Assembly: GCA_964471165.1 (NCBI GenBank)
Contig: CAYYEX010000002.1
Location: forward strand, 60,965-124,964
Direction: 5' to 3'
Length of the DNA stretch: 64,000 nucleotides
From: an uncultured Candidatus Saccharibacteria bacterium
GTDB taxonomy: Bacteria > Patescibacteriota > Minisyncoccia > Phycocordibacterales > UBA2100
Each line of letters begins with the position of its first letter. Position 1 is the first letter of the stretch. Under the pieces are notes generated by a model. The model had not been told where the DNA came from, ran no database searches, and saw only the letters and a list, made by a program, of their open reading frames with translations. The position numbers and the translations under genes were made by a program. Positions 1-64,000 of the stretch are shown here, one piece after another.

Positions 1-25
1 ACAGGGCATAGGGTGTCGACATCGT

Positions 26-1018
26 ATGAATACGGCATCCCGCATCCAGCGTGGCATCGTCGGAACCATCATTGCAGTGGCTGTACTTACGGCGCCTGCA
101 TTTGCTGCAGCGGGAAGCGCATCCGTTCTCACTAAGCAGGTAGTACCAGTAGGGGGTAACTCGTGCGCGCCATTGTTCGTGAAGGCAGTTACACCATACA
201 TCTATGATGGTGAACTTCACTCGTTCGACATTGTGCTTTCTGACGCCTCCTACGTGGCAATTCTGGGTGCGGCAGGGGAGGCATCGATTCCATTCAACTA
301 TATGAGCCGCCGCTTTGATGCCGATGGTTCGCTTCGCATTCACGCAGACACAACAGTGGTAATAAATGGAACAGTTCCAGTTACTGTTACGCTGCTTTCG
401 GCACTTCCTGGTGCACCGGTGTGTCTCTCAACTGTTTCATTCACAACTGATACACAAGGGAACATTGAGACGAGTAACCCAATTTCAGTACCAACAAGCC
501 CAATAGACACAGGGGAGCCAGGTATTGACTCTTCGACTGGTTCGGGAAGCGGTGTAACACAGGGCGGGGGATCCCAGACTGGTTCTACAGGCAGCTCGAA
601 GCCAACCCCAGCTGTAGGTACCACTTCGGGCACATCGACCACAATCGGGGCGATAGTGGCGAATATGTGCACCAAGAATGGCGCATACCAACTGTGGTTC
701 ATCCTCCTTGCGGTATTCTTCGTAATCGCAGCATTCGTTGGGCTCTCGGAGCCAGCACTTGCACTGCGCCACGGCGCTCTGCCAGCTGTCTTGATTGGCG
801 TTCCGCTTATCGGACTACTCCTCTTCTGGTACTACGCCACAGGTTGCCGCTTGAGCTACTTTATCCCGGTGATTCTGCTCGTAGCAGCTGCTATCGGCCT
901 CTATAGCGCCTATCGGACAGGCCCGGTTATGCGCCCGATGATAGAGCTGCCCGCCGAAAAGAAGAACACGGTAACCACGGTTACCAAGACCGAGGAGAAA
1001 AAGACAGACATTCAATAG
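26..1018 (+). CDS. hypothetical secreted/membrane-anchored protein with Ser/Thr/Gly-rich linker and C-terminal hydrophobic helices
   Basis: 330-aa ORF; N-terminal hydrophobic signal-like segment (IAVAVLTAPAFAAAGSAS); low-complexity STG-rich stretch; three hydrophobic helices near C-terminus. Confidence 0.5.
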   Translation: MNTASRIQRGIVGTIIAVAVLTAPAFAAAGSASVLTKQVVPVGGNSCAPLFVKAVTPYIYDGELHSFDIVLSDASYVAILGAAGEASIPFNYMSRRFDADGSLRIHADTTVVINGTVPVTVTLLSALPGAPVCLSTVSFTTDTQGNIETSNPISVPTSPIDTGEPGIDSSTGSGSGVTQGGGSQTGSTGSSKPTPAVGTTSGTSTTIGAIVANMCTKNGAYQLWFILLAVFFVIAAFVGLSEPALALRHGALPAVLIGVPLIGLLLFWYYATGCRLSYFIPVILLVAAAIGLYSAYRTGPVMRPMIELPAEKKNTVTTVTKTEEKKTDIQ

Positions 1019-1110
1019 GTAATTGAAGAGGGGAATATTGCTGGAGCGCTTAACTGCTGTATAATCCAGCCATTGCGGAGCGGCTTCGAAGGATGCCGTT
1101 TCGCTCGTGA

Positions 1111-1145
1111 GTACATAATGCGGATATGGCTTCGGTGGATGATAC
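1111..1145 (+). repeat. pseudo-copy of the 5' part of tRNA-Gly (gtacataatgcggatatgg... repeated at 1176-1194 where it starts the real tRNA)
   Basis: 19-nt identical direct repeat 1111-1129 vs 1176-1194, followed by a diverged D-arm-like sequence; seen by eye. Confidence 0.6.
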
Positions 1146-1184
1146 TTTGCCACCAGTCATGAGAGAGTAGGGGAAGTACATAAT

Positions 1185-1255
1185 GCGGATATGGTTTAGT
1201 GGTAGAACACGTCCTTGCCAAGGACGGGATCGGGGTTCGATTCCCCGTATCCGCA
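1185..1255 (+). tRNA. tRNA-Gly (anticodon GCC), CCA not encoded
   Basis: cloverleaf folded by hand: acceptor GCGGATA/TATCCGC, D-arm, anticodon stem CGTCC/GGACG with loop TTGCCAA, T-arm GGGGTTCGATTCCCC, discriminator A. Confidence 0.85.
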
Positions 1256-1258
1256 CAT

Positions 1259-1298
1259 GAAATACAAAAGGGGCGCGACAAGCGCCCCTTTTGTATTT
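1259..1298 (+). terminator. long perfect hairpin (aaatacaaaaggggcgcg-acaa-cgcgccccttttgtattt) with T-run: intrinsic terminator after tRNA-Gly
   Basis: 18-bp perfect inverted repeat with GC-rich core followed by TTTTG. Confidence 0.75.
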
Positions 1299-1301
1299 CA
1301 G

Positions 1302-1428
1302 GCGAGAGGAGGGGAATCGAAGGCGAGCACTGGGGCCCCGTCAGAAGACGGGGATGTGCGAGCAGGGCCGAGCGGAGAAATGTTCTGACGAGAACATTTC
1401 GAGCGCTTGGCCGCTTCCCCATATCCGC
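1302..1428 (+). ncRNA. tRNA-linked structured element, copy 1 (unnamed family)
   Basis: 5' end GGGGAATCGAA = reverse complement of the tRNA-Gly T-arm; 3' end TTCCCCATATCCGC repeats the tRNA-Gly 3' end (13/14 identical); conserved hairpin CCCCGTC-AGAA-GACGGGG; GACG-loop hairpin AAATGTTCT-GACG-AGAACATTT. Copies 2-4 share the architecture. Confidence 0.6.
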
Positions 1429-1541
1429 TTGACAGAGAACGTGCGACGGCAAAGCGAGAGGCGAGGGAGATTCCTCGTATTGGGCAGTAATCTGTCAGTC
1501 TCCACAAACAAAACAATCTTTGCGCGTGCTAAAATGCCGCA

Positions 1542-2294
1542 ATGCTTAAGGAATTGCAGGATATCGGTTTGTCGGAGAAGGAAGCACGAGTCTACTTGTC
1601 TGCACTCGAGCTCGGCCGCACAACAGCCGAAAAGCTCGCAAAACACGCCAAGGTCAATCGATCCACCACCTACGTGCAGATTGAGACACTCATGAAAAAG
1701 GGCCTCATGAGCACCTACGAGGAGGACAAGAAGACATACTTTGCTCCTGAGTCACCAGAACTCCTACGACGCTTCCTCACAAAACAAAAAGACGATCTCT
1801 CTGCACGCGAACGCGACCTGGCAGTCGTGCTACCCACACTCCTGCAGCAGTTTGATGGTGCAGGGGAGCGCCCCGTGGTGCGTTTTTTTCCAGGAAAAGA
1901 GGGAATCACTTCGGTTCGCGAGGAGATGCTCAACGTAAAAGATAAGCATATTTTTATCACGCTTACATACGAGCATCTTTCGAAGATTTATACGGAAAAG
2001 GAACTCGACGACTACTCTGACCGCAGAAAAGCCCTCGGCGTTCACTCTAAGGGAATCTACCTTCACAAGGAGTACTTCAGCAAGGCGGGGCTCGATAGCT
2101 TAACCGAGCGACGATTGTTGCCTCCTGACACGCTCCCACTCACCATAGATTTGTATATATACGACGACAAAACTGCAATTCTTTCTCTGCAGGGCACGTT
2201 GTTTGCGATGGTTGTACAAAGCGTACAAATCTCCTCGAGTATGCGCCTCATCTTCGACTTCTTGTGGGATAGGGCACAGGGACCAACTAAATAA
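1542..2294 (+). CDS. TrmB-family helix-turn-helix transcriptional regulator
   Basis: N-terminus LKELQDIGLSEKEARVYLSALELGRTTAEKLAKHAKVNRSTTYVQIETLMKKGL matches the TrmB HTH signature; 250 aa. Confidence 0.7.
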   Translation: MLKELQDIGLSEKEARVYLSALELGRTTAEKLAKHAKVNRSTTYVQIETLMKKGLMSTYEEDKKTYFAPESPELLRRFLTKQKDDLSARERDLAVVLPTLLQQFDGAGERPVVRFFPGKEGITSVREEMLNVKDKHIFITLTYEHLSKIYTEKELDDYSDRRKALGVHSKGIYLHKEYFSKAGLDSLTERRLLPPDTLPLTIDLYIYDDKTAILSLQGTLFAMVVQSVQISSSMRLIFDFLWDRAQGPTK

Positions 2295-2639
2295 AAAAGA
2301 GACCGGGGAAACTGCAAGCGTTAGCTCACAATTCCTCCGGCTCCATTGTCGTCCAATCGTCCAAGCAATTCTGCTTAGGCGGATGCGTTGACGCTCAGGT
2401 CAACGCGAAGTGGGCCTTGCAATCACCCACCGTCGCCGAAGCGCCTGTGCGTCTGGCCGACCTTCTTCACGGTCATTTTCGGGCGAAGCGGCATGTGAAT
2501 GCCGGTCTTGACGTCGGGCATGGTTCTCTCCATTGCCATGAAACCCCGGGGAAAGGGCAAGGGTAGACCCCTGAGCCACGCTCCACCAAAAAGTGCAGTG
2601 ATTCGTTGCCTACACAGGAGTATATTCCGTCAAAAGTTT

Positions 2640-2830
2640 CTGTCAATCATTGTATGTGTATAAGCTCATATTGCGATATACGATTGACATTCATTTATGT
2701 CAAATATGGCTCTATTTAGAGCCATATTTGGGTTTTCCACAGCATGTTTGTCAGCGTTCGTTGACAGAATATGCCGAGGGTATATATTGATTATGTTTAT
2801 GGAAGATAACATTACAAAGCGAAGAGAGAA
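2640..2830. promoter_or_regulatory. AT-rich regulatory region with several perfect palindromes (TTGACAT-n6-ATGTCAA; ATATGGCTCTA-tt-TAGAGCCATAT; TGTCAGCG-ttcg-TTGACAG)
   Basis: local GC drop; three operator-like inverted repeats within about 120 nt; possibly a small acidic ORF (2793-2933) downstream. Confidence 0.4.
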
Positions 2831-3224
2831 CATCATCGAGACGATGCGAACGCTGGTGCTCGCAGGGCAGATGCGCGGCGAGGAGCGGGACGAAAACGAT
2901 GATACGGATCTCCGTGGAGGGGACAGCGATTAAGAGAAAATCTGATTCTTATGAGCTATCTCAACCACAGTCCGCCAACGCTCGCAGAGAGATGTACCAG
3001 ATTTAACATAGAACCATGACAAAAAATCACAACAACGGACCACCAGCTTGAAAAAGAATCCTTATTAACCAAAACACATTTTCATGACTAACGCACAGGA
3101 CCACGCTCCGCCAGAGGAAAACGAGACGAGTCTAGAAGAGGAACAATTACTAGGGGATGGGGGCTAGCTAAAAATATTAAATGTATGGAACCCGTTATTG
3201 AACCGCCGTAGTGGTCGACAAGGC

Positions 3225-3296
3225 ACCGGGATAGCTTAGTGGGCAGAGCATCAAGTTCGGAACTTGAATGTGGAGGTTCGAATCCTTCTCCCGGAA
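3225..3296 (+). tRNA. tRNA-Pro (anticodon CGG), CCA not encoded; position 1:72 appears mismatched (A:A) so the exact 5' end is uncertain
   Basis: D-arm GCTT-AGTGGGCA-GAGC, anticodon stem TCAAG/CTTGA with loop TTCGGAA, T-arm GGAGGTTCGAATCCTTC, acceptor 3' TCCCGGA. Confidence 0.7.
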
Positions 3297-3347
3297 CTAC
3301 AAACAGTTGGGCCCTAACGCATTCGCGCTGGGGTCTTACTGTTTGTT

Positions 3348-3473
3348 TCTGGGAAAGGATTCGAAAGCGAACACTGGGGCCCCGTCAGCAGACGGGGATG
3401 TGTGAGCAGGGCCGAGAGAAGTTTTGATTCGACGGAATCAAAACGAGCTCTTGGCAGAATCCTTCTCCCGGAA
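3348..3473 (+). ncRNA. tRNA-linked structured element, copy 2
   Basis: 5' end CTGGGAAAGGATTCGAA approximates the reverse complement of the tRNA-Pro 3' end; 3' end GAATCCTTCTCCCGGAAC (3457-3474) is an 18/18 direct repeat of tRNA-Pro 3280-3297; hairpins CCCCGTC-AGCA-GACGGGG and TTTTGATTC-GACG-GAATCAAAA. Confidence 0.65.
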
Positions 3474-3483
3474 CAAACAAAGA

Positions 3484-3512
3484 ACGCCCAGGCACTGCCG
3501 TGGGCGTTTTTG
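3484..3512 (+). terminator. intrinsic terminator (CGCCCA..TGGGCG + TTTTTG) closing the tRNA-Pro/element unit
   Basis: GC-rich hairpin followed by a T-run. Confidence 0.6.
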
Positions 3513-3536
3513 CAGAAATCGCAGAGAACAGATTCT

Positions 3537-4121
3537 TCAGATTCGGCGATACCGAACGACACCGAGCTCCTTCCCGAACCGGGGTCCGATGGAACGCCAC
3601 AGTACGTCGATATTGGTTTCGATGCGCTGTTTGCGCTTTCCGACTGGGTCGACCAACGAAACAATGCGCTCCTCGGTGCGAAAGGTCTCCACGAGACTGT
3701 CGTGAATATGCTGATTCACGGGGTCTTCAGGATGAACCTCTTCGGAGTGATACTCGATTTGCAGGTCAAAGTCGAACCGAAGTGCCCCTTCCACCAGTTT
3801 TTGGAAATCGCTGATTTGTCTGAAACGAATGGCTTCGCCCTGGATACGGATGCGCCTACGCCGAAAGAAATTGTTGATTTCGGGCACAATGTCCATCGTC
3901 GAGACACCCAAGCTCTTAACGGCCGTCATAACGGCCATTTCAGATCTGAACGCTACAGCATTTTCAGCCGCAACACCGACTCCAATCGCTTTGGCGATGT
4001 CTTCTTGATCGATTAGGCCGTAGCCGTTGCGCTCGACAACCATCTGCACGCACGCTGCCGTACAGGCATTGGGCATCTGGACCAGACGTACGTATTTCCG
4101 ACCCACTGACAATGTAGTCAT
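3537..4121 (-). CDS. hypothetical protein with C39-like (papain-fold) cysteine-peptidase signature
   Basis: N-terminal LVQMPNACTAACVQMV fits the Q-x4-C-x-A-A...M pattern of C39 bacteriocin-processing peptidase domains; His-containing region downstream; 194 aa; inference from motif only. Confidence 0.4.
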   Translation of the reverse strand: MTTLSVGRKYVRLVQMPNACTAACVQMVVERNGYGLIDQEDIAKAIGVGVAAENAVAFRSEMAVMTAVKSLGVSTMDIVPEINNFFRRRRIRIQGEAIRFRQISDFQKLVEGALRFDFDLQIEYHSEEVHPEDPVNQHIHDSLVETFRTEERIVSLVDPVGKRKQRIETNIDVLWRSIGPRFGKELGVVRYRRI

Positions 4122-4286
4122 GTTCGTTCATACCCCCCGCCATGGATACTTTCTGTATAGTGCCGATTGTCCGGAAAATAGCAATAGAACACAAAAAAAG
4201 TTTGTCAATACTTTCTGACAGTTTGGCAGCCCAATTAGGCACGCGTTATAAAAAAACGAAGATGTAATGTAGTATTCCAAAGTTCT

Positions 4287-4358
4287 GCTCTCATAGTGAA
4301 ATGGATATCACGACAGTCTTCGGAACTGTTATTGGGGGTTCGAATCCCTCTGGGAGCA
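4287..4358 (+). tRNA. tRNA-Arg (anticodon TCG), CCA not encoded
   Basis: acceptor GCTCTCA/TGGGAGC (one G-T pair), D-arm GTGA-AATGGATA-TCAC, anticodon stem ACAGT/ACTGT with loop CTTCGGA, T-arm GGGGGTTCGAATCCCTC. Confidence 0.8.
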
Positions 4359-4404
4359 AAAAATTAACGAGGACAACGCGAAGCGTGGGACGACTATAAT
4401 TTTG

Positions 4405-4527
4405 TCGCTCCCAGAGGGATTCGAAGGCGAATCCTGGGGCCCTGTCACCAGACGGGGATGGATGAGTGTGGTCAGGCGGAGTTTTGGTTCGACGGAACCA
4501 AAACGAGCGCTTGACCGAATCCCGAGC
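4405..4527 (+). ncRNA. tRNA-linked structured element, copy 3 (immediately upstream of cca)
   Basis: 5' end GCTCCCAGAGGGATTCGAA (4407-4425) is the exact reverse complement (19/19) of the tRNA-Arg 3' end 4339-4357; hairpins CCCTGTC-ACCA-GACGGGG and TTTTGGTTC-GACG-GAACCAAAA; 3' end CGAATCCCGAG. Confidence 0.65.
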
Positions 4528-4589
4528 AATCTATGCTCATGGCCGAATCCGAAACACAGGAATCCCCAAATCGAAACAAAACAGTTACA

Positions 4590-6068
4590 ATGACCCACAT
4601 GAAAAAAGCGGACCTGGAGATTCCATCGGAAATCCGTGCGCTCCATAAAACTGTGAAAGACGCCGGGTATGAGGCATTCTTGGTAGGCGGATGCGTGCGT
4701 GACCTAATCATTGGTCGCGAACCAAAAGACTGGGACATCACCACAAATGCGACCCCCGAGCAGATTCAAGCACTGTTCGAGGAAACATTTTATGAAAACA
4801 GCTACGGGACGGTGGGTGTGGTTACCCAATCCGAAAACCCCAAGCTCAAGGTGGTAGAAATCACGCCATACCGCATCGAGGGCAAGTACAGCAATGCCCG
4901 TCATCCCGACGAAATTCGCTTTAGCGACAATCTACACGACGACCTTGAGCGTCGTGACTTTACGATAAACGCGATTGCCTACGACCCAGCGACAGGGGAG
5001 CTGGTGGACGAACACGGAGGCCGTGACGATATAGGGCGCAAAGTTCTTGTAACGGTGGGGGACGCGCACGCGCGATTTGAGGAAGATGCACTACGCATGC
5101 TGCGCGCCATCCGTATTGCCGCTGAGCTCGAATTTGCAATCGACGGCACAACCATGGTGGGCATTTCCGGAAACGCCGCCCAGCTTGAAAAGATTTCCAA
5201 GGAGCGTATCCGTGATGAATTCAGTCGCATTCTGCTCTCATCGACACCGCTCACAGCTATTTATATGGCTCAAAAGCTTGGCATTTTGAAGTATGTGATG
5301 CCGGAACTTGAAGCGGGTATTGGCTGTGACCAAAACCAGGCGCACTCGTTTGATGTGTTTGAACACCTTTTGCGGAGCTTGCAGCACGCGGCCGATGAGA
5401 ACTGGCCTCTCGATGTACGCCTTGCAGCCCTTTTGCACGATGTGGGCAAGCCGGCAACGCGTGAATGGTCAGAAGACAAGAAAGACTGGACGTTCCACGG
5501 ACACGACGTGGTTTCTGCCCGTATGGCCAAGAAAATCCTGACTGATTTGAAATATCCCAAAGATCTCATTGAGAAAGTCGTGCTGCTTATCCGATGGCAC
5601 ATGTTTTTCTCCGACCCGGACCTCATTACGCTCTCTGCGGTACGCCGACTCATTGCCCGAGTAGGACAGGAAAACATAGCCGACCTCCTGAACTTGCGCG
5701 TTTGCGACCGAATCGGCACCGGACGACCAAAGGCACACCCGTTCCGACTGCGTAAGTACATGTCGATGATAGACGAAGCGCTGCGTGACCCGGTTTCAGT
5801 GAGCATGCTTGCAGTAGATGGCAGCAGATTGATGGAAATCGGCGAGCCGGCTGGCCCGCGCATTGGTTGGATTCTTCATGCGCTTTTGGAAGAGGTTTTA
5901 GACGAACCAACTAAGAATACAGCCGTATATTTGGAGTCTCGAGCACAGGAAATGATGGCGATTGGGGATGAGGAATTGAAAACCCTAGGCGAGCAGGGGA
6001 AGGACCGCCGCGCAGCGGAAGATGAGGCCGCTATTGCTCTTCTACGCAAGAAGCACCACGTGTCGTAG
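4590..6068 (+). CDS. cca: CCA-adding enzyme (tRNA nucleotidyltransferase) with C-terminal HD domain
   Basis: GGCVRDLIIGREPKDWDITT nucleotidyltransferase motif; RFEEDALRMLRAIR; HD motif LLHDVGK; start taken at MTHMKK (the ORF track begins 19 codons earlier at 4533). Confidence 0.85.
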   Translation: MTHMKKADLEIPSEIRALHKTVKDAGYEAFLVGGCVRDLIIGREPKDWDITTNATPEQIQALFEETFYENSYGTVGVVTQSENPKLKVVEITPYRIEGKYSNARHPDEIRFSDNLHDDLERRDFTINAIAYDPATGELVDEHGGRDDIGRKVLVTVGDAHARFEEDALRMLRAIRIAAELEFAIDGTTMVGISGNAAQLEKISKERIRDEFSRILLSSTPLTAIYMAQKLGILKYVMPELEAGIGCDQNQAHSFDVFEHLLRSLQHAADENWPLDVRLAALLHDVGKPATREWSEDKKDWTFHGHDVVSARMAKKILTDLKYPKDLIEKVVLLIRWHMFFSDPDLITLSAVRRLIARVGQENIADLLNLRVCDRIGTGRPKAHPFRLRKYMSMIDEALRDPVSVSMLAVDGSRLMEIGEPAGPRIGWILHALLEEVLDEPTKNTAVYLESRAQEMMAIGDEELKTLGEQGKDRRAAEDEAAIALLRKKHHVS

Positions 6069-6473
6069 TTCCCCGACCTCTTTCGCTTTTCGCCGTCGCG
6101 AAAAGACATATGAAAAGCCCCGTCCTCGCGGATAGGGGCTTTCAAAGTAAAAAGGCCGACAGACGTAGCAACCCAATTTCTCTCTAATTTGGATTGCCGC
6201 CGTCTGGCGGCCTTCTCTTTGGTCTCGTTCATTCTTTAAAGAACTACGAAATCGTTTTTGGACAAAGTACTTTGCTTTCAATGAGTGCGGAGGCACCCTT
6301 TATATTTTGGCGTTATACATTTGTACCTATATATTTCGTTTATTTTAGAATCAACGAAAACCTGACAAAGAACCGCAGTCCGTAGAATAGCGTCGATAAC
6401 GGACAACGTAAAGGACACCCCTGTGGATAACTATATGAGTGTCCGATATAAAGGACAGCAGCACCGTAGAGGG

Positions 6474-7271
6474 CTAGATATCAAGCTCTAGTGTCACCGG
6501 GCAATGGTCGGAGCCCATAACGTCGGCATGGATTTTTACACGGGAGACAAGCGGAACGAGTGATTCGCTCACAAAGAAATAGTCTATGCGCCATCCCACG
6601 TTTCGCTCACGTGCGTTCGAAAAATGACTCCACCACGTGTAGTGTCCTTTACCCTGAGTTTGAATGCGAAACGCATCAACAAACCCCGCAGCAATCATGG
6701 CGTCGATGCCAGAGCGCTCCTCGAGGGTAAAACCTTTTTTGCCTTCATTGGGTTTTGGGTTGGCGAGGTCGTCCAGAGTATGGGCCACATTCAAGTCTCC
6801 GCAGAATATAACGGGCTTCGTTTTCTCGAGATGTTTCATGTACTCGAGAAACGCCGGGTCCCAGTTTTTGTGACGTAGGGGAATGCGGCTCAGGTCGTCC
6901 TTTGAGTTTGGAGTGTATACCGTCACAAAGTGGAAATCGTCATATTCGGCAGCCACAATACGGCCCTCGTTGTTCGGGTCGCCATATTTATCTACAAAAT
7001 CGTATTTTGCACAGATATCCGCAGGGAAGTCATATGAAACTTCGATTGGGGAGGGTTTGGTAAAGATAGCAGTGCCCGAATAGCCCTTCTTAGTCTTGGA
7101 CGAGTTCCAAAACTCCTCGTAATCCGGAAGGTCTACCAGAGATTGGTGCTGTTCAGCCTTCGTTTCCTGGAAACCAACGATGTCGGGGTTTTCTTTATCG
7201 AAAAATGGTGTGAGTAAACCCCTCTTATGAACGTTGCGTATCCCGTTTATATTCCAGGTGGCCAGTTTCAT
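6474..7271 (-). CDS. xth: exodeoxyribonuclease III / AP endonuclease (EEP family)
   Basis: MKLATWNINGIR N-terminus; GDLNVAHT and SDHCPV motifs typical of the ExoIII family. Confidence 0.8.
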   Translation of the reverse strand: MKLATWNINGIRNVHKRGLLTPFFDKENPDIVGFQETKAEQHQSLVDLPDYEEFWNSSKTKKGYSGTAIFTKPSPIEVSYDFPADICAKYDFVDKYGDPNNEGRIVAAEYDDFHFVTVYTPNSKDDLSRIPLRHKNWDPAFLEYMKHLEKTKPVIFCGDLNVAHTLDDLANPKPNEGKKGFTLEERSGIDAMIAAGFVDAFRIQTQGKGHYTWWSHFSNARERNVGWRIDYFFVSESLVPLVSRVKIHADVMGSDHCPVTLELDI

Positions 7272-7697
7272 ATCGAAAAGGGTATCACAACACGATATGA
7301 AACAACGGCCATCCCCTTCTTCATCTTCATCTCACGGGTCAAAAGGTATAACTGTCACATGTAGGGGACTGAAACGTCTTCACATCAGCGTGAAGAGGCG
7401 CAAACGCCCATTCACGCACACAACTATGAACCGATTCAATCAACACACACATGACTTCTTTGGCCCCCCTGAAAAGGGTTCGCGAGAGTGGTCTGCATTT
7501 TCCGTTACACATGTGAAAAGCACGGGAATGTTTCGAGTTCGACAACCGGTGGAATCAAAACGTTACACACTCTCTGCTGTTGAACGCCACGCTCGCCCGC
7601 TCCAGTTGTTCGTTGCACGGCGAATACACCAATAAATGCACTCAATCAGGTGGAGAAGGCGACACGTCCTTGTGCCGCCTTTTTTAATTGCGCGTGT

Positions 7698-8606
7698 TTA
7701 TCGCCGTCGTTTGCCGTGAAATGCTTTGTGCACGTCGCGAAGATGGGAGTCGGTAACATGCGTGTATACCTGAGTGGTTGCAATATTCGCGTGTCCAAGC
7801 AGCGCTTGAACGGAACGCAGGTCTGCGCCGTTGGAAAGCAAATCAGTAGCAAACGAGTGGCGAATAACGTGCGGTGTAACCTTGCGCGTGATGCCGGCTT
7901 TCATTGCGTAATTTTTTACGAGCCGCTCAACAGAGCGGGGAGTGAGCCGTGAGAGATCCTTTGTCTTACGCGCTTTACTGTAGCCGACAAAAAGCGCTTC
8001 GCCAAAATCTCCACGCTTTTTCAAATATGCCGCGACTGCTTTTTTTGCTTCATCTGAAAGAAATACCACGCGCACCTTTTCGCCCTTACCGCGCACAGAA
8101 AACTCGTCACGCGTTAAATCGAGGTCTTGATTCAAGTTGCACAGTTCGGATACACGCAGCCCTGTTGAAAAGAGGAGCTCGAGAATCGCACGGTCACGCA
8201 ACGCCGAAAGCGAATCGCCCGTCGGCCCTTTCATCAAGCGCTCAAGCTCGGCCGAGGTAATTAAGTCGAGGTCGCGACCGCCCACTTTGGCAAGCTCAAT
8301 GCGCTCTGGATTCAGACTCACCACGTCGCGCTTGCGAAGAAATTTTAAGAACGCGCGTAATGCGATGAGGTGATAATTCTGCGTATTCTTTTTCATCGTG
8401 CCACTGGTGCCAGCAGAGCGATTGAGTGCAATGCGGAATTCACGCACCATCTGCTCGGTAACAGCGCCTGGATTCTTCACTTTTGCGAAATCAAAGAATC
8501 GTTTCAGGTATCGGTCGTAATTCTCAACCGTTTTTACCCCGCGACCTTTTTCGATTTCGAGATATTCGAGGAACTGTGTTTTCAGGAGTCCGAGGTCCGT
8601 TGCCAT
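7698..8606 (-). CDS. tyrosine site-specific recombinase, XerC/XerD type
   Basis: C-terminal HVIRHSFATDLLSNGADLRSVQALLGHANIATTQVYTHV catalytic motif (R..HxxR..Y); 302 aa. Confidence 0.8.
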   Translation of the reverse strand: MATDLGLLKTQFLEYLEIEKGRGVKTVENYDRYLKRFFDFAKVKNPGAVTEQMVREFRIALNRSAGTSGTMKKNTQNYHLIALRAFLKFLRKRDVVSLNPERIELAKVGGRDLDLITSAELERLMKGPTGDSLSALRDRAILELLFSTGLRVSELCNLNQDLDLTRDEFSVRGKGEKVRVVFLSDEAKKAVAAYLKKRGDFGEALFVGYSKARKTKDLSRLTPRSVERLVKNYAMKAGITRKVTPHVIRHSFATDLLSNGADLRSVQALLGHANIATTQVYTHVTDSHLRDVHKAFHGKRRR

Positions 8607-8643
8607 AAAAACATTATGACATGTCGCACAATATAGAGGGTGA

Positions 8644-9840
8644 CTACCGCTCGTCCTCGAGATACTTTTTCTTTTTCAGCTTGTCGGGTAGATACGATTC
8701 TTGGTCGTACATTTTGTATCCTTTGTGATAACCGACGTCTTTCATCAGCTTCGTTGGGGCATTGCGTACCTTCATCGGGATGGGGAGTGTGCCGTGCAGC
8801 TTTACATCCGCAAGCGCTGCAAAGACCGCGTCGTATGAACGACGATCTTTTTTGCACTGCGAGAGATAGGCAACACCGTGCGCGAGGTTAATCGTGGCTT
8901 CGGGGTAGCCGATCTTGTTCACTGCTTCAAATACTGCATTTGCCACCACCAGCGCAGTGGGCTGTGCGAGCCCGATATCTTCGCTCGCAAAAATAACCAT
9001 TCTTCGTGCAATAAACTTCGGGTCTTCTCCTGCATCCACCATACGGGCCAAATAATAGAGCGCGGCGTCTGGTTGGGACGCGCGCATTGATTTTATGAAT
9101 GCAGAGATAGTGTTGTAGTGTTCTTCGCCTTTTTTGTCGTAGCGCAGGTGAGTGGATTGAATTGCCTCTTTGAGTGAATCAATGGTGATGTCTCCATATA
9201 GCTTCTCTGCCGTCTCAAGCGCAGTGAGCGCCTGGCGCGCGTCACCCGCGGCCATTTGCACGAGCCAGTCGCGCGCATTTTTTGGTATGTGTATTTTGGT
9301 TCGTGCAAGTATCTTCTCCATTTCTTTTTCCGAGTGTTCGTTGAGTACGAATACTCGCGCCCGCGAAAGCAGTGGGGAAATAATTTCAAAACTCGGGTTT
9401 TCAGTGGTTGCCCCGATAAGCGTAATGTCGCCTCGCTCAACAAAAGGGAGTAGAAAATCTTGCTGCGCTTTGTTGAAGCGGTGAATCTCGTCTACAAACA
9501 AAACCACCGGTTTCTTTTTGAGTAGCGTGCCCTTTGTCGGCAACACACGCTTAATGTCGTCTTTGCCGGCCTCGACGGCGGAGAGCTCGTGAAATTCCGC
9601 ATCGAGCGCGGTCGCATATATGCGTGCGAGCGTGGTTTTGCCGCTGCCTGGTGGCCCCCAGAGAATGAACGAAAATAATTCTTTCTTTTCTATCGCCACG
9701 CGCAGCGGCTTTCCCTTACCGGTCAGATGCTCCTGCCCGACGAACTCGGAAAGCGCTTTTGGACGCACTTGTGAGGCGAGCGGTTCCACGCCATGAGATA
9801 TGTGGCTTTGGTTCTCTGCGGATTCCGGTTTCATAAACAT
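8644..9840 (-). CDS. rarA: replication-associated recombination protein A (AAA+ ATPase)
   Basis: [23 protein letters not shown] followed by Walker [14 protein letters not shown]; 398 aa; MgsA/RarA-like C-terminus. Confidence 0.8.
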
Positions 9841-9991
9841 CTAAAATTTGTCGGACATGTCGGAGACTTTATCTCACGGGGTCCGAGGCTTCAGTATACG
9901 CTTGTCGTATTTATTGTAGACATGGCTGTTTTCCCGTTTTCCCCGCAAAATTTCCTTGCACGATGTGGCTCACGCGGTATCCTAAGGCGAT

Positions 9992-10495
9992 ATGAACACA
10001 CGCAACATGGTTATCTGGGTCATCGTCCTCATCGTGGTACTCCTCGGCGGCTACGCGACCTACAAATTTATGAGTGGAGATTCGTCGGGTGCAGCATCTG
10101 CACAACAGAATGCTACCTCGACCGCCGCTACTGGCGACCAGGTTCAGGCACAGGAAGTTAAGGTAGGTACGGGCGCTGAAGCGACCCCGGGCTCACAAGT
10201 ATCGGTGCTATACGTCGGTAAATTGACCGATGGCACCGTTTTTGACAGCTCACAGGCACACGGTAATCAGCCGCTTACCTTCGTACTTGGCTCCCAGGAC
10301 ATGATTCCAGGCTTCCAAATCGGGGTAAATGGCATGAAAATCGGTGGTCAGCGCGTTATGGCAGTCCCTCCGGCCCTCGCCTACGGGGACAAGCCAGTTA
10401 CCAACCCTCAAACTGGCGCAACCATCATCCCAGCGAACTCAACTATCGTATTTGAAGTCGAGCTCGTCGACGTGAAGCCAGCCCCAACTCAGTAA
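9992..10495 (+). CDS. FKBP-type peptidyl-prolyl cis-trans isomerase with N-terminal membrane anchor
   Basis: VSVLYVGKLTDGTVFDSS...LTFVLGSQDMIPGFQIGVNGMKIGGQRVMAVPPALAYG FKBP signature. Confidence 0.8.
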   Translation: MNTRNMVIWVIVLIVVLLGGYATYKFMSGDSSGAASAQQNATSTAATGDQVQAQEVKVGTGAEATPGSQVSVLYVGKLTDGTVFDSSQAHGNQPLTFVLGSQDMIPGFQIGVNGMKIGGQRVMAVPPALAYGDKPVTNPQTGATIIPANSTIVFEVELVDVKPAPTQ

Positions 10496-10593
10496 AATTC
10501 TCCCTTTTAGGGCCCAAAATATGCATTTCAGCCCCCTCGGCCCAGAGCCGCGGGGGCCTTGCATTAAGCCATTTAATATGCTATTCTCCCGGA

Positions 10594-10860
10594 ATGCTAA
10601 CGAAGCGAAAGAAGGCAAATGAAATCACGAAGGCGAAGCGCCACGACACCGATACGGGGTCTCCAGAGGTGCAAATCGCTATTTTGACACGCCGCATCGA
10701 GGAGCTTTCTGCTCATTTGAGCAAAAACAACAAGGACAAGCACTCTCGACGCGGACTTTTGGGTCTCGTTGCTGATCGCCGAAAGCATTTGAAATACTTG
10801 GAAGAGAACAACAAGCGCGCTTACGGCACGCTCGTGAAGAAACTCGGCCTCAAGAAATAA
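10594..10860 (+). CDS. rpsO: 30S ribosomal protein S15
   Basis: 88 aa; GSPEVQIAILTRRIEELSAHL...HSRRGLLGLVADRRKHLKYL is the S15 consensus; lies upstream of pnp as in many bacteria. Confidence 0.9.
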   Translation: MLTKRKKANEITKAKRHDTDTGSPEVQIAILTRRIEELSAHLSKNNKDKHSRRGLLGLVADRRKHLKYLEENNKRAYGTLVKKLGLKK

Positions 10861-11029
10861 CCCTCGCTTGGGTTATTGGTCGTTTGCGCCACTTTTATAC
10901 AAAACAGGCGCAACTTAGCCGACGCTCCCCTGAGGAGTACACTTCTCTGTAGATTTTCTACTGTGTTTCCAACGAACGGTTCATTTTAGAACCTTTTTAA
11001 AATTTGTTTCCTCAATTAGATATATTTGT

Positions 11030-11647
11030 ATGGCTATCATTAAACATCCAGAACAGCGTGTCGGCGTTTTCATCGACACACAGAACCTCTATCACAGCGC
11101 GAAAAACATTTATCATGCGCGTGTGAACTTTGGCAACGTCCTCAAGGACTCAGTTGCCGGCCGCCGCCTGATTCGAGCTCGCGCCTACGTTGTAACGACG
11201 GAGAGCGGCGAAGAGAAAGGCTTTTTCGAAGCCCTCGGTAAAATCGGCATCGAAACCACCACGAAAGACCTCCAAGTTTTCTTTGGTGGAGCAAAAAAGG
11301 CCGACTGGGACGTGGGTATGGCGGTCGACGCCATTACCATGTCTCCAAAACTCGACACGGTCATCCTCTTCACAGGAGACGGAGACTTCGTGCCATTGGT
11401 TAAGTACCTCCAGGTACACGGGGGCTGCCAAGTGGAGGTTGCATCATTCGGCCGCTCTACATCGAGCATGCTTAAGGCTGCGGCAGACCACTTCCTCGAC
11501 CTCGACGAAGACCCGCGTCGCTATCTCATCAACTACCGCGGTGGCGCAAAGCGCCAAATCGACCGAATGAACGCGCCAGACGATTCGTCAGACGCAGACG
11601 TGCAGAAGGTCATCGGTGATAACGAAAAAATCTCTAACCAAGACTAG
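11030..11647 (+). CDS. NYN/LabA-like (PIN-fold) domain protein
   Basis: VGVFIDTQNLYHSAKNIY ... ILFTGDGDFVPLVKYLQ pattern of LabA/NYN nucleases. Confidence 0.65.
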   Translation: MAIIKHPEQRVGVFIDTQNLYHSAKNIYHARVNFGNVLKDSVAGRRLIRARAYVVTTESGEEKGFFEALGKIGIETTTKDLQVFFGGAKKADWDVGMAVDAITMSPKLDTVILFTGDGDFVPLVKYLQVHGGCQVEVASFGRSTSSMLKAAADHFLDLDEDPRRYLINYRGGAKRQIDRMNAPDDSSDADVQKVIGDNEKISNQD

Positions 11648-11710
11648 TTACAACCTTCTCGCCGTAACGCTCAGCCCCGACACAGTCGGGGCTTTTGCTA
11701 CAATCCGTCG

Positions 11711-13417
11711 ATGCTTCAGGACGTTGCACTCAAGATAATGAAGACAGGGGCAAATGTCTTTCTCACGGGGGAACCGGGCAGCGGTAAAACACATACGGTA
11801 AATGCATATGTGAAATGGCTCCGAGAACACGGCATTGAGCCGGCCATCACCGCATCAACTGGCATTGCCGCAACGCACGTGGGCGGCATGACGATTCACG
11901 CGTGGACCGGAATCGGCGTAAAGCGTGACCTCACTGAATATGATTTGGACGAGATTATGTCGCGCGAGCGTTTAGTAAAACGAGCAGCAGCCTCGCAGGT
12001 ACTTATCATCGACGAAATCTCGATGGTTGATGCGCGCACACTCTCAATGGCAGAGCGCGCGATTCGTGCGCTCAAACGCACCGATAAACCGTGGGGTGGC
12101 ATGCAGGTAGTACTCGTGGGCGATTTTTATCAACTACCCCCAGTCTCTACAAAAGAAAACGTCGTTGGTGAAGTAATTCAGTTCGACGCTACGGCTCCAA
12201 AGTCAAAACCGCAAACATCTTTTTCCTACACATCTGCGGCGTGGCACGCAGCAAATCCAATTGTTTGCTACTTGTCCGAGCAACATCGACAGGACGATGC
12301 CCCATTCCTTGATTTACTCAATGCAATACGAAAAGGCAGGGTAGGGGATGAACATCACGAACTCCTCAACTCGCGTGCCTCCGCGCTCGAAGATTTGCCA
12401 GAGAGCGCCGCGCGACTCTACTCGCACAACGCAAACGTGGACAGAGAAAACACACAGCGTCTCGCGTCGACCGATGGTGACGAGCGCAGTTATCACATGG
12501 TCTCAAAAGGCTCTGCCCATATTGTTGAAGCGCTCAAGCGCGGCTGTCTTTCGCCAGAAACGCTCGTGCTGAAAGTGGGAGCACGGGTCATGTTTACAAA
12601 AAACGCACTCGATGGCTCGTATGCAAATGGCACACTTGGTGAAGTTATTGAACTCAATGACGTCGGGCCGGTAGTTCGCACAAATAGCGGGCGCACCATC
12701 CTCGCGCAACCTGCTGAATGGTCTGTGACAGACGGTGGTAAAGTGCTGGCCCGTGTTGCGCAGGTACCGTTGCGCCTTGCGTGGGCTGTTACCGTGCACA
12801 AGAGCCAAGGCATGACGCTCGACAGCGCTGCGGTCGATTTGTCCGCCGCATTTGAATATGGCCAAGGCTACGTAGCCCTCTCCCGTGTACGCGAACTCTC
12901 CGGACTCTACTTACTTGGCTACAACGAACGCGCACTCCAGGTGCACCCTGAAGTCACCGCGCAAGACACGAACTTTAAATTGAACTCTGCCTCTGCGCGC
13001 AAGCGTTTTGAAGCAATGTCGTTAGCTGAACACGCTGAATATTCAGACGCATTTGTAACCGCACTTGGGGGCGACCCAAGAGGCGCCGTTGTGCCAACCG
13101 AGAGGGTTGAGCGCGTAGACACCTGCACCGCGACTTTTGAACTGGTTCAGAGAAAACTATCGCTCGAAGAGATTGCAATCGAACGAAAGTTAAAGTCCGG
13201 CACGATTGTGAGTCACCTTGAGCAGCTGCAACAACAAAAGAAACTGACCGCGGACATGCTCGGTGAGCTTATCCCTGCGAAGAAACTTAAGGAGCTCAAG
13301 CCGATTATTTCTGTTATGAAAAAGAAAAAGCTCACTGCGCTCACTCCGATTTTTCAAGCATTGAAAGGCGAACACTCGTTCGAAGACATCCGTCTTGCAC
13401 GACTCTTTGTTGATTAG
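11711..13417 (+). CDS. Pif1/RecD-family superfamily-1 DNA helicase with C-terminal helix-turn-helix extension
   Basis: Walker A FLTGEPGSGKTHTV; LIIDEISMVD; VLVGDFYQLPPV; SH3-like middle; C-terminal HTH-like tail; 568 aa. Confidence 0.75.
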   Translation: MLQDVALKIMKTGANVFLTGEPGSGKTHTVNAYVKWLREHGIEPAITASTGIAATHVGGMTIHAWTGIGVKRDLTEYDLDEIMSRERLVKRAAASQVLIIDEISMVDARTLSMAERAIRALKRTDKPWGGMQVVLVGDFYQLPPVSTKENVVGEVIQFDATAPKSKPQTSFSYTSAAWHAANPIVCYLSEQHRQDDAPFLDLLNAIRKGRVGDEHHELLNSRASALEDLPESAARLYSHNANVDRENTQRLASTDGDERSYHMVSKGSAHIVEALKRGCLSPETLVLKVGARVMFTKNALDGSYANGTLGEVIELNDVGPVVRTNSGRTILAQPAEWSVTDGGKVLARVAQVPLRLAWAVTVHKSQGMTLDSAAVDLSAAFEYGQGYVALSRVRELSGLYLLGYNERALQVHPEVTAQDTNFKLNSASARKRFEAMSLAEHAEYSDAFVTALGGDPRGAVVPTERVERVDTCTATFELVQRKLSLEEIAIERKLKSGTIVSHLEQLQQQKKLTADMLGELIPAKKLKELKPIISVMKKKKLTALTPIFQALKGEHSFEDIRLARLFVD

Positions 13418-14418
13418 ATATGGGCACTACGCGCTTTTCTCGATGAGAGATACGACAAACCAACAAATACAAACCCAACAAGGCCGGTGACCGTTTCCGG
13501 CACGTCCACAAAGATGCCTGCAATCATCGCGAGCGCGAGCCCGAAGATTGCCCAGTGCGCTCCATGTTCCAGATATACGAGTGTTGAGAGCGTTTTCGCA
13601 CGCACGAGTGCGATTGTGAAAGTTCGCACGAAGAGCGCACCAATACCTAAGCCAGCAATGATGACAGGCAGTGAGTTGGTAACCGCAAACGCACCCACAA
13701 CGCCATCAAGCGAGAACGCAGAGTCGAGCACGTTGAGATAGATGAAAAGCGCGACTCCACCACTTGCGACATGGCGCGTTGCGTCGCTGAACGAGTGCGT
13801 GACGCCTTCCATGATGACGAAAATAATTACACCGACGATGCCCGCAATAAGCAGTGTTGCCGCCTCCTCATGCGGCACGAACAACGCACAGACAAGCAGA
13901 ACTCCGAGCGTAAGGGCAAGCTCGATAGCTTCGATGCGCCCCCAACTCGAGAGTCTTTGTTCTACCGCCTCAATCCAATGCATGGTCTTTGCGCGATTAA
14001 AGAAGTATTTGAGCGAAACGAGCATAAGGAATGCGCTGCCGAACGCGGAGATAGCAACATGTGCGTCAATGATGTGAGCGCCGTATGCGGCAGGGTCTAA
14101 GAAGGCGAGTTTTGCGACCGCAAACGGCGAGAGCGATACCGCCACCGCCACAATGATAATCGGCAAAACAAATCGGGTCCCGAATACGGCAAATATGATG
14201 CCCCACGTAAGAAAGCGTTTCTGCCACAGAGGGCTCATTTGGGCGAGAATCTTTGCATTAATGACGGCGTTATCGAAGGAGAGGGTGGTTTCGAGCACTG
14301 CAAGCAGAATCACAAGAAATAATGCTTCATAACCGCCCCAGAAGAACGCTGCCACACATGCCGCAAGCGTGACGAATATCGGAATGACAAACAACCTCAT
14401 GAGGCCGAATCGTAGCAC
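13414..14418 (-). CDS. TerC/DUF475-like polytopic membrane protein
   Basis: nine or so hydrophobic helices; LSFDNAVINA motif reminiscent of the TerC family. Confidence 0.45.
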   Translation of the reverse strand: MLRFGLMRLFVIPIFVTLAACVAAFFWGGYEALFLVILLAVLETTLSFDNAVINAKILAQMSPLWQKRFLTWGIIFAVFGTRFVLPIIIVAVAVSLSPFAVAKLAFLDPAAYGAHIIDAHVAISAFGSAFLMLVSLKYFFNRAKTMHWIEAVEQRLSSWGRIEAIELALTLGVLLVCALFVPHEEAATLLIAGIVGVIIFVIMEGVTHSFSDATRHVASGGVALFIYLNVLDSAFSLDGVVGAFAVTNSLPVIIAGLGIGALFVRTFTIALVRAKTLSTLVYLEHGAHWAIFGLALAMIAGIFVDVPETVTGLVGFVFVGLSYLSSRKARSAHI

Positions 14419-14555
14419 ACTGCGCTCATCATTTGGAGCAACCTCGAGGGACTGGTAGAGTGCCTCTATTAATAGGGCCCTTGGATAGGTAGCTCTTAAG
14501 CCGGGTTTTCACCGGGTTTGAGACCTAAAATCCGAGGGTCAATAATTGATCCAAA

Positions 14556-16727
14556 ATGGAAAAGAAGATTTATTCTCTCGAAATCGGGGGTAAGACCTTA
14601 ACAGCAGAATTCAACGACTGGGCAGACCAAGCCTCCGGCTCGGTACTCATGAAGTACGGCTTGAGCACCGTGCTCGCAACGGTCGTTATGGGCAGCAAGG
14701 AGAGCAATCTCGACTATTTCCCACTCTCGGTAGAATACGAGGAAAAATTTTACGCCGCAGGCGCCATCTTGGGCTCCCGCTTTATGCGCCGTGAAGGTCG
14801 TCCGTCTGAAGAGGCGGTCCTCTCTGGCCGCATCGTAGACCGCACAATCCGTCCATTGTTTCCGAAGGGCCTCAAGCGTGACGTGCAGGTCATTGTTGCC
14901 GTGCTCTCAATCGAAGACTACGACACCGACGTCCTCGCGGTGAACGCAGCATCGCTCGCGCTCGCTACTTCAAATATTCCGTGGAATGGACCAGTCTCCG
15001 CTGTTCGCCTCGAACGAGCAGATGACGGTTCGTTTATCACCAACCCGACCTACAAAGAGCGCGAAGCGGAGGGTGCGCGCATGGACTTGCTCGCATGTGG
15101 TAAAGACGGACTCATAAACATGATTGAAGTCGGCGCATCCGAAGTCTCCGAAGAAGTTCTCGAAACCGCATTTCAGAAAGCGAGCGAGGAAATTGAAAAA
15201 ATCCAGGCATGGCAGAAATCAATCGTTGCTGAGCGTGGCGTTGCAAAGTTCGACTACAAAAAGTCCGAAGACCTCAGTGCCGCGGAATCTTTGTGGGGTA
15301 CATACATGGTGCCGAAAGTGCTCGCATACAAGGGCATTCTCGACAAAGAGGCTCTCGGTACACTCAAGGACGAGTGGACAAAGCATGCAGTTGAAACACT
15401 TCCCGACATTGCACCGGGTAAGTTTGGAGAAATCTATGAACACAAAATGGACGAATACGTGCACGAGCTTGCGATAAACGAAGGCAAGCGAGTCGACGGC
15501 CGCGCGATGGATGAAATCCGTCCACTCTTTGCAGAAGCTGCAACCCTCGCACCAGTCGTGCATGGCTCAGGCCTCTTCTACCGGGGCGCAACACACGTGC
15601 TCGCGGCGCTCACACTCGGTGGACCGGGAGACTCACAGCTCATCGATACTATCGAATACCAGGAGGCAAAGAAGAGCTTCATGCTCCACTACAACTTCCC
15701 ACCGTATTCCGTCGGTGAGACCGGTCGCATGGGTGGCACAAACCGCCGCATGATTGGTCACGGCGCACTCGCTGAGAAAGCATTGCGCGCAGTACTCCCG
15801 ACAAAAGAAGTATTCCCATACACGATTCGTATCGTTGCCGAGAGCCTTGCATCGAATGGCTCTACGTCGATGGCATCAACGTGTGCCGGCACTGTTGCAC
15901 TTATGGATGCGGGGGTTCCGATTACACGCCCCGTGGCAGGTATCGCTATGGGCATGATGTCTGATGCGGTCAAAGGCGAGTATCGTGTACTCACCGATAT
16001 TCAAGGACCCGAAGACCACCACGGTGACATGGACTTCAAAGTTGCCGGTACAACAGTTGGCGTAACCGCAGTACAGATGGACGTGAAGGTTGAGGGAGTT
16101 CCGCTCAAGGTACTTTCTCAAGCATTCGCACAGGCAAAGAAGGCCCGCATGCAGATTCTCGACGTTATTACTGCCGCAATTCCAACACCGCGCGCAGATA
16201 TTTCTCCTCGTGCCCCAAAGATTCTGACCACGCACGTTAAGGTCGACCAAATCGGTCTCGTCATCGGGCCGGGCGGCAAGACAATCAACGGTATCAAAGA
16301 CCGAACGAAGTGCGACGACATTACTATCGAAGAGGATGGAACAATCTTCATTACTGGTCGTGATGGTTCTGCAGAACTCGCGATGAAAGAAATCAACGAT
16401 CTCACTCGCGAGTTCATGGTAGGTGACAAGTTTGAAGGACCGGTTGTCCGTCTCATGGACTTCGGCGCATTCGTGAAGATTTCGCCAAACCAAGATGGAC
16501 TCGTCCACGTCTCCGAAGTTGCACCATTCCGCATCGGAAATATTTCCGAAGCACTACAGGTCGGCGACGTTGTTCCCGTGGTACTGAAGGAAATCGACGA
16601 GAAAGGACGCTATAATCTCTCAATCAAAGCCGCCGATTCGGAATGGGCCGCACGCAAGGGCCTCAAGCCGTCGGAAGGTGATGGAGGAAATCATGGCCGA
16701 AGAGAAAACAGGGAACGACGCATCTAG
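14556..16727 (+). CDS. pnp: polyribonucleotide nucleotidyltransferase (PNPase)
   Basis: 723 aa; two RNase PH domains, KH (LVIGPGGKTINGIKD) and S1 C-terminus; follows rpsO. Confidence 0.9.
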   Translation: MEKKIYSLEIGGKTLTAEFNDWADQASGSVLMKYGLSTVLATVVMGSKESNLDYFPLSVEYEEKFYAAGAILGSRFMRREGRPSEEAVLSGRIVDRTIRPLFPKGLKRDVQVIVAVLSIEDYDTDVLAVNAASLALATSNIPWNGPVSAVRLERADDGSFITNPTYKEREAEGARMDLLACGKDGLINMIEVGASEVSEEVLETAFQKASEEIEKIQAWQKSIVAERGVAKFDYKKSEDLSAAESLWGTYMVPKVLAYKGILDKEALGTLKDEWTKHAVETLPDIAPGKFGEIYEHKMDEYVHELAINEGKRVDGRAMDEIRPLFAEAATLAPVVHGSGLFYRGATHVLAALTLGGPGDSQLIDTIEYQEAKKSFMLHYNFPPYSVGETGRMGGTNRRMIGHGALAEKALRAVLPTKEVFPYTIRIVAESLASNGSTSMASTCAGTVALMDAGVPITRPVAGIAMGMMSDAVKGEYRVLTDIQGPEDHHGDMDFKVAGTTVGVTAVQMDVKVEGVPLKVLSQAFAQAKKARMQILDVITAAIPTPRADISPRAPKILTTHVKVDQIGLVIGPGGKTINGIKDRTKCDDITIEEDGTIFITGRDGSAELAMKEINDLTREFMVGDKFEGPVVRLMDFGAFVKISPNQDGLVHVSEVAPFRIGNISEALQVGDVVPVVLKEIDEKGRYNLSIKAADSEWAARKGLKPSEGDGGNHGRRENRERRI

Positions 16728-18387
16728 TCAAAAGCCGAACAAGGTGAGTCAAACAGGCGTGCCGGGGAAACCCGGCACGCCTGTTCCGTCTCCGGCACAC
16801 CCGCCGGTGTCACATCTCATGCCACACGATGGCGCCGTCTCCGCCGAGCCTGTTATTCATGAATCAGTTATCGCCCCGACTGCAATACCTGTTCCAGATA
16901 TTATGGTGCCTCAAAAAAAGGCCGAGCGAGCATCAATCCCCGAGGTGCAAAAAAAAGCTCCTGCAAAACCAGCGCCCCCCGTACTCCCTCCCATGCCCTC
17001 ACCGAGCAAGCCGCCTGTCTCTCATCTCATGCCGCACGCCGAAATTGTGCCGACACAACCGTTGATTACCCCACCCAAGCCGCCGGTTACCAGCGTCATG
17101 CCCCCAACTCCATCGACAACGATTGAACTCACCACTCCTCCACCCCCCGTGTTTACAGGAGTGGCAATGCAGGAACCCGAGCCGCCGGCTCCGGTTGTAA
17201 TGCCAACGGGCAGAAGCGCTCCGGTACAGGATGCACTTGAGGCAGAAGTTGGCCTCACGAAACCCGCGCCAAAAACCCGTCCGCCGGAGCCGCAGCACTC
17301 CGATATGGATAAAATTCTCAAGGGTATTAAACTGCCGGAGAAACGCGCATACGCCCCGGCAGGCGAATACAGAGCACCCGCGCCAACGATTGAACCGGAT
17401 GCACAAAAGCTCGACGAAATTCTTGCTGCGCAAATTACCGAAAACACTCCCGCCTCAGTTCCCGCAACTGCGCCAGTACAAAATACGGTGCCGGATCAAA
17501 AGGTATTTCACGAGGACCTCCACGTCGCTTCAGTTCATACCCTCAAGCAAGACTTGCAGCATGTTGTTCAAGAACAAAGGATGTCGGTCGTAAAGGCGGT
17601 CGCACTCGAGCAGGAAAAAAGGTCGCGTTTCGACCATACCGAGGAAATTCCGCGTCCGCCAAGTAAGGCCCCGGCAGTGTTGTTCACTATTGCTGTTTTT
17701 ATACTTCTTGGTCTCGGCGCTCTTGGTGGCGTGTATTACATTGCAACAATCCAATCTGCTCCGGGGCCAGTGAGTGAGAACACATCGCTCGTATTCGCGG
17801 AACAAACTGTCGCATTTGCGCTCACCCAAGATTCTCCTCAATCGCTGCGCTCCCAGCTCGCAACCAATCGCAACACCAGCGGTACACTTGGCTCGTTGTT
17901 GCACATTGTGCCCGTGGTACCACATTTCGATGAAAGCGGGAAAGAGGGTGGACGTCCTGCAACACTCGCAGAGTTTTTTAAAGCCATCGGGACAGAGCCG
18001 CCGGAAAATCTCATGCGCGCACTCGGTGACGACTTTTTCCTCGGCATTCACACCGTCGACAAAAACGCGCCAATTCTCGTTATTAAAGTCACATCATACG
18101 ACCGCGCTTTCGACGGCATGCTCTCGTGGGAGAAATCTATGAATGCCGATTTAACACCACTTTTTGCTGTGGTGCCGCGTCTCATTATGGGAACCGATGG
18201 TTTACAAACTGAGCGCCCATTCACCGACCTTGTTATGCGCAACTACGATGTGCGCGCACTCAAAGACGACGACGGTGTCATACAGCTGTACTACTCGTTC
18301 CCAACTCGAGATCTGCTCATTATTGCTGAGAGTCCATACACCTTCACTGAAATCCTGAGCCGTTTGCAGGCCGGACGCCGACTCTAG
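16693..18387 (+). CDS. hypothetical proline-rich membrane-anchored protein with a duplicated KPPVSHLMPH motif
   Basis: long Pro/Ala-rich N-terminal half; one TM helix (VLFTIAVFILLGLGALGGVYYI); overlaps the 3' end of pnp; start uncertain (16678/16681/16693). Confidence 0.5.
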   Translation: MAEEKTGNDASSQKPNKVSQTGVPGKPGTPVPSPAHPPVSHLMPHDGAVSAEPVIHESVIAPTAIPVPDIMVPQKKAERASIPEVQKKAPAKPAPPVLPPMPSPSKPPVSHLMPHAEIVPTQPLITPPKPPVTSVMPPTPSTTIELTTPPPPVFTGVAMQEPEPPAPVVMPTGRSAPVQDALEAEVGLTKPAPKTRPPEPQHSDMDKILKGIKLPEKRAYAPAGEYRAPAPTIEPDAQKLDEILAAQITENTPASVPATAPVQNTVPDQKVFHEDLHVASVHTLKQDLQHVVQEQRMSVVKAVALEQEKRSRFDHTEEIPRPPSKAPAVLFTIAVFILLGLGALGGVYYIATIQSAPGPVSENTSLVFAEQTVAFALTQDSPQSLRSQLATNRNTSGTLGSLLHIVPVVPHFDESGKEGGRPATLAEFFKAIGTEPPENLMRALGDDFFLGIHTVDKNAPILVIKVTSYDRAFDGMLSWEKSMNADLTPLFAVVPRLIMGTDGLQTERPFTDLVMRNYDVRALKDDDGVIQLYYSFPTRDLLIIAESPYTFTEILSRLQAGRRL

Positions 18388-18483
18388 TTTTTCTCATATC
18401 ATTCTTTCCATACCCTACGAGATAGGCATTTGCGAACACATGGCCCGCTCGAACTTTTTTATCTCACGGGGTATACTCTCGGC

Positions 18484-18858
18484 ATGAACAAAATCCCACA
18501 ATCGGAATTAGAGGAACTGCGAGAAATTCTCGAGGTAGATAAAGAGAATCTCGAAGAGGAGCTTGCTGCACACGGCCGCGTCCAGACTGATACAGGTGAC
18601 TGGCAAGGAGCCTCCTCTGGATACGAAGGCACGGAGAGTGACCCGAACGATGTAGCCGACCAGATTGAGGAACTTGCGACAAACGTGCCACTGGTAGAGG
18701 AGCTTGAGGACCGTCACCGCGATGTCGCTGATGCGCTCGAAAAAATGGATGAGGGAGTCTACGGCATCTGCGAAGTGTGTAACGAACCAATCCCACTTGA
18801 ACGACTCGTTGCAATACCGTCTGCCCGCACCTGCATCGAACACGCTGAGGAAATATAA
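18484..18858 (+). CDS. DksA/TraR-family C4 zinc-finger protein
   Basis: C-terminal CEVCNEPIPLERLVAIPSARTCIEHAE (CxxC-x17-C..H) and acidic coiled-coil N-terminus; start at MNKIP preceded by the TATCTCACGGGGTATACT motif. Confidence 0.7.
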   Translation: MNKIPQSELEELREILEVDKENLEEELAAHGRVQTDTGDWQGASSGYEGTESDPNDVADQIEELATNVPLVEELEDRHRDVADALEKMDEGVYGICEVCNEPIPLERLVAIPSARTCIEHAEEI

Positions 18859-18879
18859 CCGTTCAGTTGTTCATACGTT

Positions 18880-18912
18880 TTTGTATACCCCGCCGCGAGC
18901 GGGGTATACTTT
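18880..18912 (+). terminator. palindrome GTATACCCCGC-cgcga-GCGGGGTATAC followed by TTTTTT
   Basis: 11-bp perfect inverted repeat plus T-run between dksA-like and comM-like genes. Confidence 0.6.
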
Positions 18913-18916
18913 TTTG

Positions 18917-20464
18917 GTGACACGGAGTGACGTCGAGTCCGGGTTTGCACGCGTATTCGGCGCACAGCCGGCGCTCCCTCGTGCGCATCTCGTTTCCGTT
19001 GAGTGCGATATCATTCGCGGTCTCCATGCGTTTACAGTTGTTGGACTGCCCGATAAAGCAGTCGAGGAAGCAAAGGATCGCATCGCCGCGGCGATTAAAA
19101 ATTCCCCCGGTGAATTCGAATCCCCGAAACGGAGCAACAAGAAAATTGTATTTTCACTCGCTCCTGCTGAATTAAAAAAAGAGGGGGCCGTCTTTGATTT
19201 ACCGCTCGCACTTTCATACCTGCTCGCATCTGGGCAGCTTGCGTTTGACCCCACGGGAAAACTATTCGCGGGCGAGCTCGCGCTCGATGGGACGATGCGC
19301 CCTGTACGCGGGGCACTCTCGATTGCGCTGTGCGCACGTGACGAGGGTTTCACCGAACTGTTTATTCCCGAAGAAAATTGTGCTGAGGCATCGCTGGTAT
19401 CCGGCATTACTATCTTTCCGGTTAAAACTTTTTACGATGCCGTTGCGCATGTCTCGGAGCACGCACACACAATTACTCCGTATGTCGCTTCCCGCACGCA
19501 ACGTGTACACGAAGAAAGCGGTGTTTCACTGAGTGACATTCGCGGACAAGAGAGCGCAAAACGCGGACTCGAAATCGCAGCAGCGGGTCGTCACAACATT
19601 GCACTCTATGGTCCGCCGGGCACGGGTAAAACAATGCTCGCACGCACAGCCGTTGCACTCCTTCCGGATCTCTCAGAGAGTGAAATGATTGAAGTTACCG
19701 CCATTCATTCGTTTGCGGGAGCAACAAAAGGTGCTGTTACACGCCCACCATTCCGCTCACCCCATCACACCTCGTCGTATGCATCTCTCATTGGCGGTGG
19801 TGCCATCCCCCGTCCCGGAGAAGTTACCCTCGCTCACCGCGGTCTTTTGTTCCTCGATGAATTTCCAGAGTTTCACCGCGATGTTGTGAATGCGTTGCGT
19901 GAACCGTTGGAAGACGCACAGGTGAGTGTTGCACGAGCTCGCGGCAGCTCCACGTTTCCCGCCAACTTTATGCTGGTTGCCGCACTCAACCCCTGTCCAT
20001 GTGGAAGATATGGCAGCCGCGATTGCACATGCATGCCACACGCAATTGAAAAGTATCGTAGAAAGATTTCTGGACCAGTCGCAGACCGCATCGACATGTG
20101 GGTCCAGGTAGGCGACATGCCGCCCGAAAATTTGGCAATCAAAAAGAAACAGGCAGACGACCAAACAGCAAAAGCACGCGAGCGAATCTTGTACGCACGG
20201 AAATGCCAACACGAGCGATTTAAAAACTCAAAAGGAGTAAGTACCAACTCCGACATGCGCCCAAAGGAAATCGAGTCCCTCGCTGGTCTCTCTTTGAAAG
20301 CAGAAGAAACGCTCATGCAGGCTGCACGCACCATGAAGCTCTCCGCGCGCGGTTACCACCGCACCATCAAACTCGCTCGAACTATTGCAGATCTCTCGGG
20401 ATCGGAAACCATCGAACCTGCTCATATGTTGGAAGCCCTCCAATACCGACAGCGCGACCTTTAA
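18917..20464 (+). CDS. comM: YifB/ComM-family Mg-chelatase-like AAA+ ATPase
   Basis: N-terminal Lon-like fold region (FARVFGAQPALPRAHLVSVECDI); Walker A ALYGPPGTGKTMLA; RGYHRTIKLARTIADL C-terminus; start placed at in-frame GTG 18917 because the longer ORF from 18704 overlaps the dksA-like gene. Confidence 0.75.
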   Translation: MTRSDVESGFARVFGAQPALPRAHLVSVECDIIRGLHAFTVVGLPDKAVEEAKDRIAAAIKNSPGEFESPKRSNKKIVFSLAPAELKKEGAVFDLPLALSYLLASGQLAFDPTGKLFAGELALDGTMRPVRGALSIALCARDEGFTELFIPEENCAEASLVSGITIFPVKTFYDAVAHVSEHAHTITPYVASRTQRVHEESGVSLSDIRGQESAKRGLEIAAAGRHNIALYGPPGTGKTMLARTAVALLPDLSESEMIEVTAIHSFAGATKGAVTRPPFRSPHHTSSYASLIGGGAIPRPGEVTLAHRGLLFLDEFPEFHRDVVNALREPLEDAQVSVARARGSSTFPANFMLVAALNPCPCGRYGSRDCTCMPHAIEKYRRKISGPVADRIDMWVQVGDMPPENLAIKKKQADDQTAKARERILYARKCQHERFKNSKGVSTNSDMRPKEIESLAGLSLKAEETLMQAARTMKLSARGYHRTIKLARTIADLSGSETIEPAHMLEALQYRQRDL

Positions 20465-20485
20465 GGTCGCGCTGAAGTCTTTAAT

Positions 20486-21373
20486 TTATTTCAGTGTGTT
20501 AATAGGAATTTTTAGGTATCGGATTCCATTGTTTTCAGGCTCGGGCAACATGCCGGCACGCATATTTACCTGAAGCGACGGAATGATGAGTTTTGGCATA
20601 CCAAGTCTCTTGTCGCGCTCATTGCGAGCGCGCACAAAGTCTGCGCGGTCAACACCCATGCGCGCATGAACGTTGAGGCGTTTCTGTTCGCCGACGGTTG
20701 TCTCCCATGTGTATTCGGTGCGACCTTCTGGGAGGTAGTCGTGACACATAAACATTCTCGTTTCATCAGGAAGGAGAAACAACTTTTGTACGGACTCGTA
20801 AAGCGCATCCGCACTTCCGCCAGGGAAGTCGCAACGCGCCGAACCGAAGTCCGGCATAAAGAGTGTGTCGCCTACAAAAACGGCGTCACCGATTATGTAA
20901 CTCACATCGGCAGGCGTATGCCCGGGTGTATGGATGACGTGCACCGGTAGAGTGCCAATCGTAAACGTGTCGCCGTCTTTCCAAAGCCTGTCGAACTGAC
21001 TCCCATCGCGCGCAAATTCGGTCCCGGCGTTAAATATTTTTCCGAACGTGTTTTGTACGACGAGTATGTTCTCTCCGATTCCTGTCTCACCGCCCACTAT
21101 TTCTTGCAGATATGGTGCGGCAGAAAGATGATCCGCGTGTATATGTGTTTCTAAAATCCATTCGATGACTAGTTTATGCTCACGCACGTAAGCTGCAATG
21201 GCGTCTGCGCTTTTGTACGAGATAACGCCCGCCGCCGCATCGTAATCCAATACACTGTCTATAATTGCTGCGCGTCTTGTACTCGGGTCCGTCACCACGT
21301 GTGTAACCGTGTTTGTGTCCACATCAAAGAATGATGCAACGTCGGGATGTGCTACTGAAGCTTGTGTTTCCAT
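20486..21373 (-). CDS. MBL-fold metallo-hydrolase (persulfide-dioxygenase/glyoxalase-II-like)
   Basis: HIHADH zinc-binding motif; 295 aa; co-oriented with rhodanese and CsoR-like genes. Confidence 0.7.
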   Translation of the reverse strand: METQASVAHPDVASFFDVDTNTVTHVVTDPSTRRAAIIDSVLDYDAAAGVISYKSADAIAAYVREHKLVIEWILETHIHADHLSAAPYLQEIVGGETGIGENILVVQNTFGKIFNAGTEFARDGSQFDRLWKDGDTFTIGTLPVHVIHTPGHTPADVSYIIGDAVFVGDTLFMPDFGSARCDFPGGSADALYESVQKLFLLPDETRMFMCHDYLPEGRTEYTWETTVGEQKRLNVHARMGVDRADFVRARNERDKRLGMPKLIIPSLQVNMRAGMLPEPENNGIRYLKIPINTLK

Positions 21374-21383
21374 ATCGGATTAA

Positions 21384-21704
21384 TTATGCAACGGGCAATC
21401 CGTGTGCGCGCCATGCAGAGGTTCCTCCGGTAACGTTGACTGCCGAAATGCCGGCTTTGATGAGCGCTGATGTTGCGGTCGCACTACGACCTCCTGACTG
21501 ACAGATCACATAGACCTCAGAATAGCCTTTGAGTTTGTCGATATAGTGAGCAATTTGCGGCAGCGGATAGTTTACCGCCCCACGCGCGTGACCCGAGGAA
21601 TATTCGTCGGGGTTACGAACATCGATAAGTATCGTGCTTTCCCCCTGCATTTTCTGTTCTACTTCTGTAACTGCCACTGAAGGTACTGAGGTGAAGAATC
21701 CCAT
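21384..21704 (-). CDS. single-domain rhodanese-like sulfurtransferase
   Basis: 106 aa; active-site loop CQSGGRS. Confidence 0.8.
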   Translation of the reverse strand: MGFFTSVPSVAVTEVEQKMQGESTILIDVRNPDEYSSGHARGAVNYPLPQIAHYIDKLKGYSEVYVICQSGGRSATATSALIKAGISAVNVTGGTSAWRAHGLPVA

Positions 21705-21731
21705 AGATAGGTGTGTTTATACGTATAACGG

Positions 21732-21986
21732 TTACGCTTTGATAAGTGAGTGAACGTCCGCTAGAAGTGCTTTGTCTTTCACGGGCGCATCTCCATAAAT
21801 CTTCGAACTGAGAAATTCACTGATGCATGTCGCCCGGACACTATCGAGTGAACGACTTGCCGCAAGAAGCGTGCGCGCAGCTTTTCCGCAGTCTTCTGCC
21901 TCGAGTGCCACGCGAACTGCGGCAAGTTGCCCTTCGACACGTGCTACATGTGCCATTAATGCGGATACGTGTTTTCTTTGCATTTG
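21732..21986 (-). CDS. CsoR/RcnR-family metal/persulfide-sensing repressor (CstR-like)
   Basis: VARVEGQLAAVRVALEAEDCGKAARTLLAASRSLDSVRATCISEFL fits the CsoR four-helix fold with two Cys and no His in the x-Y-z site; start set at MQRKH because the palindrome ATACCCCCCGGGGTAT lies inside the longer ORF. Confidence 0.65.
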   Translation of the reverse strand, partial: QMQRKHVSALMAHVARVEGQLAAVRVALEAEDCGKAARTLLAASRSLDSVRATCISEFLSSKIYGDAPVKDKALLADVHSLIKA

Positions 21987-21989
21987 CCA

Positions 21990-22007
21990 TGTATACCATA
22001 TACCCCC
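21990..22007. promoter_or_regulatory. candidate CsoR/CstR operator ATACCCC-cc-GGGGTAT
   Basis: perfect 7-bp GC-rich inverted repeat immediately upstream of the repressor gene; resembles known CsoR-family operators. Confidence 0.5.
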
Positions 22008-22121
22008 CGGGGTATGCAAATCGAGTGTGCTCAACCGTTACAGCCACTGCAATGCACGGAGCGAGATTTGTGCGGCTTTGTCTTCTTTGTGTCTTCATAA
22101 GTTGAGGAGTACAGTGCCTTC

Positions 22122-22688
22122 ATGCATACACGCAACATGATTCTGACCCTGCTTATTGCAGTTGTCGCACTCGTCTTTATAGGAGTCATGTGGATGCAAA
22201 ACTCAGTCGGTATTGATTTGGCAACCGTGACCCCCACGAGCACTCCTGAACAAATAACAACAATCCCCGAAACTGCTGCGGCAACATCATCCATCTTACT
22301 TGCCGTGCTCGACACCGCACAGGTTTCAAACGGCATTTCGCGCGGTTGCGATAAAGTCGTTATGGTGAGCACGCAGATTCCAAGCACAACCGCGCCACTC
22401 ACGGCAGCGATGAACTCATTGTTTAACCTATCAACAACAACAATCGATGGATGGTTCAATTACATTGCGCGCACAAGCGCAACACTGCACTTTGACCACG
22501 CAACCGTAATCAACGGAACTGCAAACATTTATCTGACGGGAGCACTCTCGGGCATGGCGGGCATCTGCGACGACCCACGTACGGAGATTCAAATTCAGGA
22601 AACGGCAAAACAATTTGCTACTGTGAGCCAGGTGCAGCTCTATCTCAACAACAATGCAGTGAACACGCTCGCGCCGAGCATGCAGTAA
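22122..22688 (+). CDS. hypothetical exported protein (N-terminal TM/signal)
   Basis: 188 aa; hydrophobic N-terminus; no recognisable motif. Confidence 0.45.
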   Translation: MHTRNMILTLLIAVVALVFIGVMWMQNSVGIDLATVTPTSTPEQITTIPETAAATSSILLAVLDTAQVSNGISRGCDKVVMVSTQIPSTTAPLTAAMNSLFNLSTTTIDGWFNYIARTSATLHFDHATVINGTANIYLTGALSGMAGICDDPRTEIQIQETAKQFATVSQVQLYLNNNAVNTLAPSMQ

Positions 22689-22716
22689 ATTACATCAACT
22701 CAACATCACAAAACAT

Positions 22717-23202
22717 ATGAACAAACAGATTCTCACCGTCGTCGTTGTTATTGCGCTGGTAATCGCGGGATATCTCTATCTACAGAGCAACAAAGCGGAA
22801 TCCGCAACGCGGACCTTTAACTTGTCAGAGTACGGTATATCGCTCACGATTCCCACTTCACTCAAGAAGATGACATATGTTCCGCGAGACGAAAGCGAAA
22901 AAGGACCGGGTACCGTGCTGCACATGTTTACCGAAAACAACTGCGAGTTAGGTGCTCTCTATCAAATTCGTAAAGACGCAGTGGAAAAATCCAACACCAC
23001 ATGGACCGCAGAAACACTCGAACAGTTTACGAGCCCGCAGGGAGTTAATCCCGCGCAAGTCAAAGAGTTTACGGATTTCTATTTGGTGTTTGAACCGACA
23101 CCGACACCATGCGCAACTGATGAAAAGGAGATTGCAAAGGAATCGAAACTCCGCACCGACTTGTGGAACGCACTGGTAAGCGCGCGCTTCATCTCATACT
23201 AA
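22717..23202 (+). CDS. hypothetical membrane-anchored protein
   Basis: 161 aa; N-terminal TM helix. Confidence 0.45.
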   Translation: MNKQILTVVVVIALVIAGYLYLQSNKAESATRTFNLSEYGISLTIPTSLKKMTYVPRDESEKGPGTVLHMFTENNCELGALYQIRKDAVEKSNTTWTAETLEQFTSPQGVNPAQVKEFTDFYLVFEPTPTPCATDEKEIAKESKLRTDLWNALVSARFISY

Positions 23203-23224
23203 AAACCCGCTCTCTCGAGCGGGT

Positions 23225-24313
23225 TTAAAATGGATTTCGAGTTCCGTTACGAATCTCGAAGTGTAGATGATGCCCTGTCGGACCTGATACACGACCTGAG
23301 TTTCCGACCGTACCGATGAGTTGACCCTTCACTACGTGTTGACCAACACTCGCAACAACTGTCGTCTGGTGTGCGTATAGTGTCTGAGAACCATTGTCGT
23401 GTTGGATAACTACATAGCTTCCGTATCCGCCATTGTAGCCTCCTTGTTTTGCAACAATCACATCTCCTTCAGCTGCAGCGTAAATCGATGTCCCCATCGG
23501 GGCAGCCAAGTCAACGCCGTTATATCCGTGAATACCCTGCGTCCTTACGTAGCTCTTGAGCGGAGAGGAGTAGTAGCCAGCTGAAATGGTGGTCGTAACT
23601 TTCTTGCCGCCGACCGATATTTTCTTCGCCGGAGTCGGCGCTGGAGCGGTAATTTCACCGTTCGGAATGATGAGCTCGGTCCCAACCGCGAGGGTGCCGT
23701 CTTCTATGCTGTTGTAGTTGACGATTTCGGTCACGTCTCCGTCGAACTTCTTGGCAACCGATGCAAGGGTGTCACCCTTTCGGATTGTGTATTTCACTCC
23801 GGTAACCGGAAGAATGGTCAGAACTTGCCCCGCCTTTAGCTTGCTTCCCTTTGTCAGGTCGTTTGCCCAAAGGATCGTGCTTGGCGTTACTTCGAACAAT
23901 TCAGCAATCCCCGAAACCGTGTCTCCCTCGCGGACCACGTAGGTGCTGATAGTTGAGTTCTTCGGTCGTGAGTATGAACCTGACGGACCGTCGTCAGAGA
24001 CGAGTGCAGAATCATCGATAATAGTTATGTCTCCTCCGCCCGTGTCCTGACCCGGGTTTAAAGTTGCTTTTGGAAGCGGCATGGTCTGGCTGTTTCCAGC
24101 ACCGGAGACACTTTCCGCCTCCGCAACGTTGCCATGTATTGAATTACTGACAGCAGAAATGATGTCAGCGAAGATTCCTGCCCGTGCAGTAGAGGGGAGC
24201 AGTGCACCGATGATTATCATCATAGAAATCAACGATGCCGCCGCCTGCGCGGATTTGAATTTGCGGTATGTCCGCTTCGGCTTTTTAGCCAAAGAATCCT
24301 TATTTTGAGCCAA
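23225..24313 (-). CDS. LysM-domain M23 family metallo-endopeptidase (peptidoglycan hydrolase)
   Basis: two LysM repeats (YVVREGDTVSGIAELF.., YTIRKGDTLASVAKKF..) and C-terminal HHLHFEIR M23 motif. Confidence 0.8.
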   Translation of the reverse strand: MAQNKDSLAKKPKRTYRKFKSAQAAASLISMMIIIGALLPSTARAGIFADIISAVSNSIHGNVAEAESVSGAGNSQTMPLPKATLNPGQDTGGGDITIIDDSALVSDDGPSGSYSRPKNSTISTYVVREGDTVSGIAELFEVTPSTILWANDLTKGSKLKAGQVLTILPVTGVKYTIRKGDTLASVAKKFDGDVTEIVNYNSIEDGTLAVGTELIIPNGEITAPAPTPAKKISVGGKKVTTTISAGYYSSPLKSYVRTQGIHGYNGVDLAAPMGTSIYAAAEGDVIVAKQGGYNGGYGSYVVIQHDNGSQTLYAHQTTVVASVGQHVVKGQLIGTVGNSGRVSGPTGHHLHFEIRNGTRNPF

Positions 24314-24561
24314 AATACGTCAATTTTTGCCGACCGATTCACTTATGTGTGCCTGTCCGAACTCGCGGTACGTCCGCAATTTTCCGGGGAGGCGAAGTGG
24401 CGTAGGTCGATTTGTGCGATGGCGCGGGCAGACAGGCTGGAAAGTGGCTTAAAACCTCAGATTTGGAGGATTCGTCCACTTCGGAAATTGCTGGTTACCA
24501 TCGACTTGTTAACGGTAGCCAATGCAGCATTCATAGTCAATTCATAAAAGGGAATCGCAGT

Positions 24562-24668
24562 GGATAGCTTTTTTGTCAACCAAGCCCTAGAAACAGTATC
24601 CGTCAACACCCATTTGATTGCCGTGGTGGATAGCCTCTTTGTCAATCGAGGGCTCTGGGTAAGGCTAT
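24562..24668. repeat. two tandem ~50-nt direct repeats containing GTGGATAGC / GCTATCC(G) (DnaA-box-like) half-sites upstream of the uvrD-like gene
   Basis: cagtGGATAGCttttttGTCAAccaagccct...gTATCCGTCaa vs ggtGGATAGCctctttGTCAAtcgagggct...gCTATCCGTCga. Confidence 0.5.
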
Positions 24669-24718
24669 CCGTCGAAAATCCGAAAAACCCTGATTTATAG
24701 CCATGCTATAGTGCACCC

Positions 24719-26614
24719 GTGCAATACTTTGACGAGCTCAACGACCGCCAAAAAGACGCCGCCGGACACCTTGCGGGTCCAATTTTAATCATCGCAGGGG
24801 CGGGGGCGGGAAAGACGAAAACAATCACCCACCGAATCGCACATTTAATTGAGACTGGGGTTCCCGCCCGACAGATTCTTGCCGTAACCTTCACCAACAA
24901 GGCCGCCGGAGAGATGCGCGAGCGAATCCGCGGACTTTTGCCCCCAGACAGGGGCATGCCAACTGTTTCTACATTCCATTCGCTCGGGGTGCGTCTTTTG
25001 CGCGAATTCCACGAGGAAGCAGATTTGCCACGTGGGTTCACTATTTGGGACCGCGACGACAGCACACGGGCCGTTAAAGTGGCACTCGAAAAGATGTCGG
25101 TTGAACAGTGGCCCCCGCGCAGTATTCTTTCGGCAATCTCGCGGGAAAAGGGCGATGGCGTGTCGCAGCGCGACTACGCTGCGAGTCCGAAAAGTTTCCG
25201 CGAGCGCACTGTTGCCCAAGTGTGGGAACACTACGAAAAGGCGCTGCGCGACGAGGGAGCACTCGATTTTGACGACCTCTTGTTCCGAACATTGCGACTC
25301 CTGCGCGAGTCCGAGCGAGTGCGCGGGCTTCTTACTAATCGATGGTCGCATATCACCATCGATGAATACCAGGACACTAACAAAGCGCAGTACGAAATCG
25401 CTCGCTTCCTTGCGGGGGAGAAGAAGAATATTTGTGTCGTCGGAGACATCGACCAAAATATTTACAGTTGGCGTGGAGCGGATATTGCGCACCTCATGGA
25501 GTTTGAGCTTACCTATCCAGGGGCAAAAGTTGTGACACTTGAACAAAACTACCGCTCCACCCGCACTATCCTCTCTGCCGCAAACGCGGTCATTGAGAAG
25601 AACAAGAACCGAAAGCCGAAAGTTTTGTACACCGATAACGCAACAGGGGAACCCATATCGCTCTACGGTGCGAAAAATGAAGTGGATGAAGCGTGGTTCG
25701 TTGCACAGTCAGCGGCGCAACTCATAGAAGCTGGAACAAAGCCGAGCGAAATTGCAGTTTTGTATCGCGAGAACTTTATGTCTCGGACTCTTGAAGAAGC
25801 AATGATTCGACACGGTGTACCGTACCGTGTGCTCGGCACACGGTTCTTCGAACGAAAAGAGGTAAAAGACATGCTTTCATATCTTCGTGCGGCGATGAAT
25901 CCGCAGAGTCGTATTGATCTTATGCGCATCGTTGGTGTTCCTCCTCGCGGCATCGGAAAAGTGACGCTTGAAAAAATGTTTGAGGGTAAGGACAGCGAGC
26001 TTTCCGGCGCAACTGCCGCAAAGGTTGCTGCATTCCGCGCACTGCTGGCAAAAATCACGCACGCAATCAACACACTGCCCGCATCCGAAACTGTTCGCTT
26101 TGCACTTGAAATCTCGGGCATGGAATCGATGTTCGGAAAGTCTGAAGAGGGGAGGGAGCGACTGGCAAACGTGCAAGAGCTCGTAAACTTTGCGACGAAG
26201 TTCGACTTTGAATTGCCCATCGAAGGCATGGAAAAAATGCTCGAGGAAGCTGCCCTGCAGAGCGACCAGGATGAATTAGAAGAAAAACAGGAGCAGGTTT
26301 CGCTCATGACGGTGCATGCATCAAAGGGACTAGAATTTGATGCTGTTTTTATAACCGGACTCGAACAAGGGCTCTTTCCCGCTATCCGTCAGAACGACGT
26401 CGGGCGCGATGAAGAAGAGGAGCGTCGACTGTTTTACGTGGCTCTCACGAGAGCACGAAACCGCCTCTTTCTCTCGTATGCGAGTGAGCGGATGAAATAC
26501 GGCTCACGCGAATACGCAATTGCCTCCGAGTTCATCGACGACATCGACGCTCGCCTCCTTGCTCCCGTCACACGAAAACGCTCGCTTCTCGACGATGAAG
26601 ATGTTATTCGTTAA
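24719..26614 (+). CDS. UvrD/PcrA/Rep-family superfamily-1 DNA helicase (short, 631 aa)
   Basis: ILIIAGAGAGKTKTITHRIAHLI Walker A; TFTNKAAGEMRER; VDEYQDTN; C-terminal VALTRARNRLFLSY. Confidence 0.8.
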   Translation: MQYFDELNDRQKDAAGHLAGPILIIAGAGAGKTKTITHRIAHLIETGVPARQILAVTFTNKAAGEMRERIRGLLPPDRGMPTVSTFHSLGVRLLREFHEEADLPRGFTIWDRDDSTRAVKVALEKMSVEQWPPRSILSAISREKGDGVSQRDYAASPKSFRERTVAQVWEHYEKALRDEGALDFDDLLFRTLRLLRESERVRGLLTNRWSHITIDEYQDTNKAQYEIARFLAGEKKNICVVGDIDQNIYSWRGADIAHLMEFELTYPGAKVVTLEQNYRSTRTILSAANAVIEKNKNRKPKVLYTDNATGEPISLYGAKNEVDEAWFVAQSAAQLIEAGTKPSEIAVLYRENFMSRTLEEAMIRHGVPYRVLGTRFFERKEVKDMLSYLRAAMNPQSRIDLMRIVGVPPRGIGKVTLEKMFEGKDSELSGATAAKVAAFRALLAKITHAINTLPASETVRFALEISGMESMFGKSEEGRERLANVQELVNFATKFDFELPIEGMEKMLEEAALQSDQDELEEKQEQVSLMTVHASKGLEFDAVFITGLEQGLFPAIRQNDVGRDEEEERRLFYVALTRARNRLFLSYASERMKYGSREYAIASEFIDDIDARLLAPVTRKRSLLDDEDVIR

Positions 26615-26617
26615 GGC

Positions 26618-27499
26618 ATGAGCCGCACCGGAGCCAAATTAGGCCAGCACTTCCTCATTCATTCGTGGGCAGCACGAGCGCTCGCGCACGCTGTGCCGTT
26701 GCGTGAAGGGGAGCGATATCTTGAGATTGGTCCTGGAAAGGGAATCCTCACCCGTGAACTACTTACTCTGGGGCCCGTTGTGGCGGTTGAGAAGGACCCT
26801 GAACTCGTGGTGCGCCTACGCGAGACATTTGCCGAGGAAATTGGCACCGGCAAGTTCAGACTCCTCGAAGGGGACGTCCGCGACGTCGTAGTCGAGCCTG
26901 AGAAAACGACGCCGGATGCGAGCCGCGGAGAAAGCGACACACGAGTCGTATCTAGACATACGGCGAGTGTGACGCTGAGGCTCGCGAGCGGAGCAGACGG
27001 TGTTGTTTTGTCTGGCGAATATGTGGTCGCTGCAAATATTCCGTATTACATCACCGGAGAAATTATTCGACAGTTTTTGACAGCTGCACGTCAGCCACGC
27101 GCACTCGCGCTCCTTGTGCAGAAAGAAGTTGCACAACGAGTGACGAGTAAGAAGGAAAGCATTCTTTCACTCTCTGTGAAAGCGTACGGCAAGGCACACA
27201 TCGCTGAAAAAGTCTCAAAGAAACATTTCTCCCCTCCGCCAAAAGTGGATTCGGCCATTCTCGTAATCGAAGACGTTACAAAAGATTTCTTCAACACGAT
27301 TTCGGAGAATGACTTCTTTCGTGTTGTGCATGCAGGGTTTGCATCAAAGCGAAAGTTTGTGTCAAACAATCTCGCCGTTGTATTTGGAAAAGAAAAAACC
27401 CTCGCTGCACTTGCACTCTCCGGCATTCCGGAAAAAGCACGCGCGGAAAATATTGGGGTAGAGCAGTGGAAGGCAATCACGAGGGCGCTTGTTGGGTGA
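26618..27499 (+). CDS. rsmA: 16S rRNA (adenine1518/1519-N6)-dimethyltransferase
   Basis: LGQHFL...YLEIGPGKGILTREL SAM-binding motif; NIPY motif (ANIPYYIT). Confidence 0.8.
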   Translation: MSRTGAKLGQHFLIHSWAARALAHAVPLREGERYLEIGPGKGILTRELLTLGPVVAVEKDPELVVRLRETFAEEIGTGKFRLLEGDVRDVVVEPEKTTPDASRGESDTRVVSRHTASVTLRLASGADGVVLSGEYVVAANIPYYITGEIIRQFLTAARQPRALALLVQKEVAQRVTSKKESILSLSVKAYGKAHIAEKVSKKHFSPPPKVDSAILVIEDVTKDFFNTISENDFFRVVHAGFASKRKFVSNNLAVVFGKEKTLAALALSGIPEKARAENIGVEQWKAITRALVG

Positions 27500-27622
27500 G
27501 TGGGTGACTTTTTTATTGGCTCGGTCACAGATATTTTTATTGCCGTCGCAATAAAAATTCTCTGACCACGCCTCGCGGTCCCGCAAGCTTGCGGGACATC
27601 GCTCCGGCCGAGTAGTCTAAAG

Positions 27623-27649
27623 AAAAAGGATGCGCAGGCATCCTTTTTC
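27623..27649. terminator. bidirectional intrinsic terminator AAAAAGGATGC-gcag-GCATCCTTTTT
   Basis: perfect hairpin flanked by A-run and T-run between convergent genes. Confidence 0.75.
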
Positions 27650-27989
27650 ATTGACTACTCCCCATCATCGTAATGGAGATTCCAGCGTAGACGATAATCG
27701 GTACGATAGAGACGAGGCAGTAGTATGGAGCACCATACAGGCCCAGTAGGTATTGTCCGGTATGCGCCGGTGGACCGAATGGATACGTTACGGTTGACGG
27801 CGTCCAGATGTAAATACCACCCACCGGCGGGCCGACCGTGGTCCAAATCGCCTGGTTGTAGCAGAAAATAATCTGCGTAATAGGGCCGCCGAACGGATTC
27901 GTTTGCGCAACGGCAGCGGTCGGTGCCAAAAGAAGGAGTACACCCGCGAGCATTCCTGCGATTGTGCGCATACGTACAGTATACGACAT
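27648..27989 (-). CDS. small exported protein, VirB2/TrbC-pilin-like candidate
   Basis: signal peptide MSYTVRMRTIAGMLAGVLLLLAPTAAVAQ then about 85 aa with two hydrophobic segments and two Cys; start uncertain (27989 or 27971). Confidence 0.4.
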   Translation of the reverse strand: MSYTVRMRTIAGMLAGVLLLLAPTAAVAQTNPFGGPITQIIFCYNQAIWTTVGPPVGGIYIWTPSTVTYPFGPPAHTGQYLLGLYGAPYYCLVSIVPIIVYAGISITMMGSSQ

Positions 27990-28020
27990 TGATGGACACG
28001 GGTGCGTTATACTTTGAATA

Positions 28021-28890
28021 ATGAAGCACCCGGTGTTCCTGACGCTTTCCGTCGCGGTCATCTTTGTACTCGTTGGCTTGTATTTTATTGAACGTCAGCG
28101 TGCCGTCACCCCGAATGGAGCAAGTGCATCGTGGGAAACTGTCGGGGGATACATCGAGCCCACCGACTCGATTTCTGAGCAACCAACACAAGCACAACCG
28201 CTAGTTGAGACCGATAATAACCCGGAGACTCTCGTGATTCCTGTCGCAACAACATCGGCGACAAAGAAGCCCGCAAACGCGCCTGCAAAAGATGATGGTG
28301 TGTTTGACTACAACGCAATGCTCGCACAACTGCAGCATGAAACTACGTCGAACGCTTCTGCACAGGCAGATAAAACATTTGAAAAATTGATGGGTGCCTT
28401 TTCGTTCGCCCCTGCTATCGCAGCCCCGGCACAAAAAGTGAAGACGCCCGAGCAACAGGCTCTCTATATATACGGCAACGAAATCGGCTCGCGAATTAAG
28501 GGTTTCGCCGCCGTGAACCCAAATATGGCTCAAACACTCACTAATCAGATTAACCACCGCACCGAACCCTCCGCTGGAGTCCCCGTACGTAACCTTGGCA
28601 CCCGCTATATTGCGCTCGGAGAGAGTATTCTTGCAATCCAAAATGTTCCGCCCTCGGTCGAATCTGCCCACCATACGCTCGGAGAATCCTATCTTCATCT
28701 TGGTGAGGCGCTCAGCCGCATACCTGATGCAACCGAAGACCAGGCATTTATTGCTGCTATTACCACATACAACAACAAGGCCGACTCATACACGCGAGCG
28801 TTCGTCGGCATGGTTACACTGTTTTCAGCACTCAATGTCACATTCGAAGAAACTGACCCTGGTTCCGTTTTTAGCTTCCGTCATAACTGA
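28021..28890 (+). CDS. hypothetical membrane-anchored protein (paralog of the next gene)
   Basis: N-terminal TM; C-terminal motif ...ITTYNNKADSYTRAF... matched by ...LLRTYNEKEQGIYDSF... in 28926-29783. Confidence 0.5.
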   Translation: MKHPVFLTLSVAVIFVLVGLYFIERQRAVTPNGASASWETVGGYIEPTDSISEQPTQAQPLVETDNNPETLVIPVATTSATKKPANAPAKDDGVFDYNAMLAQLQHETTSNASAQADKTFEKLMGAFSFAPAIAAPAQKVKTPEQQALYIYGNEIGSRIKGFAAVNPNMAQTLTNQINHRTEPSAGVPVRNLGTRYIALGESILAIQNVPPSVESAHHTLGESYLHLGEALSRIPDATEDQAFIAAITTYNNKADSYTRAFVGMVTLFSALNVTFEETDPGSVFSFRHN

Positions 28891-28925
28891 CAGATATCCC
28901 ATTTTTTCCCGAGATTGAGCCACGA

Positions 28926-29783
28926 TTGCACAAATCGCCGAGGTATACTTTTAGTGTGCAGAAATTACGCGCGATACTCGGCGGCTCTTCTCCTATTGCG
29001 ATGACCGCTCTCGTTTCCGTTCTCGTGCTTGGCGGTGTTACGACGGCGCGCGTTGTAGCAACCATACGCCCCCCAGTTTCACCCCCTGTTGTTGCGGCCG
29101 CAGTGGTAGATACCACGAATGCCGATGAGAGTGCAGATTGGCAGCAGCAAATGCTGCTCCTTGGCCAGACGACCGAGACCGACGCGAGTGCAGCGACATC
29201 GACCGACCATCTCGCGCTCATCGGACCGATGGTAATGGGCGAGATTTTTGGCACCTATGACTCAATCCGTGCAAGTGGTAACTACACACAAACAGATTTG
29301 CGCGCAGCAGCAGAAAAAATTGGCTCGTATATGAAAGCAGCAGTGGCCTACGAAGCGTTCGAGATTACAGACTTTGCAACAGATGCTGATGCCTCAAGTG
29401 AGCGTGTGCGCACATACCGCGCAGAATTGCAATCGGCGCTCGAGCCACTCGCCTCTATTCCTGGAGCTGAATATGAAATCTATGGACGCTATGTGGAAAC
29501 AAGCGATTCTAAATACCTTGAGCAACTGAGAGATGCTGCAAACAAGTACCGCTCAAGTGCGGCGAGTGCCTCCTTGCTCACCGTCCCCCGCGATGCGGTC
29601 AATTATCACAGAGACTTGCTAAACTCGCTGCGCGCATTCGCCTCCGTTCTCGACGGTCTCGCCGGTCACGCCGACGACCCGTATGCATCAATTGCACTGC
29701 TGCGCACATACAACGAAAAAGAGCAGGGTATTTACGACTCGTTCAACCGCATGCGTTCCTACTACGCGAAAAAAGAGCTATGA
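28926..29783 (+). CDS. hypothetical membrane-anchored protein (paralog of the previous gene)
   Basis: N-terminal TM; shared C-terminal motif with 28021-28890. Confidence 0.5.
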   Translation: MHKSPRYTFSVQKLRAILGGSSPIAMTALVSVLVLGGVTTARVVATIRPPVSPPVVAAAVVDTTNADESADWQQQMLLLGQTTETDASAATSTDHLALIGPMVMGEIFGTYDSIRASGNYTQTDLRAAAEKIGSYMKAAVAYEAFEITDFATDADASSERVRTYRAELQSALEPLASIPGAEYEIYGRYVETSDSKYLEQLRDAANKYRSSAASASLLTVPRDAVNYHRDLLNSLRAFASVLDGLAGHADDPYASIALLRTYNEKEQGIYDSFNRMRSYYAKKEL

Positions 29784-31342
29784 AAAAGAAATTTCTCATA
29801 GCAATCACTATTCTGTGCACCGGGCTCTCACCGATAGTAGCTTTTTCAGCGGCTGACGACGTTTTTACGTGCAGCAAAAATGGACAGGCGACGGGAAGTG
29901 CTGGCTCTCAAGTTCCACTTGGTGGTCCGTACGTCCCCGTTGCCGACTATGCAGTAGAGCTCAACACCGGGTTACTGGTTTACAAAGAATGCGTACTGCG
30001 TGTGCTAGCGACCACTAAACGAAAAGCAGCTCTCGCAAGTGTCGACAACCAAACACTGACCCGATTCAACGCATATCCATCACGCGAGCTTGGAAAGGAA
30101 GAGGTGCAATTGAGCGATAAGACCGTCCTGCGGTATCTCAAAAATGACAGCCTTTCGAACTTTAGTCCTACCGTGCAAGGGAAAGTAAAACAAGCAATTG
30201 CTCGTGGCTACAGTGCCTCGCGCGATCCTCGGACGGCATTTATTTGTGAATACACGGGTGACCTCAACGCTGTGTATAGTGGTGTTCCGATTGGAAATTA
30301 CTGGGACGGATTTAATGCAGTCGCCGATGACCCTGCATGCAGCGTCCTCTCCGCATCAGACTTAGGCTACGGCGCGGTCATTGGGCAGGGTCAATACGAA
30401 GTCTATAAAAACATGCAGCGTTACAACGCCGGGCAAGGTGTATACGACGTCTGGCACGAAGATGAGAACGGTTTCCATATTACAGATACACCTGGGCAAG
30501 TTGTACTTCAACAGGGGATTCAGTCGGTGCAGTCCTCGTATAAACAGGCACAAGAAGCCGACGACATTGGAGAGATGGTCGACGGACTCTACCTTGGTGT
30601 TACCAACCAGGTACTCACACCAGGAACTTCCGGAACATCGGGTGGCCTTTCCGCTATTACACAGGCACTCGGTGGAGCACTCTCATACATGGCACAGGTT
30701 GCGCAAGGTGCGGGCACAGCCTACACAGAAGCAAATGCAAACGTCACGGTCGGTATTCTGCAGGGTGCGCTTGCACTTGAGCAGCAGTACAACGCGGTTA
30801 TGTCTTCGACCGCATCTATGTTCACACAAACAAATGCGTCGCTTCGTACAAAAGAAGCACAATGCTTCACGTCGATTGCTGGGGCAATCTGTCAGTCGGG
30901 AACTATTTCTGGCTCTACATGCACGGGAGTATCAGGCGGCACGCTTACCATCGCCACCTCCACTGCATTCTCGCAAAAGGTAATCGATGCGAACGTGCGC
31001 ACTCTCGCCACTGCAACGGTTACAAACCTCAACGCCTCGAATCAAATCATTACCCGTCTAAACGCAATGATTACGGCGCTGCGCGCGAACCCTACAGAAG
31101 CAGCACAAACTGCGGCGCTCGCGCAACTAGCTGCGCTCAACCCACATAATGCACAACAAAAGAACGATGCACAGACGAACCAGCAAGCACTCACGCAAAG
31201 TATGACCACGCTTCTCTCAACGACATTCGATGGTTGGGCTGCAGCCGAGCCTGTTGGGTGGTGCAACATCGAAGTTCAATCGAACAAAGATGCCTGGACC
31301 TCGTGCTGGAGCGGAAACGCTGCCGCATGTCCAACGCCTTAA
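29780..31342 (+). CDS. large secreted Cys-containing hypothetical protein
   Basis: signal peptide MKKKFLIAITILCTGLSPIVAFSA; 520 aa; about 14 Cys; Gln/Thr/Ala-rich C-terminal half. Confidence 0.5.
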   Translation: MKKKFLIAITILCTGLSPIVAFSAADDVFTCSKNGQATGSAGSQVPLGGPYVPVADYAVELNTGLLVYKECVLRVLATTKRKAALASVDNQTLTRFNAYPSRELGKEEVQLSDKTVLRYLKNDSLSNFSPTVQGKVKQAIARGYSASRDPRTAFICEYTGDLNAVYSGVPIGNYWDGFNAVADDPACSVLSASDLGYGAVIGQGQYEVYKNMQRYNAGQGVYDVWHEDENGFHITDTPGQVVLQQGIQSVQSSYKQAQEADDIGEMVDGLYLGVTNQVLTPGTSGTSGGLSAITQALGGALSYMAQVAQGAGTAYTEANANVTVGILQGALALEQQYNAVMSSTASMFTQTNASLRTKEAQCFTSIAGAICQSGTISGSTCTGVSGGTLTIATSTAFSQKVIDANVRTLATATVTNLNASNQIITRLNAMITALRANPTEAAQTAALAQLAALNPHNAQQKNDAQTNQQALTQSMTTLLSTTFDGWAAAEPVGWCNIEVQSNKDAWTSCWSGNAAACPTP

Positions 31343-31346
31343 CAAT

Positions 31347-33929
31347 ATGACTATTTCTCTCTCACGAATCCAAAGTTTCTGCATCGCACTCCTCCTGGGA
31401 CTCGTGCTTATGCTCGGCAGTGCCTCGATTGCAAGTGCCCAAGCAAAGCACATGTCGGGGCAGGACTACCTCAACAAAGTGAATGAGCAGCTCGTCGCTG
31501 CGGGCAGACCGACTATGCAGGGTAGCAGTGCGACAGCGCTGGTGGGAATTATCAATAGCATGGGTGACACCGAGTTTGGGTATCTACAGAGAGCTAACGA
31601 CACTCGTACCGCAAATGGCGCAACATGGCTCACGACTGGTGGAGATATTACAAGGGTCACCGCAGACGCCACTCTCGACCCGGAAACAGGGGTGGTGGAC
31701 CCCACAAAACTCGAAAAAGTCGCAGCCGAAAACGCCATCCAAAAGCCTGCGGGCTGCTCGATATTAAAGTGGAACTTTGAGGACTGTATCGCCGGCCCTA
31801 TCGCACGCTTCGCAAGTCGCATGATGCTCTCGCTCGGTGGAAACATTCTGCGCCTTTCGGGGTCTATCTTCGACTTCGGCGTGAATCACGTCATTATCGA
31901 TTTCAAGGCAACGCTGAGCGGCCCATTGATGACCATCATCGATGGGGGGTGGACATTCTTCCGCGATATCGCAAATATTTTTATAATCGGCATCTTCACG
32001 TTCATTGCAATCAGCCTCATTCTCGGACTCAAAGAGTACGGGCAAAAGAAGCTTGTTGCTCGCGTGCTCATTATTGCGGTGTTAATGAACTTCAGTCTTT
32101 TGTTTACGAAAATCATCATTGATTCATCGAATTTTATTGCCTACGCCATCTATAGTCAGACAGCAGGAGCAGGTGCCCCCACATTCAGTATTGCGGATAA
32201 AGTGCTCTCTCCGCTCCACGTAACAGGTGTGTGGGATACCTCTGCGCTCGCTCAGCAAGTGTACGGTCAGGAAAACAGCGGGGGAGCGCTTAAGGCCTTC
32301 GGGTTCGGACTCTTTGGATTCATTATATTAGTCCTCTTGGCCGCTGTTATTTTCTACGGCGCGTTTCTCATCATTGCGCGGGCCATCATGTTCGTGGTGC
32401 TCATGCTCACCGCTCCGATTGCATACGCCACCTATCTTGCACCGAACTTCGAAGCGAGTGAGTTCGGGTGGAGCAACTGGTGGAAGTCACTCATCAACAA
32501 CGCCGCCTTCGCGCCACTACTCATGATATTTCTTTCGATTGCGATTCTTATCATGCAAACTGCCTCCACTTCGGTCAATCCGGCCGACACACTGGGCGCT
32601 CTCGGCACCGACCCGACTAAACAGGTGCTCGCCGACGGCTGGAAGGTGCTCTTCGTCTACATTCTTGGCACAGGTCTCCTGTTCATCTCGTTCCGTCTCT
32701 CAAGCTCGCTCGCAGGTTCAATTAGCGGCATAAAAGTAGGTCAAATGATTGCTGGAGTACCACTCGCTCTTGGTACCCGCGGTGCGGCGCGCCTCGCTCA
32801 GCTTTCGGCGGGCCGTGCGTCCCAAGCGCTTGCGAACAACGCGGACGATCGTATGAAAAAGGCGCGCTTGCATGCAATTGCAACGCAGGACCAAAAAGAT
32901 TGGGACAAGGTGGAGCGCATCCGCAAGCAAAAAGCTGCATTCGACAAGGGTGCACAGAGCAGCTTCAACCCGCTTAATACCGCACTTGGAAAAGCGCTCG
33001 CAGGAAGTGCCGGTCTCAAGGGCGTCCTCGCGGGAGAGAAGAAAGGCAGCTTTGCTGGTTCGATGGAAGACCGTGCTAAGGCAGCGGAGGCAAAGGCAAA
33101 GGCAATGCAGCTCACCGAAGCGGACAAGAAAGAAATGCGCAAACAGGCTTCAGAGGAAATCCAGGCGGCAAACAATACGAAACTCGATGAGGCAGCAAAG
33201 AACCTCGAGACCGCAAAACTCGAACTTGAAAAGGCAAAGACCGAGCAGGCCGCTTCGCAAAACCCTGAACTCGTCCGTGAGGTTGAGGAGGCAGTTACAA
33301 AGAACGCAATTGCACGTGCCCCAGATATGGATAAGGCACAAACCGAAGTCCATGTCATTGAACAAAGAAAGAGCGAAATCGTTGGCGGTCACGACAGTGC
33401 AATTAACGAAATGGTGAAAAAGACGGAGGAACTCTCGGGTCAAGCACGCGAGAATCATGTACGCCAACTCGAGGCCCGCCGCGCTGAGCGACAAACCGCA
33501 ATCAAACAACAAGACGCCCATATCGCTGACGCTCGAGAGCGAATCACCACACTCAAAAAAGAAATCGAGGCTCCACGTACGGAACTGCTTAAGCGTCAGG
33601 AAAAAGCGGCCCGTGAACTTGCAGAGCGTAATGCAGGAGTTCAATCAGCAGAAGGAACCCTTGCAACTGCCAAGACAAAGGCGGAGGCCGTTCCGAACGC
33701 AGCCGAGGTACAAAAGCTTGGAAACGCTAAGATAAAAACGGCGGAAGAGGCAGTTGCAGGGGGAGTACAGGGCCTTTCGAGGAAGGAGGCCGGTATCCTC
33801 GGTGGGCATGCAGGAGAACACGTGATTCAACATCACATGGACGCAACGTTCAAAAAGAAGACCGGGGCGGAGAGTATCGCAGAGGCGGTGAAGGGCATCC
33901 AGGCAGCGGCAAAGAAAGAGGAGTCGTAG
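31347..33929 (+). CDS. VirB6/TrbL-like polytopic membrane protein with long C-terminal K/E/A-rich coiled-coil tail
   Basis: signal peptide; about 250-aa extracytoplasmic region; at least 6 TM helices (FIIGIFTFIAISLILGL, LIIAVLMNFSLLF, FGLFGFIILVLLAAVIFYGAFLIIARAIMFVVLMLTAPIAY ...); about 400-aa charged C-terminus; start placed at ATG 31347 rather than the overlapping 31230. Confidence 0.4.
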   Translation: MTISLSRIQSFCIALLLGLVLMLGSASIASAQAKHMSGQDYLNKVNEQLVAAGRPTMQGSSATALVGIINSMGDTEFGYLQRANDTRTANGATWLTTGGDITRVTADATLDPETGVVDPTKLEKVAAENAIQKPAGCSILKWNFEDCIAGPIARFASRMMLSLGGNILRLSGSIFDFGVNHVIIDFKATLSGPLMTIIDGGWTFFRDIANIFIIGIFTFIAISLILGLKEYGQKKLVARVLIIAVLMNFSLLFTKIIIDSSNFIAYAIYSQTAGAGAPTFSIADKVLSPLHVTGVWDTSALAQQVYGQENSGGALKAFGFGLFGFIILVLLAAVIFYGAFLIIARAIMFVVLMLTAPIAYATYLAPNFEASEFGWSNWWKSLINNAAFAPLLMIFLSIAILIMQTASTSVNPADTLGALGTDPTKQVLADGWKVLFVYILGTGLLFISFRLSSSLAGSISGIKVGQMIAGVPLALGTRGAARLAQLSAGRASQALANNADDRMKKARLHAIATQDQKDWDKVERIRKQKAAFDKGAQSSFNPLNTALGKALAGSAGLKGVLAGEKKGSFAGSMEDRAKAAEAKAKAMQLTEADKKEMRKQASEEIQAANNTKLDEAAKNLETAKLELEKAKTEQAASQNPELVREVEEAVTKNAIARAPDMDKAQTEVHVIEQRKSEIVGGHDSAINEMVKKTEELSGQARENHVRQLEARRAERQTAIKQQDAHIADARERITTLKKEIEAPRTELLKRQEKAARELAERNAGVQSAEGTLATAKTKAEAVPNAAEVQKLGNAKIKTAEEAVAGGVQGLSRKEAGILGGHAGEHVIQHHMDATFKKKTGAESIAEAVKGIQAAAKKEES

Positions 33930-33941
33930 CACAATCACTCT

Positions 33942-34532
33942 ATGGAACCAGACACAAACAACATCGACTTGAATAAGGCGCTCGCAGAACGTTTTGGAAC
34001 GCTACCGAAAGTCGTTCAAGACGCGATTACATCGGCCGACGTGCAAAAACACATGCGCGACCTGGCAGAAAGTAACAAACTCCATGTCGATCAGTACCAG
34101 TTACTCGAAAACAACGTCATGCTCACGCTGCTCGGTTTCCAGCAGGTTGCAGAGCTCACGTCTCACCTCCAAAAAGACCTCGGTGTAACAGAGGAGGTGG
34201 CAATTCAGCTCGCCTCCTCTGTTTCCGAAATCGTGTTTAGTCCGATTCGGGGGGAAATGGAGCGCGCACTAAGCCATCCGAGCGCTGTGCAAGAAGCAAT
34301 TTCGGATGTTGAGGCTGTGCGTGCGCAGGAAATTGACGCTGCTGCCACACCCGCTGCTCCCGAGTCCACACCAACAACTCCTGCTGCAGCAACTCCCGTC
34401 CTACCTGCAACTCCACCCGCACCTGCCCCAGAAGAAAAGTCAGTTCGTGCACAAATTGCGCCGACGTACGCCACAACCGCAAGCCACGAACGCAAAACAA
34501 TTACCGGGGACCCCTATCGCGAGCAACTGTAA
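33942..34532 (+). CDS. hypothetical protein with Pro/Ala/Thr-rich C-terminus
   Basis: 196-aa ORF in the cluster operon; no motif recognised. Confidence 0.4.
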   Translation: MEPDTNNIDLNKALAERFGTLPKVVQDAITSADVQKHMRDLAESNKLHVDQYQLLENNVMLTLLGFQQVAELTSHLQKDLGVTEEVAIQLASSVSEIVFSPIRGEMERALSHPSAVQEAISDVEAVRAQEIDAAATPAAPESTPTTPAAATPVLPATPPAPAPEEKSVRAQIAPTYATTASHERKTITGDPYREQL

Positions 34533-34658
34533 AGCACTCGAACATCGGATTGCCAAGAAAATCGACGAGCTCTTAGAGAATCCCGCCACAATTCTATAAA
34601 CATATTGGAGTCGTTTGACACGTCGGTCTGTATATCTCACGGGGTATACTGATACTGC

Positions 34659-35165
34659 ATGCAGTTCCAAGTACCTCAATTCATTGAGGTCGAAGATAAG
34701 ATCTTCGGACCGTTCACATTCAAACAGTTCGTCTATATTGCTGGCGGACTTGGTCTCTCATACCTTGTATGGCGATTATTGCCTCATTTAATCGCGGCAC
34801 CGCTCCTTATCGGGGTAATGGGGTTTGCGGTTGCGCTCGCGTTTATGCAATACAATGGCCGCCCCTTCATGATTGCGCTTGAAACATCTTTTTTCTATCT
34901 CGTTCATACAAAACTCTATCTTTGGAACAACAAGACAAAAAAGCGCATGAACGATTCGCGACAAAACCCCACACTACCCCAGGAAAACCTGTATGTTCCG
35001 AAACTCTCGGATAGTCGCCTACACGAACTTGCCTGGAGCCTCGACATTAAGGAGCGAATTGCTGCAGGGGTTGGCAACGAACGAGACCGTTCCGTTGTAG
35101 ACAGGCAGGAAGCGACGCTTGGTATCCGCACGCCACGCGAGGCACTGAAATCGCTCACACAATAA
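34659..35165 (+). CDS. small membrane protein, VirB3/PrgI-like candidate
   Basis: 168 aa; TM hairpin FVYIAGGLGLSYLVWRLLPHLIAAPLLIGVMGFAVALAF; positioned directly upstream of the VirB4 gene as VirB3 homologues are. Confidence 0.35.
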   Translation: MQFQVPQFIEVEDKIFGPFTFKQFVYIAGGLGLSYLVWRLLPHLIAAPLLIGVMGFAVALAFMQYNGRPFMIALETSFFYLVHTKLYLWNNKTKKRMNDSRQNPTLPQENLYVPKLSDSRLHELAWSLDIKERIAAGVGNERDRSVVDRQEATLGIRTPREALKSLTQ

Positions 35166-35169
35166 TTAT

Positions 35170-35829
35170 ATGCCGCAAGCAGGATCAAATACCCGCAACG
35201 ACAATAAATCGACACAGGAGTTTGTGCCGATTAAAGAAGTGCGCGACGGTATTGTGGTAATGAAAGACAATGGCTTGCGTGCGATACTGCTCGCCTCATC
35301 GATTAACTTTGCGCTGAAATCCGAAGATGAGCAGACAGCGTTCATCGTGCAGTTCCAGAACTTTCTGAACTCGCTCGACTTTTCCTGCCAGATATTCGTA
35401 CAGTCGCGTCAGCTCGATATTCGCCCGTATGTCGCAACACTCGAAGAAGCTTACAAAGGTCAACTCGACGACCTCATGCGTATCCAAATACGCGAATATA
35501 TTGAGTTCATTCGGAGCTTCACCGAGGCGGCAAATATTATGACGAAGAATTTCTTTGTCGTGGTCCCGTACACACCAGCGGTGATTCAAACAGGGAAGGG
35601 GTCTTCGTTCAATCCGTTCAGTAAAAAAAAGGCCAACGCCGCAGAGGAGAACCGAACATTCGAAGAACAGGCAACGCAGCTTGAACAACGAATCTCGATA
35701 GTGCAACAAGGCCTTGTGCGCACGGGTGTACGCACCGTGCAACTCGGCACTGAAGAGGCAATTGAGTTGCTCTATAAGATGTTCAATCCAGGTGAAGACT
35801 CAAAACCGATGTCACTTTCACAACAGTAA
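35170..35829 (+). CDS. virB4: VirB4/TraE-type ATPase, N-terminal domain (separated from the ATPase domain by one in-frame TAA)
   Basis: FVPIKEVRDGIVVMKDNGLRAILLASSINFALKSEDEQTAFIVQFQNFLNSL matches the conserved N-terminal domain of conjugative VirB4 ATPases; same reading frame as 35833-37839. Confidence 0.6.
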   Translation: MPQAGSNTRNDNKSTQEFVPIKEVRDGIVVMKDNGLRAILLASSINFALKSEDEQTAFIVQFQNFLNSLDFSCQIFVQSRQLDIRPYVATLEEAYKGQLDDLMRIQIREYIEFIRSFTEAANIMTKNFFVVVPYTPAVIQTGKGSSFNPFSKKKANAAEENRTFEEQATQLEQRISIVQQGLVRTGVRTVQLGTEEAIELLYKMFNPGEDSKPMSLSQQ

Positions 35830-35832
35830 TCT

Positions 35833-37839
35833 ATGGGACTTTTCGAATCAATTTTCAATAAGAAGCCAGAGCAGGGGCCCAATGTGCTCCCGGTTCTTCC
35901 AGACGAAATCTACCAAACTGGCGTACTGGACCTGCAAGACGTAATTGCGCCGCACGCACTCAAAATAAGTTCTCACGAACTTGATTTGGGAGAGAAAATT
36001 GCGCGAACGTTCTTCGTTATTTCGTACCCACGATTCCTCACAACTGGGTGGTTTGCACCAATCATTAACATGGACAAGGTTATCGACATTTCTATCTTCA
36101 TCCATCCGATGGATACGAACGAAATGCTCCGTAAGTTTCAGAAGAAGGTTGCCGAGGTCCAGAGCCAGATTTCTACTCGAGAAGAGAAGGGAATGGTGCG
36201 CGACCCGATGCTCGACACCGCGTATTCCGACCTTGAACAGCTGCGTGATTCGCTCCAGCAAGCGCAAGAAAAAATATTCGATGTGGGTCTGTATATGACA
36301 ATCTATGGTGCCACCCGTGAAGAGGTCGACAAAACCGAGTCCGAGGTTCGCTCGATTCTTGAAAGTCGTCTTGTGTACATTCGCCCAGCACTCTTTCAAC
36401 AGGAGCAGGGATTCCGCTCAGTGCTTCCAATTTCTACCGATGAGCTCGATGTGCACACAAAGCTAAACTCCGCGCCACTTTCATCAATCTTTCCGTTCAT
36501 TTCGTTCGACCTCACCTCTGACAGGGGAATTCTCTACGGAATCAATCGACACAACTCCTCACTCATTCTCTTCGACCGTTTTTCTCTCGAAAACTACAAT
36601 TCGGTAACGTTTGCTAAATCTGGTGCGGGTAAGTCCTACACGACGAAGCTTGAGATTCTTCGCTCACTCATGTTCGATACCGAAGTAATTGTCATCGACC
36701 CTGAACGAGAATATGAATACCTTGCAGAGACTGTCGGTGGTCGCTACTTCAATATTTCGCTCTCGTCCGAACACCATATCAATCCGTTCGACCTTCCCAT
36801 CCCGAGAGAAGACGAGGCACCGTCTGATGTGCTTCGTAACAACATCATCACGCTCGTCGGACTGTTTCGCATCATGCTCGGTGGCCTCACACCAGAAGAA
36901 GATGCGGTAATTGACCGAGCTATTACGGAAACGTACGCCCTCAAAGACATTACTGCTGACGCGAATTTTGCTGCGGTTGAGCCACCGCTTCTCTCAGACT
37001 TCGAACTCGTGCTTTCCGGCATGGAAGGCTCCGAATCTCTCGTGCAGCGACTGTCTAAGTACACAAAGGGAACATGGTCGGGCTTTATGAATCGTCCGAC
37101 CAACGTGGATATGAACAAGAAGCTTGTTGTTTTCTCAGTTCGCGACATGGAAGACGACTTGAAGCCAGTCGCGATGTACATTATTACGCACCACATTTGG
37201 AACACAGTGCGTAAAGAACTTCGCAAGCGACTCCTCATCATCGACGAGGCGTGGTGGATGATGCGCTCTGAAGACACGGCATCGTTCCTGTTCTCAATCG
37301 CAAAACGTGGTCGTAAATACTTCCTCGGTATCTCCACCATCACACAAGACGTGTCCGACTTTCTCAACTCACCGTACGGTGTGCCGATGATTACGAACTC
37401 ATCTATTCAAATGTTGCTTCGACAATCGCCGACGTCGGTTGACCTTGTGCAGCAAACATTCAAACTCTCCGACGAAGAAAAATATCTCTTGCTTGAGTCC
37501 GATGTGGGAGAAGGTATCTTCTTTGCCGGCCTCAAGCACGTGGCAATCAAGGTGATTGCCTCCTACACAGAGGATCAAATCATCACATCAGACCCGTCTC
37601 AGATTCTCGCAATAAAGAAAGCTAAACAAGATCTCCAGGTAGCAAGCGATGCTCGTACCGCCGCGGTTGAACAACAGCGTGCTGCCATCGCTGCACCAAC
37701 CCCCGTTTCTGCGGCGGTCTCCGCAGCCCTCGAAGCAGAAACCCCCGTTGCGGCTGTTGCTGAGATACCCGCTCCTGTTGCAGTCGCTCCAGCAACGCCT
37801 CCTGTAGCTGAACCCCCGCTCGCTCCTGGAGTTGTATGA
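35833..37839 (+). CDS. virB4: VirB4/TraE-type ATPase, C-terminal ATPase domain
   Basis: Walker A AKSGAGKSYTTK; VIVIDPEREY; Walker B LLIIDEAWWM; 668 aa. Confidence 0.8.
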   Translation: MGLFESIFNKKPEQGPNVLPVLPDEIYQTGVLDLQDVIAPHALKISSHELDLGEKIARTFFVISYPRFLTTGWFAPIINMDKVIDISIFIHPMDTNEMLRKFQKKVAEVQSQISTREEKGMVRDPMLDTAYSDLEQLRDSLQQAQEKIFDVGLYMTIYGATREEVDKTESEVRSILESRLVYIRPALFQQEQGFRSVLPISTDELDVHTKLNSAPLSSIFPFISFDLTSDRGILYGINRHNSSLILFDRFSLENYNSVTFAKSGAGKSYTTKLEILRSLMFDTEVIVIDPEREYEYLAETVGGRYFNISLSSEHHINPFDLPIPREDEAPSDVLRNNIITLVGLFRIMLGGLTPEEDAVIDRAITETYALKDITADANFAAVEPPLLSDFELVLSGMEGSESLVQRLSKYTKGTWSGFMNRPTNVDMNKKLVVFSVRDMEDDLKPVAMYIITHHIWNTVRKELRKRLLIIDEAWWMMRSEDTASFLFSIAKRGRKYFLGISTITQDVSDFLNSPYGVPMITNSSIQMLLRQSPTSVDLVQQTFKLSDEEKYLLLESDVGEGIFFAGLKHVAIKVIASYTEDQIITSDPSQILAIKKAKQDLQVASDARTAAVEQQRAAIAAPTPVSAAVSAALEAETPVAAVAEIPAPVAVAPATPPVAEPPLAPGVV

Positions 37840-38837
37840 AATATCTCGCTGCGTTTCTCGTGCTTGTTGTCGCCACACCTGTACTCGCGCTCGATATTGG
37901 TCCCTCTCTCTATATAGCCGTTGCCCCGCAGTATCCAGCCCCCGCTCAGCCCGTTACGCTCACCATACAAAATCCGCTCGTCGACCTTTCGGAGCGAGAA
38001 ATTACGTGGAGAAATAATGGTGTTGTTGTGCTCACGGGGGAGGGTGAGACCATCTATCGAACTACTGCACCGAACGCAGGAGAGCGCATCGACATGACTG
38101 TTAGTGTTGCCGGCCTTGAAGAAATGGCCTCAATTTCAATTGCACCTTCTTCGGTGGATCTCTTGTGGGAATCCAATTCGTTTGCCCCCGGGCTATATCG
38201 TGGGCGACACCTCCCCAGTCGAGGCTCCGTGCTCACACTCCACGCCCTCCCGCATCTCACACAAAAAGGCGTCGAACTCCCCGCGTCACAACTTGTTTTT
38301 ACATGGAAGCAGGAGGGGCAGGTTGTTATGTCCGGAAAGGGAAAAAGTTCATTCTCTATTCCCGTCGCTGAGTTTGTCGATACAAGTACTATTTCGGTCA
38401 GCGTGACAACTTCGGATAAAACTATTGGCGCGGAGCGCTCTGTTGTGATTAACGCCGCAGAGCCAGTTGTGCGTCTGTACTTTGACCACCCGCTCTTTGG
38501 TGTCATGTATCATAATGCACTCACCGCCCGCTCAATCGTATCTGAGACCGAAGTATCATTCGCAGCAATTCCGTATTTTGCCCAGGCCACAGGAGCCAAC
38601 GATAAACTTTTTTCGTACATTTGGCGCGTGAATAGAACTACTATCGAACCAAATAGCGAACAACCCAATACAATTACCATAAATGCTGGCCCGGCAGGAG
38701 GTCCGGCTCAGATTGAGGTGTCACTCACACACACAAAAAACTTTCAACTTGATGCACGCGGCACATGGAATGTAACGTTCGGTTCAATCGCCGGTGGTAG
38801 TAGCGGCGTAGTGGGGGATCCATTCACAGGACAATAA
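37836..38837 (+). CDS. hypothetical secreted protein
   Basis: signal peptide MKYLAAFLVLVVATPVLA; 333 aa. Confidence 0.45.
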   Translation: MKYLAAFLVLVVATPVLALDIGPSLYIAVAPQYPAPAQPVTLTIQNPLVDLSEREITWRNNGVVVLTGEGETIYRTTAPNAGERIDMTVSVAGLEEMASISIAPSSVDLLWESNSFAPGLYRGRHLPSRGSVLTLHALPHLTQKGVELPASQLVFTWKQEGQVVMSGKGKSSFSIPVAEFVDTSTISVSVTTSDKTIGAERSVVINAAEPVVRLYFDHPLFGVMYHNALTARSIVSETEVSFAAIPYFAQATGANDKLFSYIWRVNRTTIEPNSEQPNTITINAGPAGGPAQIEVSLTHTKNFQLDARGTWNVTFGSIAGGSSGVVGDPFTGQ

Positions 38838-38839
38838 TC

Positions 38840-40069
38840 ATGAATAAAATTATCCAATTCGTTACAGCCGCACTTCTTGTAGCTATTGTTGGTGGCTTTG
38901 GCGGTTGGTATTTTTTTATTAAAAACAAAACGGCCGAAACAGACAATCTTATTGCGGGGCGTGGTGAGGATGCCGCATCTTTTACTGGTGAAGTCGGCAG
39001 CACCTATCAAAACATAATCACGGACTCCTCGGAGACTACCCCGGCCTCTACAGGACAGCGTGCGCCGCGTTTGTGGCATGTAACGAAATCCCCCATTGCA
39101 GGATTTGGATTCGGTCCGGGAGGACTGACCGTGTACATCGCTGAGCGAGCAACTGGAAATATTTTGCGTGCCGCCCCTGATACAAGTTCAATCCAACGCC
39201 TCACCAACACACTCGTACCGAAGGTCCGCGAAGCACTCTTTAGTCGCTCGGGGGATGTTATCTTACGCTCGACGAATGATGCAGGCTCAGTTACCACTTT
39301 TGCTGCCACTATCGCTACCACTACTGTTATCACATCCACCTCCACACCAAACACACTCGAGGGTACATATCTTCCGCAGAATATTGTGGCGATTGACGCA
39401 CCAAACAATCAACCAACATCGAAAGGCATCTTCTTTATGACCCGCCTGCCTGAAGGAGGATCTGTTGGGGTATCATCGCTTTGGAAGGGTACCTCGATTA
39501 AAAAAATGGTTTCCTTGCCGCTGTACCAATGGCGAGCGCAGGCACTCTCGGACGGTCGGGTAGTACTCACACAAAATGCAGCAGACGATGTTGTCGGGTA
39601 CTCATTTATAGTGAGTCCTGCAGGTGTTATGAAGCCGCTTGTTGGCAATCTCCCCGGCCTCACACTTACCTATCACGATACGGGAGATGCGTTTCTTTAC
39701 GGAGTTGCCGGCGCAGGCACGCTGTCTTTGTATGTAAAAGCAGGAACGTCAAACGCCGTTAAACTGCCGATTGCAACCACTGCAGACAAATGTGTTTGGG
39801 CCCCCGGCGTGGGACTCATTGCATATTGCGCGGTACCAACTTCAGCACCCGCATCCCCGTACCTGACGAACTGGTACGGAGGGGCAACACATACAATCGA
39901 TGTCTGGTGGAAAATTGAGGCAGCTGAGGGTACCGCAGAACGTTTCTTTGTCCCCGACACGCGAACACAGTACGACGTAGAAGATCCCGCAACTGATGAG
40001 ACCGGTTCTTACCTCGCCTGGAGAAACGCTGCGGATAAGTCTCTGTGGCTGCTTAGAATCAGTGAATAA
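38840..40069 (+). CDS. hypothetical membrane-anchored periplasmic protein
   Basis: N-terminal TM IIQFVTAALLVAIVGGFGGWYFF; 409 aa. Confidence 0.45.
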   Translation: MNKIIQFVTAALLVAIVGGFGGWYFFIKNKTAETDNLIAGRGEDAASFTGEVGSTYQNIITDSSETTPASTGQRAPRLWHVTKSPIAGFGFGPGGLTVYIAERATGNILRAAPDTSSIQRLTNTLVPKVREALFSRSGDVILRSTNDAGSVTTFAATIATTTVITSTSTPNTLEGTYLPQNIVAIDAPNNQPTSKGIFFMTRLPEGGSVGVSSLWKGTSIKKMVSLPLYQWRAQALSDGRVVLTQNAADDVVGYSFIVSPAGVMKPLVGNLPGLTLTYHDTGDAFLYGVAGAGTLSLYVKAGTSNAVKLPIATTADKCVWAPGVGLIAYCAVPTSAPASPYLTNWYGGATHTIDVWWKIEAAEGTAERFFVPDTRTQYDVEDPATDETGSYLAWRNAADKSLWLLRISE

Positions 40070-40076
40070 TGTATCT

Positions 40077-40637
40077 ATGACAAAACGAAAACACCTTATT
40101 GTCTCCAGCTGCGCCTTTGCACTCTCTTTTGCTCTCCCTGCACTCGTTCTTGCCGCCGAAGGATTCGTTCCACTGACAAAAGATGCCGACTTTCAAAAGA
40201 TTTTCGGCGTGGGTAGCAATGCCGGCTCGAATCCTCAGGACCTGAGCACGTTCATCAGCGGCGCATTTAAGGTTACTCTTTCTATCGGAGCAATTCTCGC
40301 AGTGCTTCGAATTGCGTATGCAGGGTATCAGTACATGTCTTCTGACGCGTGGGGAGAAAAATCACACGCAAAAGAAATACTTGGCGATGTAACAATCGGT
40401 ATTTTATTGCTTCTGAGTGTTTGGCTCATCCTTAACCAAATCAACCCAAACATTCTGCAGCTCAAAATAAGTGGTGTGAATAGCTCCGGAGGATCATCGG
40501 GCGCTTCAAGTGCGACAACAAATACAGGCACGACTCAAGCTCGAACTCAAAATCCAACAAACGTAGTACGAAATACAGAAACGGGGGACTGCACCTACTA
40601 CGATGCAATGGGGGTAGCGTATTCAGCGAGCTGCTAG
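40077..40637 (+). CDS. VirB2/TrbC-like pilin candidate
   Basis: signal peptide; two hydrophobic helices (FISGAFKVTLSIGAILAVLRIAYAGY and VTIGILLLLSVWLILNQI) in TrbC-like arrangement; Ser/Gly/Thr-rich C-tail; start at ATG 40077. Confidence 0.5.
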   Translation: MTKRKHLIVSSCAFALSFALPALVLAAEGFVPLTKDADFQKIFGVGSNAGSNPQDLSTFISGAFKVTLSIGAILAVLRIAYAGYQYMSSDAWGEKSHAKEILGDVTIGILLLLSVWLILNQINPNILQLKISGVNSSGGSSGASSATTNTGTTQARTQNPTNVVRNTETGDCTYYDAMGVAYSASC

Positions 40638-41101
40638 GCCTCGGCAGCTGCGTACTTGATGACAACGCGTCGGTTCCGCCCCTCACCCAAGGACTCTGTT
40701 TTTACATTCGGTTCGTCTTGTAGGGTAGTGTGAACAATAAGACGTTCGTATGCACTCATTGGCGAAAGCTCCACATCGTATTGAAAACTGCGAGCTCGTT
40801 CTGCCATCATCAGCGCCTTGGTCTGTAAATCTTTAATTTGTTTTACGCGGTAGTCGTTTACGTCGATGAGGAAATGGAGATCCTGTGCGCCTTCCGTTGG
40901 CACGCGTTTCTCGGCAATCTTTTTTACCAACATATCAATCGCATGTATCGTATCGCCGTGACCACCGATAAGGGCGCGCGCCTCCGATGTTTGTATTGAA
41001 AAAATCATCTGCCCGGCAACTTCGGACCGTGTAACGACGGCATCGGTAACCCCCATCGACGCAAGTAGTTCTCCAAGAATGGTTTCAACCATGTCGTGCA
41101 T
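40634..41101 (-). CDS. jag: Jag/KhpB-like R3H/KH-domain RNA-binding protein
   Basis: GVTDAVVTRSEVAGQMIFSIQTSEARALIGGHGDTIHAIDMLVKK (KH-like) and C-terminal R3H-like region; downstream of yidC as usual. Confidence 0.7.
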   Translation of the reverse strand: MHDMVETILGELLASMGVTDAVVTRSEVAGQMIFSIQTSEARALIGGHGDTIHAIDMLVKKIAEKRVPTEGAQDLHFLIDVNDYRVKQIKDLQTKALMMAERARSFQYDVELSPMSAYERLIVHTTLQDEPNVKTESLGEGRNRRVVIKYAAAEA

Positions 41102-41240
41102 GGAGGGCACTATACCCTATGAGATAAACTCGTAGCAACGTTACGACGGTACCGCGACGTGTCGTAATACTTGAATTGGTTCTAAACCAGCATCTGTATC
41201 TCACGGGGCAGCTTAACGCGCTGCTCCAAAATACATACCC

Positions 41241-41975
41241 CTACATCGGAATCTTCCCGTGGAAACGTCGCCCCACATAAAACTCCTGCCCAATCATAAA
41301 GAGGTTACTCGTTACCCAGTAGAGTGGTGCCGCGGCTACAACAAAGTACGACACAACCCCAATAACACCGGGGAGTACATAGCGGGCTTGGACATCGAAG
41401 CTTTTTGCCATCTCTTCGGAGAATGACGCCTCGGTTGGTGTAATCGTACCCTTGGGACCCATGGAAAGCCGCGTGTATATCGCCTGTGTTACTGCAACCA
41501 AGACTGCAAGAACAATGCTGTGGCTTCCCATATCAATAAGCCCGAGGAAGCGCATGTTTACCAAATCTGGTACCGCAACAAACGAATAGAGCATTTCAGG
41601 GTTTACCAGTGGGAAGCCGCCCTGCGCAAATACCCAGTAAAGACCAAGCAAGATGGGGAGTTGGAGCAAGAGGAGAAGGAACCCCGAAAACGGATTTACT
41701 TTGCGCTCACGGTAGAGTGCAAACATTGCCTTACCCTGTTCTTCGGGCTTGTCTTTATACTTCTTCTTTAACTCTTCTATCTCTGGAGCAACGGCTTTCA
41801 TTGCCATCTGCGACTTGATTGCCTTGCGTGAGAGAGGGAACAGGATGAAACGCACAATAATGGTCACAATAATGACCGCGATACCGATATCGTGCGTTGG
41901 CACGATATCCACAAAATAAACGAGGGCGTTATATATCGGAAGATAGATGACTGCATGAAACGCGGCTCCAATCAT
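41241..41975 (-). CDS. yidC: membrane protein insertase YidC (short form)
   Basis: 244 aa; five TM helices; ...GFLLLLLQLPILLGLY... YidC/Oxa1 signature; between rnpA and jag. Confidence 0.8.
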   Translation of the reverse strand: MIGAAFHAVIYLPIYNALVYFVDIVPTHDIGIAVIIVTIIVRFILFPLSRKAIKSQMAMKAVAPEIEELKKKYKDKPEEQGKAMFALYRERKVNPFSGFLLLLLQLPILLGLYWVFAQGGFPLVNPEMLYSFVAVPDLVNMRFLGLIDMGSHSIVLAVLVAVTQAIYTRLSMGPKGTITPTEASFSEEMAKSFDVQARYVLPGVIGVVSYFVVAAAPLYWVTSNLFMIGQEFYVGRRFHGKIPM

Positions 41976-41999
41976 AGACGATGATTGTACTCTTTTGCG

Positions 42000-42326
42000 C
42001 TACTTCACGCTACGCAATCGCTCGATGAGCTCTGCTACATCTGCTCGTATTACCGCGTATGGAGCGTCAACGGCCTGTCTCTTTGCCGTGAGAACAAGTG
42101 ACATTCCGACAGGCAGAGTGACTCCGTGCAGAGCAGTGCGCATACGGCGTTTTATCCCATTTCGCACCACGGCCTTACTTGAGACCTTTTTTGAAACGAC
42201 GCACGCAACCTTGGATGTGGTGCCTTCATGTTTTGTGCGGGATAGCGAAAAAAGGCTTGAAATAAGCCTTTTATCAGGACTCAGCCGTCGAATTTCCGCC
42301 CCCGTAAGCCGGTGTTTCTTTGGCAT
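42000..42326 (-). CDS. rnpA: RNase P protein component
   Basis: 108 aa; basic; RNR-like motif region; sits between rpmH and yidC. Confidence 0.75.
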   Translation of the reverse strand: MPKKHRLTGAEIRRLSPDKRLISSLFSLSRTKHEGTTSKVACVVSKKVSSKAVVRNGIKRRMRTALHGVTLPVGMSLVLTAKRQAVDAPYAVIRADVAELIERLRSVK

Positions 42327-42349
42327 ACGAACACGGAATCAGGTTGAAA

Positions 42350-42490
42350 TTATACGGTCAGCTTCGCGCGGCCCTTGCGGCGGCGGCGAGTGAGAACGGA
42401 TACGCCTTTCTTGCTCTTGGAGCGGATACGGAATCCGTGAGTTGCCAATCGCTTTTTCTTTTTCGGCTGGTATGTTCGCTTGGTCGACAT
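42350..42490 (-). CDS. rpmH: 50S ribosomal protein L34
   Basis: hand translation of the minus strand: [46 protein letters not shown] (46 aa; too short for the ORF track). Confidence 0.9.
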
Positions 42491-42767
42491 GCGGCACAGT
42501 ATGCCTTTGCGTGAGAAAAAATGCAACGCTCTTACCCCTCACAGAGAGCATGTAGTTTTTTCGGCGTTCGCAGCGCGGCGGCGCGAGACAGAGGGAATTT
42601 TCAACAGAAAATTACCCGGCCGCAAAAACTACATGCTCTCGCACACTTTTCACTATCCCCGCGTTATCCACATGGTTGTCAACATCGCTACGAGGGTCGG
42701 TCAAGATTCCCTCCGCGCTTGATGTGCGTATAATGCTCAGCATTGTTCTCACTGAATCGATGCCGTA
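42491..42767. promoter_or_regulatory. rpmH-dnaA intergenic region with a perfect DnaA box TTATCCACA (42664-42672); candidate oriC half or dnaA promoter
   Basis: consensus DnaA box; divergent origin-type gene arrangement. Confidence 0.55.
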
Positions 42768-44126
42768 ATGAAATATATGATGACTAACCGTGAATTATGG
42801 CAAAACGCACTTGTTCAAATTGAACTTGGTACCACAGAAGCATCGTTTCGAACTTGGTTTCGTAACACCGACATCTCTCATCGCGATGGGGGAACTGTCC
42901 AGGTTGCTGTTCCGTCCAAAATAGTAAAGGAGTGGCTCTCTGACAAGCATCACAAGTTGATTCTCAAGGCGCTTCGCAGCCTCGATAGCTCTATTCGCAC
43001 AGTGGAATACGTTGTGCACCGCACCGCACCGCAAACTGACCGCAAACCACAGAAACAAGAGCCGCAGCAAAATGCATCGTTCGACTTACAGTCGCTCTAT
43101 ATAGACAAGCGCGACAACCTCAATCCGCGCTACACCTTCGAAACGTTTGTAGTGGGCCCGTTCAATCAACTCGCTCATGCCGCTGCAAAGGCAGTGCTCG
43201 AGCGCCCGGGTCTCGCGTACAACCCACTCTTTATCTATGGCTCCACTGGTCATGGAAAGACGCATCTTATCCAGGCTATTGGAAACTATTTCAAGAAGTC
43301 GCACGCGAACAAAAAGGTGCTTTATGTAACGAGTGAACGCTTTGCAATTGACTACATCAATGCAGTTCGTGCAGGACACGCAAACAATTTCAAAGACCAG
43401 TACCGGCAGTACGACGTACTTATAATGGACGACGTACAGTTTATTGCGAACACGGAGAAGACCCAGGAAGAGCTCTTCCACCTCTTCAACGCGCTTCGTG
43501 ATAACAATAAACAGATTGTATTCTCGTCCGATAAGCACCCAGCACTCCTCCCCGGCTTTGAAGACCGTCTCAAGGGCCGCTTCTCAGGCGGCATGATTGC
43601 GGAAATCCCTGAACCCGACGTTGAAAGCCGTACGGCCATAATTTCGGCGAAGATTGAGCAACATGGATTTTCTATCCCCGACGACATCATTCAGTACATC
43701 GCTGAAAACGTGAGGGGCAACATTCGTGAACTCGAGGGCGTGCTCAATATGATTGTTTGTAAGTCTCAGTTGAAGGGAAAGGCTATTTCCCACGCAGACG
43801 TACGTGCACTCATTAAGCACAATGTGAAGCCAAATCGCGGGGTTTCTATCGATGAAGTCGTGCGCCGTATTGCGCAATATTACGAAGTACCGGAAAAGAG
43901 TATCTACGAAAAGACTCGTAAGAAGGAGGTCGTAAAGCCACGACAAATAATCATGTATGTACTTCGTGAAGAATTCGCTGTTTCGTACCCATCAATTGGG
44001 GAGAAGCTTGGTGGTCGTGACCACACGACCGTTATTCACTCGTGCGAAAAAATCAAGGAAGAAATGAAAACATCCAGTTCACTCGAACAGGAGCTTGATC
44101 ACATTCGCGCACTCATTCACGCCTAG
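42768..44126 (+). CDS. dnaA: chromosomal replication initiator DnaA
   Basis: 452 aa; Walker A GSTGHGKTHL; box VII; C-terminal domain IV ...GGRDHTTVIHSCEKI... Confidence 0.9.
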   Translation: MKYMMTNRELWQNALVQIELGTTEASFRTWFRNTDISHRDGGTVQVAVPSKIVKEWLSDKHHKLILKALRSLDSSIRTVEYVVHRTAPQTDRKPQKQEPQQNASFDLQSLYIDKRDNLNPRYTFETFVVGPFNQLAHAAAKAVLERPGLAYNPLFIYGSTGHGKTHLIQAIGNYFKKSHANKKVLYVTSERFAIDYINAVRAGHANNFKDQYRQYDVLIMDDVQFIANTEKTQEELFHLFNALRDNNKQIVFSSDKHPALLPGFEDRLKGRFSGGMIAEIPEPDVESRTAIISAKIEQHGFSIPDDIIQYIAENVRGNIRELEGVLNMIVCKSQLKGKAISHADVRALIKHNVKPNRGVSIDEVVRRIAQYYEVPEKSIYEKTRKKEVVKPRQIIMYVLREEFAVSYPSIGEKLGGRDHTTVIHSCEKIKEEMKTSSSLEQELDHIRALIHA

Positions 44127-44363
44127 GGTATGTGGATATCGCGTGTATACCAGGGGGGAGAACACGGGGTACAGCAGTATGGAGTTTCGATGAACAACGT
44201 GGTGATATTCTCATTCGCTCGTGAATCCACTCGTTACACATCGCTCGCACAGCAGTTATCCACCACTCATCAATACAAGAATTATCGCGTGTTTCCTAGC
44301 TCAATTTGAGTTATCCAGTTATCCCCGTAACTAGTAGTAGTAATAGTCTTTAATTAAATAACT
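44127..44363. promoter_or_regulatory. dnaA-dnaN intergenic region with several DnaA-box-like 9-mers (TGTGGATAT, TTATCCACC, TTATCCAGT) and an AT-rich stretch before dnaN: candidate oriC
   Basis: boxes found by eye at about 44131, 44256, 44311; AT-rich 44320-44363. Confidence 0.55.
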
Positions 44364-45461
44364 ATGAAGATAGCCACGACGAAGGAAAAAATACTCAATG
44401 CGATTCTCATCGCTGAACGAGTCGTTGGTAAAAAAGAATCACTCCCAATTCTTTCTTGTATTTTGATTGATGCACAAAAGGAATTAGTAATACGAGCAAC
44501 AAATCTAGAAGCAGGGGTGGAAGTTGTTGTTCCAGCTGATATCCAAGAAAAAGGAACGATTGCAGTACCTGCCACGATTCTTTCTCAGACAATTCGTTCT
44601 ATCAACGGGGAAACAATTACATTCACAAGTGAAGAAGGAAATCTTTTGATTGAATCACGTGGTACGAAAACGCTCATAAAGGCCGTGCCACAAGCTGAAT
44701 TCCCACTCCTACCTACCACCACCACTAAAAAGGGTATTTCAATCAATAGGGAGCGTGTTATGCGCGGATTACAGGCTGTTAGCTATGCAGCATCCCCCTC
44801 AATGATTCGTCCGGACCTTGGAAGTATCTACATTGTGATAAAAGACGGCTCAATGGTGAGTGTTGCAACGGATTCATTTCGGCTCGCTGAGAAGACGATT
44901 ACAGGCACAGGGGCAAAAGATGATAATGAGCTCTTGATTCCTCTCAAGCACGCGCTAGAACTCACACATATTCTCGAACGCGTAGACGATGAGATGGTTG
45001 TAATAGCTATCGAAGATGCCCAACTCGTACTCTCTGGTGGTGGGGTACGGTTTGTCTCGAGAGTGGTAGACGCTACGTTTCCGAACTATAAAGAGATTGT
45101 CCCAAAGGCAACAGCAACCGAGGCAACTATATTAAAAGCCGACCTTGCTGAGATGCTTCGTAAAGCACGAGTGTTCTCCGGGAACGACCAGCATGTTGGA
45201 CTTCATATATACCCAAAGAAAAAGATATTTACTGTAACAGCTCGTTCGAGTGATGTGGGGGAGATGTCGGACTCATTCGATGCGGCTCTTACTGGGGACG
45301 ACCTCGATATCAATTTTCATATCGGATACCTTTCGGAATGTTTACCGAGTGTAGAGAGTGACAGTGTCACGTTATCCTTTGCGGGGCCCGGGAAGCCACT
45401 GGTTATTCGCGGTTCGTCTGACTCCTCGTTTATGTACCTCGTGATGCCTCTCAATCGCTAA
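44364..45461 (+). CDS. dnaN: DNA polymerase III beta sliding clamp
   Basis: 365 aa; three-domain clamp pattern; follows dnaA. Confidence 0.85.
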   Translation: MKIATTKEKILNAILIAERVVGKKESLPILSCILIDAQKELVIRATNLEAGVEVVVPADIQEKGTIAVPATILSQTIRSINGETITFTSEEGNLLIESRGTKTLIKAVPQAEFPLLPTTTTKKGISINRERVMRGLQAVSYAASPSMIRPDLGSIYIVIKDGSMVSVATDSFRLAEKTITGTGAKDDNELLIPLKHALELTHILERVDDEMVVIAIEDAQLVLSGGGVRFVSRVVDATFPNYKEIVPKATATEATILKADLAEMLRKARVFSGNDQHVGLHIYPKKKIFTVTARSSDVGEMSDSFDAALTGDDLDINFHIGYLSECLPSVESDSVTLSFAGPGKPLVIRGSSDSSFMYLVMPLNR

Positions 45462-45470
45462 GAGTCACCC

Positions 45471-46079
45471 TTACAGTACCGGTTTGATTTGTTCCAATAG
45501 TCGAGCAAACGCCTGCTCATCGTTAAAGTCGATGCCCGAGCGGTCAATGTGCACTGTGGGTACTGGAAACGTTGTGGTGTCTATAAATTTCTCGAATGAG
45601 CGTTTTACAGCCAAGAGGTGATTTTGAAAATAGTCTGTATCGAATGCTTCCGGACCGCTTTGTTTCAAAAGATTTTCACTCGTCGCGTCATCTTCACTTA
45701 ATATAATCAGTGCGTCGGGCCAAGGAAGTGTTCTCATATCTAAACCAAAGAGCTGTTTAAGGAGGGTGCGCTCGAATTCGTCAATGGGATATATATCGAT
45801 GTACGGCCCGCAGTTAACCCAGGCGGCGTCGAGAAAAGTATATGCACTCTGTGCAGTGAACGCTCGTGAGTTTTGTTGCATATCAACCGCCCTTCCCCGG
45901 AAATAGAGGTGTCGCTCCAAATAGTTTACCGGCGTACCGGGGACGTAGCGGATTTTTTCTGGTATCGGTACATCAGATTCGTAGAGAGCAGGGCATGAGA
46001 AATGCCGGGAGAGTTTCTTTGTAAGAAAAGTTTTGCCGCTGCGTGAAGGAGCAACAAATGCGATTACCTTTCCGTTCAT
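45471..46079 (-). CDS. P-loop kinase, deoxynucleoside-kinase-like
   Basis: N-terminal Walker A IAFVAPSRSGKTFL; 202 aa; family assignment tentative. Confidence 0.4.
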   Translation of the reverse strand: MNGKVIAFVAPSRSGKTFLTKKLSRHFSCPALYESDVPIPEKIRYVPGTPVNYLERHLYFRGRAVDMQQNSRAFTAQSAYTFLDAAWVNCGPYIDIYPIDEFERTLLKQLFGLDMRTLPWPDALIILSEDDATSENLLKQSGPEAFDTDYFQNHLLAVKRSFEKFIDTTTFPVPTVHIDRSGIDFNDEQAFARLLEQIKPVL

Positions 46080-46082
46080 GCG

Positions 46083-48506
46083 CTACTGGACCGTAAACGG
46101 TATTTGGGACGTCTCGGTTCCTTGTGTTGTCTGAGCGACCGCCTGTAAGCTTGCTGGCCCAGGACTCATGGGCACGTGTGTGACTGCGTATGGTGGCTGC
46201 GTTGCGGTGCCTATTGGAATACCGTTGAGCATATACGTGATTTGAATAACATTTGCAGGACTTGGGTGCGACGATGTGATTGTCATTGGCATACTGACGC
46301 GTACGTATGTCCCCGGGGTAGGAGAGGTGATTGAGAATGCCGAAACGGGGGTTACAGGAGTTTCAACGACACCTCCAGCACCTGGTGGGGTGGGCTGACC
46401 CGCAGCCCACAGCTGCACAGGATAGTCCCAGTATTGGTACTGTGAGTCGCCAGCACTTCCTCCACCACCTGCACGTGGATTGTCCTTATCGATCCAGTAG
46501 AGGATGTCGTGGATACCTTGCGAAGGGTTTGTGTTCCACTCACCGCGCAGAACTGGCGGCAGCGACCCACGCTCGGGATCCGGAGCAGGCTCAATAAATG
46601 GTTCTGACGGATACTTTGTGAGCGCGTAGGCCATGAACTCATGCCACATCGGTGCAATGATAAATGCCGCGATTTTTCTTTGCATCGGACTGTTGTTGTT
46701 GTTTCCCGCCCATGCGCCAACAGCTACACCCGGGGTGTATCCGATAATCCACACGTCGCGGTAATCATTTGTAGTTCCGGTTTTATCTGCAACCTTGAAC
46801 TCTGAGAAATTGAGTGGAGAATCCGCACCGAACTCTGGTGTGCGTGCAACGTTGTCGGAGAGCACATCGTTCATCTGGCGAGCAATCTCGGGATCGAGTA
46901 CTCGCTCATTGGCTTCTTTGTATTCCTCGAGCACCGCCCCATCACGGTCTTCAACACGAAGGATACCTGTTTCAGGTGCTCGCACACCATCATTTGCAAA
47001 TACGCCGTAGGCACCAGTGAGTTCAAGGAGTGTCACTTCGCCGCCGCCGAGCACGAGTGTGAGTCCATAACGGGAGGCATCGGTGAGTGTGGTGATACCA
47101 AGCTTCTGTGCCATTTGTAGCGAATCGTTTACACCTGCAAGGTACAGGGTTTTAACAGCGGGAATGTTTTTCGATTGTGCGAGCGCATTTCGGAGTGACA
47201 TTGGACCGGCAAAATTCAAATCGTAGTTTTCGGGGCTATAACATGGTGGCTCGCTAGAAAAGTCGTTGGGTTGGCATGAGGTAGAGAACTGTGTTTTCAA
47301 ATCGAACACCATAGTCTCCGGCGTATAGCCTTTTTGGAATGCGGTCGCATAAACAATCGGTTTGAACGATGAGCCAGGCTGACGGTGGGCAAGTGTCACG
47401 TTTACTTTGCCATCGATTGTATCGTCGAAATATCCCTTTGAGCCGACCATTGCAAGAATCTGACCAGTCGCGGGCTCTACTGCAACCATGCCCTGGTTCG
47501 AGGCATCGAAGTTTTTCAGCATTCCCGGAGCAAACTTTGCGACCGATTCCTCGGCTTTCTTCTGCAACTCGTAGTCGAGTGTGGTTATAACCTTGAGGCC
47601 CTCTTGCTGCACAGCGTCTACACCATACTTACTTTCCAAATATTCTTGAATGTAAAAGACGAAGTGTGGTGCTTTAATGCCAGCCTCAGCAACGCCACGA
47701 AACTGCACCTGGTCAGCGCGTGCTGCATCGTATTCCTTTTGGGTAATCATTTTATGGTCAAGCATTTCCTGCAGGACGCGATTTTTTCGGCTGTCGAGCG
47801 CTTCGCGGTGGTTGCCATGCGGAGAGAAATACGTGGGAGCCTGTGGAAGTGCCGCTAGATACGCTGCCTGCGCGAGGGTGACGTCGAGCGCACCGACACC
47901 GAAGAAGTATTGACTCGCTTCTTCAACGCCATAAATGGTGCCGCCGTACGGATTCTCGTTGAGGTACACGGTGAGGATTTCCTCCTTTGAAAACACACGC
48001 TCGAGGCGGATTGCAAGAATTATTTCCTGAATTTTTCTAGTCACCGTTTTCTTGCGGGTGAGCAATGCATTCTTTACTACCTGTTGGGTGATGGTGGAAC
48101 CGCCTTGGCTGAAGCTACCCGTTGTAATGTCGGCAAGAGCCGCACGAGCAAAGGCCATCGGACGGAAACCGAAGTGTTCGTAAAAGCTTGCGTCTTCGAT
48201 GGCGACAGTGGCTTTCTGGATGAATGGTGAAATCTGTTCAAGTGGGACAGATGTGCGGCGCATTGAACCATGCACATCGTAGAGCACGATGTTGCCGGTG
48301 CGGTCGTAAATCTTTGTGCTCTCAGCGACCTGCCGGTTTTCGAAATTATTAATAGAGGGAATCGGCATGAACGTGGCCCACGCAATCACCGCGCCGAGTC
48401 CGAAAAAAGTGAGTGCCGCAAGACCTGTTAAAGAGAGCCGCGCCCATTCGGGTAAGCGGTTGAAGAGGTGGCCTGTGCGCCTTTTTGCCTCACGTATTCG
48501 ACTCAT
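46083..48506 (-). CDS. class A penicillin-binding protein (glycosyltransferase + transpeptidase) with Pro-rich C-terminal extension
   Basis: GT51 motifs EDASFYEHFG, GGSTITQQVVKN; transpeptidase SSFKP; 807 aa. Confidence 0.8.
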   Translation of the reverse strand: MSRIREAKRRTGHLFNRLPEWARLSLTGLAALTFFGLGAVIAWATFMPIPSINNFENRQVAESTKIYDRTGNIVLYDVHGSMRRTSVPLEQISPFIQKATVAIEDASFYEHFGFRPMAFARAALADITTGSFSQGGSTITQQVVKNALLTRKKTVTRKIQEIILAIRLERVFSKEEILTVYLNENPYGGTIYGVEEASQYFFGVGALDVTLAQAAYLAALPQAPTYFSPHGNHREALDSRKNRVLQEMLDHKMITQKEYDAARADQVQFRGVAEAGIKAPHFVFYIQEYLESKYGVDAVQQEGLKVITTLDYELQKKAEESVAKFAPGMLKNFDASNQGMVAVEPATGQILAMVGSKGYFDDTIDGKVNVTLAHRQPGSSFKPIVYATAFQKGYTPETMVFDLKTQFSTSCQPNDFSSEPPCYSPENYDLNFAGPMSLRNALAQSKNIPAVKTLYLAGVNDSLQMAQKLGITTLTDASRYGLTLVLGGGEVTLLELTGAYGVFANDGVRAPETGILRVEDRDGAVLEEYKEANERVLDPEIARQMNDVLSDNVARTPEFGADSPLNFSEFKVADKTGTTNDYRDVWIIGYTPGVAVGAWAGNNNNSPMQRKIAAFIIAPMWHEFMAYALTKYPSEPFIEPAPDPERGSLPPVLRGEWNTNPSQGIHDILYWIDKDNPRAGGGGSAGDSQYQYWDYPVQLWAAGQPTPPGAGGVVETPVTPVSAFSITSPTPGTYVRVSMPMTITSSHPSPANVIQITYMLNGIPIGTATQPPYAVTHVPMSPGPASLQAVAQTTQGTETSQIPFTVQ

Positions 48507-48511
48507 TCTGA

Positions 48512-49021
48512 CTATTGTACAATTTTTCGTGTTTGTTCGCGATGTGCGAGGCTGCGCGCGTGTGCTAGGTGTGTAACACCGACGGCAATAGCGTCGTATT
48601 CATCGTCGTGCGAAATCTTTTTCTCAATCTTTACGAGCATGTGGAGCATGGTTGCAATCTGCTTTTTGTCGGCGCGGCCGGAGCTCGCCACCGCGCTTTT
48701 GATTTCGGCAGGGGAATATTCGTAAACGGTAAGCGAGGCGGAGGTTGCGGCATGTAAAAGCGCGCCACGCACTTCTGCAACACGCATGGCGGTAGTGCGA
48801 TTGGCCTTGAAATAAAGTTTCTCCATCACGACGCAATCAGGCTTGTGTGCAGTGATGAGTTCTTCGCACACGGAGACAACGGTATGCAGGCGTGCAACAA
48901 AATCAGATTTTGACTCTGTTTCCACACACGTCGAATACAAGAGTACATCTTTGATGCCGACTCTCTCGACTACTGCCATGCCGCATCGACCATATCCCGG
49001 GTCGATGGCAAGGACTTTCAT
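48512..49021 (-). CDS. ruvC: crossover junction endodeoxyribonuclease RuvC
   Basis: MKVLAIDPGYGRCGMAVVE N-terminus with catalytic Asp; 169 aa. Confidence 0.8.
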   Translation of the reverse strand: MKVLAIDPGYGRCGMAVVERVGIKDVLLYSTCVETESKSDFVARLHTVVSVCEELITAHKPDCVVMEKLYFKANRTTAMRVAEVRGALLHAATSASLTVYEYSPAEIKSAVASSGRADKKQIATMLHMLVKIEKKISHDDEYDAIAVGVTHLAHARSLAHREQTRKIVQ

Positions 49022-49222
49022 ATTGCCTGCTCCGGTTTGATTTCAAGGGCGCTACTTCCTTCGAAGCACGACATGCACAAGTTTTGTGACGCCTGATTAT
49101 CACCGGGAGGGGTAAAGAGAATGCCGCCCATGGATAAATCCGTGTGGCAGCGATTGCAGGTACCTTCCATATGAGGGCCAGTATACACCCGTATATGGCA
49201 AAGGGCCGCCCGCAGGCGACCC

Positions 49223-49948
49223 TTATGAATGGTGCAAAGCCGCCCTGATATGACGGATTACAAGCGTCAGCTCGAATACGAGGATACCGCGGCGACTGAA
49301 GACGGGCATCAAGTAATGTTCGGTTTCGCCGAGGGTGTGCTTGATTTTCCGTTTGCTTTTCGGCCAGAGGGTAAGCAAGTTATCCAACCGGTCTACGGCT
49401 TTCAGGAGAATCACCCGATAGTCCACATGCTCGTTGGCGAGCCACGAGAAATATTCGAGATTGACCGCGTGTTTTGAAGGGTACCTTTTGCCTCGGGCAC
49501 GCTTGGTGAGTGCAAGCACAAGCTCGGCGACTTCTGCATTGAACACCGCCGCAACACGGTCGTGGCTCCAGAGTGTGCGCTTTGTCTCAATCAGGTCATG
49601 AAGAATCATCGCAACAATCATGTTGATGTTGCGAATTCCCATGTACAGAACGAGGATGAGAGCACACCGCCGGAGATGTTCGAAATATGGCTCACCGCTC
49701 ATGCGATAGATGCCGTTGAACTCACGTTCGGCGACGTCGTATGCCTTGCGGATGAGCTCGAGCTCATCTTCTGTGTATATGTGCCAACTCGTGATGGTCT
49801 CGAAAAACTTCTCACGAGTGCGGGCATACACAAGAAAGTCGAACTTTGGACGCAGAATCATCGGAAGATTCATCTTCTCGAATATCTCGCGCGGAGTCGG
49901 TTCAGATGAGGCGAACGCTACGCTCGCCAATAAGCGCTGGCGAGCCAT
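49223..49948 (-). CDS. HD-domain protein, RelA/SpoT-type (p)ppGpp hydrolase-like
   Basis: FEHLRRCALIL...MILHDLIET (H...HD motif); start uncertain (longer ORF to 50101 has a non-native-looking N-terminus). Confidence 0.55.
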   Translation of the reverse strand: MARQRLLASVAFASSEPTPREIFEKMNLPMILRPKFDFLVYARTREKFFETITSWHIYTEDELELIRKAYDVAEREFNGIYRMSGEPYFEHLRRCALILVLYMGIRNINMIVAMILHDLIETKRTLWSHDRVAAVFNAEVAELVLALTKRARGKRYPSKHAVNLEYFSWLANEHVDYRVILLKAVDRLDNLLTLWPKSKRKIKHTLGETEHYLMPVFSRRGILVFELTLVIRHIRAALHHS

Positions 49949-50018
49949 AACGGGCCTCCTTGTATGTGGAATCTGGCGCGACAATACCAAGCTTGCCTCT
50001 GGGCCGCAATGGAGTAGG

Positions 50019-50498
50019 ATGCCCGCCATGACATTTAACCCGCGAGACCCACACTTCGTAAAAGCCCTCGTTTCGAACGTGGAAGAGGGTCTTGTGCTCA
50101 CTGCGGGCCTTCTTGCCGGGATTGCTATCGCGGGGATTTCTCAGACAACCATCGTGCTCGTGGGTATGATTTTTGTATTTACCGGGGGCATTGCCGCAGC
50201 GTCACGCTACAAACTCAGCCATCAGAATCATCCTGAATACGGGGCATCGTCAACCACGGCATGCATCATGATTGGCCTGCTCTATATTGTGGCGGCTCTC
50301 GTGCCAATTCTGCCCTACATGGTGCTGCCGGTAAGCAGCGGGTTTACGAGTTCTATCGTTTGCTCGTTTGCGGTTGCGTTCATAATCGGCATTTGGAGCG
50401 GCCACACCGGCTCTGCTGTGTGGAAGAGTGCCTGGCACCTGGCGTACGTAGCGGCAGCTGGCGCCATCATTGGTGCAATCGTGCACGCTGTCCTCTAA
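50019..50498 (+). CDS. small polytopic membrane protein
   Basis: ATG 50019 preceded by GGAG; 159 aa; four hydrophobic helices; the longer ORF from 49710 overlaps the HD gene on the other strand. Confidence 0.45.
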   Translation: MPAMTFNPRDPHFVKALVSNVEEGLVLTAGLLAGIAIAGISQTTIVLVGMIFVFTGGIAAASRYKLSHQNHPEYGASSTTACIMIGLLYIVAALVPILPYMVLPVSSGFTSSIVCSFAVAFIIGIWSGHTGSAVWKSAWHLAYVAAAGAIIGAIVHAVL

Positions 50499-50500
50499 GC

Positions 50501-51034
50501 CTATTCCGCGTTTGTGTACACATCCTCGACGTCGTCGTTTGCGTCAATCTCCTCGAGTATTTTCATGAGCGCCGCATTGTCGCCCTCGTTCAGAGGGACG
50601 GTTGTTTTTGCTGTGAACCCGCCTTCGACATCTTTTTCAAATGCCCACATCGCAGAACCTTGTGAGGCGAGGGCAAGACCGTTTTTTGTGAGGAGGTGTT
50701 TGATTTCCTGTGCAGTGCGGTTGCGGGAGTCGGTAACGGTGTTGATGAGGATGGCAGCACCGCCTGGCCCGTAGCTCTCGTACATGATGCTCTCCATCGA
50801 GCTCGCGTCGTTTGAAATTCCTTTGGCAACCGCGCGCTCAATGTTTTCTTTCGGCATGTTCTCTTTCTTGGCCTTTTCAATCATGGTGCGAAGCGTGGGC
50901 GAGGTAACGTCGCCGGCAGCCAGGCGACTCTCAACAATAATGCGCTTAGCGAGTTTGCCCCACACGTTGGACTTCGCCTTATCGGCCGCCCCCTTACGGT
51001 GTTTGATTTGTGACCATTTGTTGTGTCCGGACAT
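50501..51034 (-). CDS. yebC: YebC/PmpR-family DNA-binding regulator (short version)
   Basis: MSGHNKWSQIKHRKGAADKAKSNVWGKLAKRIIV is the highly conserved YebC N-terminus. Confidence 0.75.
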   Translation of the reverse strand: MSGHNKWSQIKHRKGAADKAKSNVWGKLAKRIIVESRLAAGDVTSPTLRTMIEKAKKENMPKENIERAVAKGISNDASSMESIMYESYGPGGAAILINTVTDSRNRTAQEIKHLLTKNGLALASQGSAMWAFEKDVEGGFTAKTTVPLNEGDNAALMKILEEIDANDDVEDVYTNAE

Positions 51035-51118
51035 TGAGTGATTTTATGCATTTGGGAGCGAATGGCAAACTTCATGTAAGAGCTATACTGTATTCATAGC
51101 AGTTAACGCTTTACGTTC

Positions 51119-51583
51119 ATGAAATCAATGATGGATGCGTGCGGACGGATGTTGTATAAGCCGTCGCTCGGACTACTTTTAATACGCGTTGGAACCGGTC
51201 TTGTGTTCTTGATGCACGGGTGGGGCAAATTCCAGAATATGGACGGCGCCAACGGATTTTTCTCAAGTATGGGATTCCCGATGGGGACCGCCACGTTTGT
51301 GGGAGGACTCGAGGTGATTGGCGGCATCGCACTTATTCTCGGCATCTTGCCGCGCGTATTTGCGATTCTCTTTGCAATCACGATGGCTGTTGCTATCTAT
51401 GCTACAGGCTTCTTTGCCAATGGCTACAAGCAGCACGAGCTCGAAATTGTCCTCTTGCTCCTCTCGCTTGGTGTCGCATTTGCCGGCTCAGGCCGCTGGT
51501 CGCTCTGGGCTGTCGAGTGCCGTAACTGCGGGGGAATGACATGCAAAGACGACCATCCACAGAGCGTTCCGGCACATCTCTAA
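51119..51583 (+). CDS. DoxX-family membrane protein
   Basis: LGLLLIRVGTGLVFLMHGWGKF DoxX signature; 154 aa. Confidence 0.65.
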   Translation: MKSMMDACGRMLYKPSLGLLLIRVGTGLVFLMHGWGKFQNMDGANGFFSSMGFPMGTATFVGGLEVIGGIALILGILPRVFAILFAITMAVAIYATGFFANGYKQHELEIVLLLLSLGVAFAGSGRWSLWAVECRNCGGMTCKDDHPQSVPAHL

Positions 51584-51671
51584 AGTGGCTCTGTAAAGCC
51601 GTGGAATGGCGGGTTTTGGGATATCCCCTGAGTTATCCACCCCACTATCCACATAGATACGCACGACTAAT

Positions 51672-51700
51672 CCCCCGAAACGGGGGATTTCGTGTTATTT
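51672..51700 (+). terminator. intrinsic terminator CCCCCG-aaa-CGGGGG + T-run after the DoxX gene
   Basis: hairpin plus ATTTCGTGTTATTT. Confidence 0.6.
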
Positions 51701-51732
51701 GCATGATTCATGAGCGCAGTATTATTTGATTT

Positions 51733-52001
51733 CTGATACGCCTTACCGTGTGTCAGCGAGAAACAGTCGATTGGTCGCAAGACCAAGAAAACCGAATCTC
51801 AGTTCCCAGGATTGGAGGAAAATGAAAGTTTTCCGGCGGCGTGGGAACAGTCGGTCAGAACAAAGGTCGTCCGGCGGAAGTCTCGTGAAAGCGAAACATC
51901 CAGCTCGAGTAGGGTGAGATCGTATCAAACCTTGCACAACCGAACGATTCGTCCGCAATGACCGAAGACGAAAAAAGGCCCCGAGTAATCGGAGCCTTTT
52001 T
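51733..52001 (+). ncRNA. candidate sRNA unit 1 (promoter-like TTGCAT-n15-TATTAT upstream; terminator GGCCCCGA-gtaa-TCGGAGCC-TTTTT at its end)
   Basis: no convincing ORF; begins with ccTTACCGTGTGTCAG, and the same 13-mer recurs just after its terminator; paralogous to unit 2. Confidence 0.4.
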
Positions 52002-52215
52002 CGTTACCGTGTGTCCTGCCAATTGTATCGGCTCACACGGCCACATATTTTCTTATCCCCACCCGATTCAAATATTTTTTGCAGCCCGTTTCTCGAGGGT
52101 AAACGCAAAATGCGGACGTTACTCACAGAGTTATACACATAGATATACAGTACTTTTCCACCAAATTTCGCTTTTTCGCAAAATTTGCGAAAAAACAAAG
52201 GGGGTATAGTAATCG

Positions 52216-52520
52216 AACTGATGCGCTTTACCGTGTGTCAGTCGATCTCAAGGGAGCGACGGCAACGTCGAAAACCCCGGAAATCAGTTCCTAGGATCTG
52301 TCTCAGCGTAAGCCGAAGTACAGTGCAGGAATGGGCGGCGAGAGCACAGGAGTGATTGCTACGAGACGGGGAGATTATATCAAGCCGAGAAGTGGAGATT
52401 GCTGATTCGAAATCGCCGTGAACACAAAGACCTCCCGCAAGGGAGGTCTTTGTGTTTGTCTCTGGCACGAATTCGAAAATCTGGAAAGGAAAAAGGCCTC
52501 GAATTTCTCGAGGCCTTTTT
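52216..52520 (+). ncRNA. candidate sRNA unit 2 (promoter-like TTGCGA..TATAGT upstream; internal 15-bp hairpin with GCAA loop; terminator GGCCTCGA-atttc-TCGAGGCC-TTTTT)
   Basis: starts ctTTACCGTGTGTCAG; shares gaaaacc..atc.cagttcc.aggat with unit 1; followed again by cgTTACCGTGcGTCc. Confidence 0.4.
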
Positions 52521-52599
52521 CGTTACCGTGCGTCCCGCTCATTCTATAGCCTTTATCAGGCGCGGAATTTGTAACGATGTGTGCATATCTGAGCAATGT

Positions 52600-52983
52600 T
52601 CAGCTTTTCACCATCAGTTTTTCTGGTTCGATGCCGTACGCTTTGCAAAACTTCAGGGCGCAGGCATGGAGTGGCGTGCCAGATTTTGTCTGAATTGCCC
52701 GCGAAACACGCTTTGCACAGAATGTCGCGTCCGATTTCTCCCGGCGGAAGAACTTGCCGATTTTCTCGCGGTCCCACGAAGGGTAGAGCGCACATGCTGC
52801 TGCCATCGCAACGACACGTGCGTGGGATTCGTTTGCGCCGCTCTCCAGGGAGCGCATGGCCTCGACCGTTGAGTTCAGGTGATGCGCTACTGCAGAGGCA
52901 AGGTCATGCATAAGCGACTCGGTGTACACGGTCGGAACCGGACCCTTTTTTGAGGTCAATTTATCCGATGGCGGTGCGTTCAT
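52600..52983 (-). CDS. stand-alone DnaA domain-IV-like (DnaA C-terminal DNA-binding domain) protein
   Basis: HARVVAMAAACALYPSWDREKIGKFFRREKSDATFCAKRVSRAIQT aligns by eye with DnaA domain IV of this genome's own DnaA ([42 protein letters not shown]); no AAA+ domain; start taken at MNAPP. Confidence 0.5.
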   Translation of the reverse strand: MNAPPSDKLTSKKGPVPTVYTESLMHDLASAVAHHLNSTVEAMRSLESGANESHARVVAMAAACALYPSWDREKIGKFFRREKSDATFCAKRVSRAIQTKSGTPLHACALKFCKAYGIEPEKLMVKS

Positions 52984-53049
52984 TTGAACTCCGGTTTTGA
53001 AAAGTGGGTGAATCTGCGCGCATCCTAAGCTTCCTGCGCAGGGAAGCAA

Positions 53050-54066
53050 CTACAACGAGAGTGGTTCCTGAGATGCGGGTGGTTTGAACCCCATGTGGAG
53101 ATACGCCTTCTTTGTTGCGGTGCGTCCGCGAGGCGTTCTATCTATCAAGCCTGTCTGCATCAAGTAGGGCTCGTTTACTTCTTCGATTGTGGCCTCTTCT
53201 TCGGAAAGTGCTGCTGCAATCGTTTTGAGTCCCACGGGCGCGCCATTGAACTTTTCTATCAAGAGCGTCAGGATGTCGCGGTCTGTCTGGTTTAATCCAG
53301 CCTCATCGATTTCAAGCATCGCGAGCGCGCGTTTTACCGTTTTTACGTCGAGCGCTTGCTCGCTTACTGCAGCGTAGTCGCGGGCGCGTTTCAATAGGTA
53401 GTTTGCGGTTCGCGGAGTTGAGCGTGAGCGTTTTGAGATTTCCATCAAAGAATCGGCGTCCGCTTCAATACCAAGAATCTTTCCAGAGCGTCGCAAAATC
53501 TCAGCGATTTCCTCGTCAGTGTAGTACTGCAGGCGGAATGTGCCACCGGAAAATCGTGAGCGCAAAGGTGCTGAGAGCATTGAAATACGCGTTGTTGCAG
53601 CAATCAGGGTAAAGGGCGGCAGCTCAAGTTGCACGGTGCGTGCAGCGGGGCCCTTGCCAATCACAATATCGAGCACGCCGGACTCCATTGCCGGGTACAT
53701 AACTTCTTCAATGGTGCGGTTCAGGCGATGAATTTCGTCGATAAAAAGCACGTCGCCGGGGGACAGGTTGGTGAGAATTGAAGCCAAATCACCCACGCGC
53801 TCAATCGCAGGGCCCGATGTGGCGCGCAAATTAGCCCCGACCTCTTTGGCGATGAGGTGGGCGAGGGTAGTCTTACCCAAACCAGGGGGACCATACAAAA
53901 GCACGTGTTCCGGTTGGTGGTTTCTGCCCTTTGCGGCAGTGAGAAGGATACGGAGATTCTCCTTTATAGCTGATTGGCCCACATATTCAGCCCACGAATC
54001 TGGGCGGAGGGCTTGGTCGAGGGTCCGGGAGCCCTTCTGGGTCGCGGAATCGTCGGGGGTCACCAT
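53050..54066 (-). CDS. ruvB: Holliday junction branch-migration helicase RuvB
   Basis: Walker A LLYGPPGLGKTTLA; FIDEIHRL; sensor and winged-helix C-terminus; 338 aa. Confidence 0.9.
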   Translation of the reverse strand: MVTPDDSATQKGSRTLDQALRPDSWAEYVGQSAIKENLRILLTAAKGRNHQPEHVLLYGPPGLGKTTLAHLIAKEVGANLRATSGPAIERVGDLASILTNLSPGDVLFIDEIHRLNRTIEEVMYPAMESGVLDIVIGKGPAARTVQLELPPFTLIAATTRISMLSAPLRSRFSGGTFRLQYYTDEEIAEILRRSGKILGIEADADSLMEISKRSRSTPRTANYLLKRARDYAAVSEQALDVKTVKRALAMLEIDEAGLNQTDRDILTLLIEKFNGAPVGLKTIAAALSEEEATIEEVNEPYLMQTGLIDRTPRGRTATKKAYLHMGFKPPASQEPLSL

Positions 54067-54576
54067 ACTTGACAGTTAGTTATACTATGATATATTACCT
54101 ACAGAAGCGCTGGAAGGCGCTTTTTGTCTACCGTTTCTCAGAGACGCATAACTTCGGGCAATCGCGGTTTCTTCGAGGACGTGAAAGTTTAGGCTCTCAC
54201 TATCCTTAGATCTCAACTGCAACTTTTCCTACAAAAGGATTGCCCGAAATTGTGCATCTCCATCTCAGATATTCTTGAGAGGCGGCTATCCGAACCATAA
54301 CACCCGAAAAAAAATTGAGAAGCGCGTTCTAGCAATAGACCGCGCTTCTTTACATGGTGGCAACTAATGTAGTGCAGCCTACTTGCCCCAGGCACGCTGG
54401 TTTTTGTGGTGTAACCCCGCCGTTACACCGGGGTTCAGGCCGCCGAAGCATCGGCGTGCCCATCAAAACAAAACGCGCCGGCAAATAGCGGCGCGAGGTT
54501 GTCATTCGAATGCAGTAGCTAAACCGCAGCTGCATTTTTTGGGCAGAGGATACGACGCCTGCTCCCGAGTCGAGCT

Positions 54577-54864
54577 TCATTTCTCGGGCTGATTGACTGC
54601 CGTTATTTCATTGATATCGAGCACATCGCGTTGGATGTGAACGCCAGTCGGCAGCACAGTCTTTTTCCGTTCGTTCACGTCGCCCACGCGCGCAATCTTC
54701 GCGCGCTCGGCATCGGTGAAGTGAGGATCGGCGATAATCATATCGACGTCGCCCGTCGGTGCAGTAACCGCGGTCCACGTACGGCCGCGTGCAGTAACGG
54801 TATCTCCCCGCTGGATTGTCATCGGCATCTCCTCGTGAAAAAGCCCCAAGACACACTGCCACAC
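54577..54864 (-). CDS. small hypothetical protein downstream of pilB
   Basis: 95-aa ORF co-oriented with pilB; start uncertain. Confidence 0.3.
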   Translation of the reverse strand: MWQCVLGLFHEEMPMTIQRGDTVTARGRTWTAVTAPTGDVDMIIADPHFTDAERAKIARVGDVNERKKTVLPTGVHIQRDVLDINEITAVNQPEK

Positions 54865-54882
54865 TCGTCTCCAAGCAGCAAA

Positions 54883-56574
54883 TTATTCTATCGTGGAAAG
54901 CATTACTTCGTCGTTGAGGTCTACAACGCGTGATAATTCGTCGAGCGTGGTGACTCCCTGTAACACCTTCACAACACCATCCTGCGCCATACGACGAATC
55001 TTTTGTGGTTTGGCAGCGGCCCAGATTTCGCGTTCCGACGATGTGTGCCGGATGCACTCTTCTACGTTTTTATCCATGAGGATTACTTCCACTACTGCAA
55101 TTCGTCCTTTGTAGCCGATGCCGCCGCACTTCGGGCATCCCTTCGCAATCCACATCGTGTCTTTGTTTGCTGGCAACTCGTCTCCATGTGGAATGTTGTG
55201 GAGCAATTTATCCATGGTTACACGATCGGCTCCCTGAATCGGCACCGCTTCGCGACAACTCGTACAAAGTCGTCGCACAAGTCGCTGTGCCATTGCAGTC
55301 GTGATAGCTGCTCCTAAAATGTCTGGCGATACGCCCATGTCGATAAGGCGGGGGAATGTGCCACCGGCATCGTTGGTGTGCAGTGTAGAGAACACCAGGT
55401 GGCCTGTGAGCGATGCATTCACTGCGGTCGAGGCCACTTCGCCGTCGCGGATTTCTCCGACCATGATTACATCGGGGTCCTGACGGAGTGTAGAACGCAG
55501 TCCCTGTGCAAATGTGTAATCTTTTGATACCTGTGTCTGCACAACTCCCGGAAGGTGATATTCAATCGGGTCTTCAATAGTTACGATTTTTATTTCGGAA
55601 CTCATAACGCCGCGCAAGAAGGCATAGAGCGTGGTCGTTTTCCCAGAACCCGTTGGGCCTGTATTCAAAATCATCCCGTTGGGCTTGGCGATTTCGTGTT
55701 TGAAAATATCCATCAGGTATTTATCAAAACCAAGCACTTCCATCGGCAGCGCAATTGTCGACGGGTCGAGAATACGCATAACGATAGTTTCTGCGTATGC
55801 GCCCGGGAGCACCGAAGTACGAATTTCGATTTCTTTTCCACCGACCACAATCGAGAATCGGCCGTCTTGAGCCATGTTTTTTATGTTGAGTTTGAGCCCC
55901 GAGAGTAGTTTCAGACGTGCAGAAATAAGTGCGTACGTTGGCGCGTCGAACATGAGCACCTGCAAGAGCACGCCGTCCATGCGGTACCGCATACCCACGC
56001 CCGCGTCTTCTGGTTCGAGATGCACATCGGATGCACCAAGCGAGAGAGCCCCCGCCATGAGGATTTCAAGCACCCGAGAGATACGGTGGGCGTCTTTCGA
56101 GCCAGTGTTCGAAGCGATTTCTGCTTTCACGTCTTCAATAGTGTGCAGCTTCTGCAACATTTCCTGGATTGTTTCGTTGGATAGTGTGAGCACGCCTGCT
56201 TCGGTTTGCGTGGCCATCGAGATGTCGTGGTAGCGGTCCCACGCATGTTTGAGCGATGCCTCGGAAACGATGAACCGCTTTGCTTGGTAGCCAAGGCGCT
56301 CAATCGCTTCGATTTGTTTCAGTGCATCGGGGCGGTCCGGAGAGCGCATCGCAACCATGATTTGTTTGTTCATTTTGCGGAATGCTGCGATTTCGGTTGC
56401 GCGGGCGTCTTTTTCCGTAACGAGGCCGAGCGCATCGGTGTCAATTGACTTCGACGTGAGGTCCACGTATTCAACCCCATATTTGTGGGAGAGCATTTCG
56501 GCGAGCTCTTCCTCTTCTTTCAAGCGCAACTCGTGCAAACGTTCCTCCTGCTTTTTTTCGTTGAACTCCGTCAT
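54883..56574 (-). CDS. pilB: GspE/PilB-family type IV pilus / type II secretion assembly ATPase
   Basis: Walker A LNTGPTGSGKTTTLYA; Asp box; His box; tetracysteine CTSCRE...CPKCGGIG; 563 aa. Confidence 0.85.
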   Translation of the reverse strand: MTEFNEKKQEERLHELRLKEEEELAEMLSHKYGVEYVDLTSKSIDTDALGLVTEKDARATEIAAFRKMNKQIMVAMRSPDRPDALKQIEAIERLGYQAKRFIVSEASLKHAWDRYHDISMATQTEAGVLTLSNETIQEMLQKLHTIEDVKAEIASNTGSKDAHRISRVLEILMAGALSLGASDVHLEPEDAGVGMRYRMDGVLLQVLMFDAPTYALISARLKLLSGLKLNIKNMAQDGRFSIVVGGKEIEIRTSVLPGAYAETIVMRILDPSTIALPMEVLGFDKYLMDIFKHEIAKPNGMILNTGPTGSGKTTTLYAFLRGVMSSEIKIVTIEDPIEYHLPGVVQTQVSKDYTFAQGLRSTLRQDPDVIMVGEIRDGEVASTAVNASLTGHLVFSTLHTNDAGGTFPRLIDMGVSPDILGAAITTAMAQRLVRRLCTSCREAVPIQGADRVTMDKLLHNIPHGDELPANKDTMWIAKGCPKCGGIGYKGRIAVVEVILMDKNVEECIRHTSSEREIWAAAKPQKIRRMAQDGVVKVLQGVTTLDELSRVVDLNDEVMLSTIE

Positions 56575-56657
56575 GTATCAATATTGTATCTCAAAACAAG
56601 AGTGTCTCGCTGCCGCGACCCGCTTTGAAGCATGGCGTAAAAGAGTAGAATGCGCAT

Positions 56658-57107
56658 ATGAATATCCTCGAAGTTGCGATGCCTAAAAAAGCAGAAGAGT
56701 TCGTGGCAACGCTGCGACCGCGAAAAACCGCAATGGTCGTTACTCTCTCGGGAGAGCTTGGTGCTGGGAAAACCACCTTTGCCAAAGGTATTGCAAAGGC
56801 CCTCGGGGTGGACGAAACGGTATCAAGTCCTACATTCGTCATCGAGAAAATATATAGTCTGAAAAATCAACTCTTTGACCGACTCATTCACATCGACGCA
56901 TACCGGCTCAAGGATGCGCATGAGCTTGAGGTGCTTGGTTGGAAACAGCTGATAGCAGATTCTGGGAATATTATTGTGCTCGAGTGGCCCGAAGGCGTGC
57001 CCGGGGCCATACCGACAGACGCCATTGGTATTCGATTCGACATTGAGGGGGACGGGCGTATCATCACCATCACCTATGGCAAAGAAAGTTCAGAAAAAAG
57101 CAGCTAA
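56658..57107 (+). CDS. tsaE: tRNA threonylcarbamoyladenosine biosynthesis protein TsaE
   Basis: MVVTLSGELGAGKTTFAKGIAKALGV P-loop; 149 aa. Confidence 0.75.
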   Translation: MNILEVAMPKKAEEFVATLRPRKTAMVVTLSGELGAGKTTFAKGIAKALGVDETVSSPTFVIEKIYSLKNQLFDRLIHIDAYRLKDAHELEVLGWKQLIADSGNIIVLEWPEGVPGAIPTDAIGIRFDIEGDGRIITITYGKESSEKSS

Positions 57108-59571
57108 GCCCGAAGACAAGAATAAGAAAACCACTGCAACGCCCGCAGGTAAGGTAGTCGGGCGCATGGGTAAGGAGGTACCGAAAGACACCGGTAAACC
57201 GACACGCATTGTGCTCCTTGACTCGCACGCAATTTTGCACCGCGCGTATCACGCGATACCCGATTTTTCCAAAGCAAACGGTGAACCGACAGGTGCTCTG
57301 TACGGGCTCGTTCTGATGCTCCTTAAAATCAACGATACGCTCAAGCCCGACTACATAATCGCCACGCGCGATTTGCCTGGGAAAACTGTTCGCCATGAAT
57401 CATTCGAAGCCTACAAAGCAACGCGGGCAGAGGTTGATGAAGCGCTCATCAAGCAACTCATCCAGGCTCCAGAGATTTTTAAAGCATTCGGCATCCCGGT
57501 ATACGAAAAACCCGGCTATGAGGCCGACGACATGCTGGGAACGATTGCGCACGAAACTTCCAAAAGAAAAGACCTTGAAACTATTATTGCTACAGGTGAT
57601 AGCGATACATTGCAGCTCGTTGGTCCGCGTACGCGCGTGTTTATGCTTCGCACAGGGATTTCCGACACAGTACTGTATGACGAAGAAGAGGTGGTGAAAA
57701 AGTACGGATTTGGCCCAGAACACGTGGTTGATTACAAAGGGATTGTTGGCGACACATCCGATAATATTCCCGGTATTCGTGGAGTCGGTGCGGGTAGCGC
57801 AAGTAAGCTGATTATAAAATATGGAAATCTTTCCGAGATTTACAAGGCGCTTGCAAAAAAGGGTATAGAGGAAGTTGCAAAAGAGACCGGTGTTCGCAGA
57901 CAATACATGGACCTTGTGGCGAATCACGAGAAGGAGGCGCTCTTTTCAAAAGAGCTCGCTACTATTCACTGCAATTTACCCATTGGTTTCGAGCTGCCCA
58001 AGGAGCACTATCGAATGAGTGACCACGCCGCCGGCATTGGCGCCGTACTCGAGGAGTTCGAGTTCCACTCCATTCGTCAAAGACTGAAAGGAGCTCTTGG
58101 CTTGAGCGAACCAACCGTGCAGAGAGCCGGCGAGAGTGAGGTAACGGTAGACGCTGCGCGGATAAAGGAAATTGGCATCGCGCTCTGGCTTCTGAAGAGC
58201 GATGTTGTTTCTCCGAGCGTGCAGGATATTCTTTCGTTTGCAAAGACTCAGGACTTCGACGAGGCATGCGCAGTTATCCTGAAGCAACTACACGACACGG
58301 GCCGCTTGGAGGAGGTGTTTAAAAACATCGAGCAGCCGCTCATTGCAGTGGTAAATCGGATGAACGAGGCGGGTGTAATGCTCGATGTAAAATATTTGAC
58401 TTCACTCGAGCGTGAATACGCAGGAGAGCTTTCAAAAATCGGACTCAGAATATTCGGCTATGCAGGACACGAGTTTAATATCAATTCTCCCAAGCAACTC
58501 GGCGACGTGCTTTACGATGAGCTCAAGATTACCCCCGAGCGTCAAAAGAAAACTGCCACCGGGGCACGCACGACGCGCGAAGAAGAGCTACTCAAAATGG
58601 CCGGCCAGCATCCGATTATCATGGATGTGCTCTCGTACCGCGAACTGCAGAAGCTGCTCGGAACTTATATCGAGAAAATGCCCAAGCTTGTAGGGGAAGA
58701 CGGGCGACTGCGCACCGAGTTTGTGCAAAACGGTTCCGCGACGGGGCGCATGTCGTGCCAGGACCCGAATCTACAAAATATTCCGATAAAAACAGAATCA
58801 GGCCGTCGCATTCGCACTGGCTTCATTGCCGCTCCTGGAACGAAGCTTGTCGCAATCGATTATTCGCAGATTGAATTGCGCATTGCCGCCGGCCTCTCGA
58901 ACGATAAAATCCTTACCGAAGTGTTTCGACGCGGGGAAGATGTGCACGCGGCCACCGCCGCGCAAGTGTTTGGTGTGTCGACGGAAAAGGTTGATAAAGA
59001 AATGCGTCGTCGTGCCAAAGTAATAAACTTTGGGATTCTCTACGGTATGGGAGTAAATGCGTTGCGTCAGAACTTGGGTGAGGGAGTAACACGGGACGAG
59101 GCCGCCACGTTCCTTTCTGAATATTTCAAAAAATTTGCAGGGGTGGCGCGCTATATCGAAAAAACTAAAGCAGACGCACAGCGTCAAGGCTTCACCGAAA
59201 CACTCTATGGCCGCAGGCGCTATTTCCCTGGATTCGCTTCGCCACTACCGAACATCAAGGCACAAGCAGAGCGCATGGCTATCAACGCACCGATTCAAGG
59301 AACGCAGGCCGATATTATTAAGCGTGCAATGGTGGTAGCCGATGAAATGATAGAGAAAAAAGGGTGGCGAGAACGTGCAAAACTTATTCTCCAAGTGCAC
59401 GACGAGCTCGTATACGAAATTGCCGAGAATGATATAGAAGAAATCGGCGAGGCCCTGCGCGGAGTTATGGAGAGTGTCGTTGACCCAGCGCAACTTTCGG
59501 GAGTGCCGATTATTGCGGAGATGTCGGTCGGAACAAATTGGGGAAACGTGGAGCGCGTTAAACATTCGTAA
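57076..59571 (+). CDS. polA: DNA polymerase I
   Basis: 5'-3' exonuclease N-terminus (IVLLDSHAILHRAYHA); polymerase motifs A (DYSQIELR), B (RRRAKVINFGILYGM), C (VHDELVYE); start set at MAKKVQ (57076), which overlaps the tsaE 3' end by 32 nt. Confidence 0.85.
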   Translation: MAKKVQKKAAKPEDKNKKTTATPAGKVVGRMGKEVPKDTGKPTRIVLLDSHAILHRAYHAIPDFSKANGEPTGALYGLVLMLLKINDTLKPDYIIATRDLPGKTVRHESFEAYKATRAEVDEALIKQLIQAPEIFKAFGIPVYEKPGYEADDMLGTIAHETSKRKDLETIIATGDSDTLQLVGPRTRVFMLRTGISDTVLYDEEEVVKKYGFGPEHVVDYKGIVGDTSDNIPGIRGVGAGSASKLIIKYGNLSEIYKALAKKGIEEVAKETGVRRQYMDLVANHEKEALFSKELATIHCNLPIGFELPKEHYRMSDHAAGIGAVLEEFEFHSIRQRLKGALGLSEPTVQRAGESEVTVDAARIKEIGIALWLLKSDVVSPSVQDILSFAKTQDFDEACAVILKQLHDTGRLEEVFKNIEQPLIAVVNRMNEAGVMLDVKYLTSLEREYAGELSKIGLRIFGYAGHEFNINSPKQLGDVLYDELKITPERQKKTATGARTTREEELLKMAGQHPIIMDVLSYRELQKLLGTYIEKMPKLVGEDGRLRTEFVQNGSATGRMSCQDPNLQNIPIKTESGRRIRTGFIAAPGTKLVAIDYSQIELRIAAGLSNDKILTEVFRRGEDVHAATAAQVFGVSTEKVDKEMRRRAKVINFGILYGMGVNALRQNLGEGVTRDEAATFLSEYFKKFAGVARYIEKTKADAQRQGFTETLYGRRRYFPGFASPLPNIKAQAERMAINAPIQGTQADIIKRAMVVADEMIEKKGWRERAKLILQVHDELVYEIAENDIEEIGEALRGVMESVVDPAQLSGVPIIAEMSVGTNWGNVERVKHS

Positions 59572-59573
59572 TC

Positions 59574-60203
59574 ATGTTGTATCTCTACTCAGGAACAGAT
59601 ACCGAGCGCTCACGCACACGGCTCAATATTGTTGTCGAAGAAACTACAACAGGCGCAGACGTTTTTCGAATCACCGACGCGCACAGTCTTGCCGACCTCG
59701 AGGCCGCGCTCATGGGTGGGGGAATGTTTGGTGGAAAACGCATAGTCGTGCTCGATAGCACGCTCACGCACGAGGAAATGAACGTGATTGTGATGGCACG
59801 GCTGCCGCAGCTCAAGGCTTCGACCGACACGTTCTATATATACGAAGGCGCACTCGATGCGGCTACTCGCAAACAAATCGAAAAATACGCAGAAAAAAGC
59901 GAAAAGTTCGACGCTGCAAAGTCTGCGGTCAAAGAATCCATTTTTAACTTGGTGCGGCCATTGCAGGAGAGTAAGAAAAAAGATCTCTGGGTTGCGTATC
60001 AGCGCGAAATTCACGCGGGTAAAGCGCCCGAGGCGATACACGGCATTCTTTTTTATGCTGCAAAAGATGCACTGCTTCGAAAACCGAGTGATGCACGAGC
60101 AAAAAAGCTCGTTGCAGAGCTCGCGGAGCTTCCACACACCGCGCGGCGCGCGGGTTTTGAACTCGAATATGCACTTGAACGTTTTGTGCTTGCGAGCGTG
60201 TGA
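59574..60203 (+). CDS. hypothetical protein, DNA polymerase III delta (HolA)-like N-terminal region
   Basis: MLYLYSGTD...LNIVVEE resembles the HolA N-terminus; only 209 aa. Confidence 0.35.
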   Translation: MLYLYSGTDTERSRTRLNIVVEETTTGADVFRITDAHSLADLEAALMGGGMFGGKRIVVLDSTLTHEEMNVIVMARLPQLKASTDTFYIYEGALDAATRKQIEKYAEKSEKFDAAKSAVKESIFNLVRPLQESKKKDLWVAYQREIHAGKAPEAIHGILFYAAKDALLRKPSDARAKKLVAELAELPHTARRAGFELEYALERFVLASV

Positions 60204-60247
60204 TACGATTTCTGTATCGTATGGAAGCTACCAAAGGAGGCTCTTGG

Positions 60248-61906
60248 ATGACTGCTGTGCTGTTCATTACATTGTTTCTCATTGTTGTTCCGCTCGTGAC
60301 TCTTGGACAAGAAGGTAATGCAATGTGTGTACCATCAATTCCCCCATGTGGTTGTGGCAAGATTCTCAAAGATAACAAGTGTGTTGGGGGTACTAATAAG
60401 CTCGGTTGTTCGTGTCAGGAGACGGAGAATGGTTTTACCGCTTCGGGCATTTGTGTTGTTGGTAGCATTTGTAAAACGACTGGCACGAGCGATGGCAAAG
60501 GCCCAGATCAAGGAATGGCAAAGCTCGGCGAAATCCTCGGCAAGTTGATGGAGGCCCTCAAGGGCAAGGATGGTGGAGGTGGTTCGCCCACATCTCCAAC
60601 CGACCAAAACTGCACAACAATGTCGCCGACGAGCGATAAGCAGCTCGCGATGACGAACCCAATGTGTTACTACCTCGACCCGAATGCCACGGACCCGAAT
60701 GCAACCGACCCCTCCGGCGGACTCGTCGCCTCACCAACAGAGGGGCCGGCACCGCTCACTGTGTATTTTGCATTCACCAACGGTACTGTGGGATGCAAAA
60801 CACCGACCCTCGTACTTGATTTTGGCGACGGTAAAACCGAGCAGCAGCAAATCCACTCAGAAACCACGTGCAGTGGCCTGTCTGAAACGACGCAGCACAT
60901 ATACACCACAGCGGGTGCATATTCTGCACGCCTCAAGAATGCATCAACCGACGAAGTCCGTGGTGGCGTAAATCTTACGGTTTCAGAAGGGGATGCAACT
61001 CCAACTCCCGATGATACTGCAACGACAGCCGGCACAAACACGGGCGGCACAAACACAAATATTCAAACGAACGGAAACGCCACGAACCTCGGCGCCACAC
61101 AGTTCACTACTCCGCTCACGAATTTGGGCACTACTGGCACTGTAAAAACGGGAACCACCGGCGGCTCAAATTCAGTAACAGGGAGTTATTCCACAGGAGG
61201 GAGCGTATCAACTGGCGGGTCCAACTTTGGAAACCCGGGAGCAACACTCAATTTCAATACGCCGCAGTCCATTGTGCAGAGCATCATTCAGAAAAATCTG
61301 CCACCCGGTGCATACGGCGACGTAAAGATTCTCGAAAACGGGACCACAATCATTGCCGGTGTCCGCGACAACAACTCTGAAGTGGTTGGATTTTACGGAA
61401 CCAATAGCAAATCTGGTGGGGTCGGAGCAGTTTCCCGATTGTGCACGAACCGACCATGGGCAAGCAATTTCTTGTCATACATTATTCCGCCGTCGTTCTT
61501 TGATTCTCTGTGTACATGGCGCGGGTACACGCCGGGAACGCCACAAAAGGCACCAGTATCGACCAATCCAACTACTGTGGGCACTAAACCTGCCACAGTG
61601 AAAACGACGGTCGGCGGTAAGGCAGCAACGACCACTAAACCGGTAGTCGCTCCGGAAACAGCAAAGGTGGATATTTGGGCTTCGCCACTCGTTGTGCCGC
61701 TTGGTGCACGAACCTCAATCTTTTGGAGTTCACAGGGGGTGAGCGAGTGCGTTGAAACGTCACCAGACGGCAGCTTTACGCATGCCTCGCTCAAGGGAGG
61801 TGCTTCTACAGTGCCGCTCACTGCAGACACAACATTTACGATTTCGTGCATTACGCCAAACGGTGTACATCTCACCAAGGATGTAGTGGTGAAGATGGCT
61901 CTCTAG
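60248..61906 (+). CDS. secreted Cys-rich protein with PKD-like domain and Thr/Gly-rich repeats
   Basis: ATG 60248 preceded by AAAGGAGG; signal peptide MTAVLFITLFLIVVPLVTLG; LTVYFAFTNG...LVLDFGDGKTEQ PKD-like motif; TGT-rich low complexity. Confidence 0.55.
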   Translation: MTAVLFITLFLIVVPLVTLGQEGNAMCVPSIPPCGCGKILKDNKCVGGTNKLGCSCQETENGFTASGICVVGSICKTTGTSDGKGPDQGMAKLGEILGKLMEALKGKDGGGGSPTSPTDQNCTTMSPTSDKQLAMTNPMCYYLDPNATDPNATDPSGGLVASPTEGPAPLTVYFAFTNGTVGCKTPTLVLDFGDGKTEQQQIHSETTCSGLSETTQHIYTTAGAYSARLKNASTDEVRGGVNLTVSEGDATPTPDDTATTAGTNTGGTNTNIQTNGNATNLGATQFTTPLTNLGTTGTVKTGTTGGSNSVTGSYSTGGSVSTGGSNFGNPGATLNFNTPQSIVQSIIQKNLPPGAYGDVKILENGTTIIAGVRDNNSEVVGFYGTNSKSGGVGAVSRLCTNRPWASNFLSYIIPPSFFDSLCTWRGYTPGTPQKAPVSTNPTTVGTKPATVKTTVGGKAATTTKPVVAPETAKVDIWASPLVVPLGARTSIFWSSQGVSECVETSPDGSFTHASLKGGASTVPLTADTTFTISCITPNGVHLTKDVVVKMAL

Positions 61907-62670
61907 ATAACGAAGAAGAAAAAAGCGATTGCGATTACGATTCGGTACACACCGAAGGCAATGAACGTATGGTTGCGCACGTAGTGCAGCAAATAGCGCA
62001 AACTCACGAGAGCGACAAGGAACGAAACAACAAACCCAACAAAGAGTGGTACAAAATCAGACAGGTGGAACGAGGAATAGCTCTTTAACAAATCGAGTCC
62101 TGTGGCGGCCGCAATAGTGGGTACGGCGAGCAGAAATGAAAATTCAACGATAGCTGCGCGCGGCATCCTGAACGACAACCCGCCCACAATTGTGGCTGCT
62201 GAGCGCGATATGCCCGGTATCACTGCGACCGACTGCACGAGTCCGATTAGGGCGGCTCGAGAATACGGCATGGTGCGAATATCACCGCGCGATTCATCGG
62301 GAGTAATGTGGAGCATTTCGAAAAGTATCAGTGCAATACCGCCCACGAAGAGTGCAATAACCACAACGAGTGGGTTCCCAAGCAAAAAAGCTTTCACAAA
62401 TGGGTAAACCGTGAATCCCACAATTCCCGTGGGGATGAATCCGACAATGAGTCGTTTGATGATTTCAATATCAAAGAAAGAGCGTAGGTAGAGCGCAAGC
62501 ACCGCACACATTGCGCCGAGCTGAATGATAATCTCAAAACTTTTGGTGAACTCGGTTACGGGGATGCCGAGAAGCGAGTTCGTGAGGATGAGATGCCCGG
62601 TAGAAGAGATGGGTAGAAATTCGGTAATTCCCTCAACAATGCCGAGGATGAGTGCGTCAAAGAGAGGCAT
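61903..62670 (-). CDS. uppP: undecaprenyl-diphosphatase
   Basis: IVEGITEFLPISSTGHLIL BacA/UppP motif; 255 aa; eight TM helices. Confidence 0.85.
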   Translation of the reverse strand: MPLFDALILGIVEGITEFLPISSTGHLILTNSLLGIPVTEFTKSFEIIIQLGAMCAVLALYLRSFFDIEIIKRLIVGFIPTGIVGFTVYPFVKAFLLGNPLVVVIALFVGGIALILFEMLHITPDESRGDIRTMPYSRAALIGLVQSVAVIPGISRSAATIVGGLSFRMPRAAIVEFSFLLAVPTIAAATGLDLLKSYSSFHLSDFVPLFVGFVVSFLVALVSLRYLLHYVRNHTFIAFGVYRIVIAIAFFFFVI

Positions 62671-62672
62671 AG

Positions 62673-63131
62673 CTATCTATATACGCGAATTGAAAGCAGT
62701 TGTCGCGCGCAGTACACAGCACATACGCCGAGGATGAATCCGCCCAGCACATCGACTCCGTGGTGCACGCCGGCGGCCACGCGCGCTATTCCGACGCAGA
62801 GTGCAACCACAAACAGAGCGACGCCAAGTGTGCGTCGCTTGGTAAATACCAGTGCGGCGAGTGTTGTGGCAACGAGTGTATGCATAGACGGAAATCCGTT
62901 TTCAATCCCGTGGGGGATGAGTGGGTCAAAAGCACCGACAATAAAGGGGCGAGGATTGTCATACAAATGTGTGCCGATTTTGGCAAAAATGTAGGCAAGC
63001 AAGAGTGAAAAAATTGAAAGTGAGACAAAGTGTATACGTTCTTTCTCTGGAAGCATCCAGATAACCTGTAGCAGGGCAAGCGGCACGAGAATGATGAGGT
63101 ACTGAGCGGCAAAAACAATCAATGCGTCCAT
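62673..63131 (-). CDS. PAP2-family phosphatase (membrane)
   Basis: PSMHT...HHGVDVLGG PAP2 motifs; 152 aa. Confidence 0.65.
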   Translation of the reverse strand: MDALIVFAAQYLIILVPLALLQVIWMLPEKERIHFVSLSIFSLLLAYIFAKIGTHLYDNPRPFIVGAFDPLIPHGIENGFPSMHTLVATTLAALVFTKRRTLGVALFVVALCVGIARVAAGVHHGVDVLGGFILGVCAVYCARQLLSIRVYR

Positions 63132-63192
63132 GGAAAAACTTTAGCATGGGCACTCGCTCACTCCTCAAGGGAATGCTATATTTTCGACACTT

Positions 63193-63265
63193 GCGCTCAT
63201 AGCTCAGTTGGTAGAGCAGCTCCCTTTTAAGGAGACGGTCCCAGGTTCGAATCCTGGTGGGCGCA
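63193..63265 (+). tRNA. tRNA-Lys (anticodon TTT), CCA not encoded
   Basis: acceptor GCGCTCA/TGGGCGC, D-arm GCTC-AGTTGGTA-GAGC, anticodon loop CTTTTAA, T-arm CCAGGTTCGAATCCTGG; one G:A mismatch at 27:43. Confidence 0.8.
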
Positions 63266-63278
63266 CACGAATCACAAA

Positions 63279-63300
63279 CGGCACGAAAGTGCCGTTTTGT
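63279..63300 (+). terminator. intrinsic terminator ACGGCAC-gaaa-GTGCCGT + TTTGTGTTT
   Basis: hairpin plus T-rich tail directly after tRNA-Lys. Confidence 0.6.
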
Positions 63301-63342
63301 GTTTACGAGTGAGCCCACAGCAATGTGCCTGCGCACATTGCG

Positions 63343-63449
63343 TCAGGATTCGAACGCCGCAGCGGGGTCCCGTGCAGCAGCACGGGTCGCGAGGCGGTGC
63401 CCAGACAAATCTGAGCGGCGGCGAGGATTTAGTCGAGGGAGAATCCTGG
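63343..63449 (+). ncRNA. tRNA-linked structured element, copy 4 (more diverged)
   Basis: 5' CAGGATTCGAAC = reverse complement (12/13) of the tRNA-Lys T-arm; hairpin CCCGTGC-AGCA-GCACGGG equivalent to the CCCCGTC-AGCA-GACGGGG of copies 1-3; 3' end GAATCCTGG repeats the tRNA-Lys T-arm 3' half. Confidence 0.5.
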
Positions 63450-63452
63450 TTC

Positions 63453-63845
63453 TTACAACCGCCACGAGCCACCAACTTTGCGGGGGGTCTTCGCGGCTGC
63501 AGCTTTTGAGCGATGGTTCCATTTATCCATCACCACCGTGTACACCGCAAAAAACGTCCACGCAGGGAGCACGTCGAGTATCGGCATGAACTCTATAACC
63601 GCCCCAAACGTGTACGACGGTGCGCGGCGCTTGAGTATTCCGCCGCCGTGGTGATGGAGCATGATTGCCATACCTATCATCGCCACAAAATTGAGTACGG
63701 GGGCAAGTAAAATCCCAATGACCAAAATTGCCAGAAGCATCTGGATAAAATCAATCATGACGCCCAATGTAATAAGCCCGAAGGCTAATCCTGCCCCGAT
63801 AGGTTTCGAATCGTCCATACGGCTAGAGCGGAAGGTCGAACGCAA
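63453..63845 (-). CDS. hypothetical polytopic membrane protein
   Basis: 130 aa; three hydrophobic helices; HHHGGG patch. Confidence 0.4.
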   Translation of the reverse strand: MRSTFRSSRMDDSKPIGAGLAFGLITLGVMIDFIQMLLAILVIGILLAPVLNFVAMIGMAIMLHHHGGGILKRRAPSYTFGAVIEFMPILDVLPAWTFFAVYTVVMDKWNHRSKAAAAKTPRKVGGSWRL

Positions 63846-64000
63846 AGGCGCCCGGCCCAGTCACTACAAGTGTGAGTGTCATCACGAGCATCATGGCGAC
63901 CGTTGAACGAGGCCACACGCGCAGGCGGGGAACGAGGAGCGAAATAACGAGTAGTATCACTCCTGCGATTGCTGAGGCTTGTGTCCACGCCCCCACAAAC

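Follow-up and report, generated by a model that had tools for sequence, protein, structure and literature searches.

A small ORF-less element behind tRNA-Lys belongs to a previously undescribed family whose arms match the local tRNA

We report that an element of ~140 nt at positions 63309–63450 of the window (the whole 64-kb stretch of DNA analyzed here), which lies after tRNA-Lys and a terminator hairpin, is a member of a previously undescribed family. We hold with middling confidence that this is a Candidatus Kaiserbacteria (Patescibacteria/CPR) family of small ORF-less mobile elements, the functional form of which is an RNA folded on the tRNA strand and the spread of which resembles retro-insertion. 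Members of the family have the order tRNA, hairpin (HP), 5′ arm, core, 3′ arm. The 5′ arm is the Watson-Crick antisense of nt 54–76 of the local tRNA plus 1–2 trailer nt; the core consists of GAA followed by P2 (with a tandem G·A loop and a GGGG bulge) and then P3 (with a C-GACG-G tip); and the 3′ arm is a direct copy of tRNA nt 57–76 plus 1–5 trailer nt. The folded RNA is ~130 nt long (about 130–180 nt when the leading hairpin is counted) and contains no ORF, and no description of the element was found in the searchable full-text literature.

All features of the Lys locus are on the + strand. The tRNA-Lys(UUU) gene (anticodon ttt; 63193–63266), called by ARAGORN and scoring 70 bits with the Rfam tRNA model, is intact and has no encoded CCA. 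It is followed by the terminator-like HP (63268–63307), which has a core stem, AAACGGCAC-GAAA-GTGCCGTTT, at 63276–63297 and then a T-run, and the imperfect outer stem of which extends into the tRNA end. A terminator scan identified 63276–63297 as an intrinsic terminator (GC-rich stem plus T-run); the hairpins of the other three tRNA-linked copies in the window were not recognized by the scan, though T-rich tracts come after them. Both arms of the element are sourced from nt 54–76 of tRNA-Lys. Part 1 of the 5′ arm, GTGAGCCCAC (63309–63318), folds onto the tRNA 3′ end; 9 of its 10 positions agree with the antisense of the acceptor 3′ strand and discriminator (GTGGGCGCAC). Precisely where acceptor and T-stem meet, the arm is interrupted by a small hairpin, GCAATGTGC-CTGC-GCACATTGC (63320–63341); a hairpin in this position is the hallmark of the copies we call type B, and the CTGC-loop hairpin is common to five loci of relatives (L135, L147, L142, L151, and L155) and a window copy at 27.6 kb. 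Part 2 of the 5′ arm, TCAGGATTCGAA (63343–63354), is the antisense of the T-stem 3′ strand and T-loop (nt 54–65) and, with the 3′ arm, closes the junction as helix P1; the anti-T-arm segment CAGGATTCGAAC (63344–63355) is complementary at 12 of 12 positions (100%) to GTTCGAATCCTG at 63245–63256 of the tRNA. P2 (63355–63399), as defined by folds and alignment to the covariance model described below, comprises an outer helix (CGCCGC/GCGGTG), a tandem purine internal loop, a GGGG-containing bulge, and an inner hairpin, CCCGTGC-AGCA-GCACGGG, at 63369–63386. P3 (63400–63439) folds as a long hairpin with a tip, GCGGCGGC, that is a variant of the conserved C-GACG-G tip. The 3′ arm, or T arm, GAATCCTGGT (63441–63450), is an exact direct copy of tRNA nt 57–66, with GAATCCTGG(T) repeating 63249–63258 of tRNA-Lys; it contains the T-loop and T-stem only (10 nt), the acceptor part being absent, and tRNA-Lys ranks 1 of 23 as its source. 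The Lys copy has the three-way junction, in which P1 is formed by the tRNA-derived arms, P2 includes a 7-bp inner hairpin with an ANNA loop, and P3 is the long hairpin, and the region folds with z = −5.6 to −6.4 against shuffles. An earlier note on this DNA had described tRNA-Lys, the terminator hairpin, the AGCA hairpin, and the arm matches, and each of these descriptions was borne out, as was its view that the ends of the Lys copy derive from the adjacent tRNA. The “closing helix” it proposed does form in that the arms pair, but the description was incomplete, since the 5′ arm also folds together with the tRNA 3′ end and the hairpin between them into a single long hairpin; the split 5′ arm, the T-arm-only 3′ arm, and a fifth copy in the window away from any tRNA had been missed.

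A covariance model, R1, was built from 10 type-A copies, with the Lys copy left out. R1 found the Lys copy at 63330–63462 (40.9 bits, E = 5.9e-9), which supports the previous suggestion of diverged homology with the three copies near 1.3–4.5 kb. On 40 unrelated GC-rich control loci, the model gave no full-length match and only local hairpin matches with E > 0.04, and the core pattern was observed three times in the window against 0 expected by chance. Compensatory changes were seen in 21 of the 38 pairs among 10 copies; among 20 distinct copies, 34 of 38 pairs changed on both sides, and 92.1% of cells were paired, compared with 35–46% when the partners were slid, with 0 of 500 shuffles reaching the observed values. 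The + strand folds better than the − strand by 12–15 kcal/mol, a G·U pair in P3 is kept in 12 of 20 copies, and T-loop nt 57–60 are base-paired within P1 in the folds. We conclude that members of the family adopt a three-way junction when read on the tRNA strand. Inspected by eye, this junction is not that of a hammerhead core, as CUGA is absent and GAGC stands in place of GAAA. Neither ARAGORN nor the Rfam tRNA model called the element itself as a tRNA; Rfam 15 at gathering score returned tRNAs only over the 64 kb and, at E ≤ 10 over 1100–4600, no match covering the element. The Rfam families compared in this way include hammerhead, twister, pistol, hatchet, HDV-like, group I and II introns, tmRNA, 6S, and Y RNA. 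A blastn search of INPHARED phages gave no match to the element, and a search of IMG/VR with a type-A pattern gave none either; a type-B/D pattern gave 115 chance loci there, and R1 run on 80 of these found no real copy, the best match lying in coding sequence with no nearby tRNA. A metagenome scan with a verified pattern returned eight loci, seven of them real. We sought a promoter belonging to the element between the tRNA and the element and found none.

As the earlier note had stated, each of the four tRNAs called by ARAGORN in the window has a copy after it. The copy behind tRNA-Gly(gcc) (1257–1434, + strand; R1 141.9 bits) starts with a perfect terminator hairpin (1258–1300) and continues as a type-A element. 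Directly after it lies a 5′-truncated type-B remnant (P3 3′ half plus decayed T arm; 1443–1487, + strand), the first 31 nt of which recur without a change at the 3′ end of the full type-B element that the relative L147 carries behind this tRNA. The copy behind tRNA-Pro(cgg) (3298–3478, + strand; R1 143 bits) repeats the tRNA 3′ end as an exact 18-nt direct repeat (3280–3297 and 3457–3474) and is followed by a second terminator at 3480–3511. Behind tRNA-Arg(tcg) (4360–4538, + strand; R1 131.9 bits), the 5′ arm is complementary to the tRNA end at 23 of 25 positions (4339–4363 versus 4401–4425), the T arm has an internal deletion, and the element is followed by the remnant of an older copy (P3 3′ strand plus GAATCC; 4535–4550, + strand), which makes a direct repeat of 4507–4522 with 4535–4550. 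The fifth copy (27502–27665, − strand), recognized from its sequence and fold, is not linked to a tRNA but lies behind the stop codon of a 113-amino acid ORF; R1 matches it at 27502–27625 on the minus strand (39.4 bits, E = 1.6e-8). It has a CTGC-loop terminator hairpin between mirrored GAGTAGTC and GACTACTC, followed by the three-way-junction core, and its P1 is CTCGG/CCGAG, with TTCGAA absent. Over 83 kb, the copy load is six, five of them tRNA-linked.

When the arms of 17 tRNA-linked copies were compared with 23 distinct tRNA 3′ ends, the cognate tRNA was the top match to the 3′ arm of all 17 and to the 5′ arm of 13. The identities ranked were Gly(gcc), Gly(tcc), Pro(cgg), Arg(tcg), Arg(gcg), Lys, Tyr, Leu, and Met; arm matches at Asp and Pro(tgg) were judged by eye. 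The rule put forward before, that the ends match the local tRNA, is thus widely obeyed, but copies without T-arm-derived ends exist: variants at the Lys loci of L151 and L155, where only the last 6–8 nt of the tRNA are mirrored, the 27.5-kb window copy, which has a protein gene upstream, and an orphan in L123. Simple segmental duplication of one locus, as had been argued, cannot account for arms that are cognate across many tRNA identities. Exact direct repeats of 15–18 nt occur at Pro, Tyr, Leu, and Asp, the Met copy has an exact 18-nt repeat that begins within the T-stem, and antisense arms of 19–21 nt occur at Arg (five genomes) and at Gly in L128. The left edge of the direct repeat is constant at nt 57, and the right edge varies from 1 to 5 nt past the discriminator. 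A substitution between orthologous tRNAs is mirrored in the antisense arm, which reads CCCTCTGGG in the window and CCCTCCGGG in L135. A 12-bp stack of acceptor and T-stem that keeps the true 3′ strand and discriminator is reproduced at Pro, Tyr, Leu, Met, Asp, and Gly(tcc) of L142 and is absent from the Lys copy, all Arg copies, and Gly of L128. The helix irregularity falls exactly at the acceptor/T-stem junction, as a 1-nt deletion (Pro, Leu, and Met), a mismatch (Tyr), or a whole hairpin (five type-B copies). An apparent tendency for a perfect 5′ arm to go with an imperfect 3′ arm, and vice versa (rho = −0.66, p = 0.005, 16 copies), is not significant once orthologous Arg copies are collapsed (p = 0.2). 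A copy of the tRNA 5′ strands was ruled out as the origin of the arm, which reads GGATTCGAA, GGGGAATCGAA, or CCGGATTTGAA, sequences that are antisense to the T-loop; the Pro arm carries AAGG, the complement of CCTT, and not the tRNA's own GGAGG. A retroviral-type primer-binding site was likewise ruled out, as the arm complements genomic trailer nucleotides and not the added CCA; L155, where CCA is gene-encoded, is the exception to the trailer rule.

Contrary to what had been implied, the distribution of the element does not extend to tRNAs in general. Two tRNA genes of this contig that lie 0.85–2.5 kb before the window start, Gly(tcc) and Pro(tgg), are element-free, and 5 of 7 tRNAs in 83 kb carry a copy; Trp, Thr (two genes), His, and Pro(tgg) on other contigs are also element-free, and one related Kaiserbacteria lineage (L136–L141) has 0 elements at four tRNAs. 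At tRNA-Gly(gcc), the window has type A, L135 and L147 have type B, L150 has types C and A in tandem, L142 has another variant, and L136 has none. HP types are common to different tRNAs yet unlike between orthologous tRNAs. Of the two full tandem copies in L150, the distal one is the orthologue of the Gly copy in the window, while the arms are better in the proximal one; L146 contains a nested insertion, and orphan copies exist. Six remnants consisting of the P3 3′ half and a T arm follow full copies, namely the Gly and Arg copies of the window and those in L127, L125, L130, and L142; the Gly remnant of L128 is 3′-truncated and not 5′-truncated. Deletion could also yield remnants made of the P3 3′ half and T arm. 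Newcomers, these arrangements show, settle proximal to the tRNA, whereas older copies are displaced downstream and decay. Between tRNA-Arg(tcg) and the gene for the CCA-adding enzyme, the element is retained in six genomes. Other neighbors of the copies encode TrmB, PAP2, and small uncharacterized ORFs, and a Pfam search of the latter gave no transposase, reverse transcriptase (RT), or nuclease. Neither the 83 kb examined nor the 20-kb loci of relatives contain RT, transposase, IS110-type, or TnpB-type genes. The sole gene of the integrase family, Xer-like and located at 7698–8606 of the window, is syntenic in all relatives, including the element-free one.

The differing types at orthologous tRNAs, the tandem and nested copies, and the truncated remnants suggest that the element is mobile, non-autonomous, and directed to tRNA 3′ ends. 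The element would be transcribed by read-through from the tRNA promoter. Its 3′ arm, which has sense-strand sequence, would then pair with the bottom strand where a tRNA gene has been opened within its T-loop, at nt 56/57, and a putative enzyme supplied in trans would copy the element in by target-primed, retroelement-like insertion, duplicating the tRNA 3′ end. The antisense arm may subsequently be kept or made complementary to the local tRNA, and we propose that this could occur by hairpin-templated repair or by template switching across HP, with the palindromic TTCGAA as an anchor. In these respects the element resembles site-specific non-LTR retroelements and SINEs, such as R2 in 28S rDNA, which use target-primed reverse transcription: shared features are cotranscription with a host gene, RNA ends with host sequence by which they can pair with the target, direct repeats of which one edge varies, non-autonomous derivatives, and, perhaps, copies truncated at the 5′ side. 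In contrast to the element described here, however, those are eukaryotic and have no counterpart to the antisense arm, and no RT was found in the 83 kb or at the loci of relatives; we know of no bacterial SINE-like element of this kind. An adjacent RT gene, as in retrons and DGRs, was likewise not found among the neighbors of the copies. MITEs and REP/BIME repeats are also short, ORF-less, multi-copy, and hairpin-forming, and often lie behind genes near terminators. However, all copies of a MITE share the same terminal inverted repeats, whereas here the arms vary by locus and equal the neighboring tRNA; identical terminal inverted repeats and a fixed short target duplication were not found, the direct repeat being 10–18+ nt with a variable right edge. 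Several observations count against the mobile-element reading. The 83 kb and the loci of relatives gave no RT, transposase, IS110-type, or TnpB-type gene, the one integrase-family gene is present in the element-free relative as well, the Gly remnant of L128 is truncated at the 3′ side, and the trade-off between the arms loses significance when orthologues are collapsed. We infer the insertion boundaries, as no pair of a filled and an empty allele turned up among strains. Further, type-B copies at five different tRNAs retain a hairpin exactly at the acceptor/T-stem junction, a feature that copying by simple fold-back would remove and that looks like selection for a tRNA-like shape. The compensatory changes among same-locus copies could alternatively reflect host-level selection on the RNA.

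A bolder form of the mobile-element reading, which we regard as possible but tentative, is that the element rebuilds its closing helix from whichever tRNA it lands behind and retargets by templating without a protein of its own. It would then be a prokaryotic mobile RNA element of a new class, either a linearized form of a dumbbell-shaped, viroid-like single-stranded circle or a self-primed, target-templated product. Along the genome, the parts run target(+), hairpin, target(−), ribo-structured core, target(+). In the dumbbell version, the stem of the circle is the tRNA 3′ end; in both versions retargeting would be by templating, and the conserved three-way junction might have a novel ribozyme or RNA-guided activity.

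The element might instead be a non-coding RNA useful to the host that rides on tRNA transcripts. Its closing helix, reproducing the acceptor/T-stem stack of its neighbor with the same 3′ strand and discriminator, would allow excision by RNase P and RNase Z and perhaps CCA tailing, and the product would work tRNA-specifically, whether as decoy, sponge, or regulator, for instance toward an enzyme that binds tRNA or a toxin that cleaves it. The strong covariation of the structure, the discriminator retained in full-length T arms, the irregularity placed exactly at the acceptor/T-stem junction, and the retention next to the CCA-adding enzyme gene in six genomes all favor such a role, and class-2/type-B copies, in which P1 reproduces the acceptor plus T-stem stack, recall tRNA-like structures (the tRNA-like domain of tmRNA, YrlA, mascRNA, and viral TLS). 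We nevertheless consider it unlikely. Unlike in those structures, the T-loop is paired into P1 and not displayed as a loop, there is no D or anticodon mimic, the mimicry is specific to the adjacent tRNA, and the acceptor part is often absent, such that Arg copies lacking it form no minihelix. Occurrence is patchy and differs between close relatives, with one lineage having 0 at four tRNAs; arms are lost in older copies (the distal copy of L150 and the Gly copy of the window); the orphan and Lys-locus variants have no tRNA-derived P1; and tandem, nested, and truncated copies are unexpected for a housekeeping RNA. Distinctly less probable, in our judgment, is an integrative mini-element acting at the DNA level, in which single-stranded arms fold into a mimic of the tRNA gene 3′ end and a host tyrosine recombinase carries out Campbell-type integration that duplicates the tRNA 3′ end. 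The observed order is the exact outcome of a circle [T-HP-A′-core] integrating at T, newcomers are tRNA-proximal, and the Xer-like integrase gene is at hand. As in integron attC sites and the attP of CTX phage used with XerCD, a sense/antisense duplex imitates the target, the arm helix has extrahelical bases and mismatches resembling the strand-selectivity features of attC, and a host recombinase could suffice. However, those sites are single-stranded DNA hairpins without a conserved three-way junction, whereas the conserved G·U pairs, tandem G·A, tetraloop-type tips, and better folding of the + strand found here indicate RNA. In addition, the integrase gene is syntenic in all relatives, the element-free lineage included, about ten tRNA targets would require joint change of both arms, and 5′-truncated remnants are not predicted.

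We think it very unlikely that the element serves an RNA-guided recombinase or nuclease, encoded at some other locus, as its guide RNA, in the manner of the IS110 bridge RNA, the TnpB/IscB omega RNA (or reRNA), or the TIGR-Tas guide (tigRNA), with the core as protein scaffold, the arms addressing both strands of the tRNA gene end, and the T-loop GTTC as adjacent motif. A scaffold with target-matching segments is common to both, the 3′ guide being identical to the tRNA sequence after GGTTC; sense and antisense target copies would suit dual-strand guides such as TIGR-Tas, and bridge RNAs also address both DNA strands; and tandem G·A (kink-like) motifs, which are often bound by proteins, recur. 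However, no candidate effector adjoins any of about 30 copies or lies within 83 kb, the array organization is absent, and the arms, of 15–21 nt, are paired together and not shown in loops, both spanning one target segment and not adjacent halves. TIGR-Tas systems are present in CPR bacteria (PMC12045711), but their arrays were set aside as unlike in architecture, as were the group I introns of Patescibacteria tRNAs (10.1101/2025.07.03.662931). Effectively refuted is an origin in the att sites that ordinary prophages or integrative elements leave behind at tRNA genes, or in chance or segmental duplication. Direct repeats of the tRNA 3′ end, which integrase-mediated insertion classically leaves as a scar, are present (10 nt at Lys; 18 nt at Pro; 15–18 nt at Tyr, Leu, and Asp; and 18 nt in the T-stem at Met), and L135 has a bare 31-nt partial duplicate of tRNA-Pro(tgg). 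The element shares with tRNA-targeting integrative elements (tyrosine-integrase attP/attB) the 3′ part of the tRNA gene as target, the intact tRNA, and the displacement of older insertions by newcomers. In contrast to them, it is a unit of only about 170 nt with neither integrase nor cargo nor ORF between the repeats, it also contains the target sequence internally in antisense, and it has one covarying RNA core at more than ten tRNA identities with locus-specific arms. The control loci and core-pattern counts given above argue against chance.

Overall, a well-supported RNA family that is missing from Rfam 15 amounts to a new motif, characterized by tandem G·A loops, the GGGG bulge, and the C-GACG-G tip. 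Patescibacteria/CPR genomes are small and streamlined, yet six copies were found within 83 kb here; the elements flag tRNA 3′ ends as turnover hot spots in these genomes, and their partial tRNA copies could mislead annotation. The family raises the question of how a 130-nt ORF-less element gains target-matching arms at about ten tRNA genes. Per-locus re-templating of the antisense arm may be new biology, and the answer to how the element is retargeted could expose a new insertion mechanism, potentially useful for programmable integration.

The features that the earlier note described 3' of tRNA-Lys are all present in the sequence: a terminator-like hairpin (63276-63297), CAGGATTCGAAC (63344-63355), which is a perfect 12-nt complement of the T-arm at 63245-63256, the hairpin CCCGTGC-AGCA-GCACGGG (63369-63386), and GAATCCTGGT (63441-63450), an exact direct repeat of tRNA-Lys 63249-63258. 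Missed in that note was the bipartite build of the 5' arm, in which GTGAGCCCAC (63309-63318), 9 of whose 10 nt agree with the acceptor 3' strand in antisense, and a small CTGC-loop hairpin (63320-63341) precede the anti-T-arm segment. We also observed a 13-nt inverted repeat, 85% complementary and possibly due to chance, between the tRNA-Lys 5' leader (63156-63168) and the stretch right before the antisense arm (63302-63314). In agreement with the note, the Lys copy and the three copies 59 kb away are one and the same element: a covariance model built from an alignment of ten copies (from the window and related contigs, the Lys copy left out) matched 63330-63462 over its full length (40.9 bits, E=5.9e-9). 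With the same model the Gly, Pro, and Arg copies of the window scored 132-143 bits, and 40 unrelated GC-rich loci with a similar short hairpin gave local matches only (E>0.04). The Lys copy folds into the same three-way junction (z=-5.6 to -6.4 against dinucleotide shuffles).

The tRNA strand of the element encodes a structured RNA. RNAalifold, applied to ten copies, gave 38 pairs with compensatory changes in 21. When 20 distinct copies were aligned to the covariance model, standard pairs filled 92.1% of cells, compared with 35-46% when the 3' partners were slid by 1-3 columns as a control; this alignment was fitted to the model, and is thus biased toward the structure, and an independent MAFFT alignment agrees with it. 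The covariation that the earlier note asked about is present, with changes on both sides at 34 of the 38 pairs, and none of 500 shuffles attained any of the observed measures. Fold energy favored the plus strand over the minus strand by 12-15 kcal/mol in all four tRNA-linked copies of the window. A tandem G.A motif, GAG[stem]CGA, occurs repeatedly, namely in the leading hairpin and in P2 and P3, the two helices that complete the junction with the closing helix P1; conserved alongside it are a GGGG bulge and the C-GACG-G tip of P3, the latter common to the subtypes, and a G.U pair in P3 is kept in 12 of 20 copies. A lone hairpin on the minus strand at 6085-6112 (CTTTTCGC-GACG-GCGAAAAG) resembles this tip; it sits between the gene for the CCA-adding enzyme and an exonuclease III-like gene, where other parts of the element are not recognizable.

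Both arms originate from the local tRNA. When those of 17 tRNA-linked copies were aligned to 23 distinct tRNA 3' ends, the best match was the cognate tRNA for the 3' arm in every copy and for the 5' arm in 13, the cognate ranking 2-4 in the others. The rule that the ends match the local tRNA therefore holds to this extent for tRNA-linked copies, but copies without T-arm ends exist (at 27.5 kb and at the Lys loci of the related contigs L151 and L155). In practically all copies the first nucleotide of the 3' arm corresponds to nt 57 of the T-loop, and the best-preserved examples reach 1-5 nt beyond the discriminator; exact repeats measure 18 nt for Pro, Tyr, and Leu, 15 nt for Asp, and 18 nt for Met, where the repeat begins within the T-stem. 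The 5' arm is genuinely antisense to tRNA nt 54-76 and varies with the local T-loop (GGATTCGAA, GGGGAATCGAA, or CCGGATTTGAA). Derivation of this arm from the 5' strands of the tRNA itself was considered and is ruled out; at Pro, AAGG faces CCTT. At tRNA-Arg(tcg) the antisense match spans 19-21 nt in most of five genomes and tracks a T/C difference in the tRNA between the window and the related locus L135. Invariably, the tRNA 3' end, the leading hairpin, and the antisense arm make up a single long hairpin of ~35-43 bp, trailer nucleotides included. The split of the 5' arm that marks type B, a subtype with an extra hairpin exactly at the acceptor/T-stem junction, is also seen in the Arg(gcg) copy 7 kb past the window end, in Gly(gcc) of L135 and L147, and in Gly(tcc) of L142; at the same junction several type-A copies are irregular, Pro, Leu, and Met having lost 1 nt and Tyr having a mismatch. 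The arms match about ten different tRNAs, with the junction hairpin retained in type B. Near-perfect antisense arms tend to accompany decayed sense arms and the reverse (rho=-0.66, p=0.005; not significant with orthologues collapsed). Some relatives' tRNA genes encode the 3' CCA (L135 9737-9811, L155 5437-5512), unlike the window's four. In L155 the mirrored arm has TGG facing the encoded CCA, which indicates that the arm copies the gene or the primary transcript and not the CCA-tailed mature tRNA.

The copies follow a pattern of serial insertion, and close relatives differ in the element type behind one and the same tRNA. At tRNA-Gly(gcc) the window has type A, L135 and L147 type B, L142 another variant, and L136 none, and L150 carries two complete tandem elements of different subtype (9396-9750), proximal type C and distal type A. 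The tRNA-proximal copy has the better arms, and the distal one, which has the hairpin of the window Gly copy, is orthologous to that copy; new copies thus arrive beside the tRNA. Remnants made up of the 3' half of P3 and a decayed T arm lie behind full copies, at 1443-1487 after the Gly copy (31 nt identical to the L147 type-B end), at 4535-4550 after the Arg copy, and in L127, L125, L130, and L142; the Gly remnant of L128, unlike the others, is a 5' part. In L146 (426-649) ~90 nt are nested in the P2 bulge of a tRNA-Arg element; this insert in turn looks like a core module in miniature. Leading-hairpin subtypes are common to different tRNAs and differ at orthologous ones. A second terminator (3480-3511) lies behind the T arm of the Pro copy, the arrangement to be expected had the element entered between this tRNA and the terminator that originally served it.

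Around these copies we note several further features. Positions 1110-1132 and 1175-1197 form a 23-nt direct repeat (96% identical, 65 nt apart) of 10 nt of 5' flank and the first 13 nt of tRNA-Gly(gcc), so that the 5' end of this tRNA is also partly duplicated upstream. Between tRNA-Gly(gcc) and tRNA-Arg(tcg) lies a segment of ~2.8 kb (~1490-4280) with a TrmB-family regulator (1542-2294), tRNA-Pro(cgg) with its element, and a 194-aa minus-strand ORF (3537-4121) with no Pfam hit; in L128, L135, L147, and L150 no more than a few hundred nucleotides separate the two tRNAs, which implies that the segment is a lineage-specific insertion flanked by elements. In L135 the 3' part of tRNA-Pro(tgg) recurs as a 31-nt duplicate (~7229-7260) that stands alone, 40 nt 3' of the tRNA and with no core; it is either a classic integrase-type scar or an emptied element site. 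A conjugation or type IV secretion-like cluster (PrgI, TraC-like, VirB4/TraG-type ATPase, T4SS pilin-like; ~34.6-40.6 kb) lies a few kilobases from yidC, dnaA (42768-44126), and dnaN.

ARAGORN placed four tRNA genes in the window, all on the plus strand and each confirmed by Rfam, which at gathering scores found no other family there: Gly(gcc) (1185-1256), Pro(cgg) (3225-3297), Arg(tcg) (4286-4359), and Lys(ttt) (63193-63266). All four carry the element, but as a general rule this fails outside the window. On the same 298-kb metagenomic contig (ENA ERZ27247837 k141_321895), which bears dnaA, dnaN, polA, PNPase, and other chromosomal genes and whose CCA-adding enzyme has homologues named Candidatus Kaiserbacteria, Paceibacterota, or Patescibacteria, the two tRNAs that lie shortly before the window, Gly(tcc) and Pro(tgg), lack a copy. 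The count over 83 kb is five of seven tRNAs, including Arg(gcg) past the other window end (L130 1231-1369, ~7 kb beyond, minus strand, type-B-like, 74 bits), where a second remnant of P3 plus T arm follows. Searching JGI metagenomes with a verified core pattern yielded seven real loci, and relatives' syntenic loci were obtained via protein homologues; on other contigs Trp, two Thr, His, and Pro(tgg) are without the element, and one Kaiserbacteria lineage (L136-L141) lacks it at four tRNAs. The covariance model also detected a fifth window copy (27502-27625, minus strand, 39.4 bits, E=1.6e-8), which a tRNA search could not discover: it is directly 3' of the stop codon of a 113-aa minus-strand ORF (27648-27989) with no Pfam hit, and the stretch 27502-27665 falls in the 3' region of that ORF. 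It has a CTGC-loop hairpin with mirrored flanks (GAGTAGTC / GACTACTC) and a closing helix CTCGG/CCGAG, and T-loop sequence is absent. The orthologous tRNA-Lys loci of L151 and L155 hold two tandem units of yet another variant, mirroring only the last 6-8 tRNA nucleotides (in L155 including the encoded CCA).

The reading we favor, at about an even chance, is a non-autonomous mobile element whose RNA form is important and which targets tRNA gene 3' ends, because the element is multi-copy, ORF-less, and quick to turn over, with serial, tandem, nested, and truncated copies and a strongly covarying, strand-specific RNA fold. A host-useful tRNA-linked RNA mimicking the acceptor/T-stem stack, perhaps cut out by RNase P/Z, would account for the irregularity at the acceptor/T-stem junction and for retention in the Arg-cca intergenic region; we consider it unlikely given the patchy distribution, the decay of arms, the loss of the acceptor part in the Arg and Lys copies, and the orphan copies. 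More doubtful is an integrative substrate of folded single-stranded DNA, like attC or CTX attP, which explains the sense/antisense duplex and the Campbell-like layout but leaves the RNA-type covariation and the retargeting unaccounted for. A guide RNA of an unseen RNA-guided enzyme seems marginally less probable again, and ordinary att scars or chance we consider very improbable.

For the favored mobile element, a specific retro-insertion route can be proposed at considerably less than an even chance. The element would be transcribed by read-through from the tRNA promoter (none was found between tRNA and element), its sense 3' arm would anneal to a tRNA gene that has been opened at nt 56/57, and a trans-acting enzyme would copy the element in. 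Annealing and copying would account for a repeat whose left edge is fixed and whose right edge varies, and for remnants that are mostly 5'-truncated. For the antisense arm, complementarity may be created or maintained through hairpin-templated template switching across the leading hairpin, for which the palindromic TTCGAA is a putative return anchor. Genes for reverse transcriptase, transposase, or RNA-guided effectors were found neither near any copy nor in the 83 kb, and the sole integrase-family gene is syntenic in all relatives, the element-free one included. Individual features of the element recur in tRNA-targeting integrative elements, site-specific retroelements and SINEs, MITEs, folded recombination sites, tRNA-like structures, and guide RNAs, but of those that could be put to a test here, each has at least one defining feature that the element lacks. 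It is absent from IMG/VR, INPHARED, and Rfam 15 (nothing matching in the last even at E<=10), and a full-text literature search found no description of it. Conservatively, we class it as a small non-autonomous mobile element at tRNA genes; that its target-templated arms reflect a categorically new mechanism is a tentative suggestion, which we think possible and rather less than probable.
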